This document shows, piece by piece, positions 1-64,000 of a stretch of 64,000 bases of DNA. The DNA lies in the NCBI GenBank assembly GCA_015680685.1, contig MNCI01001186.1:240710-304709 (forward strand), given 5' to 3'. Numbering within the stretch: the stretch's first letter is position 1; the number at the start of each line of letters is the position of its first letter. The notes under the pieces are model-generated. The model ran no database searches, was not told the origin of the DNA, and saw only the letters and a list, made by a program, of their open reading frames with translations. A program made the translations under genes and the position numbers. The DNA comes from Gnetum montanum. Its lineage: Eukaryota > Plantae > Gnetophyta.

Positions 1-210
1 GATAAACTGAAAAATACCAAAAAAATCACATACCTCAGACTTGCTTAACCATACACCGTGACACATACAAGCAATCCTGGGAAGACAACGAACGATTAAC
101 CCCAAGTGTTTCTTGTGGCGTTAAGGCATTTAGTCTACGGAGTTCGACCGGATCGTGCGTGCATGCTCGTATTCGTATGGTTGAGTGTAGGGGTACCTCG
201 CCACTCATCA
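1..210 (+). mobile_element. 3' end of an Athila-type LTR, truncated by the window edge and inserted into the pol of the neighbouring element
   Basis: Ends ...GGTTGAGTGTAGGGGTACCTCGCCACTCATCA at 210, the reverse complement of the LTR end at 56462. No PBS follows, so it is a 3' or solo LTR. Confidence 0.85.
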
Positions 211-299
211 CATTGTAAGATCAAATTTTTGTAAGATCACTAACCACTGAATGACACGGGAGCTCATTGTTGTTTTGTTCATAAGGAACTAGATTGCAT

Positions 300-2380
300 T
301 ATGATATGTGTGCACAAACACATTGTACCTAAGCACATAGTGCCTAAATTTCTTCAATACATACACCATCATCATCAATTCCTTCTTTGTTGTGGTGTAG
401 TTTAGTTGTGCACCCACAATGCTTTGGCTCATACAATAGATATAGTAAGGATGTTTTTGATCATCCAATTATGTGAGCACAGCTCCCAAAGCATAACTAA
501 AAGCATCCATCATGATATGAGAGGGTCTAGATCAATTAGGTGCTCATACAATTAGAGTTTCTACAAGAATTTTTCTTGAGTTATTAAAATGCATTCTTAC
601 ATTCCTTGGTCTAGACAAACAAAGCATCATTCTTTGTATGCTTCACCAATGATTTGGTGATCTTAGAGAGAAATTCTCTATGAAGCGTCGGTAGTAGCCA
701 ATGTGACTAAGGAATGACTAGATATCTTTGATAGTTTTTGGTTGGTAGGTAATTCCTTAGATGACCCTTATTTTCTAAGGATCCACCTCAATCCCTACTT
801 GTGATATTCAATGCCCCAAGACAATGCCCTCCTAAACCATCAAATGGCTCTTTTGCCAAATGATCCAAAAATTTATCTCCACACATCTTTTTAGCACTTA
901 CTTAAGATGGTCTAGGGCTTGCTCAAATGTAGCCCCTTAGGTGGAGAATTCATCCATGAAGACTTTTACCTCACTACCAATTTGATGTTGAAAGATGCTC
1001 CAAACAAGGCATTGGAATGTTGTAAGGACATTACATAGGCCAAAGGGAATCTTTCTGTATGTAAAAGTCCTCGAGGAACTTGTGAATGTTATTTTGTCTT
1101 GATCCTTGGGAGCAATCTAGATTTGGTTATAGCCACTATAGCCATCCAAAAAGCTGTAATAGCAATGCCCAAAGATGGTTTCCAAAACCTAATCCACAAA
1201 TGGCAATAGAAAATGATCTTTGTATGTTGTCATGTTCAATAACTTGAAGTCAATAAAAGTCCTCCACTTGCCATCTTTCTTTGGCACTATCACAAGTGGG
1301 CTAACCCACTCACTATCTACAATGGGATAGATGAACCCTAACTTGAGGAGTTGTTATATCTTCTCTTTGATGATCTATTTTAGTTTGGGGTTCAACTATC
1401 ACTATGGCTCCCTCTTTGCCTTCATGGAGGCATCTGTATAGATGTAGTGCTAACATATCCATGGGTTGATTCCAGTCAAGTCATGATATGACCAAACAAA
1501 GGTTGTTGGCCATTTTTGACCACTTTTAATAGCTTCTCTTTTTTTGTAGGAGAAAGATTGACATTTATTATAACCAACTTGTCATTTATTAAGAAATATA
1601 TTCCATTCTAGCTGATAGAGTTTTCAACTCAAGGGGCTCATATTTGAAACTTTTAGGGATTTCCAACTCTTCCCAATTGATATCATTAGGTTCATCATCG
1701 GAGAGTTGGTGATGAACTTACTCTAGTTCATCCATACCTTTAACATAGGCACTTTTCAAGCTCTCAGTTGGTTCCATGCATATTATTGAATTACATTCAG
1801 GATTAGCTATTAGCCACTAGGTGCCCTCTTATTTTGTGGTTGTTGCATATAGGCATCTTTTAATTTCTATCACATTTGCACATTGTCTACATGTTGTGAT
1901 AGATGTACATTTTACAAAAAATAATTTCTGCACATAGTTGCACCTTGTGTCACTGTATGTAATGCATGGAAGACACTTCTTTTTGATCTTCCCAAATTCA
2001 TTTTCCTTGGAAATCTCCAAGGAGAGGTCTCTAATTTCCAACTATGCATCAATGGCACTCAACCAAGCCCTTCCCATAATGATAAGGAAGTTACCCTTGT
2101 AGTTATCAACATGGATCACTAGGGAGTCAGAAGGATAGAACAACCCATAGATGGTGGTCATAATGTCCTCCACTAGTCCCACGAGAATAGTGATGGACTA
2201 ATCTGCCAAATCAAGATGAATATTTCCCTTATTGAGTGGAGGTAGGTTCCAAGCTTTGTACATCTTATGGAAAATTAAATTCACACCAAAATCTAAGTTC
2301 AGAAAAGCCTTGTAAGGCTCATTTACAATGATTTGGAAATAAATGAGGGGACTCCCAAGATCAAATATTTTTTTTGGAGG
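300..2380 (-). pseudogene. pol: Gypsy/Athila pol remnant: protease (~2040-2370), RT (~760-1560), RNase H (~300-700)
   Basis: Manual translation gives RT motifs SEWVSPLVIVPKKDGKWR, YSFLDGYSGYNQI, IPFGLCN, VFMDEFS; RNase H motifs DAFSYALGAVL and NYTTTKKELMMMVYVLKKFRHY; protease motifs FLNLDFGVNL and IIMGRAWL. Confidence 0.9.
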
Positions 2381-2749
2381 TAACTAGCCTTTGTCCAATC
2401 TATGATAGAATGTGTCAACATCATGGTATGTACTTTGGGAGGCATTTAGTTTGAAGGGGTTTCAAATGAGTTTGTAGAGGAAGAGGGAGAAGTAGGGTCA
2501 TTAGATGTAGGTGTATGTGAGGGCTTTGTAAGATTTTTGGTTTAGAAGAAGGGTCTTGTTTAGGGTTTATTTTCTAAACCACTTGGCTAAGGAGACTACT
2601 ATAAGTTAACAGCCTTGGTGACGTTATGTTACTGCAGTTGGTCTAGAATTTCACCTTGCATTGATGTAGCAGGTGGTAATTAAGCTAAAGGTAGAGGGAC
2701 ATGTGTAGAAGGATGAGGAGGGTAGTGAGGAAATGGGGATTCCCATTTT

Positions 2750-4100
2750 AGAGATTGGACTTTGTAATATTCAGGAAGGTAGTAGTGATGCTGAAATGAA
2801 GCATGATTGGAAGAGTCACGTGGAGAAATGGGCTACTAAACATGGTACCCATATGAATTAGGCTACCGATAAGAGTAATGCTACCTTGGTGATGGCATCC
2901 TCCATGACTATGGGTGTTGCCATTGATGGTACTAGTCATAAGGTTATGGTGGAGCTCCACTTAGATAGTAGGCATGTTGTTGGTGGAATTGCCTAGGATT
3001 TCCTTGAGGATAAGACAACCTTTTGGGTGCTTGCCTTCTTGCCAATCTAGGATTTAGAGCATACACTCCACACTCTTACAAGTGTGACATAATGGGACAA
3101 CATCCCTTACGATGTTTGTAGTGGTAGATGTCACACCCACAATCATCATCTTATTTGGAGTCTACAACTTCCTCTATAGCAATAACCTTACCCTTACCTT
3201 TTTGGTGGGCATGTTCAACTTTCTTCCTTCTCTTGCAATCACAATCACTACTTTGCTCCTTGGATTCCTCTACTATTTTTAGTGCAGTTTGGAACTTTTC
3301 ATTCAAAGAGTTCCACATTTTTTCTACCTTAGCTAAAATTTTGAAACTAGATTTTTGAATTGGCAAGGTCTTACATTGCTACCATCTCATCAAAAGGTGC
3401 CTCCTCCTCATTGTCATAAAACTAGACATTCCTTTTTCTTGTGGAAGGATCCCAGTTGTACTCTTTTACACTTTCCATTTTTCTCAACTCTTCTTCTTCT
3501 TTGGAAACCTACTCAATGAGCCTTTGGATTTAATGAAGTCTAAGTTTTGAAAGCCTTTCTTGGGCATAGACCCCAAAAGTTCCCCTTATTTTTGTTCAAA
3601 GTCCATCTATGATATAGTGGAGCTACTCCCTTTAAGAATAACTATGACCAAGACACCAGTATAAGAGAGAATAGTACCTATCCATGGCTATGTCGAAGGG
3701 TTCATGTGTTCTTTGTTTCCATCCTTGGATCTACTTTCCTAGATTAGATGCTTATTAGTATGTTTGATACTTGTCATTGAAGAGTTCAAGCATCATACTT
3801 CAACATCTAATTGATTCTAGTTCTAAGAACTAGTTCTAGCTTTTGGCTTCCTTAATGAGTGTCCTTCAGAATAGCTTTAATATTTGTCATGGATTTTCAA
3901 CATTCTTTAAGGCACAAGCATTGTGAAAGGCTTGAAGATGATTTTGTTGATTTGAGTTGTATCCCCTTTTGAACTTGGGGATATTGTTCATATCCAATTG
4001 CTTGATTTTGCTATCTTTCATATGCCTTGTTGGGATTCTCCTAGCCTCTACAATGTTTAGCATGTTCCTCATTGTAAGCAAAGGCACATCATGGGCATGA
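2750..4100 (-). pseudogene. gag: Athila-type gag remnant
   Basis: ORF pieces NIPKFKRGYNSNQQNHLQAFHNAC and KMWNSLNEKF, homologous to four other gag copies in the window. Confidence 0.85.
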
Positions 4101-5091
4101 TGCCCATGATGTCTTTTGCTACCCCTTCTTTCATGGTGGTGGGCCTCTTGTAATTTTCCATGCCCCTAGTTTCTATTAGTTTAATGAGCCCTATGATCAT
4201 CTTTGTCATGGCGATCACCTTCATCACAATCATGTCCCCTATGGCTTTGATTAGAGCTAGATGAGGAAGAGGAAGATGTCAAAAGTGAAGAGGAATGAGG
4301 ACTAACATCACCATGATGCCTATCACCCCCTCTTCTTTGGTCATGGCCACAATCATCATTGTGACTCTTGTCCATGTTCCTATCATGACGTCCACCTTTG
4401 GAGCCCCATGATCATAGGATCCATTCTTGCTCAAACCAAGATTGTTTATAGTGGACTATAAATTTTGGTTTAGGCCTCCTTCATCAAAACCAAGGGAAGG
4501 AGAGTTAGTGAATTGAGAACCCCCAGAGAAGGGATCCTCTCCATCTTTCTGGCCCAGCAAGAACAAGGGGTTATTGAACTATTTTCCCTTAGATGGTTCA
4601 AAGTACATCTTCTGTTGCTGATCTTTCTTGTGTTATGCTTAAGGGGGATAGTAGTCCTAATAGTTGTGGTCTTGCACAATGTATTCAGCATTGAGCCCTT
4701 AAATACCCAACCTTATAAGAGTTTGGAGAAACATTGAAGGAATTGATTGATCGCACAACAACATAATGTTTCCCTCCATGTTCCTCCACAAAAACTATTC
4801 ATCCTGATGCAGGATGAAGATGAAGCCTAGCACATACTCATTGAGATGAGTATATATCACTCTACATTGTTGGGGCACTAGCTTATTTGACCATTCATTC
4901 CTTTATTGATTGGATGTATGCTTGAACGACAATGGCAAATTAGCCTTATGAGAAGAAGAAATTTTAGCTTTTGAGGAAAAAATTAGTGTGCTTTTACTAT
5001 TATTACTTTGAATGATTATGACTTTAAGATTTGTTACAATGTCTTTAAATAATTTCACCAAGTCCTAGATAGTGCACATAGCTAACTAAAG

Positions 5092-5109
5092 TCCTTGGCA
5101 ATAGTGCCA
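5092..5109 (-). other. Primer binding site, tRNA-Asp type (decayed)
   Basis: Minus strand TGGCACTATTGCCAAGGA next to the LTR end, resembling the Athila consensus TGGCGCCGTTGCCGGGGA with transitions only. Confidence 0.8.
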
Positions 5110-5110
5110 A

Positions 5111-5961
5111 TGATGAGCAGCGAGTATACCCTATGCCTAACCATACGAAGCACTAGTGTTCACTAAGGAATTTGGTTGAATTCTATAGAATGTAGCTCTC
5201 TAAGTACACTGTGTCTAGGAAGTGAACCTAACAATTGTGATTACTATCTTCTTAGTTCCACTTATGAGGTGTAAGTGTATGGTTAAGTGTAATTGAGGCA
5301 TCTAATTCTTATCATTTGATCTTTTAATATTTTATCATCTAAGTACTGAAAATAGAGTAATACATTTTTTAACTAATCTAATAACTAACTACCACTAAAT
5401 TAATCCTAACATAAGTATTCATTTCCACTTTTTGTACACATCTTGAACACACTGTAATGCTACTGCATTACGAAGTGTTAGGTGCTTTTAGGATTACCAA
5501 GTGTAATGTATGCTCGAAGTGGTCCTACTTATGTTTGTTATTTAATTGATATTAATTACTTAATTAAAATTTATTAAAGTAAAGTGCATGAATAATAAAT
5601 GCATAAGGAAAACATTAATCTATTCTAAGTGCTACAAGGTTTGATTAGAAAAGCTCATCTTTATTATCATTCACATTAAGGTGCTTAGGTACATTAGTGC
5701 TCAAATAAAGATCTGTACACTTCTTTGATTCCTATTGCAAGCACTCTAGAAAATATTCTAACTTTGGAGACAAAAAATTGCAAGAGCTTTGCTAATAACT
5801 AAGAAATGGAATTTTTGGATCATGTGTCCAAGTGTTGTATTTATAAGCTGGCATGCATCCTGCTATATTGGATATCAGATAATGTAGAATGTGCTACGAT
5901 ATTAAGGCTTTGGTATCAGAGATACTCCAATATTGTAGCCAATGAAGAATAGGATTTATCA
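5111..5961 (-). repeat. 5' LTR of the Athila element
   Basis: TGAT...ATCA termini, family U5 end and the GGATTACCAAG motif at ~5490. Confidence 0.75.
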
Positions 5962-6040
5962 ATAAGGTAAACTTTTTGGTATCTATGTTTTAACAAATCA
6001 TTAAGTGCATATGCCCCTATCTCCTATAAATGTGCCATTA

Positions 6041-7760
6041 CTAAAAAACATGCTTTGGGATGTTCGTATTGATACACAACACATCCTTTCTCATCAGTGA
6101 AGCTTGTGTCTGAACACAGCCATTGAAGCAACTTTGCCATCTAAAGTCTTTCTTCTGTTTCTTATCCTTACCTTCTTGAAAGGCTTTCTTTGTTCTCTCC
6201 TCCATGATTTTTAGTGTTGTTGCAAATTTTTCATTAAATGAATCCCACATTTTCTCTACCTTTATTACAATGTCAGTTACAGATTTCTGAATTGGTTGAG
6301 TCTTCTTTTGAATTGCCTAATCCAAGGTTTCTTCCTCTTGCATGTCACAAACTCGTGCATCACTTTTTCTGATTGATGGATCTCTATTGTATTCTTTAAC
6401 TAAATTTCTCTTTCTTAATGCACCTTCCTTCTTTACCACTTGATCAATCAGTCTCTGAATTCAATGAACAATCATTTTAGATAATCGACCTTAGGCATAA
6501 ACCCTAAGGGTCTCTCTAGTGTTGTTTCACAATCCATCTACAATGTGCCTTAGCTGTTCCTATAGTGAGAATCCATGGCTTAGAAATTTGTGAAATAGTG
6601 AATAGTACCTACCCATTATTGCATCAAGGGTTTCATGAGTCCCTTGCTTCCATCCTTGGGTTTGTTTCCTTAAGTTGAACACTTGTGAGTAGGTTTGGTA
6701 CTTATCATTGAAGATCTCTAACATGGTACTCCATCATCTGATCGGTTCTGGTTCAAGCAACCTATACCAGCTCTCTACCTCTTTTACAAGTGTTCATGGG
6801 AACAAGTTCAACTTTTTACACTCACTCTTAATGTTTTGTAGGATGCAAGAATCATGGAATTCTTGGAGGTGGTGTTGTGGATTAGCATTATAACCACCTT
6901 CAAATCTTAGCATGTTATTCATATCAAGTCGTTTAATACGACTATTCCTCATGTGCCTAGTTGATATATGGATAGCTTCTTGGATGTTTATTGTGCTTCG
7001 AGTTTCCATCAGGGGTTCAAAATCATGATTAGGTTCATATGCTCTATTGTAGTAGTGCTCCTTCTATGCTCATGTCTTTCTTAATTCTCTCTTGGATCCC
7101 TTCATCTTCTTTGTTCATATTCTTCATCTTTCATATCAAAGTGTCTTGAATAATGGTCATGGTAATCACGAGGCCTCATTTCTTTTCCACCATGTCCTTT
7201 ATACCTTTGTCTTCTTCTATTAGAGTTCATTGATGATCATGATGATGCATATGAGGCAATAGGATAATGGTGTTGGCTTATCCTCCTTTCATGACTCTTA
7301 TATTCTCCTTTGTAGGATCTGGCTGAAACTCTTGACCCTAAGTTCTGCTTGTACTTTGAGGTAGTTGCCTCTCTATTAGATGTCTCCACTAGAATATAAT
7401 GTAGTTGAACTTTGATAGGTTCCTCAAGTCTAATGATAGGTATTTTTGAAGGTTCTTCATGATTCTAGTGGAGCTATTTTGCAATAAATGTATTATCATC
7501 TAGTTCTTTCAAAACAATGATAGTGTTGACCTACTTTCCCTTGTTGTGTACATGTTTGATTTCCATGGTATCATCTCTCCTCATTTGTTCCTTTGTGGGT
7601 TCATAGGGCCTTGCTAGATGCTTAGTCACCTAATACCCTTCCTAGATTTGGTTCAAATTCATTCTTCTCAAGGCAATTTGGAGCATGTTAAGTGTTGCAC
7701 ATTCTAGAGATAGGACTATGTTGTCTTGTATGTCTCTCCACCTCATTTGATTTTCTTGAT
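6041..7760 (-). pseudogene. gag: Second, older Athila gag remnant
   Basis: NMLRFEGGYNANPQHHLQEFHDSC...KLNLFP and MWDSFNEKF; the upstream part is similar to ~27985-28120 on the + strand. Confidence 0.8.
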
Positions 7761-7978
7761 GAAACATGAAAGTGAAATCTAAGTGATAAGGATTAGTGTG
7801 AGCATATGTGATTCTTATTTACATTGGCATCCCCCATTCTTCTTCATCATTGATTTTGTCATTGCTTCCTTTTGTTTCCTTGATAGGTGATGATGTATCC
7901 TTTTTTGAAGCTATATTATGGTTTAAGACATTTGATTAAGTATGCTTACTTTGTTGAAATTATTAAAGGATTAGGATT

Positions 7979-9540
7979 TTGACTTGTAAGGAGCATAGTT
8001 CACTCACTAAGGTGAAGAGAATATACTTTGAGATTGCAACCTATTACTTAAACCCAATGGCAAGGTTAAGCAAGGTCACTATCTTTTGTGCCCGTGTGTG
8101 TGCCACTCTAAGTAGAAAATTCCTAGTTAACCTTTTATATCTTATCTTCATAGAGATTGAAAAGTATTTCAAAGAGAATGAGAAAGGGAGGAAAACACTC
8201 CCCTTTCGTTCCTGATCAAAAAACTCTATAAAAGGGGAGGTATAGCTTATTATGCAAATAATACACTTCATCATGCTCCTTCCACATCTTGGCAAGAAAT
8301 GATGAAGGGAAAAGTACCTACCAAGTTGCTTGAAGAGGAGAAGCCAACATCATCACCGATTGGAGAAACAAGGCTGAAGGCTTATGCAGCAATAGAACAT
8401 ATGAGAAAGCTCTATGAACAACTCTTGCAATAGTAGAAAGAAGAACCAAGTGGTGGAGATCCATTAGTCTACTAGCCATGGTTGAAACACCTTAATGAAG
8501 TAACTAGGATAATAAGCTAGTTGGAAGATATTGTGTTGCTATTTTCAACACAATGCATTCAGGAACCCATGAGAACAAATCCAAATGCCTAGGAAGTGAC
8601 AATGTCCATCCTTGGACAATAGGAATTCCTAGAGATCTCTAAGAATGCTACAACTTTCTTGGTGCATCTAGAGGATGGCAAGGGGATGATTGTCCTAGTG
8701 ATGCAACACCATGGACATGAAATAATAGTAGAGATGGTAGTTGATAGAGTAGCAGAGGCTCTTAATGCTCATGCAGTGGCCATGACAAACATTTCTACAC
8801 TTAGAGATGTATAGGCTTCTATAGGAGCAAGAAGCAAGTAGCTAAGTACAGCCTAACATAAGGAGTTATTGGACAGAATGGTGGAAACTAGGCAACTACT
8901 TCCAAAGATCTTCGATCTCCTAAAAGGAATCATAGCAACCTAGTTGGAGACAAGGGAAATCTCATTATTGAAAATGCCCAACTTGAGGTAGCTACTTCCA
9001 AAAATCAATGGTTGTTTACTAAAGCTATGAAATTGAGAGCCTACCTGACCAATCCTGCCATTCTTAGCCAAGCTGTTGCATGGGATGAAGCTTTCTTGTA
9101 GCTTCAAAATCAATTAAAAGAGGCTAAGAATGCTAAGGAGATGATGGTATTGGATGTGTCCTTACCAAAGGCTCTTTCCATTAACACCAATAAGGACTTG
9201 ACACAAGTCCACAAGAAGAACCTAACTTTGACCAAAGACATCCACCACCTATGCAATGTTGAGAAGAAAAAAGATAATATGGTTAAATTTTTGAGATAGC
9301 AATAGGAGAAACTCGCCAAGGTAAACATGGACCTGAGAAGGTTGATAACCAAGAATTGAAATCTATCAATAGAGGAAGTTTGAGCACTTTTCTTAAAAAT
9401 TCATTAAGGTAGCCACTTGGAAAAGCAAGGCCTTGAAGGCTAAATGAGTGAAAACTCACTACAAGGACCAAGTAGGACTCCTCAAGGAGGTAAATGAAAA
9501 AGAAATTCAATTAGCCAAGGCAAAAATGAACATATTGGTC
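7979..9540 (+). pseudogene. Athila env-like (ORF2) remnant
   Basis: RIYFEIATYYL...IEIEKYFKENEKGRKTLPF, LVHLEDGKGMIVLVMQHH and HKELLDRMVE align with the env-like ORF at 49640-52402 (RVYFKMGTYHL...IEILRWFEERKTGKMVLPFP, VQLETGEGATVMVMQHQ, HEDALDRLLQ). Confidence 0.8.
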
Positions 9541-12500
9541 CTCCTAAATTCCATTGCATCTCCTTGCCAACTCGTAAAGAAAGTGTTGTCAACTAGTGCT
9601 GGGTCTCCTACCAACTGTAGCAAAATCTTGGTCCACTTGCAATGATCAACTAAGTGCCATAGTAACTCATCCACTTGATACACTATGCATGCCAACTAAA
9701 ATTGTCAACGTCACTCCCATGGCCAAAAGGAGTTCCTGCCATGCATGCTCAGCTTTGTCGATAATCTACACCAAAATTGGGATGCTCTATCATTTGAAAA
9801 TGGTGTAATTATAAATGTTCCAAGCCTTACATAAAATAAGTGCTGCTTTTGAGTCCCACATTAGCTACATTGGCCCATGCAAACCCACTACCTACCACAT
9901 GTCCTTCATGTATGGGCATTATAACACAAAGTGAAGTATTGTCTTAGGGCCCCCAACATAGAAAGGGAATACATCATTAATGTTTAATACCTATTGCTTT
10001 AATAATGCACATAATAGAGCATTATGTTCAATAAGAAAAATAAAGACTTTAATCTTTTCTGGTAGTTGACCCTTCCAGACTTGTTTCCAACTCTCCATCA
10101 GTAGGTAGAGTGTCTTGATAAGCTATTTGGGAGACTTCCCCATCAAATCCTATGCCATAGAAAACTGTGCATTGCTGCAAAGTGTCCTCCAAAACTTTGA
10201 GTCATGTGGCCCTACCTACTAGCATCTATATTTTCATGCCATGATTATAATCCATTGCATAGCCCCCTCCTCATGTAGTACTAGCCATTCGATCAGTTGT
10301 TAGTGCCGCATTAACATCTCATCTTCAAATTTAAAAATGCAAAGACCCCCCCCCCCCCCCCCCCCCCCTCATGAGGCCATGAGATAATGTCCCATCTAAT
10401 TAAATGCATTATGTTATTCCCTCTATCTCTTGACCACACAAAATTTCAAATTACCTGATTAATTCTCTAAATAACAGCTTGTGGGGGCATTGCAACCGAA
10501 GCCACAAAACATCCAATAGCCAAAAGCATCCTTGAAGCTAGAGTAACTCTTCCCTTCCTTATAAGGAAATGGTTAATCCAATATCCCACTCATGTTTCCA
10601 ATTTCTAAATTAGCATGTTTTAGGTAGACTTCCTCCCCCATTGAAATAAATGGATCCCTAGATAAGCATCTTTAGGGGATCCAAGTACAATACTACGAAT
10701 CTACAATAGTCAACCACTCACCCTAGGATCAATGTTGACATAGTATACCAAGGACTTCCCCCTATTTATTTATAGTGCAATTTCAAAAGCTAGATGCTTA
10801 AGGGTGTGATTAATTCTCTATGCCTGGGGGTCCCCTCCTCTGGATAGCAACATGGCATCATCAACATAGTATTCTAATAGACATTCCACCCTAGCAATCT
10901 TCAAACCTTGCACCCCACCTCCTTACAATAGAATTTAAGAAGGTCCATCATGATTATGAAGAGTAGTAGTGAAAGTGAATCTCCCTATCTTAACCCCTAA
11001 CCAAGGAATGAAAACTCCCCACAATCTCCCCCCAATATCAAAATAAAAATCAATAGACTTCTGAATGTGAATACATAGGCTAATGAAAGGAAGATCAAAG
11101 CTTTTCTATTACATAATAGTAGAGAGTGCCTCCCAACTAATCATATCATAAGCCTTATTGATGTTAAGTTTAAAGCATAGGCTAGGAAACTTTGTAGTAT
11201 GCAAGGTGTGAAAAACCTCTTACATTATCATAATTTGGTCTTGTAGGTAGTGACCTTGAACAAAACTAGCTTGATTCTCTCCCACAAATTTTGATAAAAG
11301 AGGGACTAGCCTTCGAACAAGCATCTTTGAGAAAATTTTGATAGGACATTATAGACCCCAATGGATTTGAAGTGAGTTGGTTCAAAGGTATTCATCATAT
11401 TGGGTATACAAATAATTCTAGAATAGTTAATCTCTCACCTTACCTATTTTCTGGCTAGCATCAAATTAAAACCATCAAGAAGGTTTTACCAAAGGATATC
11501 AGTGAACTCCTTGAAAAACTTAATGACCCACCCATCAAGTTTGAGAGCTTTATCACTCTTCATGAAATCCATTGCATCATTTAATTCTTGCATGATAAAT
11601 GGTGCCAGGAGCTAGTTATTATCCTCTACATTTAGTACCCTTGGTATCCTAATAGAGATTGATGATGTGTGATGCCTTTTCCAAATCCTTTCCAAATATT
11701 CCTGCATCAGTTGGGCCATGTGAAAAGGTTCCTCCACATATGCTTCATCCTTAATTAGATGCAACATCTTCTTCCTCTACCCCCTAGACTTGGCCACTAC
11801 AAAGAAGAACTGCATTTTTTGATCACCTTCTCGAAGCCAATGAATCCACAACCATTGCTGCTAGTACAACTCCTCTTTCAAATCCAATTCTTGCAATTTC
11901 TTGAGAACATTTTTTTCCTCATCATGCATATCAACACCCAATTCCTACTGTGACTAAATTTCCTTCAGTTGAATCTAGAGACCACCCCAACAAGTCTAAA
12001 ATGAAAATTTATTATCCATTGTTTACAATTAGAGAGCCCACTTTAGCCATAGCAAACCATCCCATAGAAAATTCTGGGGGTCCCTCCTATCACCCCGATA
12101 ATCCTCCAAAATTTCTTCAACCAAGGGATGCAACTAGGGCTTAAGCAACCATGAGAATTTGAAACAAAATGGGGGAGGAGACAACCAACGAGGTTTTCCA
12201 AAGGTGCAAATGATAGAATGATGATCAAATGTGTATCATTAGTTACTAGAAACAAGCACATCAAAGCACAATAAGAGCTTAGTGCTAATCCAAACACAAT
12301 CAATCTTAGAGAGAACTCAGTCCTATCCTCATCTCTTGAAACTCAACATGAATTGATAGTTCACAATATCCATGTCAACCAAAGAGTGGAGCTTTAGGAA
12401 ATTCTAGAACCTTGGGGCCCCTAGAGGAATAGAGCAGTCTATCCCCAACTTCTTCCAAGGATGTAGGTACCGATTGAAATCCATGATAATAAGCTAGGCT

Positions 12501-14120
12501 TGCTTGTTAGGAACTAGCATCGCCACCGTTTTCAATTCCTATAGCCAAAGTTCCCAAACTTGGGCCCCATAGAAGTTAGTCAACTACATGCCTATGGAAG
12601 GAAAAATCATAGTAATGCTCCAAATAGAAAAATCAAGTAGGGCCATATGGGATTTTGCCAAAATTTCTAGAACCCCTACACGTCCCTAACACAACATGAG
12701 TTGCAAATTCCATCCCTCCCATTAAAGGTGAAATGCCTCTACACTCTACAACTTTGTTTCTTGTAGAAAAATAACTTTACAATCCTTAGTGAAAATAATT
12801 TCTTTCAAGGTATTTATTTTATAGGATGTACCCTAACCTTGATAGTTCCATGAAAGAACTTTCATGGATGACCCGCATTATGCCTTTAGTAGACCTCTTT
12901 TAAGGTTTCCTGGATTCCCAAATCAATATTCAACTATGTCTGCTAGCCATGAGCAAGCTGACTGGAAGGTCAACTAGTTTACTTAAGCCATGTGAAAGAG
13001 TTCCAATGTCCTCTATCCTAACAAGAAAGTTTCCCAAGCCCACAGGCTTGGGCAGCATCAAATCCATCATGTTGGACATAGGTCTCTCATGAATAATTGA
13101 AACACAATCATCTAATGGGGGGAGCTCCATCTCCTTTTTGGTTGGGGATTTGATCAAGGATGGGACATAAGGCTTCTATTCCTACCCACCCCACCTTCTC
13201 CCACAACTGATCACTTCATTTCCTTTAAACTAGCTGGCTAGGTTTGTGGGTGTCCCCTACACCCCACTTGAATCGACTCACCATCTTTGAGTCCCTACAC
13301 CTTAGTCTTGGTAGGCACCTTTCCTTTGCCCAAAAAATGATAGGTAACTATCCCTTGCCCGTTTTTTCGACAAATAGTACATCCATTTCCTAGTGAAGCA
13401 TGAGCTTGTTGCTCTTCTTCCAGATTTTTGTACTCAACACTAGTTTTCTCTACACTACTTGGAAAATCAAAAATTATTTCTTTAACTAGATATTTGGGAG
13501 ATAAGGACCTCCACACATAGAACTTAGTAAAACCCATTCTCTCCATTGAGGTAGTGAAATGGTCAAAGGAGAGGAACCCTCCAAATAGACTAGATAGAGT
13601 TCTTAGGAAATCCAAGTTTCACGTCTCCTAAACAATCCTAGAGATGTGTATCTAAAACGGTGCCTTGAAAACTCCTTCCTTAAAGCAGTCATTTAAGGAA
13701 ACCTAGTTTAGCTAAATACAAACAACAAGAGCTACTTAGACATACTACGAATTTCCACGTCTTTTAATCCCTAAGATTTAGAGGCCCATTTTTGAATTAA
13801 GTCAAGCCTAGGTCAGGCCCCTGATGAAAGAAACTTGCATATTAGGCTGTGGTATGAACCAACTCCCCTAAGGGCCTTCAAACCTAAAGCCTCATCATCC
13901 CTTCTTGATGGAAGCAAGCCTTTATTCCCCCATCACTGGGTCTCCATCTCACCCCCAATGCACCTAATGCACCTAACCCTAACCTAATGTCATTGCCTCT
14001 TCTTGCATCACCATTCAACTAGAAAACTCCTTCCTTAAAGTAGCCATCACTAACCCTAGTCTAGTTTGCTTCGATCCCATCCATGCTCCCTGCACTCCTG
14101 GCCATAGCTCCCCTTATCGA
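9540..14120 (-). mobile_element. L1-clade LINE, near full length and decayed (ORF1 ~12870-14030; ORF2 ~9540-12865)
   Basis: APE start MKVLSWNYQG...IFLQETK; RT motifs LKLNINKAYD, GLR*GDSLSLLLF, YYVDDAML; zf-RVT-like CIVYQVDELLWHLVDHCKW; ORF1 zinc knuckle CTICRKNG. Confidence 0.9.
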
Positions 14121-14255
14121 CTACTTTAATAAGTTGCAAAATTGCAACAGTTGGTAAAAGTTCAAGAAAAATTCATTGGAAAATTTTTGTAATATGTAAA
14201 ATAAAAACTTCAAAGATTTTGATATTAATTCTAGATAGGATAAAATAGTACATAT

Positions 14256-14330
14256 ACAATGAGGTTTTAGCTTAGTGGTAAGAGTCTTGGCTAGGAATAC
14301 CCAAATCACAAGTTCATTTATAGTGGCCTA
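14256..14330 (+). mobile_element. tRNA-like head of a SINE-type repeat
   Basis: TAGCTTAGTGGTAAGAGTCTTGGC (A box) and a degraded B box; similar to the copies at 20712, 21137 and 21370. Confidence 0.5.
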
Positions 14331-14899
14331 CGTTAAGCTATGTACAAAAATAATGTTGTAAAAGGAATCTTGAAATTGGTCTGATAGATCTAAAGGGTCT
14401 TAGTGAATTAAATAAAAATTTAGTTTTAGATTTATATAAATATAATAAGTGTATAACTATATAAATGTAACATGCTGTGAATAAATTCCTTGATTTTATT
14501 GGTACCAATATATGCTATACATGTCACTAACTCAAAATATTGTAGTATTCTATATATCATCATCTTTGCAATTCTATGCTTGTTTTTAATGTAAAAACCT
14601 ATAATTTTTTAATGAAATATTATATTTTTTTCTAATAAGGAATTAGCATTTTTATTGTTTAAAATTTTACAATCAAATTTTTTTAGAAACTTGTGCCAAT
14701 TATTAAAAATATTCAATAAAAATTAGAAAGTTATTGTTGGCACATTTTGGCCATTTCATGGAACAGGATTAGATGATTTAGAACATTATTGTAAAGCACA
14801 ATGAGCTGAAAGACCTGTGCACTAGTGATAAAAAATTGAAGGAGAAGCACGTAACTGAGGAACCTGTGGCACTCCTCCATTTCTAACCACTAATTCGAA

Positions 14900-15349
14900 T
14901 TGGGTAATCATGGGCACTGTTGCAGCCAGAAAAAAAAACCCTACAACACTTGGGACATCTAATTTCTGGATTGCTCATGATCATTAACTATGTGTCATCA
15001 TCGGATGAATCCCAATTCATCGAGTCAGTGGGGCATAGGCACAGATTACATGGGTTTGTAGTCTTGCTTTCTTACTTCATTTTTGGAACCTGCACACCAA
15101 TTCCTTATGGTCTATCATTCTAAAAGAGCCATAAGATTCTCAAAAAGTTCATTCTGAGAAGTGGATTATCTTTGATAGCGATCATATTTCTTACTCTGAG
15201 CAAAGCTCGAGTTAGCGGGAGATCGTACATTCGGACCCTTGTTCTGTACCTAGTCACTCGCTTTTGGGCTTCCATTGCAATTTGCAAGCTTCCTTGCAGG
15301 AGAATATATTAAAAAACTATTACAGAAATGGGGCATCAAGCTGGACTAG
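14900..15349 (+). pseudogene. Captured C-terminal fragment of a membrane-protein-of-ER-body-like (MEB-like, VIT1/CCC1 family) gene
   Basis: LGTSN/LISGLLMII...HGFVVLLSYFIFGTCTPIPYGLSF*KS...LSLIAIIFLTLSKARV...SYIRTLVLYL...(frameshift)FASFLAGEYIKKLLQKWG matches the recalled MEBL pattern [78 protein letters not shown]. Confidence 0.75.
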
Positions 15350-15759
15350 AATTTTTGATTTTTACATTTCTGCCACATTCTAAAATCCACATTAGTGTCG
15401 CTGATGGAAGAGGCAGAAAAATGCAATGAAGCAAATGGAGGAAGATGATGTTTCCATTATACCAGGGGTTTAACAACAGTGTGGGCCTCCTGTGTTTGGC
15501 CAAAGTTCCATGAAACAATCATCCTAACATATGCAGAGCTTGAAGGGATGATGAAAGCCCATTCCATCACGGAGCTATGGAGGCAACTAAAAAAAATGCT
15601 AGCATGAGAACAATGAAACAAAACAAAGATGGATAGTTGCAGTGATTCCATTTCTTCATGGGTGTTAACTATTTTGTCTGGGGGCTTCGCTGTGGGCATC
15701 ATGCTTTCTTTCATGATTGCTCCAAGAAGTTAGCGGAAAATAATGGCCACCGATGGATT

Positions 15760-16571
15760 TAACCCAGGAATCAAACACAGCCACAAACGCAGGCACAGGC
15801 ACAGGTTCAGGTTCAATCTCAGAATTAAGCTCAGGCTTAGACTCAGGTTCAGGCTCCGTCGGTCCTGCCTCCGAAACAATCAAGGTTACGTATCTTTCTG
15901 TTTCCTGCAAAATCATCTTGCGATGAGTGCTCAAGTACATGTTCCAGTTTGGGGCCGTTTTTGGACTCTTCTAAGAAAGAGGGTTGGTTCGTCAACACTC
16001 TCAATGGCACGCCAATGCAGGGGTAGGCTTTGACGTGAGGCATGTTGGAGGGATCATCTGTTGTTTCAGAGGTTCCCGATTTCCTCTTCAACTTTGATAA
16101 TCATGACTGGGATGATGCCACTACCACCACTACCAAGAACAATCCTAAATTTTCTGCTACTGCGGCGCCTACGAGGTTGAAATTTGCATAGGAAAATATG
16201 CAGTGTAATCTGCCGTCGGATGTGCATTCGGCACTGGATTCTCCGATAATGATGATGTTGGAGACGTCCTCATTTGGATCAACATCGTTGGCACCCTTGC
16301 TGGTGAATTTTCCCCCGGTTAAGGTCAAACTTGATCCTCCCCCACAACAGTAGAATCAAAACTAGAACTAAAATCAAAAAACTTGTTCTCTTCCTTCTGA
16401 TGTAGTAGCGCCTCTTTCTTCTAATGTAGCAGCGCCTACTGATCTTCGGTATCTTTTTGATGAATCTGTCTACCACCACGATGATGATGGGTTCTTCAAT
16501 GCTACCCATGATATGGGGCTTAGGTCACAAGATCCTAGATACTTTGAGGATCACTTTGAAAAATTCAAAAT
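15760..16571 (+). pseudogene. Captured fragment of a plant PB1-domain (octicosapeptide/Phox/Bem1p) protein gene
   Basis: One frame with CAR>TAR-type stops: RLRIFLFP (15883), SSLGPFLDSSKKEGWFVNTLNG, SSVVSEVPDFLFNFDN, DVHSALDSPIMMMLETSSFGSTSLAPLLVNFPPVKV. These match recalled motifs RLRLFLF, WFVDALNG, SEVPDYLFGLD, DVHSxPDSP..TSSFGSTSS.PS..NLPPIRV. Homology after ~16340 is weaker. Confidence 0.85.
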
Positions 16572-16661
16572 GATAGTATTCTAGGGCAATGCTATGAAAT
16601 GCCGGTGGGATATGTGCAGATTCCTATGGGAATTGCAGGGCCTCTATTGCTTGATGGATTC
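16572..16661 (+). pseudogene. HMGR: Captured 30-codon fragment of HMG-CoA reductase
   Basis: [30 protein letters not shown] versus the plant HMGR motif [29 protein letters not shown]. Confidence 0.9.
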
Positions 16662-16960
16662 AGTTGAGAAATATGTCTATCCAATTGTTGGTATTTGGTT
16701 TATCATTAACATGGCTTCAGCATCATTCATTTTGCTAAAATTTGTTAAGCCCATTATTTTACGTCAACATCCTTTCCTTATCCACTTTAAAAAGGGGTGT
16801 TTTTATTCACAAAGGAAAGATATTTAAGGGACTTTTGTATAGCATCCTTTGTGAAGAAGACATTTGGCTATTATCCCTCTTATTCCTATGAAAGCTGTAA
16901 CTTCCTATGATAGTTACAACTATGATATTTGTAACTAATTTTTATTTTGATTACCATGAA

Positions 16961-17230
16961 GACACTTGGCAACTAAAAAGGCCACTTGTCAACTATAGCC
17001 TTTTTGTCTCCATGGTGACCACTTGGCAACTGAATAGGCCACTTGTCAATTGAAAGGGCCACTTGGCAACTAAATGGGACACTTGTTAGCTGTGGCTTTT
17101 TTATCTCTATCGTGGTTACAACCACCCAAAATTTTTGTAACTTACCTAACTTGTTGGGCAAGTTACTTGGGAGAGAAGTTAGCTAAGATATTTTTGAATA
17201 TGTAACTACCTTTTGAACCCTATAAAAAGG
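16961..17230 (+). promoter_or_regulatory. LTR-type promoter: tandem ~20-bp (G/C)CACTTG(G/T)CAACT repeats followed by a TATA box
   Basis: About six copies of the motif at 16961-17090; CTATAAAAAGG at 17220. Confidence 0.6.
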
Positions 17231-20200
17231 CTTCAGGGGTAAGAAGAAAAAACATCATCATCACAAGGGAAACACACTTGGGGAATACTTGGGCTCTCAC
17301 TTGGAGACACACTTTGGGTCTTGGGAAGAGCATTTGTTAAGAAGAAAGTGTGAAAGATTGCTTGTAAGATGACTTGCTAAAGAAAAAATTTCAGCCTCTT
17401 TGTCATAGTCCTGTGAGTTATGCTTATTATTTTTTATTTTGTTTAAATTGTTTGGCTAGTGGTTTAGATAGTATCATCCTTGACAAGTAATTTTGGGATT
17501 TTTAGATTGCTTTTATTGTTCTTGTTGCATGATAGAAATTTCTATTAAATTTTTACCATAGAAGCACTTGTGTTTAAAAGCCTTAAGAGCATTTTAGTAG
17601 TAAATTTTATTATTGTGCAACATATAAGAACTGCTATTGATATTGTTGTAAGAGAGCCTCTGCTTGTAGTCATGCCATTGAACGATTCAATAGTCAAGAG
17701 GATTCAGAAAATCTTTGGTATTTTGATAGGACCAGAATAGCTTCTTTTTATCTTTAAAGTGAATCTCCATGGTATTTCAATCAGAAATTGTCAAGTCTTT
17801 TGAAGGTTCTATTGAATGCGATTGTTGACATCCATTATCTAGCCAAAATGGAGTCTCATACGTGATAGTTTACACAAAATTTTTTTGGTAGCATAGTAGG
17901 ATTGTCTTGAAGAAATTGCTTATTTGAGCCTTGGAAGTTTGAACAATTCATAGTTATTGAATTTGGGATAGCTTTATTGCGAAGTGTTTACTCGTATCAT
18001 TTTACCTTATTTAAATATTTGAGATCTTTACACAAATCTGCTTTCTTTTTCTCTTATCTCTAATTTCCATTGAATCTCGCTCTACTTCTAGTTTTCTTGT
18101 GAAAATTTTTCTTTCTTTGGGGAAAATTAGAAGTAGATTCGCAGAGTTATGCTCAAATGTTTTTGCAAAATTTTATTTGTTACAAGTAGGTATTATAAGG
18201 ATCGCATAGACTAGGCAATTGAACAAAATAGGAACTCTCAACAACTCACAGTACTTGGCAAAGTTGGTTGAATCTCTTTAAGATAAGTCATTTGTAGTTT
18301 ACACACAACGCAATCATTTCATATTTCACAACCACACACCACAACAACACACACACATACTCATATTAACTACTGAGTCTATTTGGAGGTATCTGGGCCT
18401 TGGTGTTTCCAGAGACCAGCAAGCACCTAAATCCTATTCGAGGACACTCGTTGGTGGTCGCGTCCCAAACGGTTGCCAACAATTATAAAGTATTTTATTC
18501 CTAAATGTTAAGGAGTTAATTTATAATGCGTTACCTAGGACATGACCCTAGGTTGACATGTCAAGCAAAGGGTCGTGTTACCATGCTTTGATCTTGGTTC
18601 CTTTTTTTTAGTGTTGTAGGACCCTTAATAACCGCCCTCTAAAGATCAGTACAATTTTTTTAATCCTCTAAAAACATGGAATTATACTTACATTAACAAC
18701 TAATAAGGATGTAACTCATAATGATGGGATGATTACAAGGCCTACATAACTTTCTCTCATTAGACTTAACAACTTGTTGATAGAATTAAACTTTATCATT
18801 TCTCATAATTCTAAGGATTGATGCAACTATTGCATATAATCTAACTTTAGTAGCACTATGACATTGTAAAAAAATAGCATTATCAAAGGTGATTGCTAAC
18901 ACTTTTCATCACCTGCGAAGCTAGAAAACATCAAACATTTGTGTGACTCACTTGTTTCAAGTTTTATTTTACAAGCAATACTAATGAATATGGTTGGATG
19001 AACTTCTAGTCCTCTGCTAGGTTTCCACTATACAAGATCATTTAATCTATAATAGGCTTTAAATGATGGCTAGTAATAAAAAATATATAGGTTTTAATAA
19101 CTTTACCCATGCAATGTAGCATTGCATTCCCACATTGAGGGTCATCTAGCTCAAAGAATCTGATCACCATTTGACCATGAGTTGGATTATCTTAGGGTTT
19201 TAAACTACACAAACAAGGCTTGGCTCAACCATCATCTTTGGATTACACTTTGATATAACCCCAAGATAGGTGACCGAGGATCATACATGAGGTGGGTACA
19301 CACTTACGAATGATGCTTGGATCATTGAAAATCTTTGGATGTTGTACAACTCAACCTTCTTGGGATTTAATGGCTCAAGATATTAAGTTCAAGTAAGCAT
19401 ATGTACAAGTAGGGTTGGATAGTTGTGCTTATCTCTACATCTAGGGAAAGGTATATGCAAAATAAATAAACAATGCAACCCATCTATTCAAGTTGTGGGG
19501 ATGAATATATTATTATTAGAATGATTAGTTAAGGATACCTAAAAATACTACATGTTTCACACAATGCACACCAATGAAATGCATCATCCACCTAATTGTT
19601 AACTATGAGTTTAGGTGAATTGCCTATCCTAGGTCCCAAAGGGCTTCTAACCATAATCCATGTAGGTTAATTCTATGGAAGGTAAATAAATATGCATGAC
19701 CACACATATTTTCTTTCTTTCTTTCTTTTGCAAAAATAAAAAAATATGATTGCTAATAAATAAATGGGGTTAGCACATTGTAGCAAAAATAAATAAACAA
19801 TATTCACTTACAAGAAGAACTCTAGCTTTCCACGATGCAATATTCCCATCATATAAATGAAAGAAGTCATGGTGCATCTCAAGTATATTTTAAATGTCAT
19901 ATAAGAACTAGCTCACATCATACAATGGAGAGAGTTACAATAGTTAGGGTTTTTTTTTCATAGGACAATTACCCAATGTTTTCCTCTATTTTCAGACATC
20001 CAAAATTGGGCAAAACAAAGTCTAAAAGTAGGGCCTAAATTTTTAGCAATCAAATCTATGTTTAAGGGAGATTGAGGGGCTTGAAAATAAATATGAGATT
20101 ATAATCTACATAGCTCAATGGAGTTGGGATTTAACAAGGTTGTGTTTTCTTGTGTTTTGTTTCTTTATTTTTTTCCTCATAGCCTAAGATGTCTTTTAAG

Positions 20201-20711
20201 CTCTACAATATCAATAATTGGGAAATAGAATCTTGGGAAAAGATTACTAGCCAATAATAATAATAATAAGAGTAACAGTCCTCCTTTTTCTTAATTTCGT
20301 AGCCTAAAACAAAGAATAGAAAATCTATAATTTTTTTTTCAAAAAAAAAAAAGAGAAACAAAAGCAAATTCTATGGGTGATGATTGCCATTTACACTTTT
20401 ACCATTATCTAAGAAATTAGAAACAGTAACTGCTAGACAATAAAAAATAGGGAAAAATGGTAGTCTCTATACTAGCATTATTAAAGAATCAAAATTCTCA
20501 TTTTATGAAGTAGAAACCAAACAAAATATTATGTGCTCTTAAGAAACAAGGAAAGGAGAAACAACAATAAAATATGATATACACTAAGTTTGAACCCTAT
20601 GATGGATTATCATGGTTTCAAACTTTAACATAGACCTATAAATATGTTTCATTCTTTGGCATGTGGTTTTTATACCTAGATGTATAACCATGATAATTTT
20701 CACTATATAAT

Positions 20712-20830
20712 AATGAGGTGTTACCTTAGTGGTATGGGTCTTGGCTTGGTAACCCCACATCATCGATTCAATTCCACTAGAATAAATCTTAGGGTATACC
20801 TATGTTTCACTTATTTCAAGTTCCAACACC
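20712..20830 (+). mobile_element. tRNA-like SINE-type repeat
   Basis: A box TAGTGGTA, B box GATTCAATTCC, and a 3' part GGGT(A/G)TACC...TTCAAGTTCCAACACCC shared with the 21137 and 21370 copies. Confidence 0.6.
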
Positions 20831-21127
20831 CAAAAATTTTCATTATGAGACTAATCAAGTTTATTTATGATTATTTATCAAGAGATATAATCATTGTAAT
20901 GGGATGTGTCCCTTAGCATCAGTGTGATAAAAAGGGTGTCTTGGACAATTTATTTACATATAAGACCTAGACATCTTTAAGTGCATCCATATGGACTATA
21001 ACCATGAGGTATCATCTATGGTTGTGCTATTTCTTTATGTTTCTTTGTATACCACTAAGTACAATTGTAGACACATAGGCCTTTATCTCTATGTCTCTTG
21101 GTTCTCATTCATTATTATCTATATAAT

Positions 21128-21293
21128 TGGCTGGAGACAATGAGATGTTAACCTAGCAATAAGACTCTTGATTTGAAAGCTCCATGTCATAGGTTTAATT
21201 CTAGTGGGTAATGCTAAGTTATAAAGTTCTAATTAGATTATATATCTTGGGGTGTACCTATATTACAATTATTTCAAAGTTCCAACACCCCTC
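21128..21293 (+). mobile_element. tRNA-like SINE-type insertion 1 in the 5' LTR
   Basis: Absent from the sister 3' LTR; flanked by CTATATAA on both sides; ends CCAACACCCCTC. Confidence 0.65.
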
Positions 21294-21369
21294 CTATATA
21301 ACTATTTGGTGATCTAACAACCATAGTTTATGTACACGATTTTATGTTATCATCATGTATTTATTCCTA

Positions 21370-21526
21370 ACAATGGGATGTTATCCTAATGTTAAGACTC
21401 TTGATTTGAAAACTCCAAGTCATGGGTTTGATTTTGGTGGACAATGTTGAGTTGTAAAGTTGTAATTGGACTATATATCTTAGGGTGTATCTTTATTACA
21501 ATTATTTTGGAATTCTAACAACCCCC
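21370..21526 (+). mobile_element. tRNA-like SINE-type insertion 2 in the 5' LTR
   Basis: Paralog of insertion 1; absent from the sister LTR; flanked by TCCTA (21365-21369, 21527-21531). Confidence 0.65.
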
Positions 21527-24500
21527 TCCTATACTTTTATCATTATGCTTAGTGTGAGTCCCTAGTTACATATCATAGTTCATATGGTTATTATCAACTA
21601 TATTTTTTTATTGCTTATTATACCAATGGTTCTTATCATATTACATGTTCATGATTTTTACAATTATTAAGTATGTTGCAATTATGTTTGATGAACTTAG
21701 ATACTCTCATCCTGAGGACCCTAATTTTTAACTTGGTATCAAAGTAAAGCTATTTCATCCATATGACCTGGTAAGGTTAGAAGCATGAAATTTGAATTAT
21801 GATAGTTATTGGTTAGTGGTTGCATTTATTATGTCATGCACGTTCAAATTCTTATTTATAGTGCAAAGAATCTACATTTTAGGGCACAACTCAACAAAAA
21901 CTCTAAACTTATGCAATTGAGTCCTTTTCTTTCTTATTTTTGCCCCAATTATGATACCAATTTAGTTGTTTTGTTGTTCATGTTGTCATCATGTTTATGC
22001 ATTACTTGGTTTTGCTATGTTTTTAGCTTACAAATTTTAAGTCTATCCTAACCACGTAAGTTTATTCAAATTTGTGGATTACACTTTATTTTTCCTACCA
22101 TTGGTCTTTAACTCATGAAGCATCATGTCATTTACAATGCATTATTTCATTTATTGTTAATCTTAGATGGTACCAAAATGCAAACATCATTTTGAGAAGT
22201 GAGGATTTATCCTCAAAAGGTTAGTGTATGAAGGGCTTGATCTCTTAAGTAGCTTCTTTATATAATTAGTTGATAACACACTATATTGTGGTCTCAAAGT
22301 TACTACAATCTCTATATTTAAAGCTTGATCAAAAAGAACCAATGGCCTACATTACACCAAAGTTTAAGGTTGTCATGTAAAAATATAAGCACACAAATGT
22401 AAAGGCTATGATTGAAGATCTCTCCAAGGAGTTTGCTACATTAGAATTATTATCATTCATTGCATTTCAATTGCCCAAGATTAACTTTGAGTTGGTTATG
22501 TTCTTCTCAAAAGCTATTATAGGGAATAGTTTGTGTATGAACATGATATATGCTAGAAGTCTTTGAAGTGGTCTTCTAGGTATTTATGGTTTTGTCTCAA
22601 AACTATGATGGTTGATGGTGAGGGAAATGTGAATAGTAACTAATACCTATTTGCTCTACATGTTAAAGGACACCATTAGGTTCAGTAAGACTAACAAATA
22701 GTCAAATGGACTATTTCTTATGACTGATTTTCATGAACCATGAAGCAACATGGCACAAATAATCTCTACTTATATTATTTAGCAAGATAGGAAAATTGAT
22801 ACAACCTATAGGGTCATCAATTTGTTGCATTTGTACATGTAGTTAGACAATGAAATAAATTAGTTTAAAATTTTAAAGATGGAAATAAAGCAAAAAATGT
22901 TGTGCTATTATTTTTCTAATAATTCATATGTCTATTATTTGTCTAGGTATATATTTGTCATTTCCCATATTGAGCTATTTGTGGTTGAGACCCTTGCAAG
23001 AATAAGGGATACTCAAGCCATTGATAATCTATACATCATAAAAATTATTGGATTGGAAGACTAAGGCATGGGTGGTGAAGAAGAAGAAGTAATAAATGAA
23101 ACTATGATGGTTCTAGAGAAAACATGGTCATATCCTGAATAGATATCGTTGAAGAGTAGTACCATGAAATTAATTATGCATCACCGTATCCCAGAGACTA
23201 ATTTTCTAGAATATGAGGCCATAGTTAAGTTCTTTAACTCAATCATTAAGAAGGATATTCTAGAAAAATATACTTCTCCACCTAGAAGATCTTGACTAAG
23301 TATAGTAATGTGCACCTAAAATTCAAGGTCATGGAGAAAGTCGTGGCAAATCTATAGTGGTTTTCACAACATTCAACCATTACCTATCTTGATAATAAGG
23401 TATTCCTCTTTCTGGTCTATTCATACTACTATCCTATAGCTTATTATATAAGAAGCATGAAGGCAAAGAAGGATCTAGTTCCACCCACCGAAATACTTTG
23501 ACATCGGTGAATGAGTTAAACTAGAAACTTAAGGACTTGGAACTCCAAGGACTATCAAATAGCTCCATCAAGACACAATTTGAAGAGCATAAAAAGAGAA
23601 TTTTAGAATTATTGGAGAAGGGAAAGCAAGCCAAGAATGAGCTACTACTATTGAAGAAATCCAAGCATCTTCCACCTACCACAGTTAATGTTGTATGATT
23701 ATAGATGAAAAAAGAGAAAGTAAAAGAATTACAAGGAAATTTGGATTTCACAATCGTTGAAAAAAATAGAGATCTATCTACAAAGAAGTTTTTAGCACAA
23801 AGTATTGACACTATGAAGCAAAATTTTGATACAGAATTTAAAGCAAAGGAAAAGTTACAAAAAGTAATAGTAGAGATTCTAAAGACTTTGTAACTTAAAA
23901 ACAAGGCTCACCAACAACTTTAGCAAGTTAAATCATTTGTAGATACATCTGAAATTGTTGAGTATATAAGTTAGCTTTTGAATATAATTTTATGAAACAA
24001 TTTGGCTATTCCAAATCCTTCTTTAACCATGAACAGAAATGTACTTGAGAAAGTAACCATGACTAAATTAAAGTCCATGGTTCTTGCCTCTTCCATCCCT
24101 ACTTCCTCTTCCTTTCTTACTTTCTCTTCATCCTCTCCTCAATCTTCTCTAATCATAGTTAGCGAAGTGTCTAGGCTTCTTTCTTCTCAAATCATAAAGG
24201 AAGTTGATACTAGAGATGATCTTAACCTCTATAGATTTGATGTTGTAATTAATTTTGCGCTTACTAAATAAGTATATGATGTTTCCTAGTAGGTTATGTT
24301 TGTGACTATTTATGAAGTTTTGTGACTCTATTATATACTCTATCTCTATTAAGTAGTGTTTATTGTTCATCGTATTACTTATATCTCTAGAGAAATAATC
24401 CCTAATAAATTTTCTTATTTTAGTTCCTTCTTTCACCATTTTAAGGAACTATTGTAACTATGGAGATATAATCAAGAAAGTAAGATATACAAAGTACTAT

Positions 24501-25248
24501 AATTGTTAGTATCTGCTTATAGTTTTGATGAATAGTTTTGTTTTTTTTGAAGAAACTACACAATTTTAAGATAGTCACAATTATAAAAAATGAAATAAAA
24601 ATTTGATGAGGATCCTAAAGATGACGTTGTTGTGGCTTACCATAACCATGATATAAATAATTATGTTTCTTCAAACATCAGTGTAATATTAAAGGAAAAT
24701 AAGTTAGAATATCAAATCTTTCCTAAAATTTGTCATACTATATATGATTAGATGTAAGATTTATGACCACAAAGAAGTTCTAAAATGAAAAAGTGAAGCA
24801 TTGTTATTAAATTTATTTCCACATTGATTTTGAGAGAAAGTGTTAAGAAATGAGCATTGTTATCAACCTCTACATGTGTTAATTGTAACCAGATGTATAA
24901 TCCTGATAGTTTTCACAATGAGAAATAATCAAGTTTTTTTATGATTGGTTATTAAGAAATATGAACATTGTAATGGGACATGTCCCTTAGTGTGATAAAA
25001 GAAGTGTCTTTAATATTTTATTAATAAATAAAACATCCACATCTTTGGATGTGTCCATATGGCATAGAACCATTAAGTATCCTTCTATGTTATCATGTTT
25101 CTTCATATTTTTTGTTTTCATATTTTACTAAGTACAATTGTATACATGGAGGCCTTTATATCTATGTCTATTGGTTATCATTCATTCTTGTCTATACAAC
25201 CATCTAGTGACATAATTGCCATAGTTTTCTTTCACAATTCTATGTCAT

Positions 25249-25772
25249 TGTAACATCCCGTTCCCAAATGTTGTGGAAAACATCAAATATACATTATATT
25301 AGACATTATGTGTACGAAGATAATGTGGCAAACATCAAATATGTGTAACATTCAACATTAAGTGTGAAGAAAATAATAGAGAAAGTGCAAAAGAAAAGAG
25401 ATAAAAAAAATGCTTTATTGATGTGAAATAGTGTATCTGGGTCATGCTTTGAGTGTTTCTTTAGATTATCTTCCTTCAGAATCTATCCCTTAGAGGCTAT
25501 TTAGCATTGCCCTACTTCACCTAGTACTTGTTACTCGTCTTGTATTAGCTCTACAACTCTATGCTGATATAACCTCTAATACTTAAGTATAAATACTTTA
25601 GGTTAAACCCCAAAATGCCATCTCGAGAACCATGTCCATTATTAAAATGTGCCCTTTAGGGTCTTAATTAGAACTTGCTCTTTTGATTCTTGTTACAATA
25701 ATCACATGATTAGTTATGAAGAGATATTATCTTTGTTATGTAGCAACACCATCTGGGAATGCAAAAATTATA
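25249..25772 (-). mobile_element. Solo LTR of the 32575-36861 family, nested in a 3' LTR
   Basis: Reverse complement of the LTR at 32575-33146; TSD GTCAT (25244-25248, 25773-25777). Confidence 0.85.
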
Positions 25773-26599
25773 GTCATCATGATGTATTTGTTCATATACT
25801 TTTATTATTATATTTAGTATGAGTTTCCAATTATATATCAAAATTCATATGGCTATTGTCAACTATATTTATTCATTACTCATTATAATTGTGATTCCTA
25901 TTATATTTCATGTTCACAATTTGTACATCTATCAAGTATGCTACAATTCTATTTAATGGACTTGGCTACTCTCATCCTAAGAACCTCAATCTCTAATAAT
26001 CATTTGATTAGCAATATAGCAAAACTTTGTTAGTTTATTTCTATAGTTTAGCAATAGTCAACAAATGATTATAGCGTAAATTTAAGTCAATTGTATGGAG
26101 TCTTATTCAAGTGTCTTATGCTTGGAAACCATCCATAAATAACAATAAGATAGAAATTGATTTGTATTCATTATAACACTCGAACTTGTATTAAATTTAC
26201 TTTTCTTTGGTATTTAATTTTCCATGGAATTTAGCTTAATGTTTACATTTCTTATGCATAATAACTAATTGGAAAAATGAATATGATTTGATTTTAATCA
26301 TAATGTGTATTTTTCTAGTAATCCTTATAGTAATATTGCTTGTTATGCCTAGCAACATATCACTTGATAATTCCAATGATAAATGTACTAATGTAGGATG
26401 TGATAATAGATTGGAGTTTAGACAATCATCATTCTTAGGCTAGTTTAGGATTTATTTTCATTATTTAAATTAGATTAAATAATTAATTTTTATGTTAATT
26501 AATTTAATTAATGGTTGCAACAATATCAACTATGATGTACCTTAACTATACTTAACTATGTGAGTTAAGGGTCATTATAAGCATAGTTGGGAAGATAGT

Positions 26600-27586
26600 T
26601 GATGGGCAGTTGAGTATTCCAACACTTGACCATACAAGTCACGAGTGTGCACATACAACCTAATCATAATCCATGGATAGCCAATGTAAATTCACTAGTA
26701 GTTGAGGTTCAGTTTGTGATCACTATCTTTTCAATTTAAGTTACTGAAGCACAAGTTATATGATTTAACTCTCAGTGAAGCATATGATATGTTGATGTTG
26801 TTAGCTCAAACTAAAACTAAGTGTAAACATGGTTGAACTAAAGTAATAGAATCTAAGCCTAAGTGTAATGAAATTAAAGAGACTATTCTAGCCCATAGGC
26901 AATAAGTATCCGTTCTTGATTTACCATTCATGTCTTAGGCTTATGCAATTGTCATTGGGATTACCAAGTGTTACGCTACTAGGTGGACCAAGCAATAACA
27001 CTACTAGGATTACCAAATGATTATGCTATACATTCAAAACCACTTGTACTTATACTACCTTACTAAGGAATAATGAAAAAGTAAAGTACTTAGGAATTAT
27101 AAACAACTTAAGAAAAGAAACCATGTTAAAAGATAGTAATTATGATAAGTAGAAATGAACTAACTAAGAGTAAAGTAAACTAAGTAGAATGCTGCAATGG
27201 TAGAAAACAATCTTGATCTTTATTTTTAGCCATGAATTGTGCCCAAAAATAATTCACTTGAACAAGGATTTCGTATAACTTTTTAACACCATACTACAAG
27301 CATTTGCTAAATTGCTAAGTGTAAATTTATGAAAACAAACTACAAGAATTTGCCTAAGTGTTGGACATAAGTTGTTCTTTTGACATGATGCTAGGTTGGT
27401 ATTTATAGTGGAGACTAGGACCCACTACATCATATCTATGATGATGTAAGCATGGCTACGATATCATACATAATCACCTCTAAATTAACTAGATATTTTC
27501 CTAGCTTCATCCACATTTTATGGCATGGTCTACCATGATGCTTGTAGATCATATGGTTGGCTATTGGACATACTTGTCACTCATCA
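26600..27586 (-). repeat. Athila-type LTR, probably solo
   Basis: TGATGG...TCATCA termini; GGATTACCAAG motifs at ~26960 and ~27007; inverse homology to the LTR at 32480-37571. TSD not clean. Confidence 0.7.
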
Positions 27587-27899
27587 TTTAGTGCGATTGT
27601 AGAAGATGATGTTAGTGATCTCATTATTTGCATCATAAATAATCACTCTTAAAGAAGTTTTAACAATTTATCTTTTAAAATATTTGATATTATTTAGAGT
27701 TCCACATACATTATTAATCAATCATCTTAGTTGTCATCAGGTTGACATTCCACCACATGCAAATAATCTTATAGGGAACAATGATGGAACAAATTGCAAT
27801 GACCACAATAAAATATCATTCTAAGTGAAGGTCCATTATGCATATCTAAATCCTTAGTATTTTAAATTCAATTTTATTTTTCACTAGGATGAGCAAATA

Positions 27900-30790
27900 T
27901 GATGAAGAGACTTACAAGGTAACATCATGCTACCACTTGATATAGTAGCCCCATCTATGCTTATAAATGCATTAATGAGCGGAATTGAATTTATTTTAAA
28001 TGGGTTCTAGATGGACAAGCATATGGCTAGGCCCTATAAATCTATTAATGCACAACATAAGCTAGACCATTTGATAGAGACCCAAGATGAGTTTCACAAA
28101 GGAAAAATGTGATACCATTAACATACCAATCTAAAAAAGAGGATATTGACTATCAATTAGATAAGTCTTATTACCAATGTCCTCTCATCTTCAATCTTGA
28201 TAAAAGAGGTAATACATGAATACATTCTAACTTGGTAAATAATCAAGAAAGAGATGGAATAAGTCCTAGAATAAAGAGTGTCTCAAGGCATGAAACCTCT
28301 AATAGACCAAGGGCTAATGATCAAAGGAATCATGAAAGAAAAACAAGTTGATATGGATCTCCTAGTTCTCCATTTTCTTTTTCCTCTTTATTGTCAATTT
28401 TTAATGAAGATGAATATACACTAAGAGAAAGGGCTCCAAACAAGGGCCATGACTAACAACCTAATGGAAATGATAAAAGGAATCTTGACAGACATCCTAG
28501 TAAAGATGGAGACAAAGGTAGAAAATAGGTAAGAAGGTAAGAAAGAAGACATAGAAGAAATTATAGAAGATGTCATGGTGGTTGGATGGTTAGAGGCCAT
28601 GATTATGATTATTATATGCTTAATGATGATGAATCTTTGTTAGCTAAAAAAAACATGATCTAAATTTGTAAGGACATTAGCATTCCATATAGACATTGAA
28701 AGGAGAGCCACATTACGTAACTAGATATGAATAATATTCCCAAATTCAAGGGAGGCTAAAAATCTAATCCAAAATATCATATATAGGTCTTTCATAATGG
28801 GTGTATCTTGTAAAATATTAAAAGAAAATGAAAAAATGTAAAAATATTTCCAAGGATTCTAAATAAAGAATTTGAAATTTAGTAATGATAAATAGAAACA
28901 AAGTTAATCCAATGAAGGTCTACAATGCTCAAGCTCTTCAATGAGAAGTACCATACATATTTAAGAGTGTTTAACTTGAAAAAGTAAATTTAAGGATGAA
29001 AATAAGGAAACCATGAATTCTTTGATATAATCCTAGACAAATACCATTCTTTGTTGCATAGATTTCCAATCCATGGATTTTTCTTAAAAGGAGAAACTCT
29101 ATCATAGATGGTCTCCAAAATAGAACCAGGGAGATCCTTGGGATCTATGCTCAATGAAGACTATTAGAGCTAAGTGTTTATTAGATCCAAAGGCTCATTG
29201 ACTAACTCTAAAAATGGGAGGGAGAGTGACGCAAGAGGAAGAGTATAGATAAATACAATTAGAATCCATCTCTTTACAAGAAGGAACTATGTATATGTGA
29301 CTTGTAGAAGGAAGAGGTACCTCTTGATGAGGTGATTCAATGAAAAACTTGGCTTATAGAAAATTTCATCACTGAGATAGAGGTAAGCATTTACAAAATA
29401 TGGGATTCAATAGATGAGAAATTTTTATTCACTCTAGAAATTATGAAGGAACAAACTAAGCAAGTAAGTGCAAGAGACTAGAACAAGAGAATGAAGAAAG
29501 ACAAGAAAGTAGAAAAGGACAATTACTTGTAGAAAGAAAAAGCTATAGTGATTGAAGAAGTTATAAATTTAGACTTAAAGGAACATGATGGATGTGACAT
29601 TTGTACGTATGAACATCTAGAGGATTGTTTTTCTATCATGTAACATCTACAAGACTTTGAGACATACACTTTGAATTCAAAATTCATGAAGAAGAAAATG
29701 TTCATATGATTGACTTATTCACAAGAAAACTATAACTATTCACCAATAACAATATTATTCAAATGAAACTCTTCTCAATCTTAATACTATTATTAGTACT
29801 AGTGGTCAAACCAAGTCATTGTGGATGTTACCACCTAGGCAACAATACCCTTAATCCTTATCAAACCCATATGGATATTATGTCCAACAACTTGTTTTCC
29901 CTAGTGGTCCAGTTACTCATTCCTTCATTCATTACTATTATTCTCTAGCATTTCATTGACCTATAATACCTTGCATAGAGTTACCATCATATATCCCTCA
30001 CTACTTGTCACATCCTCCTCAATACCCTCATACTTCTTTTTCACTTGTGCCACCTTCACCAATGTAGGGAGAGTTGTTGTAACTACCATAATTGAAAAAT
30101 ACCACTCATGTTGTCACACAATCAATGAAATGATAGTTCTAGTAGCTTTGATTGTAAGCCTAGGAAGCACCCTTTATTTAAGATTGTTTTCATGCCTCTA
30201 GAGGGAGCTAGTAGACTTGCCACCCATCAAGACTAACATGAGGCCTAGATGAGATAACTTCCTTCGTTACACAAACATCTTTAAATCCTATGTAGGAACC
30301 AATAGTCATTTTCATTCCAAAATAAAACATAAATACTATCATGCTTACACATGCCGTTGCAAATTAGATAAAAATGAGTGCTCTTCTAAAGAAAAGAACA
30401 AACCTAAGAAGTTTTATCGACTTACAAATTGCAAAAAATCCCCCTTGTAATGCTCCACTAAACTTAGGTTCAGGTATGAATTTCATTTCTTGAGAAATGT
30501 AAAAAAATTAGAACTTACCCCTGATGAGAAAGAATAATATCTAGTTAGCATTTGTTGATCATTCTATCATAGTTTCTTTGGGCCATGTTGATAATGTGAT
30601 GACCATAAAAAGTAGATGATCATATCTAGCATATTTCTTAGTAATCCATGTTAGTAATAGTAAAGGAGAATATTTCATCATCATGGGAAGGATATGATTT
30701 AGCACTTTTGATGCTAAGCTATGCATAACTAAAATTTCATTGAAGATCACCAAGGAAAATTAGCATGACATCATAGAGAAGTAGAGAATT
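27900..30790 (+). pseudogene. gag: Athila gag-protease remnant
   Basis: MNNIPKFKGG at ~28727; IWDSIDEKF at ~29398; protease-like LNLGSGMNFIS at ~30458 and IIMGR at ~30677. No RT follows. Confidence 0.8.
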
Positions 30791-32479
30791 CCATGCATAA
30801 CTTACAATAATACAAAGTACAATTGTGGGTAGAAAGTTTGGGCTATGAATAAGACCATCATACTTGTTCATAACAAACTTAAAAAATATTAGTGTATGTA
30901 ACAATATGTGTATACAATGGTCACTAAATTAAAAGACACCCGTTGGCTAGAAAATAAAAGCCTCAAATTATCTAAAATATGCATAAAACCCACACAACAA
31001 TTGAATAGTTCTTGTGTTAAGAAAATGTATTAGGCAAGAAAAACACAATCAAAAATTTTTCAATTCAATTATTTATTAGAAAAACATGCTAAGTGGGATT
31101 AAATTAAACTTCCAAAAAGCAATGTCTGATTTATAAATATATAGGAAGAAAGTGTTAACCATAGAAAAGCTAAAATCAAAATCTAGAAAGAAACCACATG
31201 TAGACCATTTAAAATGAGGGAGGAGGCGATACCAAAAAAATGAATAATAAAATTTAAAAAATTCAGAGTACATATATCACCAAAGAGAAAGTATAAATAA
31301 AAAGCTTAATGATTTTGGGAATGTCTTTTTAGGTTTTCATCATTATAACCAATCCTAAAATACCTCCCCTCTTGGCTAGGAAAATGATCAAGTCTTATCC
31401 TTATTCAAAAGCACCCTCATAGGTTTTCACTTCTAACTAAATCATTTTCTTGTAAAAGGAAAAAAAAAAAACTCTCTCTCAAGATAAAAGAATACATCAA
31501 TAAGAAATAAAGAACATATAGTAACAAAAGTTGAAAGCTTCCCATCCTAGAGCCTTCAAAACAAAAAGAAATTAATATTATAGAAAATAGATTAATTGTG
31601 TAGCTTTCACTTAGAGCTTTTTGGCTTGAATTTATAACTTAAAAGAGAACTCTTTAAGAATCTTGTATTTGACTTCTAAAAAGAGGTTATAGTTATGCTC
31701 TTCTTGCTAGAAAATAGCTATACACCAAAGATTCCAAATAGAGCAGAGAACAAGTGGTTGAAGATAATTCCAAATGCAAAGAAAGGAAGTAGAAAAAACA
31801 TGCTGATCACTAAGAATGACTTTATTGATGCTTGGTTAAAATTTTTTACAAATTCTAGATATCCATTTTCAATCATGTTGAGCAACAAGATACTCAACAA
31901 AAACATGGAAAAATGAGTCTTCACATCTACAAAGAAGACATTGAGTGCCAATAGAAAGACCTTAATAAATATGACATCATAAAAAAAATACAAATTTTAG
32001 GAAAAATGTAGAAGCTCTCTAATTATCTTTTATTTTTCTCATTTAAAAGTGTGAAAATAATTGCTTTTTCTAGGAGTCATTAAATTTTTTATGAATAAAA
32101 TTATTCTTTGTAATAATCTTACAAGCAACTTTTGAATTAAAAGGAAAAATAAATTTTCCATCCTTCCAAAAAATATTTGGAAAAGCTTGATGCAAACTAT
32201 TATCAATTTTAAATAAATTCTCAAAATTAGAAATTAAGTTTTCAAATTTCTTTTTCCTCTTTCTATTCAAATCATAAAGGATAGAAGCTTCATTCCAACT
32301 AATTCATCTATCATGCATACGTAGATAAGAAACTATAGTAATATCAAATTTTCTCCAAGTGGTACATAATCTAGATGCATTAGAAGCCCAAGCTCCTTTA
32401 TTAAAAAGAAGCAACCGTGGGCTAATTTGCTTAAGCATATCTTTTGAAAATGTAATATTGTTAAAATGAGAATTATGAG

Positions 32480-35400
32480 TGTTGATATCTTAGTTACAAT
32501 ATTGTAGCTCTACATATGTCATTGTAGATATGATGTAGTGGGCCTAAGGTACAAGTTTTGTCCAACAATTAGTCTATAACATCCCCATTTCCAAATGATG
32601 TCATTGCATAATGAAGATGATGTCTCTTAATAACTAATCTTGAGATTAGTGTAACAAGCCTTGAAAAGAGTAGTTGTAATTAAGACCTAAAAGAACATAT
32701 TGTAATAATAGAAATGTCTCTTGAGATGACCTTTGAGGGTTTTACCAAAGGTATTTATACTCGAGCATTAGAAGTCATATTAACATGGAGTTGTGGAGTT
32801 GGTAAATATGAGTAATGGGTACTAAGTGAAGCAGGATAGAAAGAGGACTAGCCATCATTTCTAGCCAATTGTAGGCCTAACCGGGGTGGAAATTTTGGAT
32901 TGCCTTTAAGGGATAGATGCAAAGTAAAAAAACCCCAAGGAACACTCAGAGCATGATCCAAACACATTATTTTACATTAATAAAGTATTATTTCCTTTTT
33001 CCTTCTGCATTTTTCCTATTATTTTCTTTACACTAAATGTCGAATGTTACAAATATTTGATATTTGCTACATTATCTTCTTATGCATAATGTTTAATATA
33101 ATGTATACTTGACGTTTGCTATGACCTTTGGGAATGGGATGTCACATTTGGTATCAAAGCAAACCACAACACAAGGGCCAATCAAAACCAAGAACCAACT
33201 ATGATTTAATGAAAAAATAAGAAGCCATGAGCTAGAGAGAATCATGGACCGCCACCAAATGTGCCTCATGTTTAAGATGACCCATATAAGCTTAGAAGTT
33301 ATCTTTTAAGCAATTTTTCATGGACAATAGAGTCTAGGACCACACATATACGAGAGGATCATGAACATGTATAATGTTTAGGATAGATCCCACTAACCAA
33401 TAAGATCTTCTTTATGGATACTAGTGATCAAGAAATTTGATTACACCTCACCAAGATTCATCAATCGAAAGATATGTTGGTAAGACAAGAATACACTAAT
33501 CTACATAACTCTTACCTATCTTGTAGTGATATTAGAATGTTAATTGATTAAGGTCATTCTTAAGTACCTTGCTAGGGTATAACTAGAGGGGATAGACCTA
33601 CATCATTTGCAAAATTGTATGATATATTTTTGCCATTTTTATCCAAGAGTCAGTTTATCATTATAATTGAAACCAAGTATCTTACAAGTTATCATGTCAT
33701 GTATACATTAGCCTAGTAATGTCAATTCAACAAAATAAGCTATTTTGGTCATTTCAAATTCTAAAATTCTAACTTGGTTTTAGGACACTAAAACCATGTC
33801 CAATGCGTAGTACTCGTTGAGATGATTCCAACAATACAAATTTCATCTCAATCAAAATCACAGTTTTGGGAGATACTGTTGTTTAAATTTTTCTGGATAT
33901 GAAAACATTATAAAATAATAATAAATTATTAAATTATTTATTTTAAATATTAATAGAAATTATTTTCGTAACGGAAAATTTTCAACATTTTAAATATAGA
34001 CATAAAGTTTAAATATAAAAATGTGAAAAATATTTTTGAAAAGAAAATTTGGCATGTTGGTAGCAATCGATTAAGCCACTTAGTATTGAGATGGGTGGCC
34101 TCTTGGGAAGTATCATTTTCCCTATCCAAAATTTTGGACATCAAAAGCCATAACATTTTGTTTTGGAAGCCTTTTTAAGTGAACAAAGAGTTGTTTCTTA
34201 GAGATTTCAACCTCCCAAATGTGAAGTTAGGTCAGTCCCATAGAGCTCCAAAAAATAGTTTTTTATGCCTTGCCCAACATAATGCCTCAAGACCCCCATA
34301 AACTCATTTTAGCATAACTTGGGCATATAATATTCATTTTTAACATATGAATAGTTACTTCCAACATTTTTCACCTTTTGAACTCAATGGTGAAGTCAAA
34401 TTCATCATTCAAGCATCAAATAATTTAATGATACCTTATATCGTGCCTTGAAGAGACCATAACTTAGACTAACTAATCATGCCTAATAATTTAGTTTGGA
34501 GTAATAAATTTAACCTCTTGGACCTTAAAATCAAGTGCTTAACCTTTGTAGATAGATAGTCTTAGCGTATTAACCCAAAATGTATATTTAGTTACACTAC
34601 AGAGTCATTGTCTTAGGGGGGTAGAAAGGCCATTAAGAATCTAGATAATGTAGCTAGATGTTACTAAACCAAATTAGTTGATAATTCAATTAGTGAACTA
34701 GAATTGTTAAAAATATAAATATCAATTTATCTTGAAACCAAATCACATGATAAAATAACATGGAGAATCATAATCTTGTTTCAACAAGATGTATGATACC
34801 CATGAAGAGAACTAACCTAGGAGAGAATCCAAGAATGAGAATGAAAGTTACAACAGATAATATACTTCCAAGACCCATTGTCAATGAAAGAAAAACAACA
34901 TTTTCTATGACCACCATGGACCTTGGATTGACATAAGTATCAATACCTCGTACATCTTAGTAGAATTTGAAGATTTGAATATTTATGTCTAGTGTGTACA
35001 AGAACTTCTACAATGGAAATTCTCATATCAATTCCAAATAGACTTTGAAAAGATATGATCTCTAAAATTTTAGAACTTTAAATCATGGACAAGAAAGAAT
35101 GTTCAAGGTTCTAGATAAGCCACACACCTTGACATTTATATTAAAAATCAAGTCAAAAAGACATGTATGTCTTAGTAACACATATTTAATTGTCAAATCA
35201 ACATGTTCAAATGTCAAACTTTACCAAGTGGCATACTTGATCAACCATAGAAAGAAAAGTTTGAAGAATAAGTTATTCCTAAGTCATACCAATATCAATA
35301 TAGTGTTATTCATCCTTTGTGAAGACTTCAATGTAAAAGTTGAAAATAGAGTTATCAATTCATAAATTATGGATGTATAAAACAACCCTTGGAAGAGGAA

Positions 35401-37571
35401 TCCAATTTTAAGAAAATGTTTTCATAAATTCAAAATGCAATTCCATTGGGCAATGCATATTTTCCTTACTTTAAATATCCAATAGATAAGTCAAATCTTA
35501 AAATTCAAGAACATGTGATGTTGTTGGATAGAATTCATCAAGAATCACAGTTTATCAATTACACTATCATGATTAATGAAGATGGATCAACATCATTCTT
35601 CATCGAAATCATAGACTATATTTAGTACGATGTCCAATTATTTCAAGCTACCAAGTTGCTAGAGTTAAATTCTAAAGAAGAAGTTGAGAAGAAGTAAAAT
35701 CAAGCCTTGCCATCCTAAACAAGAATATCCAATCATATACATCCTACTATAGAACTATAACTACTTTCATTGATCCCTAAGATTGATTGAGATCAGGGAG
35801 CATCTTAACCTTACTTTTTATCTTATTATTTTCTTTATTGTTTATTTTATATTTTAATTTGATAAGTAAAACATCTAAGGTAATACAAGTTGAGAATAAG
35901 GATTTGCCCCATCTTCACTTGGGTAACTAGATATGAGTTGCACTTTGTGACCTTGGTTAGGATTGGCGATTGGTGGTTGGTAGACCTTTAATTCACTTCT
36001 TATTATTCTCTTAGAGCATGAGGTAAGTATTGATAAAATAAGATTTAATTCTTATATATATATTTATTAATTATATTTTGTTTACAAAACAAGAAAGAGA
36101 ACATTAGGATATAGAGCTTCAAGTCCAAAGAATAAATCAAAGTATTGGAGCANATATAGATATACAACTTCAAGTCCAAAGAAAAAAATCAAATTATTAG
36201 AGGATAGGAGAAAAAAAGGAGCATTAGAACTGGAAAAGATAGTGAATGTTGACTCATTCAAGTATGAACAAAACCTAAGGGGGGGATATTGTAACATCCC
36301 CATTTTCAAATGATGCCACTGCATAATGAAGATGGTCTCTCTTCATAACTAACCTTGAGATTAGTGTAACAAAATCCAAAAAGGGTAGTTGTAATTAAGA
36401 CCTGAAAGGAAATATTGTAATAATAGACATGTTTCTTGAGGTGACCTTTGGGGGTTTAAGCTAAGGTATTTATACTTGGGCATTAGAAATTGTATTAGTA
36501 TGAAGTTGTAGAATTAGTAAAGGCAAGTAATAGATGTTGGATGAAGCAAGACAGAAAGAGGGCTAGCCATATCTTCTAGCTAGTTGTAGGTCTAATCATG
36601 GTGGTTGTGCTGGATTGCCTCTAAGGAATAGATGCCAGATGAAGAAAACCTGAAGGAACACTCAGAGCATGATCTAGATACACTATTTCACTTAATAAAG
36701 CATTCATTCCTTTTTCTTTTTGCATTTTCCATGTTATTCTCTTTATGTTGAATGTTGAATGTTACACATATTTGACATTTACGACATTATCTTCTTATGC
36801 ATAATGTCAAATATAACATATATTTGACATTTTCGATGACATCCAAGAATGGAATGTCACGTAGTCAAATTCTTGCAATTTGTTTTTGTCAAGTTAAGGT
36901 TAGATTAAATGTCCACAATGTGGTGAATTACAATTATAAAAAATATTTATTTGAGTGGATTGTTCCTAGACATAATTCATGAATGATAATAAAGAATGAG
37001 ATTTCTTTATCATTGTAGCATATCACTTAACATAGATTTATTTTCCCTAATGTATACTTTCCTTAAGTCATTTACATTCCTTAAGTGATTTACTATTCCA
37101 ATGTCTATTAGTAAGGCAAAATAAGTACGATCGATTTTGAGCATAATGTGTAATTATTTGGTAACCTAATAGTGACATTGCTTAATTCACTCAATAGTGA
37201 AGTTACTTGGTAATCCAAGTGACAATCACATCAACCTAGGACATGTATGGAAAACTAGGAATGGATACTTATCACCATTGGATAGAATAATTTTACATTC
37301 TCATTGTACTTAGAAATAGAATTTACATCCACTTTCACTATGTTTACACTTAGTGTTATTAAGAGCCAGTAAACATTAGTTATCATGTACCTCACTAAAA
37401 GTTAAACCATATGATTGGCACTTCACTAACTCTAAGTGGAAAGATAACAATCATGAACTTAATATCAACTTGCTAGTATACTTACATTGCCCATCCACAT
37501 ATTATGATCTGGTCACATGTAAACACTTGTGACTTGTATGGTTGAGTGTTGGAATACCCAAACACTCATCA
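32480..37571 (+). repeat. Athila-type 3' LTR split by the nested element at 32575-36861
   Basis: Segments 32480-32574 and 36867-37571 join to give the reverse complement of the 26600-27586 LTR; ends ...CACTCATCA. Confidence 0.75.
32575..36861 (+). mobile_element. Non-autonomous LTR retrotransposon with chromovirus-like termini (572-bp LTRs at 32575-33146 and 36290-36861)
   Basis: T(G/A)TAACATCCC...ATGTCAC(A/G) termini; PBS TGGTATCAAAGC at 33149; PPT AAGGGGGGGA at 36277; perfect TSD TAGTC; no recognisable pol. Confidence 0.9.
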
Positions 37572-37699
37572 AATATTATTGTAATTCAAATATTTACTAA
37601 GGTTTCATCATGTCTTCCAAATTTATTTAAGAATTGGAGAACTAGAAATAAAAATGCAGAAGGAAAAAAAGATAGTAAAGAAAGTTACTAGAATACCAA

Positions 37700-40600
37700 C
37701 TATTATTATTTTTTAGGAAAAGAAAAACCTAGTTCTATGGTGGTTGGGACACAAAAAGAGTTACAAGTACATATAGATGATATACTGAGCATATCATAAA
37801 TATCTCTAGAGTCATCAAAACCTAGCAAATTCATTTTTATTAATAGCTATTCATCAAATATAGAGAGCTTGAATGATAAGCGATCTTGGTTAGATGTGAG
37901 CATTTTGAAAGATAGAAGCATTCCTAGCCATTCATAATTGATAAAGAAAACATGGGTGCAAGCCTTTTAATACTGTTACTTCTATTTGTTCTTTCCTAAT
38001 GGCTAGAGTCTAAGAACATCCTTCATAGTTGAATATAATTTAAAAAATGCCAAAAATAGTTTGCATTTGTTTCTGAAATTCTTAGGATTTTGGACATTGG
38101 AAAAAAAATGATTGTGTCTTTGCATAATTTACACATTGTAAACACTTTTCATCATCTATTATACCTCTATGTTTTAGCAACTCCTTTACTAGAAAATGAT
38201 CATGTAAAATCTTAAAAAAGAATATCTTATGATGTGGTAGGAGGAATTGATACCACCAAAGATCCTTAACTAGATTCAAGGTAGTAGTTGTAAGTCTTTG
38301 ATATGCATCATGTAAATAATATGAGAAATAATTATTCCATTTAATTATATTTCAACTAAGTTGGGTATGTGACACAAACCAATCTTTTAAGCTCTCAAAA
38401 CTTTGCTAGGTAGGGCTTCCTTCAATGATGGGGGAAGCATTAAAAAATAAAAATCCTCCATAAAGATACTTAGCTTGTATAAATATAGCCCAAGGTTTAT
38501 CTAAAGTATATAACTAGTAGATTAATTTTCCTAATAGTTCAAAATTAACATTTAAGAGATGATGAATGACCTAGCCCCCTACCTTTGTAGATGTACACAT
38601 AGTCTCCCAATTAAGACAATGGAATGAATGAGAATTATTGGATCACAAGAATATCCTTTCAAACTCTAGCTTCTTAAGAATGGTCATAAGGACTTTATAA
38701 ATTAAGAATAAGTAAAAAGGTAATGAAAAAAAGAATTGATTTGATCAATCGAAGCCTACCTTCTTGTCAAAGTAGCTTTTCTTTTTAGTTAGCAAGTCTT
38801 TTGAAGAATTTATCAATTAGCTCATTCCAACCTGAAACCTTCCTTTTGACTAGAAAAATAAGAATGTTGAGATATTTCGTGGGAAGAGAATCTTCCATAC
38901 ACTTCACCTGATCATAGAACAGGTTAAAAATATTTGGAGTGCCTGAGTTAAACATCTTCCTTTTAGTAAAATTAATTTGTGGACTTGAAGCAACAGAAAA
39001 GTGCTAAAGACATTGAACCATATTTTATAAATTTTTCCTTAACCCTTCCAAAAATAAGAAAGTGTCAAAAAAATGTGAGTGAGTAATTGTAACAACTTAA
39101 AGCAAGGGTAATACCTTTGATATGTCTCAATGTTTGTTCACTTCTCAAAAAAGCTACAAATACTTCCATTTCTAATAAAAAGAGATATGGTGAAATAAGA
39201 TCCCCCTACTGCAAGCCAATTTTAGCATATATGTCTCCTTCTCTTTACCCAGCTTGCTAATCCAATGATCTGAAAAGCCAAAGGCTAAGAGCATTGTGTC
39301 TATATAGTTCAAATTAATTCTATCATATGCTTTGTTGATATCTAATTTTAAGGCTAGGCTATGATTTCTCTATAAAATTGTAGAATGTAGAATTTCCTCT
39401 ATAAGTATCACCTGATCCAGAATATGTCTCCCTGAAATAAAACTAGCTTATTCAGGAGATATAATCAAAGGCAAAAATTTTTGCATTCGCAGTGCAAGAA
39501 ATTTGGAAATGATTTTGTACAAAGTGGAATAAAAACTAATGGGCCTAAAGTCTTTAATATTTAAAGCTTGGTTCCTTTTTAATAAGAGAGCAATCTAAGT
39601 AATATTTAGTTCAAAGAGGATCTTATCAATTTGCCAAAATTCAAAAATCATATCATAGATATCCTTGCCTATAATATGTCATAATATTTTGAAAAAATCT
39701 AATGGATAACCATCTATACTGGGGATCTTATTATCTGCCATACTAAATACTACATCATGAAATTCAACTACAGTAGGAGGGGAGTTTAATAATTGAATAT
39801 CATAAGAAGAGATATGCTTATCTATACATGAAACAACCTTATTGATAAGGGGCTTATTGGATTTAGTATCTTTTCCCATCAAGTCTTAATAGAAGGAGAC
39901 TATCATTTTTGATATATGCTTAGGGTTACTATTCAATGAACAATTTTTGTTGTAACTAAAGGCTACAATTTTTTGAATGTCTAAAAGATGCAGATGTGTA
40001 GAAGAATTCAGAGTTCACATCACCTTTAAGAATCCACTTACTCTTTGCTTTTTGCCTCCAATAAATAGTTTCTTGTTGACGATAATGATAATAATTATGT
40101 AATTCCTCCCATTATTTTCTCTATCTTTTTAAAGTTCATCCTTGTGTTTGAATATGTTGTTGAATGTCATTTATAGAATTTAATCAGCTGATGTTCTCAT
40201 CACCAATCAATCAACGCTTTGCATAGATTTTTAAGTTTTTGTAGAATAGAAAATTGTACTAAGCCTTTGGATAAACCTCTCTAGACATGAGAAACTAAAC
40301 ATTACACTTCTAGTTTAGAACCCAAATATTACTTCCAATGAAATAAGTGATGAGAGTAAGCTTGCCCAATTTCCAAAAGTAAGGGATAGTGATCTAAATA
40401 TGTCCTTATTAGGAAACGAGCTTGGAAAGATGGAAAGGATTGCAACCATGCTTCAGTGAAGGAAAAATGATCCAAGTGACAAAGAATTCTTTCTTGCCTT
40501 ATTTGGATATTGGACTAGGTGTATTGACATCCTATAATTGGGATATAAATAAGATGAACTATTATCATTCTTAGATTTTCCATGTATAAGTTTTTTTATT
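37700..40600 (-). mobile_element. L1 LINE ORF2 remnant (end of APE, RT, zf-RVT)
   Basis: DFRPISFYSTLYKIISK, LKLDINKAYDRI, GLQ*GDLISPYLF, KIPSIDGYPLDFFK, CLQCVNYAKTQSFFFQCP. Confidence 0.9.
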
Positions 40601-40629
40601 AAAAGAAACATCAAGATATCATCTCTACT

Positions 40630-43600
40630 AATGCACTTTAAAATTCATTTTATAGCAAGAGAAATATCCTAGTTATAACAATTAATAAGGCAAAGTCCTC
40701 CATCTTCTTTGTTACTAGTGTAAATATCACAAGAAACTCTAGAAAAGCCTTTTCTATGTTGCTTAGTAGACCAAAGAAATCAATGGATAATATGATCAAT
40801 TTTATCATAAGAAGTTTTAGAAGGATCCTAATAACAAGAGTAATAAACATGAATTGATTGAAGCATTTTCTTAAATACTAAAACTTTGTCGATAAGGGTA
40901 ACCTTTTTTTCTTTTCATTTATCAAGTTTCTTTTCAATTTTATCAGCCACATAATTTCACAAATTAGTAGGATTAGGCTCAAAGAAAAAGGTATTCTTAA
41001 AATTTTGAAGAAAAAAATATTTTTCAAGGTTTAAGAGTAACCCAATCATCAATAATACCATTACAATAAATAGTATATTTTTGCCAGTTAATCCAAAAAT
41101 CAAATAACCTACAATAATCCTCCACTATAGCTAAAAGAGTATTGATATGTTGCAAAGTATTTTTAATCATAATAAAATAATTATCTACAAAGTACATGTT
41201 AAGAAATTGTGTACCTAGATCATTAATTGAAATTCTCTTAATGATATTCTGATCATAATGTAGATTATGTGAAAGAAAGTCTACAAGAATAATACAAAGA
41301 TAAGGAGCTAGAGGATAATCTTGACAAACTGACCATTGAAGAGAAAAGGAAAAACGTAATTCAAAATTAGTAGCAACTTAATCATTAGCATTTATGATCA
41401 AGGTATAAACAAGATAAATAAAATAATCATAAAATCTTGGTTTATAGAGATAAGAAATAGTAAAATTCCATTTAATCTTATCATATGTTTTGACATAATC
41501 TAACTTAATAAAAGTAATTTTTTTGTTAGTATTAGAAGCCCACTACATTATTTAGATATGTCAACCTTTAACAAAACTAGTATGCTTAAGTTTGATGATG
41601 TCTTCAATAACCTTTGAATTCAAAAAGCAATGAATTTAGCTAAAAATTTATACGTATTATTAAGAATAGAAATAGATGTTCAATTATCAATATGTGGGAA
41701 ATCTCCATTCTTAGGAGGAAGATGAATCACATCTTTATTAATATTTTTACTAAGAGAAAATTTTCTAATGACTTCTTGGAAACCATGAAAAAGATCATCT
41801 CTAGTGATCTTCCAATGCTATTTATAAAATTCAATTTGTAAAATATCAAAACTTAGAGCTTTACCATTTTCTAAACTAACTATCACTATTTTGATTTCTT
41901 TCGATGTAATTTCAACTTCAGGAATACTTCAATGCACTTTTGTTATAAGATAAGTAATATGTGTACTAGAGGCTTGGAAGGTTTCCTTGTTGAAACCTTA
42001 AGAAGAAAAAATTGAAGAAAATTGATTTTCTAAAAAAAATTAATAGTTTTATTATCTTTAATGATGAAATAATTTATATAAAGTGATCTTAATTTAGGTA
42101 CATGTTTCTTTCCTTTTAGAAATTTAAAAAATTTCTTACAAGGTTCATCTTCGATTTTTAGCCAACTCATGTGACTTTTAGTAAGAGCACTTTTAGCTTT
42201 AAAAGAATCCCAACATTGTTTAGCATAATGAGCATTAGCCAAGGCTTTTTGAGTTTCAAAATAAAAGTGATTCGAGTTTAAAAGAATTTTCATTTATTTA
42301 ACAAATTCTTCAAGATCTTCTTCAACTTGATGCTTACACTTAAAAAATTATTTCAAAAATCATTTAGCATAATTTTTTATTCTACAAGTAGTTCATTATC
42401 ACTAATCAATTCAATGAATGTCACTAGTAGACTTTTTTTTCAACATTCCATAAAGACTTCAATATAATTTTTCCACTAAACCTATGAATATATTAGCATT
42501 CATTTGAAAAAGCTCATACATTCAAAAGGAGGAAGTATTAATTCTAGAGAAAATAAGGCTAATAGAAAATGGTTTGACAAAGTAGTATCTCTATGAACTT
42601 TTGCTTTCCTTGTAGACTTTCAAGAGGAAAGATTAGAGATGCAAAATCTATCAAGTCATCAATAAATTCTATCATTTTGTTATTGATAATTACACCAAGT
42701 ATAATTCTTCTCATTTGAATAATGCAGGATTAAAAAGCTAACATTATAAAGAAAATATTTTGCTTTAAAATTGCACCAATCTTCTTTTCCTTGAGAAGAC
42801 ATATTAGGAGAAATACCACTAAGTTTATCTAAATGACTTTCAACCATATTGAAGTTACCTCCAATAATCCAAGGAACTTTAAGCAGAGATAGAACATATT
42901 TCCAAATCTCCAATTGGTATTTTAAATCATTAGGAATATAAATATTACAAAGTCCAAAATCTTATTTCTCACTATATAAGTGATCCAAATAACCCTTTCA
43001 AGTTTGTCAAAACCAAAGTTCAAAACTTTTTTAGTCCAATTTTTATTAACAAGAGTAATAACACCTCATTTATTAACTTCATGAGTAGCAGAAAAAATAA
43101 TGCAATAATTTAAAATGCATTTATCAACAAAACTAATATCATGGACTAAAGTCTTGATTTCTTATAGGAAAAGAAAATTTGAAGATAAATGTCAGTTTGA
43201 AAAATACTACCCTATAATCTTTGCTTGGGACCTATTAGAAAGGCCCTAAACATTCCATGATAAAAGCTAACATTGAGATTTGGGGAAGGATATCCTCATC
43301 CTTAATTTTTCAAGCTCAGCATTTGTCTTACAATTCATATGAATAATAAGCAAAAAAGCATTATTTGATTAAAAAAACATTTGAAATAGTAGTAGTAGTA
43401 GGTAGAAAAGGGGATACCTTTGGGATTTTTAAATTGAAAGTAGTATCTACACACCTAATGTTTTATATTACACTAAGTGAAATTCATTTGCATTAATATT
43501 TCTATTACTAGTCCTTCTAAATTTTTTTTTCTAAAAAGAAATTCCTTTTAGATATCAAGAATCTATTAGCATGTTTAGAATTAAAAGAATTAGTAAAAGA

Positions 43601-44200
43601 TTTGGAACTTGTTGAAGAAGATTTCATATGTACTTATTGAAAACTACCATTATTTTTCTTTTCTAAATATTTTTGTTTCTTTATTTTATGAACTTTTTTT
43701 ATTGAAAATAGAACAAATTCCAATAACATGATCTTTACAACAACAATAGCTACAACATCCTCACAAATTATAGTATGGAATTTTATAGGAAAAATATTGA
43801 TTAGTGACTTTAAGTTATAATTCTATCTTCCTTTGACGTAAATCAATCTTTACAAAATAATGTGTGCACTACATAACATCTAATGATGTTTTTGACTTTG
43901 TCTTTAAGATTGTGCCAATGTTGCCATTAATTTCACTTTCAACATTTTCAAAAATAAGAAGAATATTTTTTAATTCAATCAAGCATGAAATTTTAGAGTA
44001 ATCAGAAGAATAGGAATCAAAATCCACTTTCAATTCCTAAACAATAGAAGTATTAAACTTATCCATAAAAACTTTTAGATCCAATGATTTCACAACCATT
44101 TTAGAATTGGCCCATTTAACAAGCAAAAAATATTTGAAAAAATAGCAAGTGTGTAAAACATTAATTCCATTGTATGCAAGGATAGCTTGAATTTGGTGTA
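40630..44200 (-). mobile_element. L1 LINE remnant of a different subfamily (ORF1 ~43290-44200; ORF2 ~40630-43270)
   Basis: LSWNV*GL start, PWIIGGNFNMVE, NYTWCNYQ, WLKIEDEPCKKFFKFLK and decayed RT motifs. Confidence 0.85.
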
Positions 44201-44329
44201 AAATTCTTATTTAGGTGAATAAATCTAAGAATATGGAAAAAATATGTATTGTGAAGTGATATATTTTGACAAGGATTCATATAAATCATTATGTAAAACA
44301 TATTCAAAACTCTAAAATTCTTCATAGTC

Positions 44330-44850
44330 TCTATAATCTAAGATATGAAAAAGGGAAAACAAAATTTGCCATTATATTTTTCAAGAAAGATGAAACTTTT
44401 CATGCTTTTTGTGATGCTAATTGAGGAGAAAATATTTAAGAGAAAAGGTCTACATCACGCTTAATCATCTTTCATGGGACCAACCATATATATTGCAGTA
44501 GTAAGAAGTAAAGTGTACTAAGTCTATTTTTGTTGGAGAATAAATTCATTATAATGGTTGATTACATACAACACATTTTTTTTATTCAAGAAGCTTTTTA
44601 TTTAATTTGACTTTAAAGTCTTTTTTCCCACCTCATGGTGAACAATACTTCAACAATTCAACACTCAAAGAAGCATGTCCTTCATAAGAAGTCCAAACAT
44701 GTTAACATCAAGTATTGCTTCAACAAGCAAGAAGTGAAGGAGAACAAAATCTTACCCACTTTTATATCAAGGAACATTAATTAGCATATCGAATCATCAA
44801 GCCACTACAAGCATTTAAGATAGACTACCTATTGAAGATCATTGACATTG
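44330..44850 (+). pseudogene. Ty1/Copia RNase H remnant, probably followed by a decayed LTR (~44930-45280)
   Basis: AFCDAN*G...KRSTS...SSKK*SV, NTSTI, HKKSKHVNIKY match Copia DADW..RRSTSG..SKKQ..DN.SAI..H.RTKHIDIRYHF. Confidence 0.8.
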
Positions 44851-45877
44851 CAAAGGTTGAAGAAGTAAGTAAGAAAGATTCTCAAGGCTCCAACTCCATG
44901 ATTCTCACATTGCATACTAAAGAAGTATATATTAGAAATAATTTGAATGTATTCCTCACACTTCTCCATATTTATGTTAATATCTTTACTTTGATGCAAT
45001 AGGTATTATAAGTATTTTTATTTAAGAAAAAGGATCCTAGAATATTAGATTAAGAGAAAATTGCTAAAAAGAGAAAGAAGGGGCCAAGAGCCTTTAAGGG
45101 AGGCTCATGCTCAACAAGGAAAAATTCCATTGTAACTTGGATTTTATTGTTTAATTAAAGTAAATAGATTCTCTTCATTTCATTCAATTTTGAGTGCTCT
45201 TGTGCAAGTATTGAGTGCTTAGTTAAAAGTATTTTAGCTTTAATTCCTTTTCTTTCTTGCATTCTTGCAACTTTGATTTCAAATCTTGAAGAGTGAATTA
45301 CCTTTTCATGGGTTCTTCTTTTAAGTTCTCACATGTTCTTCTTTTATAGTTTCTCATATTTATAGGAATTCTTACAAGTTTATTATATGTTTTATGTTCT
45401 TTCAAGTTTCTAAAGTCAACTACATGTTCTCTCATGTTTCTAATAAAGTAGTGAAGAATTTAAAAGTTATTTGAGAATTTATTTCATGGGTTTCACTAAT
45501 AATTTTTAGATTTGAGTTACTTTCTCTTTTGTTTCATGTTCATGTTGAAGGATTTCAATCCCTTTGAAAATAATTACATGTAAAAGCTAATATCTCTCTT
45601 TGCATGAGCTTGTACCAAGCTTCTCTAGCTTGTGTGTATCATCTCTTATATTTATATTTAGTTTCTAAGAGCATATTATGTCAATAGATTTATGATTTAA
45701 GGATTTAAACATTTTTACTAGGTCTTGTGCATTTTTCACATATTTGAATAATTGAGAATGTATTTCATGTTTTCTTTCAATCCAAACTTGACTTAACAAG
45801 TTAACAGGTTATGAAGCATGTTTTAATGAAGCATTTTCTTGAATTTTTTTTTGTGATTATCTCTTTCCTATAGAGGC

Positions 45878-46315
45878 ACAACCTTACCATAACTCCTAGT
45901 GAACACCACAACTTGACCATGACTTGTGGTGAGTATTTTTGCATATTTAAGGAAACAACCTCACCATGACCTATGGTGAGTAGTTTTAGGAAAACACAAC
46001 CTCACCATGACTTGTGGTAAGCAACTATGACTTGTGTTCTACTCATGGTTTAAGTTTTCAAAGACTTCCTAACCCATGAGTCATCCATGAACCAAATTTT
46101 GAAGTAGAAGAACATATAGGAGGCTAGAGCATTTGCCATAACTTGACCATGACTTATGGTCTACTCATGGTTCTCTCACAAATCATTTTTTCTTTGTTTT
46201 ACAGTGCCACACTTCATAACTAGCTTATGAATTGCAATACTAACCTAACCATGATCCATGAGTAGTTACCATGACTTGTGGTTAGATGCCATGACCCATG
46301 GTATTATAGCATGAT
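45878..46315 (+). repeat. Dispersed tandem array of (C)ACCATGACTTGTGGT(GAG) motifs
   Basis: About ten degenerate copies, several forming imperfect palindromes such as CTCACCATGACCTATGGTGAG. Confidence 0.75.
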
Positions 46316-47544
46316 CACTTCCTCATTTGTAATGATCAAAATTAATGAGTTTGAAGCTAAAATTTCTACTACATATAGCACTCAAGGATCTTATTTCATT
46401 GTTAGTCTCTAACAAAAGAAAATACCACAATATGACATAAAAAATTCACTATTACTTGTAATACTAACTAAATAAAGATAAATATAAGAAAATAATAACT
46501 AATGTAACCATTAAAATGAAAATACTTAAAAATAAAATAAATCACATAATTGAAAAGTATGCAAGACGATCCCAATGACACTTATTTCACTGTAATTAAA
46601 CTTCTAAAACTAAATTTATTCATGCTTGGATTTTATCAATAAAATAATATAATCAAAATTAAAATAATGAAATTATTTATTTATGTTCACTAAAATCCTT
46701 TGAATTTGTTAAACTAGGTTTAGAATTATTTTTAATGAATTTTTTTGTCCATAATTGAGTGTAACCTTTTAGAATTGAATGTGTGATCTAGCTCTTCTAG
46801 GTCAAGACTCTTTTCACAAATCTAAAATAGTAATATTTAATAAAATAATAGTATATAGTAAATATATAGTAATTTTCCTCTTAAATGTATAGTATGGTTC
46901 GAAATAAAAAATGATCCTTATAATATTCTTTATAGGATGATAAAGAAGATTTTCATAACTATCATTTTTATTATTTATATAAAAAAATATATACATGGCT
47001 CAAATATTCAAAATTTACATAAGTTTTTCATTTTACAAAATATATACGATTTATTTTCAAGATCTCAAGGATTTAACTTCTACAAAATTGAATCAACTAT
47101 CATCCCATGTCTTTCTCTACATTTTTTATGATTGCTTTGGGCTCTCTACACTAAAATGCAATAGGATTTAGAATATCTTAAGTATGAAATGTTATTTTAT
47201 TTTCCTATGTATGGAGTATATAAATTTTTGGACCAAAAGTCTATAAATATGGTCTAAGCAAAGGTTTCCAATTAAGTATTCAAAAATATTCCAAAATTTA
47301 GAAATGCCACAAAGGTTCCAAAAAATCCAAATATGTTATATTTAATCCAAAAATTTTTGAAGGATAAGTCTTAATTTGTTTTCATTATCAAAATAAACCA
47401 ATAGATCTTTGAATAACCTCACTACTAACATCAAATCATCCTAAGTAATCTAAAATAAGTCTCTAATGACTCTTAGCAATAGGATTATTTCTAACATCCT
47501 TAGTGTCCTATGACACATATCTTAGAAGTACTGGTCTTATCTAT

Positions 47545-47991
47545 TGATGAGTGGTGAGCTCCCCTATATTCAACCATGAGAATCACAAACATTCATGTGT
47601 AATCTAGTTAAATTTTATGGATAGGATTGGTGTGGTATCTAGATTGTCAAGTGTTGATTGTACGTCATTGTCTTTTCACTTGGACTAGTGGTAGCTTTAT
47701 CATGTATGGTTTAGTCTAAAGTGAGACATATGATTATTGATGTTATGCTAAACTATTGAACGAATGGTGCTAAATATGTAGCAGATGCTCACATATTTAT
47801 AGGCAAATAAAGAACTGCATTGACACATATGCATTTATGCATTTGGCTATGTCAACAAGGCTACATCAATGGGGATGCATCTATACATCTAAGTTATAGC
47901 AAATGCAAACTAAGATGCGTTGATGCATATGTGATGTAGCATATACAATATCGTAGCTAACTGATATACTTGACAAAATAATGCTTTATCA
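47545..47991 (-). repeat. 3' LTR (internally deleted) of an older Athila element that hosts the 48624-57329 insertion
   Basis: TGATGAGTGG...TTTATCA, followed by the PPT-proximal motif AAAACTCATCCTCAAGTT (variant also at 49494). Confidence 0.7.
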
Positions 47992-49639
47992 TATTCCTAC
48001 AATTTACTAAAAACTCATCCTCAAGTTATATATAAATGGACAAAGTTCCATTACAAAAATGTTGGAGTGACCAAGACTATATTAGCTATCATTACAAAAT
48101 TTGAGTGCCACATTATAAAATTTTATTTGAGTAGATGTATTACAAAATGAAAAAAAATATATTGCATAGACATCAAAGTTTAAAAAATTACAGAAGTCCT
48201 TAAAAATTTGTTGATGATGAATCTTCAGGTTATCATTAGCGATGATAGTTTTTTCAACGTCAGTTGTTATGTGGTCTCTTCTCTCTTTATGTAGAACTTT
48301 TTGAAGAATGAACTAAAATTTCTTCTCATCAATCCATGGTTTTCTAAGTCTCAAACATGTGATGTTTCAACTTTAACTCTTTTATCTACTATTTGTCTAT
48401 AGACATGTCCTCATCTTGGCCTCTTTTACTTTTGTTGTAAAAGACCTTCAACCTTAGATATTCCTTTTGGCATCATCTAAAACCACCAAAGGATTAACAT
48501 TAGTTTTGGTAACTTTTTTCTTAGTGATTAACCCTTTTGGATCCTTATTTAGCTCAAAATTTGGGAAAACAAATTTAACATGTAGATTCAAGATGATTAC
48601 AAAATAATGTTTCAAAGGCTCTATGATGAGTGTCGAGGTACCCCTACACTCAACCATATGAATACGAGCGTTACACTCACGATCCGATCAAACTCCGTAG
48701 ACAGACTAGTTGTGGCACCTAGATAGTTAGCCTTAGGTTGCAATTTTCTGTCTTCCCACATGGACTAGTATTATCTTTGTCACATATGGTTTAGTCTAGA
48801 GTGAGGTGTATGATGTGTTCTAACCTAATGCTACTCTTGAAGGTAATGGAAAATAAGATTAACTAAGCTAGGAGGAAAAGGGTAAGAGAATCTAAACTAG
48901 CCTAAGTGCGATGAGCATCCGTTCCTTGATTATCCATACACATCTTGGACTTCGTGCATGACTACCACTAGGATTACCAAGCGCAGATCCTAGGTACGCT
49001 ACTGGGTTACCAAGTAGTCACACTTAAATTCTCGTAATCAAGTCGTACTCATTCTGTGTTCTAACATGAGTTTAAGGGTGAGAGAGACTAATTAGGAAAG
49101 CAGTAAATAATAAATAAATAAATAAATAAACAGAGTGAATGCTGAAATGATGAAGTAATCTCGATCTTTATTGATGGTCATGTGTGTGTCCAAGTACGTC
49201 ACACTCGAATAAAGGATGCCATACAATTACATTCACCACACTATGGGCATACATGGGAAAATAATCTATCTCTAGAGGGATCAAACTGCTAGAGTTTTGC
49301 TACTGTCTAACTCTAATTTCTAATGTCTGAAACAAGGGAGAGCCGCCTCTTATTTATAGCACTCTTAAAAGACTACGATATTACATATGAAATATCCTAG
49401 GGGACAACGTGAGATCACAAGGGATGCGATATCCCGTAGGTAGTATTGCGGCCTATGTGATATCGTGTCCCATCATACCCCCATGATTGAATAAAAACTC
49501 ATCCTCGAGTTACAGTGATTACACAATGGATAGGTATGGGATTATTAGATGGAAAAAGAAATGGGATGATGCCACAGTGTGTGAAGAAAAAAAATAAAGA
49601 CATAACACACAGAATATTCTAACTACAAAAATTTGGAAC

Positions 49640-52402
49640 TCATGTAGTTCTTGGTGGTGGTGGTTCCTCCATTGGTGCCTTCCTTTTGTCTTGTGCTCTA
49701 GGTTTTGAGGGTTGATGGTGTTGAAGTATGACCTAGAGCTTCTCCTCTTCAGTTTGAGGGTCTTGTGTCGTCCATGCTAATGTTTCAATGTTTGACGCAG
49801 TCGGCACCTTCCACAGACAGGGTAGTTATGGGAACATTTGGTTGGCCTTAACATACCAAGCCGCAAACACCCGTCATTCCTCCTCATAGGTTCTAGCTTT
49901 GTTCTTGTATTCGTGAAGCTCCATTAGCCATCGGGCCAAGTTAGTTACGACATCCTTCTGTCCCTGGTAACTGGCTTTTACCACCTCAAGTTTAGAATTT
50001 TCAACATCCAATTTTTCCAATAGCTTCTTGCGTTTTGCAAATTCTACTTCGTATTTGATGTGGGTGGTTGCTACCTGCTGCTTGAGATTTGACCTTGGAC
50101 ATCCTATTGTTAACATGGCAAGGTTGGCATATTTAAGATTTGCCAATTCCATGTACTCTATTAAGTCCTAAATCTGCAGGTCCCGGTTCTTAACTTCCGC
50201 TTGGTGGGTGAAGGAATATGTGTCCAATATGGCCCGCCAATCAGTGTGTTGAGCACTAATAGTGTTGATTTGGGCCTTGGCCATATGGATCTCCTGTTAA
50301 GAATCTTTTTATACATCCCCACCTAATTGCGGAAGTGCTCCTTCAGCTTTTCATGTCGTTTAGCCTCATTTTGCCACATGCTTATCTCAATCGCCAACTT
50401 TTGATGAATGACGCGTACCTCCTCCATCAAGAGGATTCGATTTTCTCTAGCTAAACAACTTATGTCCCATTTGACTTGGATGAATTGTTCTTGTAGTTGA
50501 TAAAAGTGTTCATTGAGAACATTTTCTTGCTTTTCTAGAGTGGTCAATCGAAGATTGTTAGTCACAGGCTATTTATTTTCTTCTTGCAAGGCTTGAGTGC
50601 CTTAAGATGCACATGAGTTTGCACTTGTGTTGTGGAGCATCCCAAATAGCCTTCTCCTTTTCATCCACCACCTTTTTATTCTCTACGATTAACTTCATTA
50701 GTTGCTCCATTCTAAAATTTTCTAGCTAGTCTGCGGGAACAAATTGTAGAGGGTCTCGTTGTCCTGCTTGTAAAGCCACGAGCTACTCTTGTAGTTTCTA
50801 CACTTCTGCTTCAACATGCTCGACCCTTACTTCTGTTAATACTAGCTTTCCCTTTGTGGAAATGAGGTCTGACTAAATTGCTATAACATCCTGAGGAATG
50901 TCCAATAGGGACATCATTACTTGCCCTATTTGAAGCAATCTATCAAGTGCATCCTCATGTTTTGCAGGAGTCATTGAGGTTCTGGCCAAATTTTGAGCAT
51001 CCTGTGCTCTTGAGAGATCTTCCGATGGCACAACAGGTACATTAAAGGATTCTTTGATGTGGTATGTAATCACTTCTGCAGCTCCTATGGCATTCTGGTG
51101 TTGCATGACCATCACAGTGGCCCCTTCACCAGTCTCTAACTGCACTTGGAAAGATGCCACATTTCCTGAGATCTGTTGTGACCATTTACTTTTCCCTCCT
51201 CCTGTGTGAATGGAGACTTCACTGCTTGTGCGATCCAACAAAACAGTAGGTTTCCTAGCATCATCAATGACGTGGAAGAGGTTTGCGTCATCACGACTTC
51301 CCCAATTGATTGTCTCAGCGATGGCCCTCAAATGGCTCATCGACGATCTATAGTCTTGCGGTGGTGGTGGCTAATCTTGGCTTGTGCTGGGCCCTGCTTC
51401 TTGTTGTTGACTGGGACCCATGGCTGGAGGTTGACTGGGTTCAGCCATATGTTCTTCTTCTTATTTTGGTCCCAGCTCTTCGCCAGTGCTTTTTCTTGGA
51501 GCTAGAGCCTTTAGCAATTCAGCATATGAAGTAGTCTGGGCCTTTCGGAGGATGTGATTGGTGTATCCCCAAATACCAACACGTCAGCAAAGCTTTCTGA
51601 TAAGATAGGGGAAAGGCAGTACCATCTTCCCTGTCTTTCGTTCTTCGAACCACCTTAGGATCTCTATCAAATATAGATGGGGTAGGTTAGCGTTAACCTT
51701 TCTCATCAACACTGCACATCCTCTAGCTACCTATATTGATATTCTTTTTAGGCCCTTTGTGGGGAAGAGGTGATATGTTCCCATTTTAAAGTAAACTCTC
51801 TCTTCTGTCGTCAATTCACCAAATGCTTTATCTCTGCCATAAGCCTTCTCCAACCAATCCTTTCGCACATCAGGGTATGAACGGGTGGATAACTGAGCAA
51901 CCTAGGGGCCTGTATTCAGAAAGTTTAACACTTTTGAAATGGCCTATGCAGAGAAGTCTACTATCACACCTCAAATATTAATAGTGGTGCCTTGTTCCCT
52001 ATTGTGCCAAAATTGGTATGTCTCTCCTAGGTACTAGGCACCGCTTTTAGAGAGGATAGGCCATAATGGAGATCCTTTGAGGTGATCCCTAACGGCCTCA
52101 GGAGTGAACTCTGCGAATGATTCAAAGTTCAACTCCACAATCACCGTAACAAATGTGTACTTCTCATGGATAGCCTAAACACAATCTTGGGGCAACGTGA
52201 GTTGTTGTCCTAGTTCAAGTGCAGCAGCAGCTCCTCCTTCAACCTACACAGACCATCTAGTAGGAGGTTCATCTTGATAAATGTTGAATGATTGCCCCTC
52301 TTGTTCTGCATGTTGTCTAGCAGGTCTTTGTCTTCCACCTCTCCGAGATCGTTTGCTTCCACCTTGGGTAGGACTCTCCTATTGTCCACATTTCAGGGCC
52401 AT
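49640..52402 (-). pseudogene. Athila env-like ORF2 (Transposase_32-like domain plus long coiled coil), about 920 codons, disrupted
   Basis: ATG at 52402 and stop at 49640-49642. Motifs GVIVDFSA*AISKVL and VLPFPYLIRKLC are typical of the plant Athila ORF2 domain; ORF-track pieces at 49874, 50323 and 50873 belong to it. Confidence 0.8.
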
Positions 52403-52430
52403 CTGCAATCACATGGACCAAGTGTTAGTA
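52403..52430 (-). promoter_or_regulatory. Branch point and 3' splice acceptor directly before the env-like ATG
   Basis: Minus strand TACTAAC (52430-52424) ... TTGCAG|ATGGCC. Confidence 0.7.
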
Positions 52431-52879
52431 AGGTCATTTTTGAAGTTAAGTTATACCTTACCACTTGCCTTAATTAATGATCTTATGTTATCATGTGTGA
52501 TAGTGCCTAAAAGTTTGTAATAATGAATCCTGTGACTTAGGTGGTTTCCATTTTAGTTTCCTAGTATACCTAGGGATTAAATGATTTTTAGGCACAATTA
52601 TTCTAAGTGTTATAGCTAATTACCCTAGCTGATGTCCTTTGGGTGATGATAAATTTCAAAAAAGTTAGGCACTTTTCGGTAAGTGTCCCTCCCCCATGAC
52701 GAAGCTGAACACTCCGAGTTCAAACAGGTTCAAATGAAATTAAAATCGGAGTACCAGCAAGTGAGATATAGTGAGAAAAGCAAGGGTCACACAATCACAA
52801 GTCACAGAGAAAAATTTCAAAAACTCCCCCTGTGTGAATGATAAAATGATGCTAAGTGTTGGGGGGGGGGGGGGATGAC

Positions 52880-52975
52880 CTATTTATAGGCGACAGGAAC
52901 ATGATATCTCATACAATACATTGCATATGCGATATCACGTGGGATGCGATATCACGTATGCAATATCTCGTCCCT
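52880..52975 (-). promoter_or_regulatory. Internal promoter resembling the LTR U3
   Basis: GATATCGC repeats followed by TATAAATAG (52888-52880), the same layout as the LTR U3 at 57329-57188. Confidence 0.65.
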
Positions 52976-54394
52976 AGTGATGTGAGGCACAAAAAAAGAC
53001 CAAAATTTTAAGGGATTTTCTTGAAATTAACATTGGAAATTGAGGACATTAGCTATTATCAAGGGTTCTAGGGCAATTGCATTACATCTAGAGGCACAAT
53101 TAATGATGATGGTGTGGATTTTATCAATAAAACCTTGGGTGGTAAGAAAAAGGATATGTAATGGTACATTGGAACGTTAAAATTCAGAGGGATAATAGTA
53201 GGGATAGAAAATCATTGAGAAATTATGCTGAGGGTAAGAAATGGTGTGTGTGAGCGATGTCATAAGTGAGAATTACAAGAGATTACACAAGTGGGTCCTC
53301 CCCAAAGCAGGTTCCAACCTATATTGCCCTTGTGTAACCACACTTAAAGTGTCCATGGGCACTAGAAGGGTTAAATGTAATCCGCACTGACTCCACAAAA
53401 CACACACATGTAAATATCATCGGAATGAGATGAAAATTCTATGCTACACAGGACACGAGCTACAATTACACGAACAATGAGATGAGATGAACTATAGAAA
53501 GGGATCGTAGAGATTGGGACATGAGGTGACTAACCAAGGGCACAGTGAATCCTGTGTGTAAAGCATGATTAAGGTGTCATTACCCCATCATTCCAGGATC
53601 AGGACCAAGTCCATTCCTCTAATCAATGACATTGCATTGTTTCATCGCATGATGAGCAACTATGAGAGTACCATAACAACAAGGCATACGATCACTTGGC
53701 GTTTTATGCAAGGGAGAAGTGACTTTTGTTTTGTGGCATTTTTTCTTTTCATTTTCTTCTTTCTTCTTCTTTCTTTTTGAATACTGAATCCAGAGAAGCC
53801 ACCAACCTTCATGCATGGGTGCATGTCTTTCCAGTGGTACCCCCTAGAACAGCATTGGATTTTTGAGTGCCCTTTTGATTACTCTTACTCCCATTTTTCG
53901 TTAGATCTACAAGGATCTTAGTACAACTATGTTGCATGATAACTCCCATAGAGGTCACCAAAGAGAATCCAAAAGTCCCCTTGATGTCATACCCTAATCA
54001 TTCTCTCTTGGTCCATCCTTCTTCATTCTAGGTACAATGAACACAAAATTAATTTTATGTTTTAAGAATTTCGAGAATATCACTGTATCCTTGACAGAAC
54101 CTCTTATTTGTAGAATGGATGAGTGGGTGTAATGGGCTCACTATCCACATAATTGATCACTCGAGACTTGATAACATAGAACACACCTCAACCAACGATC
54201 CACATGAGTGTTTTATTCATAGATGAGATTACTTACAAAAACGTAAAAAGACCAAAATGATAAAACAAGAAATTGAAAAATGAAAAAATGGAAAATAAAA
54301 ATTGAAAAATTAATGAAAATAAAAAGTGATTATTAATCCTGCTTATTAGAATGAGGGATATCCCTCATAGCTAAACGGTTGAGGATAGCACGGA

Positions 54395-56304
54395 TTAATA
54401 AATGACGACTGGGATCCTTGCATTTTGAAAGTATTTTGGCTTGGTCATATTTACTCCATCAGGTTTCACACACTTGATTATAATAAGCATAGTGGAGCAA
54501 TTTATACTATGTAGTTCCCAGATAATGAGTTGACTTGCTATGATATTTGTGACCATTAAATGGTATGCAAGGATTGGGATGCTACTCTCCATTTTTGTGT
54601 TCCATGGGCAGTATGATTGTTGGAGTGTGAGTTGGTGGTCCTGATGAAGTTACATGAGGCATTGGGTTCAAAGGTAATGGTGCACCACACTGTGGGACTT
54701 ATGCTGGGTTGGAAGATGCAGTGGCCTCGGAATTGTGTTGTCCCTTCTTACAGCCGTGTTTAAAGAAGGGGCTCTTTTGATGTTGAGGGGGCCTCCCACT
54801 GTTGTTAGTACTATTAGAACAAGTGTCATTCATGGGTTGTTGTTGTGGTGTAGGCATCTTAGGAACAATTAGTAGTGATGTAGAAGGAGGAAAAGAATAA
54901 GAATGCTAAAAGTTAGAAGCTGTATAAGATACACAAGGTGGTGGTTGTGTTGGAGGCATGGGTTGATAGTATTCTGAAGAATGGTACTGTGGTGACATAG
55001 AGTATGTTGGCTTAGTTGGAGAAACAGGATGTTGAACAAGATAAGCGTTTGGATTTGGATGATATGAAGGGTGTCTCTAGTCTAAGGGTGGATTCCCCCA
55101 CAACTAGGGTTGTTGTCACTGTGATCGAACATAGTATCTCTGTACGAACTCTAGATGTAACATGTTTTCTCAATGCTCATGTAAATGTAACAATATTGGG
55201 CATTGGCCCTTGGGGTGATCATACAGGCATATGTTGCATTCATACGTATGATTGGTAGTTGAGCTCTTAGTTTCTTTATCCCTTCTTTTCGATTGTCTAA
55301 TGTTTTGTCCTGCTTCTTGGGTTGTTAAAACTCTATCTCCATTAATGTTGATGAATTCTCCACACGTTTGATACGTCCATTCCAACATTTTATTAATCTT
55401 TGCCTCAACCTCTTCTAATGTTTGTTGTGCTAGCAAAGATGATGTTTCCACCTTGAGATTGGTTGATCTCTCCTTTTTATGATCATGGACCTTTGTTAAG
55501 TTGAAGTTTTGGTCTCGTTGATGTTTTTCAACACTCTCCCATCTAGCTAATTCTCCTTCTTCTTTTGTTACCTACTTAATAAGCTCTTGGACTTGATGGG
55601 TTTGTAGTTCGTATAATTAACCTTAGGGCATACATTCCTAAGGTCTCTCTTGTTTCATTACGTAGCCCATCAATGATATGGTACATTAGCCTTTCCTTGG
55701 AAAACCCATGGCCTGGATAGTTGTTTAACAGTGCATAATATCTTTCTAAGGCCATGTCCAAGGGTTCATGTTGTGCTTGTTTCCATCCTTGGATTTGTTT
55801 CCTCAAGGCTGACACTCTTGCATAGATTTGATACTTTTTGTTAAAAACTTCTATCATTGTTGACCAACGTCATATCGAATTTGGGTTTAATGATCTATAC
55901 CATACTTTTGCTTGGTCAATGAGTGTCATAGGAAAGAGCTTAAGTCTTTGCCAACCATTATCAATGTTATTCCATGTGCAGGCATCGTAGAAGGCTTGTA
56001 AATGTTGATGTGGATCTAAGTCATAGCCTCCTAAAAATTTAGGAAAGTTGTTTAAATTAAGCCTAGGTAGACGACTCTCTTTACGATGCCTATGTGAGAT
56101 TCAAACAGCTTCTTGTATTTGCATTAGGCTTGTAGGGGCCAGTATGGGTTCATCATCATTGGGTAAGTTATGCTTTTGTGTGTTGGGATGAAGTTTTTTT
56201 TTGTTCTTTTTTATAAGGAACCCCCACTTCGGGTTGTGTACTCTAATCTTCATCGTTATATAGTTCGTTGGTTCTCCAATGAGCTTCCTCACTAGGTGTG
56301 CCAT
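54395..56304 (-). pseudogene. gag: Athila gag (disrupted)
   Basis: LRKQIQGWKQAQHEPLDMALERYYALLNNYPGHGF...IIDGLRNETRETL (retrotransposon gag domain), then a Cys/His cluster CNICLYDHPKGQC. Confidence 0.9.
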
Positions 56305-58249
56305 TATTATAATCTTGTAGGAGAGGCATTGTTGTGTGTGAATTTATGTGACTTTTTATAATTACTTATTTCTAAGAGATATATTGGTAAGTCCTTTTAT
56401 AGAAACCTTGTATGATATAACTAATCTAGATAACTAGCACCATCCTTGACAATGACGCCCATGATGAGTGGCGAGGTACCCCTACACTCAACCATACGAA
56501 TACGAGCGTTACACGCGCGATCCAGGTGAACTTTGCAGATGGACTAGTTGTGGCACCTAGATAGTTAGCCTTAGGTTACAATTTGCTATCTTCCCATCTA
56601 GACTAGTATTATCTTTTCACGTATGGTTTAGTCTAGAGTGAGGTGTATGATGTGTTCTAACCTAATGCTACTCTTAAAGGTAATGGAAAATAAGATTAAC
56701 TAAGCTAGGAGGAAAAGGGTAAGAGAATCTAAACTAGCCTAAGTGCGATGACCATCCATTCCTTAATTATTTGTACACATCTTGGACTTCTTGCACGACT
56801 ACCACTGGGATTACCAAGCGCAGATCCTAGGTATGCTACTGGGTTACCAAGTAGTCACACTTAAATGCTTGTAATCAAGTCGTACTCATTCCATGTTATA
56901 ACGTGAGTTTAAGGGTGAGAGAGACTAATTACGAAAGCAGTAAATAACAATTAAATAAATAAATAAATAAAGTAAATGTTGCAATGATGAAGTAATCTCA
57001 ATCTTTATTGCCGGTCATGTGTGTATCCAAGTACGTCACACTCGAATAAAGGATGTCATACAATTACATTCATCACACTGCGGGCATACATAGGAAAATA
57101 ATCTATCTCTAGAGGGATCAAACTACCAGAGTTTTGCTACTGTATAACTCTAATCTCTAATGTCTGAAACAAGGGAGAGCCGCCTCTTATTTATAGAACT
57201 AGCGACGGATTGCGATATCGTAGGGGATGACGCGATATTGCATACGCAATATCGTGGGGGATGCGATATCACAGTTGATGTGATATCGCGTACACAATAT
57301 TTCGGCCTATGCGATATCACGTCCCATCACTCTATGATAACAAAAAATGATCAATGTTTTTAAGTTATTTTAATTATTGTAATTATTAGTTACCATAATG
57401 TTTGAAAATGAGGTGTTAGAAAAATTTTTAAAAAAATCACATTTTTAGCCCCCATGACAAATAAGCTTAACTCCATAAGCTTACAAGTTTTTGAACAATT
57501 AAAATCAAAGGTTTGCTTCACAAATGCACTAGAATATTGAAAATCATAAGGTTTAAAAATGACCAAGAAATATTTAATTTGGAGGGTAGTTCAATATAAA
57601 AGCATTAAAAATTAATCAAAATTGATAAGTAGTCTTAAAATAATGCATAAACTTAAAGAAGTTGTCCATGATATCCTTGAAGATGTGATGTTTAGGTTTA
57701 GAGACATGATCAAAAAAATTCATGCAAGTGGGTCCCCCCTAAAGCAAGATCCTACCATAATGCCCTTGTATAACCACTCCTATAGATTATGTGGATACCT
57801 TAGAAGTTAAATGTAAAGCATGTTAACTTATACATGGGCTTTACATTTAACTTATACAATAAATGTAAAGGATTCCAACCAAGGTAGTTGTTATACATTT
57901 ATGGTTGCCCATGATCAATAAATGTAAAGCTCTTACTTATACAATATTTTTGGTTGTATGACTACCTATAACTACATAGTAAATAAGGAAATCTCCTGGG
58001 CATTTTCTTTTCCATGGACTTAAGATTTAAAGAAAAAGCTCTAGGCTCTTGTATAGGTAACATAACTTGGCAATATCCTTTTGGATGTTCATATTAATAG
58101 ATGTTACAACTATCCTTCTCCTTTGAATTTCAATCTACTACCTCTTCTACTATAGTTACTTTCCCTTTTTATTGATAAGTATCCTTTCCTATTTTCTTAA
58201 TTTTTTTCTTTTCTTATCTTGATCAGTTAATCCTACTTGTTGTGCCTTC

Positions 58250-59100
58250 TCCTTTATGATTTTCAAGTTGCTTGTAACTTTTTCATCCATTAATTCTCAT
58301 ATCTTATTTATTCATACTTCAATCTCAATGATAGACTTTTGTATTGGTAAAATTTTATGTGATATCATCTCATCAAGAGCTACCTCTTCTTCTTGATCAC
58401 AAATATGGATCTCCTTTTTTGGAAGAGTCAAATCCTAGTTATATTTCTCTATTTTGCTTTATTTTGCATAGCTCTCCTTCTCTTGCAACCTATTAAGTTA
58501 GCCTTTATATTTGATGGGCTTTCAGCTTTGTTAATCTTCCCTAAGTATAGATCCCAAGGGTCTCCCTCATTTTATTATGAATCCAATCTATGATGTTATA
58601 AAGCTTCTCTTTTTAAGAAAATCCATGGCTTGGACATCTATGTAGTAGAGAATAGTATCAACCCAAGGCTACATGAAGGGATTTATTATTCTTGTAGTTC
58701 TATCCTTTGATTTGTTTTTTAAATTAGATGCTCTTGAATAGATTTGGTATTTTTCATTGAAGATCTTAAGCATTATAGACCACCAGTGGATTGAATTTAG
58801 TTCCAAGGATTTACACCAAAGTTTAGCTACTTCTATTAGTATCCTAAAAAAGAGCTTAAGCTTTTGTGACTTACTTTTAATATTTTGTAAGGCACAAGCA
58901 TCATGGAATACTTGTAAATATTATTCATAATTTTAGCCTCCCTTAAGTTTAGGAATATTATTCATATCAAGTCATTTGATGCAACTTTCCCTTTGATACC
59001 TATGAGTTATTCTAATCGCCTTCCTAATTTATATCACACTTCTAGTATCTAACAAGGATTCATAATTATCAGACATGTTGTAGTAATAATTTCTATTTCT
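58250..59100 (-). pseudogene. gag: Athila gag remnant of the older host element
   Basis: MNNIPKLKGG..YLQVFHDACALQNIKS..KLKLF, homologous to the other gag copies. Confidence 0.75.
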
Positions 59101-60204
59101 ATTTATCCGATTGTGATGGTCTCGTCTATGCTTCCTTTGGTATCTTATACCCTATCATTGATTCTTATTTCTATCTCTATCTTGATCCCTTAGGAGAGCT
59201 ATATCTCCATAACTACATTCATCTTTATTAGAACTAGATGATGAAGATTAAGAGAAAGATGATGAACTAGAAGAATTTTCATGGCTCTTATATCTCTGGT
59301 GTAGGAACATCTCTTTAGATCACCTTGTTCTACCCTACATGAATGTTTCGCAAGATTTGGGCTTGAAGAAGACATGGATGTGTATGTCTTGTTAATATGT
59401 GCCTTCTTACATTGATTTTTTTATGCTAATTCTTGAATGTTTTGGCATGATTTAGGATATTTTTGACTCCTTTTGATGAGTTTAGGAGGTTCCAAGGTCT
59501 ATGGGGACTTGTTTGGAGGTATTGGGAGGTTCTAGACATCAAAACAAACATTTTTGTATCAATCCCTAGTAGGTGAGACGTTCCATTAAAAACTAGAACG
59601 TCCCAAGTATGCATATGACATCTTGGGTGTGATGTCCCATCAGAACCTAAGAAGTCTTGGGCCCAAATGAGACATCTAGGAAAAATAGTATATGTCTCAA
59701 TTGAGAGTTTGGTTTTCAAAGGAGACATCCTTGCAAGATCACAGAAAATCTAGATAGATGGGGAAACTCTTGAAAATGTCCATCCCAATTTTCGAAATAT
59801 CTTGAATGTGATGGAAAAAGATGAAAATAGTTGACGAGAAGGTAAGAAGACTTGGAAAATATCTAGAAAATCTCATGATGAGTTGAGGAAAGATTTCTAG
59901 GATTCTCATCTTCTGATTTAACATAAATATTGATGTATTCATCATTTTTAATGAATTTAAGAACTGAGAGAAAGAGCTCTTAAGAGTGGAAAGCTAAATA
60001 AGAGAGAGTGGATGAGCACATTAGATGAGTGCAATTGGAAATTGTAGCTCCATGATTAACTTGTGGTGTGTTGGTCTATGTGTTCTATTATCTTGTACAG
60101 ATATTTGACATGGCATGTTGGGGCCTGATATTGGGTATCTGATATCATAGCTTCAATATCAGGGCCAATCAAAACATGACTCATCAATGACCTTTGCTAC
60201 CATA

Positions 60205-60792
60205 GGTTATCTAACTATCTTAGATATATATTTATCATATAGATCTATAAATTTGCTGAGAGCATCTCTTCTCTCTTTGAAAAATCAAGTCTTACCATCA
60301 AATATTCCTACTTATGAGTGAGGAAAAAGATTTCAAAAATTAAATCTTTCATACTCTTTACATGAAAAACAAGATTTCTAACTTAAATGTTTAGGATCTC
60401 TTCTTGAAGAAGAAGATTCTTTCATTCCACCATAGTAAATTCTATCTCTTGGTTGAATTTTGAGTGCTTGAGAAGCATAAGAAAAAGAAGAAATTTGGCT
60501 AAGAGGAAGAAAGTACCAAGATAGAATGCATAAATCTTCTTCCTTGAGAAGAGATCCTAAAAGATTTGAGTTAGAAATCTTGTTTTTCATCTAGAGATTG
60601 TGAAAGATTCATTTTTTGAATATTATTCCTAATCCAAAGATCATAAAAGATTCATTTTTTGAAATCTTGTTCCTTGTCCATAAGTCAAGAATATTTGATA
60701 GTAAGACTTGATTTTTCAAAGAGGGAAAAGATCCTCTTAGAAAAATTATAAAAATATATATAATAAATATATATCTAAGTTAGTGATTGCCA
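60205..60792. mobile_element. Mutator-like foldback MITE with long TIRs
   Basis: Arm ~60205-60435 is an inverted copy of ~60520-60791; flanks GCTACCATA / GCCACCACA form a 9-bp TSD with two C>T differences. Confidence 0.75.
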
Positions 60793-60999
60793 GCCACCAC
60801 AAAATAAAGAAAACCTCAATTAAAAAATTTGTATTATTATAAATAAACAATTTTTTATATTAAATACCACATACAAATCAATTATATAAAGTGTAAAATA
60901 TTTTTAATATAAAATTTATCAATGCAAATAAAATCATTTATAATAATACTAAGTTCTCTAATACAATAAAGACTTGATGATTATTCATATATCAATGAC

Positions 61000-63450
61000 A
61001 AAAACACATGTAACATGAAAAGAGTAAAATTGTATCTCATTTATCCTAATGCACTGTTCTTTAGTAAGTCTTCTTTGAAGGCTTCAAGCATTAGAAATCT
61101 TGTAATATCTTTTCTTGGAAATTGAAAAATTTTCTTTTAGATAATCAAACTATTTTACTCTAGAAAGTTTCATAAATGTAAGATCTCTAATCAATATAAT
61201 AGATGTACCTCTAAAATAATTGATGAAGCGCTAAACAGTCGATGCGTCAACTAGGCCGCGTATACGAGGCCCCATATACGCAGCCTCGTCGACGTGGCCC
61301 TGTCGATGCATTTGTCCATGCGTCTACATGGCCCCATTTATGCAGAGCTTGTTCTAGCCTATAAATAAGTGTGCTTCTGCCACACTTAGGTACCTTTTTG
61401 GCAGTTGTAGCGAAGCTCTTGCAGTTTGTTTACGCAAGATTTAGAATCTTTTCCAAGTGCCTGCAGTAGGTGTGAGAAAGGTGTCTGGCTCTTTATTCGA
61501 GCACTGATGTACCTGAGCCCATTGGCATGAACGACAATAAAGATGAGCTTTTCAAGCATTCCTTGCAGCAATTGGACTTAGTCATTTAATGCATTTAATA
61601 GTTTAATATTTATATGCTTTAATAATTCCTTAAGTTTTCATTATTATTACTTAAATTGTCATCGCTCTTTTATAGTTTGCAGAAACCATAAGTACGACCA
61701 TCTCGAACATAAACCCAACACTTGGCAACCCAATGACGCTTAACATCTGGTAACCTAGTAGTGGTTAGGGGATGCTCAGGATGTGCACAGAAGATGGGAT
61801 CGGACACTTATGCTAGGAAGAGTTAAGATATAGATTAGGATAATTATAGATTACATAATATTCCATTCCTTATAGTCCATTTCAATACTTAGATGTTAGA
61901 AGATAAAGTAAAAAAAATCATAAAAATAATTTGCCTCAATCTCGCTTAACCATCGCAATTAGAACATCACAAGTGAGGTTGGGAAGACAATGACCATTCT
62001 AACACAAGGTTTTCCTGGTTGGGGTTTGATGTATGCGAAGTGCTTACAGTCTACAAAATTCGACCGAGTCACGTGTGAACGCTCGTGATTTGCATGGTTA
62101 GGTGTAGGGGTACCTAGTCACTCATCAATAATCTTCTCAATAACTCAAGAAATATCTCTTTCAGCCTTGTATCAATATTATAGAGCAACTTACCTCCTAT
62201 AAATTTCATTTTGTCTTATATATTTATATTTATTTTGTAGTGATGCCAATGCATATGCAACAAGTGGTTTGTACCCTCTTATTCCAAGTTTTAATGCAAA
62301 ATGTATTTTTTCTACATTAATATTGTATGCTATAGTGCCAATAGGAGCAAGTACTAATAAGCTACTCTTATGTGAAAAGCAACTCTTTGAGAATTCTTTG
62401 CAGATGACATTAATTAGGTGCGATTTCCTAATCGCACAATACATTGACTTATCATCAATAATGAATTAACATTAACATTTTCAAACTTGCAATGCAAGTA
62501 GGCAATAATAATTTTATATCATTTTCTTTGTTGAACATCCAATGAAGATACACTTACTACAATACATCATTCTCTAAATGCATTTTAATTCAATGTGATT
62601 TATGACTGTGCATGAAATATTTAGAAATATTTGCAACATCTTCTCTAGGAACCCTACCAATCATATCCCTTATCTCCATTCCGTAATCCAAGCATCTCAA
62701 GTTCACTTCCTTGAAAATAAGCATATGATAGCAAATGTGAATTTAGTATCTCAAATTCATATTCCAAATTGAAGTACATCTTTATACTAATATTTCTCTA
62801 TATATGCACATTAAAAATCTTCATCAAGGTTTTCTTCATATACCTCAAAATTATGTTAAATAAATAATCACTTCTATTTAATTTCTTCATTAGTTCTACC
62901 AAGATCACTTCTAATATCTCTAAATAGATAATGCAATAGTAATTGATACTATCAGTAATATATCCATCTTTCTTCGTGCCTCCTTAGAGGAACTAAAAAT
63001 AAAAAATAAGTTCTAACAATAATAGGTATTTCTTGTAGGTTCTATGATGACTTATAGTATCTCCTAACATTAAGCAAGAATACTTCTTCCAAATGAGTCT
63101 TTTATATGTATTCATTGCATTGTCATTTGGGCCCTCTAAGTTTATAATTTGAAGTAACATATCTTGCAAGAATTTTGATTTCTTTTTATACTTTGTTATA
63201 TACTTAATGATGTACTTAACAATGATGTATTTATTAAGAACAATTTAAAATTTCATCTTGACTCTTCATATATCCAAGATTATTTTGTTATGAATATTCA
63301 ATTTATCATCATTCCTTTGTGGTTCATATTTTATCTCATTATTGTTGTTTAAATCTTGAAAGAGTTTAGATTGTAATCACAACATTCATGGAGCATTATA
63401 CTTGAGAACCATGGTAGTTCAACTAATGTTGCCTTCTTAGAAAAATGAAT
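61000..63450 (-). mobile_element. Helitron RepHel remnant (Rep C-terminal part and PIF1 helicase), split by a solo LTR
   Basis: EPQRNDDKLNIHNKIILDI*RVKMKF*IVL..YIIKYITK (Rep), QLLLHYLFRDI, RKSHLI...LLVLAPIGTIAYNINVEKIHFAL (PIF1 I/Ia), FRGTSIILIRDL (motif III), LSRVK (motif VI). Confidence 0.85.
61221..62127 (+). mobile_element. Athila-type solo LTR
   Basis: TGATGA...CTCATCA termini; perfect TSD ATAAT (61216-61220, 62128-62132); TATAAATA at ~61360; family U5 end. Confidence 0.92.
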
Positions 63451-64000
63451 ATCTTAGATGTAAAAGGAAAAACATAATTTAAAAAAAATATTTATCTAGA
63501 AGTTAGAAATGAATTACCAAGTTTTTTCATAATATTTGGAACAAGTTAACAAAATTTGCAACTATAATATTCCATCTATGTCTAAGGTGCTCAAATATTG
63601 CAAAAAAAAATGTACTATTGAATATTCTATTTTATCAAGCCATAAATTCCTTATGAAACTATCCTTTATTTTTGGTTGCTATCATCACTTTTTTAGAGTA
63701 TCTATTTAATGAGAAATAAAAAAATTACAAGTATAAGCTATAAATTGATAAATAGCTTCAACTTCTAAGGATACTTAGGGAACATAAAATTATATTATGT
63801 ATATCTCTTTACTTTGAATTTATCGAGCAAGAAAGGTTCCTAAATTTTCTTTATTTATTATAAAAAATTATTTGCTAGAATTGGACCTTATCCAATAGAC
63901 CCATAAAGAATAGTTGGGTGAAGAATGGTATGATAAATTTGTTTATTAAATAATCCAAGCTTAAATATATTCCTCTTACATTTTCTTTTCAAAGTAAATA

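Follow-up and report, generated by a model that had tools for sequence, protein, structure and literature searches.

Analysis of a 64-kb window from Gnetum montanum (the whole stretch of DNA studied here, 64,000 nucleotides) revealed an insertion of ~3.7 kb at positions 14735-18481, in which fragments from at least two host genes, unrelated to each other, lie upstream of a promoter-like part. We give an even chance to the reading that this segment is a single integrated LTR-type unit, most likely a solo LTR derived from LTR-LTR recombination of a retrotransposon. The argument for 14735-18481 at its own locus is structural throughout and is unproven there. The original prediction had described a giant solo LTR whose U3 is a mosaic of unrelated gene fragments; our analysis recovered one inserted unit with LTR-type ends, a 5-bp duplication and at least two gene fragments, while the LTR identity was retained as a candidate assignment. 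The whole window is heavily degraded.

The 5' terminus TGTTGGCA (14735-14742, + strand) begins with TG and the 3' terminus TGCCAACA (18474-18481, + strand) finishes in CA. Read directly, these two ends form the perfect 8-bp TG..CA inverted repeat that had been claimed, which extends imperfectly to 14/17 positions with one gap, and the 8-mer TGCCAACA occurs only once on the + strand of the 64-kb window. Solo LTRs are recognised by TG...CA ends in a short inverted repeat, as found at 14735-18481, and by a duplication of 4-6 bp. The putative 5-bp target-site duplication, described earlier as near-perfect, consists of GTTAT on the left (14730-14734) and ATTAT on the right (18482-18486), both read directly and equal at 4/5 positions, an agreement that is significant only if conditioned on the GC change-point reported below. 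The duplication is imperfect, which counts against the solo-LTR reading. No PBS-like TGG was seen directly after 18481, and no paralogous empty site for the flanks of 14735-18481 was found within the window.

By itself, the terminal signature is at chance level and proves nothing: when 8-bp TG..CA repeats that lie 1-6 kb apart and have a 4/5 duplication were counted unconditionally, the window gave 16 pairs and shuffled sequences gave 14.6 ± 4.4. The maximum-likelihood GC change-point of the region 14100-15400 falls at 14735-14736, exactly at the 5' terminus; GC content is 16% over the last 100 bp before this boundary and 36% over the first 100 bp after it. Given this change-point, the probability of a matching 8-bp inverted end together with a 4/5 duplication within 8 kb is P = 0.0068. 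The sharp GC boundary at 14735-14736 and this conditional P of 0.007 are therefore the reason why we read 14735-18481 as one integrated LTR-type unit. At the 3' boundary (18481) the compositional support is weak, and the flanks on both sides of the unit are AT-rich to a similar degree.

To the right of the 5' terminus lies a segment of ~200 bp (14735-14949, + strand) without MEB/VIT homology, which is possibly the element's own 5' end; when it was aligned locally to the conserved region that lies further upstream in four MEB-like proteins, it scored no better than shuffled sequences (z < 1.4). The homology stops sharply at about 14950, where a fragment of a MEB/VIT-family gene starts that covers the final ~130 codons and ends with the natural stop, TAG, at 15347-15349 (14950-15349, + strand; HMMER and tblastn). 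HMMER identified four long proteins with a C-terminal VIT1 domain, and when these were used as tblastn queries, their last ~130 residues aligned to 14950-15346 with an E value of 3e-35 (residues 788-917 of 917 in P0002). The fragment is damaged by one in-frame stop at 15124-15126 and one frameshift near 15280. Its natural stop is followed by about 240 bp and then by an A8 run at 15589-15596. PDB searches with two VIT pieces gave nothing informative.

The A8 run lies within a longer part of the cargo (15350-16571, + strand) that has no family match, contains short tandem repeats and is poor in stop codons in several reading frames of either strand. Downstream of it, at about 16572-16661 on the + strand, about 30 codons (90 bp) correspond to the start of the catalytic domain of HMGR, as detected by Pfam (PF00368, E 3.5e-6) and by the plant HMGR1 structures 8ecg/7uli (E 2e-12 over 30 residues, 226-255 of 7uli). 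Three gene fragments had been placed in the 5' 2 kb; the MEB/VIT and HMGR pieces were confirmed by these searches, and the third, a PB1 fragment, was not: no PB1 domain was matched by Pfam (E up to 10, 15 pieces, both strands) or the ESM Atlas. The PB1 fragment of the original prediction falls within 15350-16571. The two confirmed fragments lie in series on the + strand, the strand of the TATA box, and for them the predicted same-strand order holds.

The 3' half, where an LTR-type promoter had been proposed, contains a promoter-like region. Its putative elements, recognised from the sequence, are a 20-bp tandem repeat of about five copies that contains CTTGGCAACT and is enhancer-like (16963-17114, + strand), and a TATA box, TATAAAAAG (17221-17229, + strand). 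The 8-mer TTGGCAAC of the tandem repeats is found again, reverse-complemented, within the 3' terminus. Weaker TATA-like sites are present at 17623 and 18194, and a single ATTAAA, a possible polyadenylation signal, occurs downstream of the TATA box, at 17544. About 1.25 kb separate the TATA box from the 3' end, which is unusually long for R plus U5 and speaks against the solo-LTR reading. Outside the window, a related sequence was found only for the stretch 17570-17737 (+ strand): Logan ORF P0001 from another assembly, which is of equal length and shows 79% amino-acid identity.

Searches for further copies gave no second copy, paired LTR or PBS/PPT context of 14735-18481 in the 64-kb window, no other copy in metagenome contigs scanned by protein pattern and by the 3'-terminal 20-mer, and nothing in viral contigs and prokaryote genome contigs, a result that counts against the solo-LTR reading, since the LTR of a retrotransposon should recur as paired direct repeats around an internal region, with a PBS behind the 5' LTR and a PPT ahead of the 3' LTR. 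Neither the ORF at the 5' terminus nor the one spanning 16798 had relatives in protein-word searches, an exact look-up of nine ORFs of the window in the protein collection found 0/9 present, and no Rfam family or tRNA was detected in or near the element.

On the solo-LTR reading, the unit would consist of its own short 5' end of ~200 bp, a cargo of 1.7-1.8 kb that includes at least the MEB/VIT piece and the HMGR patch, both in sense orientation, and a promoter-like stretch (tandem repeats, TATA box) that reaches the CA end. During minus-strand DNA synthesis on the U3 part of the element RNA, the reverse transcriptase would have switched to co-packaged host mRNAs and then back, and the captured pieces would have been placed between the 5' end recognised by the integrase and the enhancer/promoter. 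From this position in U3 the cargo would be copied into both LTRs in every cycle. Retroviral U3 tolerates inserts between the integrase-recognised end and the enhancer/promoter. A further, tentative proposal, which we hold to be possible and short of an even chance, is that the unit represents a plant LTR family whose U3 takes up fragments of host mRNAs as a rule. The termini and the promoter would stay constant in such a family, and template switching would reshuffle the kilobase-sized mosaic between them in every cycle; the mosaic would enter both LTRs and persist in solo LTRs.

In plants, DNA transposons and Helitrons are regarded as the chief agents of gene-fragment shuffling; LTR elements, in the usual view, carry their cargo internally and rarely take it from several genes. 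A full-text literature search found no description of a multi-gene mosaic inside an LTR. If the cargo does lie inside an LTR, it would be doubled in each cycle and persist in solo LTRs beside a promoter, where it could give rise to chimeric transcripts or to small RNAs that target its donors (here a MEB/VIT-type membrane protein gene and HMGR). It would also show that, in a natural element, several kilobases of foreign DNA can be accommodated in U3 between the integrase site and the enhancers.

The main rival to a solo LTR at 14735-18481 is an LTR start at 16798, which we regard as unlikely. The true LTR would then be 16798-18481 (about 1.7 kb), and the match of the end at 14735 would be a coincidence. 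The cargo in 14735-16797 would belong to the 3' part of the internal region of a non-autonomous LTR retrotransposon that is truncated on its 5' side, comparable to Bs1 or to the hypervariable 3' region of Tat/Ogre elements. A PPT-like purine run, AAAAAGGGG (run at 16789-16797; 16789-16801 with the TGTT that it abuts, + strand), stands exactly between cargo and promoter, as such an LTR predicts, and is one of only two sites on the + strand of the whole window where at least eight purines end in GGG and are followed by TG. The ends TGTT...AACA would be acceptable for an LTR and the resulting U3, of 450 bp, would be of ordinary length; PMC11963269, citing Macas et al. 2009, describes hypervariable regions that lie between pol and the 3' LTR. 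However, this start demands that the GC change-point, the 8-bp inverted repeat and the 4/5 duplication coincide at 14735 by chance (P ~0.007), the + strand upstream holds no retroelement coding sequence or 5' LTR within the window, and the similar AT-richness of the two flanks of 14735-18481 also argues against it.

The confirmed fragments share the orientation of the TATA box, and the MEB piece with its natural stop, about 240 bp and A8 run looks as an mRNA 3' end might; both observations speak against a DNA-level origin of the cargo, in which a solo LTR would have acquired copy-specific filler DNA when a double-strand break was patched by synthesis-dependent repair from several unlinked genes. 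In that case the mosaic would not be a property of a family. This explanation, which we consider quite improbable, is consistent with the shortness of the patches (the HMGR piece has 90 bp) and their sharp breakpoints, features resembling the mosaic gap repair known in plants (for example Wicker et al. 2010, cited in PMC13477047), and with the fact that this cargo was seen in no other copy.

It is very unlikely, in our estimate, that the boundaries are accidental and that decayed pseudogene fragments and a piece of an unrelated repeat merely lie side by side in the segment, which never formed a single mobile unit. The same terminal signature is as frequent in shuffled sequence and degradation is heavy across the window, as such a patchwork would have it, but the conditional test (P = 0.0068), the sharp composition step on the 5' side and an inverted repeat that is longer than 8 bp all point to one inserted unit. 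A non-autonomous DNA transposon of the Ginger/GingerRoot kind, mobilised by a transposase related to integrases, is scarcely credible: GingerRoot elements do have TG..CA ends, a short duplication and a cargo of gene fragments, but their terminal inverted repeats of 100-150 bp and 6-bp duplication, against 8-17 bp and 5 bp here, were not found at 14735-18481, and the only plants from which they are reported are bryophytes and lycophytes (PMC6839031).

Other classes of mobile elements were rejected on their defining ends and duplications. Pack-MULEs need inverted repeats of at least 100 bp and a duplication of 9-11 bp, and 13500-19700 contains no inverted repeat longer than 25 nt and the duplication has 5 bp; CACTA elements (CACTA...TAGTG, 3-bp duplication) differ from 14735-18481 in both ends and duplication; and a small complete LTR element would show internal direct repeats, which are absent. 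The lack of long terminal inverted repeats and of internal direct repeats therefore indicates neither a MULE or CACTA element nor a small complete LTR element. Helitrons have a 5' TC, a 3' CTRR and a subterminal hairpin, and insert between A and T without a duplication, and the ends here are TGTTGG and CCAACA.

LTR retrotransposons with transduced gene fragments, including maize Bs1, are covered by surveys (PMC2774510, PMC3726574) and a review (PMC13317346). If 14735-18481 is a solo LTR, it resembles Bs1 and its kin in being a retroelement with pieces of host genes, and Bs1 itself draws on several genes; the accepted route of capture in that group is template switching between co-packaged RNAs. 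In contrast to Bs1 and its kin, which carry their cargo between the LTRs, the cargo of 14735-18481, from at least two genes, would sit inside the LTR. In the maize survey, fragments of more than one gene were found in no single element (PMC2774510). Host or foreign sequence within the LTR, and hence duplicated in each cycle as proposed here, is present in the Cassandra TRIMs, with their 5S rRNA-derived LTR sequence, and in BARE-2, with foreign Wis-2 sequence in its LTR (PMC13317346), but in those elements it is one fixed, family-conserved insert that acts as a promoter, whereas here it would be a kilobase-scale mosaic of fragments of protein genes.

The 3' hypervariable region of Tat/Ogre/Retand elements (PMC11963269, PMC3305785) is similar in that the LTR part with the promoter is directly preceded by a variable block prone to repeats; that block is, however, internal, upstream of the PPT, and consists of tandem repeats or antisense ORFs, whereas the cargo here consists of host gene fragments and would be internal only under the rival LTR start at 16798. 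Finally, the serial capture of fragments of unrelated genes is shared with Pack-MULEs, Helitrons, Pack-CACTA and GingerRoot, which have their own defining ends and duplications, absent here, and take up genomic DNA, introns included (PMC6839031 for GingerRoot). A family with such a U3 acceptor, if it exists, would be the RNA-level counterpart of Pack-MULEs and Helitrons.

Direct reading of the sequence confirmed the 8-bp inverted termini claimed for the 3.7-kb unit at 14735-18481: TGTTGGCA at 14735-14742 and TGCCAACA at 18474-18481 form a perfect inverted repeat; in an imperfect extension, with a single gap allowed, 14 of 17 positions match. The flanks GTTAT and ATTAT, also read directly, are identical at four of five positions, and no PBS-like sequence was read downstream of 18481. 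By itself this terminal signature is not above chance, as the whole window contains 16 TG-initiated 8-bp inverted repeats with a flank match of at least 4/5 and a spacing of 1-6 kb, against 14.6 +/- 4.4 expected from first-order Markov shuffles. Independent evidence for the 5' boundary comes from the maximum-likelihood GC change-point within 14100-15400, which falls at 14736 (log-likelihood gain 18; 16% GC in the left 100 bp vs 36% in the right 100 bp). With the 5' boundary fixed, the probability that the reverse-complement 8-mer and a 4/5 duplication after it turn up within 8 kb is 0.0068, and across the entire window the + strand contains TGCCAACA just once; compositional support for the 3' boundary is weak. 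From the GC step, this conditional probability and the uniqueness of TGCCAACA, we conclude that 14735-18481 was probably inserted as a single unit. TG..CA ends and a putative target site duplication are present, the latter at 4/5, and are significant only given the GC-defined 5' boundary.

TG..CA termini together with a duplication of 5 bp are diagnostic of integration by a retroviral-type integrase. MULE-, CACTA- and GingerRoot-type elements were excluded by the lack of long terminal inverted repeats (GingerRoot has terminal repeats of 100-150 bp and a 6-bp duplication; PMC6839031), a Helitron by the ends of 14735-18481, and a small complete LTR element by the lack of internal direct repeats. 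Given the integrase-type ends and these exclusions, a solo LTR is the simplest reading, and 14735-18481 is most likely, at about even odds, a unit of solo LTR type that carries host-gene cargo. No further copies were found in the scanned metagenome, viral and prokaryote contig collections, nor a second copy within the window by seed-based repeat finding and BLASTN with word size 9.

The window is AT-rich, plant-like and full of decayed repeats, with only one ORF of at least 130 residues in 64 kb. A minus-strand Retrotrans_gag remnant (55579-55869) lies inside a pair of ~450 bp direct repeats (48623-49076 and 56461-56913; 87-94% identical, spacing 7.8 kb), which are the LTR pair of a decayed retrotransposon. 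A weak minus-strand RVT_1 match (41027-41377, E 1e-3), adjoined by a stop-free piece on the same strand (42683-42961), is probably part with it of a decayed LINE. Another repeat family is represented by ~570 bp repeats 3.7 kb apart (32577-33145 and 36292-36860, ~82% identity) and a third, inverted copy at 25249-25761.

Searched with HMMER against 1.84 billion representatives, the 71-residue piece 14908-15123 returned four proteins, 570-1061 residues long, with the matches close to their C-termini. In three of the four, Pfam places a VIT1 match at the C-terminus, once above the gathering score; such an architecture is expected for MEB-type proteins. The last ~130 residues of these MEB-like proteins align in local tblastn to 14950-15346 (E 3e-35, 54% identity), interrupted once by an in-frame stop (15124-15126) and once by a frameshift near 15280; the alignment reaches the proteins' own C-terminus and is followed by TAG at 15347-15349. 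The conserved segment that directly precedes it in all four finds no match within 14735-14949 (z < 1.4), so the fragment begins abruptly at ~14950, and the ~200 bp with which the unit starts have another origin. An A8 run read directly at 15589-15596, 240 bp past the MEB stop, could be a poly(A) remnant and is weak evidence. In the HMGR region, ~16572-16661 matches PF00368 (E 3.5e-6) as well as structures of plant HMGR1 (E 2e-12; in 7uli, residues 226-255). From plant HMGR gene structure, this patch presumably lies inside one exon and is hence uninformative on RNA vs DNA capture. Both fragments are on the + strand, as is the TATA box.

The original prediction of three host genes in series on the same strand thus holds for MEB/VIT (14950-15349, recovered by HMMER, Pfam and tblastn) and HMGR. 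The PB1 protein fragment claimed at 15750-16560 was not recovered: 15 stop-free pieces from both strands gave no Pfam match, and the ESM Atlas gave none. Stop codons are unusually scarce in this stretch, in several frames of either strand, and within 15460-16524 both strands have several overlapping frames that stay free of stops over 80-101 codons and match no family. The 'Pack-LTR' interpretation is partly supported, by a probable integrase-type unit with at least two host-gene fragments.

In the promoter-like 3' half a 20-bp unit is repeated about five times (16963-17114), followed by a TATA box (17221-17229). From this box to the 3' end there are ~1.25 kb, a long stretch for R plus U5, and a weaker TATA-like site at 18194 lies at a more usual 290 bp, so that any U3 boundary is tentative. 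A GTGAGT donor-like site (17410-17420), downstream of the TATA box, and a pyrimidine-rich ACAAG|TAGGT acceptor-like site (~18185-18195) enclose ~780 bp; taken with the long TATA-to-end distance, these motifs could reflect an intron in the leader or transcription that starts elsewhere. Counting both strands, the window has five occurrences of the 8-mer TTGGCAAC, of which three lie inside the tandem repeats that precede the TATA box (16965-17072) and one, reverse-complemented, lies in the 3' terminus (18472-18479); the 5' terminus also contains TTGGCA. The only outside relative, a 56-residue ORF of a Logan contig, is 79% identical to 17570-17737; it is evidence that this part exists in repeated form somewhere, but of no more than that.

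In the main rival reading, 16798 would be the start of a 1.7-kb 3' LTR after a PPT, with the cargo in the internal 3' region. The purine run AAAAAGGGG, which together with the adjoining TGTT spans 16789-16801, is one of only two runs of at least 8 purines ending GGG before TG on the window's + strand. It separates the last identified cargo from the promoter-like repeats, exactly where a PPT and LTR start would be expected. However, this start makes the signals at 14735 a coincidence (P about 0.007), and the upstream + strand has neither a 5' LTR nor retroelement coding sequence; we consider it unlikely. An ancestral LTR beginning at 16798 and extended by shifted plus-strand priming would, as a speculation, reconcile both signals.

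If 14735-18481 is an LTR, its cargo would lie ~200 bp inside the 5' end, upstream of the tandem repeats and TATA box, and thus with the end recognised by integrase on one side and the enhancer/promoter on the other. Retroviral U3 accepts inserts at this position, as in double-copy vectors. The cargo may have been acquired by reverse transcriptase switching to co-packaged mRNAs, a route reviewed in PMC13317346. The shared sense orientation of both confirmed fragments, the sharp breakpoints, the patch of only 90 bp and the fragment ending in a natural stop plus trailing sequence fit such switching; DNA-level filler repair of a single LTR, which would be expected to give a similar picture, has a small but real probability.

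That LTR retrotransposons capture genes is well established (PMC2774510, PMC3726574, PMC13317346), and the cargo is described as internal. With an LTR start at 16798, the cargo would resemble that of Bs1, or the variable region from pol to the LTR in Tat-type elements (PMC11963269). In a maize survey no element carried pieces of more than one gene (PMC2774510), whereas two genes are confirmed in 14735-18481, and no description of a multi-gene mosaic inside an LTR was found in the incompletely covered full-text literature. As an LTR, the unit would resemble Cassandra and BARE-2, which have foreign-origin sequence within the LTR (PMC13317346), and a family habit of such cargo, if true, would be a variant of known LTR-retrotransposon gene capture.
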